This document shows, piece after piece, positions 1-11,068 of a DNA stretch of 11,068 nt. The stretch's first letter is position 1; every line of letters starts with the position of its first letter. Both the position numbers and the translations under genes were made by a program. The notes beneath the pieces were generated by a model. It made no database searches and was not told the origin of the DNA. It saw only the letters and a program-made list of their open reading frames with translations. This stretch comes from Candidatus Omnitrophota bacterium. Its GTDB lineage: Bacteria > Omnitrophota > Gorgyraeia > JABMRG01 > JAFGKX01. The stretch lies in NCBI GenBank assembly GCA_020354945.1, contig CP070655.1:1028037-1039104 (forward strand). The letters run 5' to 3'.

Positions 1-576
1 AGAAAGTTTAAGGGGGCAGTGATAAAAACAATTTCCGGGACCGATTTAATTGGAAAGATAGCTAAAGATTTTAAATTAGAGCTGTTAGAAACACCGGTTG
101 GCTTTAAGCATATATCCCAAATTATGTTGCACAAAGATGTTTTGATAGGTGGCGAGGAATCAGGAGGAATAGGATTTAAAGGTTATATTCCGGAAAGGGA
201 TGGTATAATTTCAGGACTTTTTCTTTTAGAGATGGTATCGGTAAGAAGAAAATCTATAGATAAAATAATGGACGACGTAAATAAAAAGTACGGTAACTTT
301 TACTATAATAGATTAGACTTAGACCTTTCTGTAAAAAGAGGTATGAAGGTAGTAAGTAACTTAAAGGAATCTGCTCCGCGTAAATTGTTAGGAAAGGAAA
401 TTTTGGAGATAAAGACTTACGATGGAATAAAATTTATTTTAAAAGAAGGGAACTGGCTGCTTATAAGACCTTCAGGCACAGAGCCTATACTAAGGATATA
501 TGCAGAAAGTTCGAAAAAATCAGATTTGAAGGCATTGCTTGATGCTGGCAGGAGGCTGGTAACCAAATGGAGCTAA
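1..576 (+). CDS. Phosphoglucomutase/phosphomannomutase family (alpha-D-phosphohexomutase), C-terminal part, 5'-truncated by the window
   Basis: Frame is open from position 1. It contains ETPVGFK, the sugar-binding loop GGEESGG, PERDG and the domain-IV motif IRPSGTEPILRIYAE. Confidence 0.93.
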   Translation, partial: RKFKGAVIKTISGTDLIGKIAKDFKLELLETPVGFKHISQIMLHKDVLIGGEESGGIGFKGYIPERDGIISGLFLLEMVSVRRKSIDKIMDDVNKKYGNFYYNRLDLDLSVKRGMKVVSNLKESAPRKLLGKEILEIKTYDGIKFILKEGNWLLIRPSGTEPILRIYAESSKKSDLKALLDAGRRLVTKWS

Positions 577-2360
577 CTCATATACGAAACTTCTGCATAA
601 TAGCACATATTGACCACGGTAAATCAACATTGGCTGATAGAATGATTCAATATACAGGAGCAGTTTCTAAAAGAGAATTCAGAGACTTGCTATTAGATGA
701 TATGGAATTAGAAAGGGAGCACGGCATAACCATTAAATCCTCTGCAATTATATTAAAATATAAAGCAAAAGACGGCAATGAATATTCATTGAATCTAATA
801 GATACTCCGGGACATGTAGATTTTACCTATGAGGTCTCAAAATCGATAGGGGCCTGTGAAGGGGCAATACTTTTAGTTGATGCAGCTCAAGGAGTGGAGG
901 CCCAGACGGTTGCCAATCTTTATATGGCTATAGAGCATAATCTTGCCATTATACCGGTAATAAATAAGATAGACCTTGCTAATGCCAGAATAGATGAAGC
1001 GAGAAAACAGATAAAGGATATTTTAGGTATTAAGGGAGAGGAGATAATTTTAGCCAGCGCAAAACACGGAACGAATTGTGATAAGATTCTGGAAAGAATA
1101 GTTACTAAAATACCGGCTCCTGTCGGAGATGTTAATAAACCGTTGCAGGCTTTAGTATTTGATTCTCAATTTGACCAGTATAAAGGAGCGATTGTTTATA
1201 TCAGAGTAGTTAACGGAAAGATTGCGCCAAAGATGAATATAAAATTTATGCAGACCGACAGAACTTTCGAGGTATTAGAAACAGGTGTTTTTAGACCCAG
1301 AATGTCTAAAGTAGATTGCCTTAATTGCGGAGAAGTCGGTTATTTTACAGCCAATATTCGCCAGGCCAAAGATGTAGTAGTTGGAGATACAGTTACCACC
1401 GTAACTTCCGGTTACCGGCAACCTTTGCCTGGATACAAAAAGGTAGCTCCTATGGTTTATTGCGGTATCTATCCCGTCAATAACAAGGATTTTCCCATGT
1501 TGCGTAATGCCGTGGAGAAATTGCGTCTATCGGATGCGTCCTTTGTCTATGAGCCGGAGAGCACCGGGTCAATTGGATTTGGTTTCCGCTGCGGTTTTTT
1601 AGGCCTGCTGCATATGCAGATTATACAGGAGAGATTAGAAAGGGAATATGATTTAAATCTTATAATAGCTACTCCCAGCGTAATCTATCAAATTACCACT
1701 GCTGACGGTAAGACCTTAGAAATAGATAACCCCGCAAAATTCCCTCCTCCGCAACAGATTAGGCAAATTGCCGAGCCTTTTGTGCGAGCCAATGTATTTA
1801 TCCCAAAAGATTCCCTGGGTGCAATTATGGAATTTTGTATACAAAGAAGGGGAGTTTATGTAAGCACTGAATACCTGACTACCGATAGAGTAAAGCTTAT
1901 CTATGATTTTCCGTTATCTGAAATTATAGTCGATTTTTATGATAAGCTAAAGTCTATGACCAGAGGATACGGTTCTCTGGATTATGAATTTTTAGAATTC
2001 CGACCGGGCAGATTGGTAAAACTGGATATGCTTATAAACGGCCAGTTGCACGAGGCATTATCATCGGTTGTCCATACCGAGAAAGCTCAAGTAAAGGGCA
2101 GGATGCTGGTCGAAAAATTCAAAGAACTTATTCCTCGTCAGTTATTCGAAGTAGTTGTGCAGGCAGTTATCGGCAGCAAGATTATTGCCAGGGCCTCAAT
2201 TAAGCCGCTTAAAAAGCATGTGACGGGAAAATGCTACGGCGGAGATATTACCAGAAAGAGAAAACTCTGGGAAAAGCAAAAGATGGGTAAGAAAAAGATG
2301 AAGCGCTTTGGAAAAGTGCAAATACCGCAGGAGGCATTCATAGCTGCATTGAAAATATAA
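567..2360 (+). CDS. lepA: Elongation factor 4 (LepA) GTPase
   Basis: 597 aa with IRNFCIIAHIDHGKSTLADR, LIDTPGHVDF, NKIDL, GFRCGFLGLLHM and C-terminal KCYGGDITRKRKLWEKQK. Start overlaps the upstream gene by 10 nt. Confidence 0.98.
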   Translation: MELTHIRNFCIIAHIDHGKSTLADRMIQYTGAVSKREFRDLLLDDMELEREHGITIKSSAIILKYKAKDGNEYSLNLIDTPGHVDFTYEVSKSIGACEGAILLVDAAQGVEAQTVANLYMAIEHNLAIIPVINKIDLANARIDEARKQIKDILGIKGEEIILASAKHGTNCDKILERIVTKIPAPVGDVNKPLQALVFDSQFDQYKGAIVYIRVVNGKIAPKMNIKFMQTDRTFEVLETGVFRPRMSKVDCLNCGEVGYFTANIRQAKDVVVGDTVTTVTSGYRQPLPGYKKVAPMVYCGIYPVNNKDFPMLRNAVEKLRLSDASFVYEPESTGSIGFGFRCGFLGLLHMQIIQERLEREYDLNLIIATPSVIYQITTADGKTLEIDNPAKFPPPQQIRQIAEPFVRANVFIPKDSLGAIMEFCIQRRGVYVSTEYLTTDRVKLIYDFPLSEIIVDFYDKLKSMTRGYGSLDYEFLEFRPGRLVKLDMLINGQLHEALSSVVHTEKAQVKGRMLVEKFKELIPRQLFEVVVQAVIGSKIIARASIKPLKKHVTGKCYGGDITRKRKLWEKQKMGKKKMKRFGKVQIPQEAFIAALKI

Positions 2361-2395
2361 TAGTTCGTAGTTCATTGTTCATAGTTCGTAGTTAA
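2361..2395 (+). repeat. Degenerate heptamer tandem repeat, 5 units
   Basis: TAGTTCG TAGTTCA TTGTTCA TAGTTCG TAGTTAA, immediately after the lepA stop codon. Confidence 0.85.
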
Positions 2396-2439
2396 GAAGG
2401 AAGCAAAACGGCAAAGATATTGAAAAATTGGAGTTATTT

Positions 2440-2988
2440 ATGAAATTAAATCCAAAAGTTAAACAGATTATTAGAGAATATGCAGAGGCCATTATAATCG
2501 CCTTTATTTTGGCCATGATTATAAGGACCTTTGTAGTCCAGGCCTTTAAAATTCCGACCGGTTCTATGAAACCCACCCTTATTGAAGGAGACAGAATCCT
2601 GGTGAATAAATTTATATATAGATTCAAAAACCCCGAGCGGGGGAATGTGATAGTTTTTAGATATCCTGAGAACCCAAAAAAGGATTTTATAAAACGCCTT
2701 ATAGCAAAACCCGGCGAGACAATCCAAATCATAGAAGGCAATATCTGGATAGATGGCGAATTGCTTGAAGAGCCGGAGCAGATTAGAAAGGTTTACTATT
2801 ATAATGAGGGTTTATACGGTAGAGAAGGAGAGAGAATCAGGGTGCCGCAGGATTGCTACTATGTCCTTGGTGACAACAGCGCCTCATCCAGAGATTCTAG
2901 GTACTGGGGATTTGTTGAGCAAAAGGATATTTTAGGAAAGGCCATGGTCATCTATTGGCCATTAACACGGATCCGCAAAGTAGAATAG
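2440..2988 (+). CDS. lepB: Signal peptidase I
   Basis: N-terminal TM segment, catalytic Ser box IPTGSMKPTL, Lys box DFIKRLIA and GDNSASSRDSRYWG; follows lepA as is common. ATG 2440 chosen over TTG 2428 because GGAG (2430-2433) sits 6 nt upstream. Confidence 0.95.
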   Translation: MKLNPKVKQIIREYAEAIIIAFILAMIIRTFVVQAFKIPTGSMKPTLIEGDRILVNKFIYRFKNPERGNVIVFRYPENPKKDFIKRLIAKPGETIQIIEGNIWIDGELLEEPEQIRKVYYYNEGLYGREGERIRVPQDCYYVLGDNSASSRDSRYWGFVEQKDILGKAMVIYWPLTRIRKVE

Positions 2989-2998
2989 CACCGTACAC

Positions 2999-3604
2999 AT
3001 GAGTCTGGCGAATAAGATAACAATTGTCAGGATATTACTAATCCCGTTTTTTATCACCTGTTTTATTTATTATAGTCCGGAATGGGATTTTTTAAGATTT
3101 ATAGCGCTTGCGATATTTGCAATATCAGCCTTAACCGATGCGATAGATGGTTATGTTGCTCGCAGATACTATCAGAAGACTAAATTGGGCACAGTCCTTG
3201 ACCCACTTGCTGATAAGCTACTTATAATCTCCGCCTTTATATGCTTGTCTATGGTAGCCGCCCTGCCGCAGGAGCTCAGAATTCCGCCTTGGGTTTCTGT
3301 TGTTGTAATAAGCAGAGACATTCTCATTGTTTTGGGCTTTTTTATAATGCACATGCTTATAGGGGAAATAGAGATTAAGCCAAGCATGCTTGGAAAAATT
3401 ACCGCAGCTTTTCAGATGATTACTATAATTGTAGTATTGCTGCAGCTTAGGTATTCCTATGTTATATGGACAGCGGCAGCGGCATTTACTACACTTTCCG
3501 GCATAGGTTATTTAATAAGAGCCAATCGAATATTAAATGAACCCCGCACCTTTGCTGAAGAGAGCAGGATAAACAGGAAAAAGGTGAGGGATGAATCCCG
3601 ATAA
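2999..3604 (+). CDS. pgsA: CDP-diacylglycerol--glycerol-3-phosphate 3-phosphatidyltransferase (CDP-alcohol phosphatidyltransferase family)
   Basis: ANKITIVRI start, signature DAIDGYVARR...LGTVLDPLADK, multiple TM segments. Context includes plsY and gpsA. Confidence 0.88.
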   Translation: MSLANKITIVRILLIPFFITCFIYYSPEWDFLRFIALAIFAISALTDAIDGYVARRYYQKTKLGTVLDPLADKLLIISAFICLSMVAALPQELRIPPWVSVVVISRDILIVLGFFIMHMLIGEIEIKPSMLGKITAAFQMITIIVVLLQLRYSYVIWTAAAAFTTLSGIGYLIRANRILNEPRTFAEESRINRKKVRDESR

Positions 3605-4928
3605 AGTCTCATCTGTGCCTGTAATAGCAATAGTAGGTTCCCCAAATGCAGGCAAATCCTCTCTTTTTAATCGGCTAACTGGCAAAAGAAAAGCTATTGT
3701 TGAACCTACTCCAGGAGTTACAAGAAATAGACTATCCGCGGATCTATCTATTCATGGTAAAAATGTAAAAGTTATAGATACAGGCGGTATTAAGGCCCGT
3801 TTAAAAGAAAAAATAGATCAGCTTGTCTATCAGCAGGTAGAACTTTCTCTTGATGAAGCAGACATAATATTATTTGTAACTGATGTAAGAACTGGCGCCA
3901 CACCAATAGATTACCACATAACTTCCTTATTGCGTAAATCATCTAAGAAAGTATTTTTATTGGTTAATAAAGTCGACAATAAAAGATTAGAAGAAGGAGT
4001 TTATGATTTTTATCAATTGGGTTTGGGAGAACCATATCCAATTTCTGCTCTACAAGGTTACGGCTTAGAGCTGCTTTTAGAAGATATAAGCAAATCATTA
4101 TTTGTTCATAAAAAAGAATATCCTGAAGAAGAGCGATTACCGAAAGAAGAGATAACCGCCGCGATAGTAGGAAGGCCAAATGTAGGAAAGTCCACATTCA
4201 TAAATGCATTGTTTAAAAAAGACGTGGTTATAGTCGATGAGACCCCGGGTACTACCAGAGACGCCGTGGATGTACATTTTGAATATGCTGATAAGGCCTT
4301 TATTTTAGTAGATACTGCCGGTATAAAACATAAGAGAAAACTAAGGAAACCGGTAGAAATTTTTAGCATAGCCCGTTCAAAAGAATCTATAAGAAGGGCA
4401 GAGGTTGCTCTGGTTATGCTCGACGCAGCAGAAGGCCTATGTGCGGATGATATAAAAATCATTGAATATGTAATAAAATGCGGTAAACCTTGCGCTATTA
4501 TAGTTAACAAATGGGACCTGGCAAAAGGGAGTAAACATTCGGATTATGAAACGGCTCTTAAAGAAAGGCTTAAATTATTGGAATGGATACCAATTCTTTT
4601 TATTAGCTGCCTTAAAGGAAAAAACTTACTCAACGTAATAGAATTGGCTTCTATGCTTAAACGAAGGGCGAATATAAGCATTAGGACTGCAGAACTTAAC
4701 AGATTATTAAAAGATATTCAGTCAGCCAAACGCCATCCATTGGTAGAAAATAAAAAGATAAATATATTTTATGGTACACAGACACAAATTGCACCGCCGG
4801 CCTTCACTCTGTTTTCTAATTATCCAAAATTAATAAAATCTGATTATTTAAATTTCTTAGAAAACAATATCAGATCGCAGTTTGGATTATTCGGCGTGCC
4901 GATTAGATTCAAATTGAGGGAAAGATGA
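3591..4928 (+). CDS. der: Ribosome biogenesis double GTPase Der (EngA)
   Basis: Two G-domains (GSPNAGKS/DTGG/NKVD and GRPNVGKS/GTTRD/DTAG/NKWD) plus a KH-like C-terminus ending FGLFGVPIRF. Confidence 0.96.
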   Translation: MNPDKVSSVPVIAIVGSPNAGKSSLFNRLTGKRKAIVEPTPGVTRNRLSADLSIHGKNVKVIDTGGIKARLKEKIDQLVYQQVELSLDEADIILFVTDVRTGATPIDYHITSLLRKSSKKVFLLVNKVDNKRLEEGVYDFYQLGLGEPYPISALQGYGLELLLEDISKSLFVHKKEYPEEERLPKEEITAAIVGRPNVGKSTFINALFKKDVVIVDETPGTTRDAVDVHFEYADKAFILVDTAGIKHKRKLRKPVEIFSIARSKESIRRAEVALVMLDAAEGLCADDIKIIEYVIKCGKPCAIIVNKWDLAKGSKHSDYETALKERLKLLEWIPILFISCLKGKNLLNVIELASMLKRRANISIRTAELNRLLKDIQSAKRHPLVENKKINIFYGTQTQIAPPAFTLFSNYPKLIKSDYLNFLENNIRSQFGLFGVPIRFKLRER

Positions 4929-5566
4929 TACAATTTATCGCTGCCATAATTATAGCCTATTTGATAGGTTCAATACCTACCAGTTACATTGCAGGCCGGG
5001 TAACTAAATGTATAGACATAAGGCAGTACGGCAGTGGCAATGTAGGCGCAACAAATACATTGAGGGTTCTTGGGAAAAAGATGGGCGCAGCAGTCCTTTT
5101 AATAGATATGGCCAAAGGTGCATTTTGTGTTATTGTTTTACCAGCTATATTTTTTAGCAACCAATTGCATATAAGCCTGCCAATATTTAAATCGTGTATA
5201 GCAGCTTTTGTTATTCTCGGTCATATATGGACAATCTTTCTAAAATTTAAAGGCGGAAAAGGGGTTGCTACAACTTGTGGTGTATTTTTGTCTCTCTCTA
5301 CTATACCAGCAATAATAGCTATTTTGATATGGTTTTTAACAGTTATCATAAGCAAATATGTATCATTATCTTCATTAATTATGATGGTTAGTTTACCGTT
5401 TTTAATACTGATATTTAAACAGCCCCGGGCATATTTGATTTTAAGCATAACATTATGTATTTTAATAAGTTACACACATAGAAGCAATATAAAAAGACTG
5501 ATTTATGGGCAGGAAAACAAAATCATAAAAAACAAGCCTAAGGGGTTGACAAAATCGCATTTATAG
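4925..5566 (+). CDS. plsY: Glycerol-3-phosphate 1-O-acyltransferase PlsY
   Basis: YLIGSIP, GSGNVGATN, GH...FKGGKGVAT and HRSNIKRL motifs; hydrophobic. ATGA overlap with the der stop. Confidence 0.96.
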   Translation: MIQFIAAIIIAYLIGSIPTSYIAGRVTKCIDIRQYGSGNVGATNTLRVLGKKMGAAVLLIDMAKGAFCVIVLPAIFFSNQLHISLPIFKSCIAAFVILGHIWTIFLKFKGGKGVATTCGVFLSLSTIPAIIAILIWFLTVIISKYVSLSSLIMMVSLPFLILIFKQPRAYLILSITLCILISYTHRSNIKRLIYGQENKIIKNKPKGLTKSHL

Positions 5567-5574
5567 TGTATAAT
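5546..5574 (+). promoter_or_regulatory. Consensus sigma70 promoter for the 5662/6098 genes
   Basis: TTGACA (5546-5551), 17 nt, TATAAT (5569-5574). The -35 lies in the last codons of plsY. Confidence 0.85.
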
Positions 5575-5661
5575 TATATATACAAAAAGCTGTATCTTTT
5601 TTTATAACAAATAATTAAATACTTTTAAAAATGAATTTAATATGGGAAGATAAGTAAAACC

Positions 5662-6081
5662 ATGAAAAAGACCCTAAAGGTAACAGTACTTATTATAATA
5701 ATGATGCTTCTGAATACCGCAACAGTAGAACCAGGGATTTTTGCACAATCCGGTTTAACTGATAGCAATGTTTTTGGGCATCTATGCAGTCTTCTCAAAA
5801 ACGCAAAAACCAGTGATCTTTCTTTTTGCCTGGGGCATATAAGAAATTCTAAAAATAGCAATCATGAGATAGCTAACTTTATATTGACATGGTCTCCGGA
5901 TGCGTATCGAAAACAGATTCCTTCGGTTTTCCGCTCAAAGATAGATAGAGTAATTAAGATATTGAGCACAATAGATTATGAGCAACTCATGATCGATATA
6001 GACCTTATAAAAAATTCTCAACTTACTGTTTCAGAAATGGTCAGGTTGATAAAAGGAACCAGTCTCTATAAAAAGGATTAA
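5662..6081 (+). CDS. Hypothetical exported protein, 139 aa
   Basis: ORF directly downstream of a perfect promoter. Basic N-terminus plus hydrophobic stretch (MKKTLKVTVLIIIMMLL) resembles a Sec signal peptide. No family recognised. Confidence 0.65.
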   Translation: MKKTLKVTVLIIIMMLLNTATVEPGIFAQSGLTDSNVFGHLCSLLKNAKTSDLSFCLGHIRNSKNSNHEIANFILTWSPDAYRKQIPSVFRSKIDRVIKILSTIDYEQLMIDIDLIKNSQLTVSEMVRLIKGTSLYKKD

Positions 6082-6097
6082 GGATTAAGGGGCAATA

Positions 6098-7513
6098 ATG
6101 AGTAAATTCTGCAAAGGATTTTTTATCGGCTTTTTATTTTTTTTATTTATTACTCAAAATACAGCGGCCGAGCCCTATAATCCATATCTAACCCGAGATT
6201 TAGAATCAGAGAAAGGGATTGTTTATGAAAAAGACATCGTAAATGCCGAGAGAGGAAAAACACGGACAAAGAGAGACGGTTGGATAGAATCTGAAAGAGG
6301 TGCCTATACAAAATCGAGCACCTCCTTTTATTTTTCAGACCTTTACTTTGACTTAGGCCAGATTGTTTCAGAACAAGCAATTTTTGATAAAAAAGGAAGG
6401 CCAGTAAAATCCAGCCAGATAATACGCGACCCCGCCAGCCCCAATATTTCACAACAGAGATTATTGAACAATATAGAATATAATCAGAATGGTAAACCGG
6501 TAAGTTATAAAGAGGAGATATTTATTACTGCCAAGGATTATTTAACAGATACTATAGTGAGGTTGCTTTCGACAACGGACGTTTACAAAGTCGAATACAG
6601 CGATTCAGGAAAACCCGTTACTATTTTGGGCAACACAGAAATTATTATCAGTGACGATAAAGGTAACACCTTGCTTACTATAAAAGGCTCATTTACCAAA
6701 CGAGCCAAATGCGACCTTAATGGAAAGATCATCGGATACTACAGATACGGCATTGATAATATTGTAGTAGCGGATGGAGCAGGCGAGATTGTTATAACCG
6801 CGCCACCATTGTTAACTGATACGGAAGATATTGATAAACACCGCGTAGGTATCGTAAGCATAACGGATGAGGCGTACCTGCGGCAAATTTTAAATAGCCA
6901 CCAGTTTATTAATCAGTTATTAGCAAAATTCGGCCTGGCTGAATTATTCTATAAGGCATTTTATACAGAGAAGTTTTACACATCATTGACTTATCTGGAG
7001 ATTGAAAATACACCGGAAGAAGTAATGAGTTTAAAAAATATAACCCTTGCATTTAAAGATTTGATTAAAGAAAGACAAAAAGCTTATGCCTTATTCCGGA
7101 ACGATGTCGATACTTATTATGAGGAATTAGCTAAAACCTTATTTGAGAATACCGGACTTTGGTGGGATAAAACTATTAAACCCCAGGAATATTATGCAGG
7201 CGATGATGAAATTTTAAGCAAGCAGGAATACAGAAAGATGATTGACGACGCTATTATTTCTTTATCATCGAAGATGGATACCTTGACCGCTGCAACAAGC
7301 TTGCCCCGGCAGATACTTTCACTCGAGCAGTATTTACGCACACAGATGATTATGAACTCAAAACTCATTTATATACAGAATCTAAAAAATGCAGTCTCTG
7401 ATATGAACAAAAAAATGTCATTTGTTATACAGGACCTTAGCAGGCCGGTATTGATTCATAGAAAAAATCACATAGAAGCATTGATTGTCCTTCCGGAAAA
7501 GGACCATCGTTAA
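6098..7513 (+). CDS. Hypothetical secreted protein, 471 aa, with YD/RHS-like beta-hairpin motifs in the N-half and a helical-looking C-half
   Basis: Long ORF with RBS AAGGGG (6087-6092) and signal peptide MSKFCKGFFIGFLFFLFITQNTAA|EP. Repeated motifs FDKKGRPV, YNQNGKPV, YSDSGKPV, CDLNGKII. Confidence 0.8.
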   Translation: MSKFCKGFFIGFLFFLFITQNTAAEPYNPYLTRDLESEKGIVYEKDIVNAERGKTRTKRDGWIESERGAYTKSSTSFYFSDLYFDLGQIVSEQAIFDKKGRPVKSSQIIRDPASPNISQQRLLNNIEYNQNGKPVSYKEEIFITAKDYLTDTIVRLLSTTDVYKVEYSDSGKPVTILGNTEIIISDDKGNTLLTIKGSFTKRAKCDLNGKIIGYYRYGIDNIVVADGAGEIVITAPPLLTDTEDIDKHRVGIVSITDEAYLRQILNSHQFINQLLAKFGLAELFYKAFYTEKFYTSLTYLEIENTPEEVMSLKNITLAFKDLIKERQKAYALFRNDVDTYYEELAKTLFENTGLWWDKTIKPQEYYAGDDEILSKQEYRKMIDDAIISLSSKMDTLTAATSLPRQILSLEQYLRTQMIMNSKLIYIQNLKNAVSDMNKKMSFVIQDLSRPVLIHRKNHIEALIVLPEKDHR

Positions 7514-7525
7514 AAGAGAAGATTT

Positions 7526-7573
7526 AAAAATGGGTGGCTGTTGCTAATTTTGTAGTAGCAGCCGCCATTTTTT
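7526..7573 (+). terminator. Intrinsic terminator after the 471-aa gene
   Basis: AAAAATGGGTGGCTGTTGCTA / TAGTAGCAGCCGCCATTTTTT long stem (3 G-U pairs, one bulge), loop ATTTTG, T-tract. Confidence 0.8.
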
Positions 7574-7574
7574 A

Positions 7575-7583
7575 TGTTATAAT
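7575..7583 (+). promoter_or_regulatory. Possible extended -10 sigma70 promoter for the ECF operon
   Basis: TG-t-TATAAT directly after the terminator. No good -35 at 17 nt spacing. Confidence 0.5.
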
Positions 7584-7649
7584 ATGCAACGTAACTTATT
7601 TGTCATCTTTTGGTTAGGGATAAAAAAATGATAAAATTTTTACAAAATA

Positions 7650-7689
7650 TGGAATATTTTGCCCTTTTTTGTGTTTTATATATTGGAAG
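7650..7689 (+). promoter_or_regulatory. Putative ECF sigma-dependent autoregulatory promoter (copy 1)
   Basis: TGGAATA-N10-TTTTGTGTT-T-TATATA, i.e. GGAAT-N17-GTT, just upstream of the likely sigma start at 7706. A second copy with identical spacing lies at 9731-9770. Confidence 0.7.
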
Positions 7690-7705
7690 GCTTAAAAGCG
7701 AAGAT

Positions 7706-8293
7706 ATGCCGCCTTCTTTTGATGTCGACGATGAATTAGTCGCCAAAGCCAAAAAAGGAGACAGGCGGGCATTTGATGAATTGTACAATAAATACAAGCG
7801 CCCCATACTCAATTACATTTATAGATTAACCGGCGATTTTCATCAGGCAGAAGAATTAACACATGAAACATTTATAAGGGTTTACACAAATATTGACCGT
7901 TATATAAAAAAGGCGAAGTTTTCTTCGTGGGTTTACACAATAGCCGGAAATCTAACAAAGAATTTTTTAAGGGACAGAAGTTATATAGAAAAGGTTTCCA
8001 TTGACAAAAAGATTGCTAAAGAAGAAGGCGAAATCTCCCTTCTGGATGTAATTGCTGATGAAACGAAAAGACCGGATGACCAGATCTTAAAGAAGGAGAA
8101 AGAAAGATTGATTCAGCGAGGCATAGACAAGTTAAAACCAAAGCATAAGCAGGTGATAATATTGTGTGATATTCAAGGGTTATCATATGAAGATGCGGCC
8201 GGGATTTTAAAATGCCCGCCGGTTACTGTAGGAAGCCGCCTTTCAAGGGCCAGGGAGAACTTAGCAAGGATTTTAAGGTTTTATGAAAGATAG
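7706..8293 (+). CDS. ECF RNA polymerase sigma-70 factor (RpoE/SigW-like)
   Basis: DDELVAKAKKGDRRAFDELY, region 2 AEELTHETFIRVY...FSSWVYTIAGN, region 4 GLSYEDAAGILKCPPVTVGSRLSRARE. Start set at ATG 7706 because the longer track ORF (7610) runs through promoter-like AT-rich DNA. Confidence 0.93.
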   Translation: MPPSFDVDDELVAKAKKGDRRAFDELYNKYKRPILNYIYRLTGDFHQAEELTHETFIRVYTNIDRYIKKAKFSSWVYTIAGNLTKNFLRDRSYIEKVSIDKKIAKEEGEISLLDVIADETKRPDDQILKKEKERLIQRGIDKLKPKHKQVIILCDIQGLSYEDAAGILKCPPVTVGSRLSRARENLARILRFYER

Positions 8294-8299
8294 AGGTTA

Positions 8300-9730
8300 A
8301 TGAAGATGAATTGCAGAGTCAATTTTAAAGATTTATCGAGGTATACCGACGGTGCATGCACCCAAAAAGAAAAAGAAAGAATAGAATTGCACCTGAAAGA
8401 ATGCCAGGAGTGCAAACAAACCTTAGCCAGACTAAATTTGCTAAAAGCATCTCTGTCTTCCATTGCCCCCGTAAAAGAATCTGAAAGTTTTGATTTTGTA
8501 TTTAATCAAAAGCTTAAAGAGAGATTAGAAGAGGAGGTATCGGTTTCCTTAAATGAGGTTTTAGGAAAGGCCATTTCGAAAATAAGGGATGCATTTGTTC
8601 CCAAGGTGCCTGTTTTGGTTAGGGTTGCTGTTGTGCTGGTTTTGGCTGTCGCAGTATTTGGCGGTTACAACTATTATATATACAGCCGCCTGCCTTTTAT
8701 TGAAACAATTAGCGGAATAGTAAAAGTTTATCGGGCACCTGCTGCAAGATACATTATAGCCAGGCCTAATATGAGGTTAAGAGAAGGCTACAGGATTGAG
8801 ACGGCGCAAGATGCTGTTGTCAATATCATCTCCCGTAACAAATATGCCGCCAGAATCAAAGAAGATTCCGATATAGTAATTGCTAAGTTGGATGTACGGA
8901 ATGGGAATCATTTTACAAAATTTGACATAACAAGCGGTAAATTGATGGTAAATACAACAGAAGCCTTTAAAGGTTCAAATATGTCCATTCAAACGCCAGC
9001 CTGCGAAGCAAAAGTCGTAGGCACAGCATTTGCTATTGATGTTGATAAACCATCCGGAGGCACTACATGGCTGGGGGTTTTGCAAGGAAAAGTAAAGGTG
9101 ACTTCGCAAGGTACGGATGTTTATGTAAATGCCGGACAGAAGACCCAAGTTGAACCCGGTTCACTACCGGATATCCCTACTCTTCTTTCAGATAACGAAT
9201 GGAAACTTATACAAGAATTATATCAGTTAGGTGAAAAACCGCAGGTTGTGTTATTGGTTAGTATGAGAGCAAATAGAGTTGAAGAACTCTTTAAGCCCGC
9301 ACCTTTATATATATCAGATACTACTCCACGGACAATCCCAACAGAATTAGAAGCAATTATACGCATAATCAACCGGGCTATAGAAGATAATGACATGGGG
9401 GCCCACAGATTTGCAATAGGTAGACTGGAACAGCTGCTAAAGAAGCATCCAAATCCAAGGTATAATCCTCAGTTCCTTATGTTTATCGGCTCATATTACT
9501 ATTATATAGGCAATTATGAAAAGGCCATAGATACATTTGACAGGGTGGTAAATGAATATCCTGATTATTCACTTTCAAGCCTTGCCCAATGCGCCGTAGC
9601 AACTATATATCAAAATAACTTAAGGGACAAAAAGAAAGCTACGGCTGGTTTTGAGGAATTACTTGAGAATTTCCCTGACAGCATAGATACGGTTAGAGCC
9701 AGAAAATTTTTCAAAAATTTAAAAAAATAA
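8300..9730 (+). CDS. Membrane-anchored anti-sigma factor: zinc-binding ZAS (zf-HC2) + TM + FecR-like domain + C-terminal TPR
   Basis: MNC...LSRYTDG...ELHLKECQEC (HxxxCxxC); TM VLVRVAVVLVLAVAVFGGY; FecR-like IQTPACEAKVVGTAFAIDV...LGVLQGKVKV...VNAGQKTQV; TPR-like YEKAIDTFDRVVNEYPDYSLSSLAQ and FEELLENFPDS. Lies 6 nt after the ECF gene. ATG 8306 is an alternative start, better spaced from GAGGT 8293-8297. Confidence 0.87.
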   Translation: MKMNCRVNFKDLSRYTDGACTQKEKERIELHLKECQECKQTLARLNLLKASLSSIAPVKESESFDFVFNQKLKERLEEEVSVSLNEVLGKAISKIRDAFVPKVPVLVRVAVVLVLAVAVFGGYNYYIYSRLPFIETISGIVKVYRAPAARYIIARPNMRLREGYRIETAQDAVVNIISRNKYAARIKEDSDIVIAKLDVRNGNHFTKFDITSGKLMVNTTEAFKGSNMSIQTPACEAKVVGTAFAIDVDKPSGGTTWLGVLQGKVKVTSQGTDVYVNAGQKTQVEPGSLPDIPTLLSDNEWKLIQELYQLGEKPQVVLLVSMRANRVEELFKPAPLYISDTTPRTIPTELEAIIRIINRAIEDNDMGAHRFAIGRLEQLLKKHPNPRYNPQFLMFIGSYYYYIGNYEKAIDTFDRVVNEYPDYSLSSLAQCAVATIYQNNLRDKKKATAGFEELLENFPDSIDTVRARKFFKNLKK

Positions 9731-9770
9731 TGGAATAAATTCTTTAGTTTTGTGTTATATATAGTAGAAG
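9731..9770 (+). promoter_or_regulatory. Putative ECF sigma-dependent promoter (copy 2)
   Basis: TGGAATA-N10-TTTTGTGTT-A-TATATA. 29/40 identical to 7650-7689 without gaps, with most mismatches in the spacer. Confidence 0.7.
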
Positions 9771-9857
9771 AACAAAAAGGAGGCTATATAGAGTAAAAAG
9801 AGGACATAAGCCCCTAATCCCCGAAAAAGACCTCAAAAAACCTGAGGTCTTTTTTTT
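9763..9857 (+). ncRNA. Candidate ECF-dependent small RNA (~95 nt; 5' end approximate)
   Basis: Bounded by promoter copy 2 and a perfect terminator. No ATG/GTG/TTG start codon on + inside it. Contains AAGGAGG and a C-rich stretch GCCCCTAATCCCC. Confidence 0.45.
9824..9857 (+). terminator. Strong intrinsic terminator, potentially bidirectional
   Basis: AAAAAGACCTCA-aaaaacc-TGAGGTCTTTTT perfect 12-bp inverted repeat with an 8-T run. Confidence 0.9.
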
Positions 9858-9859
9858 GT

Positions 9860-9888
9860 TTGACTTGCCCTTATGCCATTGTTATACT
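9860..9888 (+). promoter_or_regulatory. sigma70 promoter for gpsA
   Basis: TTGACT (9860-9865), 17 nt, TATACT (9883-9888), with an extended TG at 9880-9881. Confidence 0.75.
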
Positions 9889-9897
9889 TAAAAGACC

Positions 9898-10899
9898 ATG
9901 GATTCTAAGAATACAAAAATAGCTGTTTTAGGTGACGGAGGCTGGGGCACCACGCTTTCCATACTATTGTTCAAAAAAGGATATAAGGTATCGTTGTGGA
10001 GTGCCTTCCCCGATTATACGCAAACTCTTAGAAGGACACGAGAAAATATAAAATTCCTGCCCCAGTTTAAAATACCGGAAGCCGTGCATATAACAGACGA
10101 TATAAAAGAAGCAATTGATGGCGCAGAGATTGTAGTAGTAGCTATTCCTTCGCAGTTCGTTAGAAAGGTTTTGCAGAACCTGAAAGATGTAGATTTATCA
10201 CAGCGCATAATGTTAAGCGTTGTAAAAGGTGTTGAAAAAAAGACATTAAAGCGAGTGTCAGAAATAATAAAAGAAGAAATAAATACAAATAAAATATGTA
10301 TTTTATCAGGACCAACTATTGCCTTAGAGGTAGCTAAGGAGATACCTGCATCAGCTGTTGTGGCCTCAGAAGATATAAATCTTGCCAAACAAATGCAGGA
10401 TGTATTTATGACAGAGAGATTCAGGATTTACACCAGCACAGATGTTATTGGGGTAGAGCTGGGAGGCAGTCTTAAAAACATCATTGCTATAGCTGCCGGA
10501 ATATCTGACGGGTTAGGTTTTGGCACAAATGCAAAGGCAGCCCTTTTTACCAGAGGCCTTGTAGAGATAAAACGATTAGGTATAGCAATAGGCGCTAAAG
10601 AAGAAACCTTTAATGGATTAAGCGGAATTGGGGATCTTATGACTACCTGCATAAGCCCCTATAGCCGAAACCGATATGTTGGCGAGGAAATAGCTAAAGG
10701 GAGGAAACTTACCGAGATAGTCCAGAAGATGGAACAGATAGCAGAAGGAATACACACAACAGAATCAGCTTGCGAATTGGCAAAAAGATATAACGTTGAG
10801 ATGCCGATAACAGAACAGGTTTATAAAGTCCTTTTTGAAAACAAAAACGCCTTAGAGGCTGTAATCGCCTTAATGACGCGCGCAAAAAAAGCAGAATGA
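9898..10899 (+). CDS. gpsA: NAD(P)H-dependent glycerol-3-phosphate dehydrogenase
   Basis: Rossmann motif IAVLGDGGWGT, LSGPTIALEV, GVELGGSLKNIIAIAAG, GLSGIGDLMTTC, SRNR. Confidence 0.97.
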   Translation: MDSKNTKIAVLGDGGWGTTLSILLFKKGYKVSLWSAFPDYTQTLRRTRENIKFLPQFKIPEAVHITDDIKEAIDGAEIVVVAIPSQFVRKVLQNLKDVDLSQRIMLSVVKGVEKKTLKRVSEIIKEEINTNKICILSGPTIALEVAKEIPASAVVASEDINLAKQMQDVFMTERFRIYTSTDVIGVELGGSLKNIIAIAAGISDGLGFGTNAKAALFTRGLVEIKRLGIAIGAKEETFNGLSGIGDLMTTCISPYSRNRYVGEEIAKGRKLTEIVQKMEQIAEGIHTTESACELAKRYNVEMPITEQVYKVLFENKNALEAVIALMTRAKKAE

Positions 10900-10927
10900 A
10901 TATTTAAATTTAAGGGCATGCCATATA

Positions 10928-10960
10928 GGGACAGACGATTTTAACTCTGTCCCCATTTTT
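10928..10960 (+). terminator. Hairpin after gpsA, probable terminator
   Basis: GGGACAGA-N10-TCTGTCCC followed by CATTTTT. Confidence 0.6.
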
Positions 10961-10961
10961 A

Positions 10962-10991
10962 TTGACTTACATATAAACTATTTGATATACT
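10962..10991 (+). promoter_or_regulatory. sigma70 promoter for the tRNA gene
   Basis: TTGACT (10962-10967), 18 nt, TATACT (10986-10991), with an extended TG at 10983-10984. Confidence 0.7.
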
Positions 10992-11022
10992 TATTCATTA
11001 TTGTGTAAATTGACTACAACAT

Positions 11023-11068
11023 CGGGACGTAGCGCAGTTTGGCTAGCGCACTTGAATGGGGTTCAAGG
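11023..11068 (+). tRNA. tRNA-Pro(GGG), 3'-truncated by the window
   Basis: Acceptor 5' strand CGGGACG, TA, D-arm GCGC-AGTTTGGCTA-GCGC, anticodon arm CTTGA-ATGGGGT-TCAAG (anticodon GGG). Confidence 0.92.

Follow-up and report, generated by a model that had tools for sequence, protein, structure and literature searches.

Organization of the sigma factor locus

The window, by which we mean the whole stretch of 11,068 nucleotides analysed here, occupies 1,028,037-1,039,104 of a scaffolded genome of 1.14 Mb (G000) with a G+C content of 38.9% and 129 gaps of 100 N. The organism probably belongs to Candidatus Omnitrophota, the phylum in which look-alike clusters of one of its proteins are most frequent; a near-identical public contig nevertheless carries the label of a Planctomycetia MAG. 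In order, the window carries a phosphoglucomutase fragment, lepA, lepB, a CDP-alcohol phosphatidyltransferase gene, der, plsY, two genes whose products have no Pfam family, genes for an ECF-type sigma factor and an anti-sigma factor, and gpsA. Three sigma-70-family matches above the Pfam cut-off were found genome-wide, and of these only the sigma factor of this locus (7706-8293) has the size of an ECF factor. Across the organism's taxonomic order the arrangement plsY-(unknowns)-sigma-anti-sigma-gpsA is retained. The last part of the locus contains the following genes and gpsA signals:

7706..8293, + strand: gene for an ECF-type sigma factor of 195 aa when read from the ATG at 7706, with Pfam domains Sigma70_r2, Sigma70_r4_2 and Sigma70_ECF
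8300..9730, + strand: anti-sigma factor gene, 476 aa, with zf-HC2, FecR and TPR domains
9860..9888, + strand: gpsA's own sigma-70-type promoter, TTGACT-17-TATACT with an extended TG; the right border of the element described below and not part of it
9898..10899: gpsA

The two proteins encoded between plsY and the sigma gene, of 139 aa (5662-6081) and 471 aa (6098-7513), have no Pfam family. The 471-aa protein adjoins the sigma gene throughout the family and, weakly, in G029. A strong terminator at 7533-7566 separates its gene from the sigma promoter. In G001, a genome of the same genus, the anti-sigma protein (L002, G001:C58) is alignable only from residue 45 onward. Its sigma-binding zf-HC2 head has seemingly been swapped for unrelated residues, for which a frameshift, a deletion or an assembly fault are possible causes. 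At the other side of gpsA, the window ends (11020-11068) in what appears to be the 5′ half of a tRNA gene with a TTGACT-18-TATACT promoter ahead of it; ARAGORN reported no tRNA at 11020-11068, where the gene is cut off by the window end.

A promoter motif repeated at the tail of the sigma operon

The sigma/anti-sigma pair is flanked by two copies of one promoter-like motif, and a third copy is found elsewhere in the genome:

7651..7681, + strand: promoter copy 1, GGAATA-N14-GTGTT-TATAT, ahead of the ECF sigma gene and presumed to be autoregulatory
9732..9762, + strand: promoter copy 2, with a -35-like GGAATA at 9732-9737, 14 nt, a -10-like GTGTT at 9752-9756, and then TATAT
707,854..707,881 of the genome, - strand: third motif copy, about 23 nt before the start of a gene for a 4,583-aa protein

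As the initial annotation had proposed, copy 2 lies directly behind the anti-sigma gene: the stop codon TAA occupies 9728-9730, a single T follows at 9731, and the first base of the -35 box comes 2 nt after the stop. A 31-nt IUPAC pattern, searched with at most one mismatch, matched the window twice, at copies 1 and 2, compared with 0 of 200 shuffles. A shorter pattern run over the whole 1.14-Mb genome gave three matches against none for a reversed-pattern control, and these three sites are the one ahead of the sigma gene, the one ahead of the 4,583-aa protein gene, and the one at the element behind the anti-sigma stop. The sole Pfam match of the 4,583-aa protein is a methyltransferase domain.

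The same pattern matched 3, 3 and 5 times in the other genomes of the family (G001, G002 and G003), compared with 0, 1 and 1 matches for the control. These sites include the front of the sigma gene, the element and, in G002 and G003, the orthologues of the 4,583-aa gene. At the G002 sigma gene the site has GGGTT, which only a looser pattern picked up. An orthologue of the 4,583-aa protein was not found in G001 with the query used, and the sister family gave partial repeat matches only. A looser motif, GGAAT-N15-G(T/G)GTT, stands upstream of the sigma gene at the same place in 15 of 17 orthologous loci, taken from the order of the window organism and two further families. From its position and conservation we infer that the motif is the promoter of the ECF sigma factor. 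More motif sites were observed in the relatives at L053 (G001:C29), L054 (G002:C4) and L062 (G003:C38:60223). Behind them are genes for a zinc-ribbon-like protein of 57 aa and for proteins of 239-288 aa with a signal peptide, and the leaders of the L054 and L062 genes each hold GGAGG(G/T)GATTTTTTTT.

A promoter-to-terminator unit without a gene

Between promoter copy 2 and the gpsA promoter we identified the following features:

9763..9857, + strand: predicted non-coding transcript of about 95 nt, its start inferred from the promoter
9779..9783, + strand: GGAGG, inside a variable 5′ module
9804..9822, + strand: conserved core, ACATAAG followed by CCCCTAATCCCC; the C-rich block at 9811-9822 is the proposed seed
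9823..9857, + strand: Rho-independent terminator, a stem-loop at 9823-9855 with 13 pairs and a 7-nt loop, and a T-run to 9857

The predicted start at about 9763 is 60 nt before the terminator stem, the distance given in the initial annotation, and the stem is slightly longer than the 12 bp given there, with 12 Watson-Crick pairs and one G.U pair. The reading of this interval as an RNA of about 95 nt that lacks a canonical start codon also holds for the predicted start, with no ATG, GTG or TTG in 9763-9857, as does the assignment of a separate promoter to gpsA beyond the terminator (TTGACT-17-TATACT at 9860-9888). The sequence of this gpsA promoter is conserved across the order. The region 7300-11068 contains 6 terminator-like sites including that of the element, where shuffles give 2.9. 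Among the sequencing runs on record, none listed as RNA covers 7600-10900.

The predicted fold of the 95-nt RNA has an energy of -23.4 kcal/mol (z = -3.95), which none of 200 shuffles reached. Immediately upstream of the terminator is the C-rich block, the 12-nt CCCCUAAUCCCC, which is largely unpaired in the predicted folds; in the long forms of the RNA it is partly paired with the internal GGAGG. The GGAGG at 9779-9783 may therefore be either an internal partner of the block or a relic ribosome-binding site.

At the terminator, which the operon requires in any case, transcription of the short RNA and of the sigma/anti-sigma operon would both stop. Type I 3′ UTR sRNAs, of which MicL is an example, are transcribed from a promoter that lies within the upstream gene or at its end, and they share the terminator of its mRNA. 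The unit has this same arrangement, with a promoter at the end of the upstream gene and a single shared terminator. A scan against 4,227 Rfam families at E values up to 10 returned no family, and only chance matches on the hairpin. The best of these over 9795-9889 were Phe_leader, at 22.3 bits against a gathering score of 55, and rimP on the other strand, at 21.5 bits against 47, both of which fall on the terminator hairpin. The Rfam comparison suggested in the initial annotation thus points to no known family. Judged by this comparison the element appears to be undescribed, while its design (ECF-dependent, 3′-end-embedded, with its own promoter) is already known.

Conservation of the unit within one family

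The unit is present behind the anti-sigma stop in all four genomes of the family (f1) and in one metagenome contig (L022, with an anti-sigma protein that is 64% identical), which gives five known sequences, all from one family. The metagenome search yielded two contigs, the second of which (L023) ends within the anti-sigma gene, and the search of genome contigs yielded a single G001-like contig. In G001 the element is split over two contig ends, and the second contig continues into gpsA. The unit is absent from 11 of 11 sister-family loci, where the spacers are unrelated in sequence, range from 85 to 693 nt and contain no promoter copy; the sole sister-family match to the pattern (L016) is inside gpsA. 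Four of these sister-family spacers (L005, L009, L010 and L013) carry long near-perfect palindromes, with arms of about 20-25 bp, where the element would be. In G003 (L003) the element and the gpsA promoter are separated by an insert of about 300 nt, which has long inverted ends and may be a small mobile repeat.

All five sequences keep GGAATAA, the 14-nt spacing, GTGTT-TATA, the block CCCCTAATCCCC and the hairpin, while the sequence of the promoter spacer is variable. The C-rich block is identical at 12 of 12 positions in three sequences and at 11 of 12 in the other two. GGAGG occurs in three of the five and as GGAG in G002, and it is missing from the short metagenome form. The middle part that contains GGAGG and ATATAG shifts in length by +8 and -9 nt and is wholly missing in the metagenome form. 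The RNA of that form would measure about 55 nt, and its promoter has a -35 box that overlaps the anti-sigma stop codon. No ORF or reading frame is shared among the five sequences. Alignment of the spacer in relatives, proposed in the initial annotation as a check for an intact gene, therefore shows a unit conserved at the family level with an ORF between promoter and terminator in 0 of 5.

The terminal hairpin has 13-16 bp in all five sequences, each with a different stem sequence, and a U-run follows it in four of the five. The second half of the block is unpaired in 5 of 5 predicted folds, which have z values from -3.95 to -5.22. Counting pairs on the model-fitted alignment gave 85.7% of cells paired compared with 81.8% when shuffled, a value that 40 of 500 shuffles equalled, and there were two pairs with a two-sided change (122 of 500 shuffles as high). 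Two rows of this alignment are seemingly one base out of register, which explains the weak signal in part; MAFFT and the model alike placed the G002 and metagenome stems out of register. We also observed a G001-like strain in DNA contigs from three other runs, in which 9835 A>G occurs along with 9843 T>C. The two changes affect both partners of the uppermost pair of the stem, and the loop is changed too. The C-rich block is identical in the strain contigs, apart from one contig with an extra C.

A covariance model was built on a 56-nt core and searched against the genome itself, 16 genomes of the order and a sample of 151 genomes from the class. The five sequences score 65.5-80.6 bits and everything else at most 38 bits. 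The second match in its own genome reached 31.8 bits, scores above 65 bits were confined to the four family genomes among the 16 genomes of the order, and among the 151 sampled class genomes they were found only in G000 and G001, the sole family members sampled. Eight lower-scoring matches in the own genome and relatives were inspected and are ordinary terminators without the block.

A complementary ribosome-binding site at a giant gene

We scanned 1,632 ORFs of at least 100 codons, with 9,379 candidate starts and windows from -25 to +6, for complementarity to the core. A single ORF of the 1,632 offers 11 contiguous Watson-Crick pairs, and the next best are nine ORFs with 9 pairs. When sites are ranked by duplex energy the same site is 3rd of 1,633, with two other windows slightly better, and it is the only one of these top three with an unbroken helix. 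The site is:

G000:C1:628,650, - strand: candidate target site GGGGATTAGGG (best candidate GGGGAUUAGGG), ending 2 nt before the ATG and covering the ribosome-binding site

The gene has a TTGACA-17-TATACT promoter upstream and a leader of about 135 nt. In G000 its ORF is 620 codons long, and a scaffold gap begins 40 nt beyond the apparent stop. Judged from its orthologues, the ORF is the head of a giant gene, because those of G001 (87% identical) and G003 (67% identical) continue to 10,645 and 9,348 aa. Across the scaffold gap at G000:C1:626649-626748, genes for desulfoferrodoxin and rubrerythrin are unproven neighbours of the 620-aa ORF.

The orthologues in G001 and G003 have GGGGGTTAGGGT and GGGGGTTAGGGG right before the ATG. 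Both keep GGGGGUUAGGG(U/G) and could thereby form 11-12 pairs with the RNA of the same genome, including one G.U pair; the cognate duplexes have energies of -23.8 and -25.0 kcal/mol within a family range of -22.7 to -25.0. The remainder of the leader differs between G000 and G003. Additionally, the metagenome RNA variant CCCCUAACCCCC, with C for U, is the exact complement of the G003 form GGGGGUUAGGGG. A target orthologue was searched for in G002 and not found. Eight orthologues from the sister family are 53-59% identical, with frames of up to 14,309 aa. They have a single Shine-Dalgarno sequence of the AGGGGGC type 6-8 nt before the ATG, the bipartite form occurs in 0 of 8, and their duplexes with the G000 RNA (-7.6 to -17.3 kcal/mol) are weaker than those of the family. 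The element and the bipartite site thus occur together in 3 genomes, which are kin (G000, G001 and G003), and are missing together from 8; both may come from a single evolutionary event, so we count this co-occurrence as one observation. The sequence GGGGRTTAGGG is not enriched genome-wide, with 2-4 non-self sites compared with 3-5 in reversed-pattern controls, and among its sites that of the giant gene alone is located at a start codon. On these pairing and conservation data, we would give the giant gene at G000:C1:628650 a chance somewhat short of even of being a specific target of the RNA.

Several other complements, and one promoter-like stretch, were considered and set aside. A 12-mer complement at G000:625169 (+) is antisense within a desulfoferrodoxin gene, and those at G000:216323, in G001:C4 and at three G003 sites are not at start codons. 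CGGGATTAGGGG in G002:C121 is apparently within a coding region, and GGGGAAUGGGG, at the ribosome-binding site of a 554-aa G000 paralogue, is not retained in G001 or G003. GTGTTATATATA, in the giant-gene leader of three sister-family genomes, resembles a -10 box but has no GGAAT at the right distance.

Other features of the giant genes were also observed. All 11 orthologues from both families (L086, L066, L067 and L087-L094) have a TTGAC(A/T)-17-TATACT promoter about 100-140 nt upstream of the start, behind which the leader opens with a conserved A-rich stretch of the type TTAAAAAAG..TTAA.AAATATGAAA.AAAGTA. The head domain of the giant protein (L064:3289-5151, - strand) has many stand-alone paralogues of 530-570 aa in every genome of the order, and its structure neighbours in the Atlas, at low TM, are TraB/GumN, DUF5694 and erythromycin-esterase-like proteins. 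The N-termini of the giant target protein and the 4,583-aa protein show a weak likeness, with 12 of 31 residues identical (E = 0.009 in a single comparison), to which we give no weight.

Proposed function of the RNA

Taken together, these observations suggest that 9732-9857 is probably the gene for an ECF-dependent, Hfq-independent small non-coding RNA. The proposal of the initial annotation, an undescribed sRNA at the tail of the sigma operon, thereby gains support from the lack of a matching Rfam family, from the presence of the unit in 5 of 5 family-level sequences and from the conserved complementary ribosome-binding site. A search of the own genome, which is 89% complete, for Hfq (PF17209) gave no match. 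From the sequence we infer four steps: use of copy 2 by the sigma factor, accumulation of the short RNA, pairing and repression.

In the proposed mechanism, the neighbouring ECF sigma factor would transcribe the RNA from the second copy of its own promoter. Once freed from its membrane anti-sigma factor, the sigma factor would increase transcription of its own operon, of the 4,583-aa gene and of the short RNA; in relatives the sigma regulon would add a few secreted or small proteins. The transcript, with a length of about 95 nt in G000 and about 55 nt in the shorter relative, would share its terminator with the sigma/anti-sigma operon. Its C-rich block CCCCUAAUCCCC, held open beside the terminator, would be the working part and would pair with G-rich ribosome-binding sites. 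By pairing over the ribosome-binding site of the other giant gene, the block would prevent initiation there. The long operon mRNA, or a 3′ fragment processed from it, could act likewise, because the operon mRNA passes through the same block to the same terminator.

A wider interpretation, which we offer as speculative and rather unlikely to hold in full, is that the sigma factor, together with the sRNA at the tail of its operon, acts as a switch between two giant proteins. The 4,583-aa gene would be turned on directly, while the other, of more than 9,000 aa in relatives, would be shut off via the RNA; its ribosome-binding site would have been reshaped in the family into a bipartite match, and the RNA itself may have arisen from the 5′ UTR of a target gene that was lost.

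Alternative explanations

The unit could instead be a relic of a lost protein target gene, of which the promoter, a ribosome-binding site and the operon terminator are left, with nothing functional beyond termination of the operon. We consider this unlikely. G036, a distant relative that belongs to another family of the class, has a promoter built in the same way 5 nt behind the anti-sigma stop. Downstream of this promoter come GGGAGGAAGATAAAATG, an ORF of 60 aa and a protein of at least 410 aa with a signal peptide. The G003 element has GGAGGAAGATA at the matching place, and the GGAGG retained in three of the five elements, with GGAG in a fourth, would be the remaining ribosome-binding site. 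However, a relic is expected to decay neutrally, and at a divergence where the anti-sigma proteins are 59-64% identical between genera both promoter boxes and the 12-nt block are kept. The short metagenome form has lost the GGAGG module and retains promoter, block and hairpin, and elsewhere in the genome a ribosome-binding site complementary to the block is conserved. The deleted target gene raised as an alternative in the initial annotation may thus explain the origin of the element, in view of the protein genes driven by the G036 promoter, but it does not describe the present state.

Quite unlikely, in our assessment, is a 3′ UTR element in which the block acts only within the operon mRNA, through stability, protein binding or pairing, and in which the promoter copy is a decoy for the sigma factor or an inconsequential weak promoter. 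The operon mRNA must cross the block to reach its sole terminator, and sRNAs processed from 3′ UTRs are common. Such an element would overlap largely with the sRNA gene that we favour, since seed and target are identical. The promoter itself argues for the latter: both boxes and the exact 14-nt spacing are kept in 5 of 5 sequences around a variable spacer, which is the footprint of a used promoter, and the overlap of the metagenome -35 box with the stop codon indicates that its position is tightly held.

The proximity of gpsA suggests another function, in which the ECF promoter would feed gpsA upon read-through of the terminator (conditional attenuation), tying the supply of glycerol-3-phosphate for phospholipids to the stress response, and the C-rich block would bind a factor that controls termination. 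The sigma pair is indeed found between plsY and gpsA across the order, and the terminator ends 3 nt ahead of the gpsA promoter. We nevertheless find a cis-acting gpsA leader improbable. The hairpin is strong in every sequence, the U-run is lacking in only one, and no alternative anti-terminator fold is predicted. Every locus has gpsA's own conserved promoter, including the 11 sister-family loci without the element, and in G003 the unrelated insert puts the gpsA start 463 nt past the anti-sigma stop, well beyond the element.

It is very improbable that a tiny or non-canonical ORF, such as a start-stop or a mini-ORF of 2-3 codons after GGAGG, is the functional unit: G001 reads GGAGG-TT-ATG-TAG and G002 GGAG-TG-ATG-ATA-TAG, and one frame is open through the entire 95 nt, but ATA replaces ATG in the own genome and in G003, the codon is just 2-3 nt from GGAGG, length differences of +8, -9 and about -36 nt keep no frame, and the short metagenome form is without the GGAGG module.

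Comparison with known systems

A similar arrangement is that of the sigma/anti-sigma pairs of G036 and G029, which have the same sigma family, promoter build and position behind the anti-sigma gene. Their promoter drives protein genes, whereas the candidate promoter would drive 55-95 nt without an ORF that end at a terminator. With respect to the proposed seed, the RNA would resemble RsaE/RoxS of Firmicutes, whose unpaired C-rich motifs pair with G-rich ribosome-binding sites independently of Hfq. The regulators and the phylum are different, and RsaE, which presumably is among the 4,227 Rfam families scanned, gave no match.

MicA, RybB and MicL form the repressor arm of sigma-E in E. coli and are Hfq-dependent; to our knowledge none of them is encoded in the rpoE operon itself. 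The candidate differs from these three sRNAs in its seed and in the lack of a detected Hfq in its 89%-complete genome. They are described as having ECF-dependent promoters and repressing abundant envelope proteins, and the MicL promoter, inside the cutC coding sequence, is similar in placement to the candidate promoter that abuts or overlaps the anti-sigma stop (PMC4102768).

FoxI of Fusobacterium nucleatum is described as an 87-nt sigma-E-dependent sRNA that works without Hfq and represses envelope proteins, pairing across Shine-Dalgarno sequences of targets that include large autotransporters (PMC9546586). By that description the candidate would share with FoxI a short RNA, a strictly ECF-controlled promoter, an organism without Hfq and a role as the non-coding arm of a sigma response (PMC9546586). 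Since FoxI, as reported, also works without Hfq, dependence on Hfq, a feature of the proteobacterial members, does not define the wider kind of ECF-controlled, trans-acting sRNA to which MicA, RybB, MicL, VrrA and FoxI belong. The two RNAs are unrelated in sequence, as judged from the lack of an Rfam match, and FoxI is proven experimentally whereas the candidate is known from its sequence alone. The candidate gene also differs from FoxI in being fused to the tail of the sigma operon, with which it shares a terminator.

Implications for the phylum and its giant genes

A search of the literature on Omnitrophota for sigma factors or sRNAs, with subscription journals and supplements outside its scope, found nothing related, and the giant-gene preprints that were searched held no sigma factor, promoter or small RNA content bearing on the element. 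The parts of the candidate circuit are small, comprising a 195-aa sigma factor, a 31-nt promoter, an RNA of 55-95 nt and a 5′ UTR of about 135 nt, so the circuit can be rebuilt in a laboratory host even though the organism is uncultured. It would in this way offer a concrete and testable handle on the control of giant genes.

The non-coding repressor arm of ECF sigma factors is documented, as set out in the FoxI report, in Proteobacteria and Fusobacterium (PMC9546586). A further case in a remote uncultured phylum, with tiny genomes and no Hfq detected, would support a repeated origin of this two-armed design. If the switch between the two giant proteins holds true, it would be the first regulatory logic proposed for the giant genes of the phylum.
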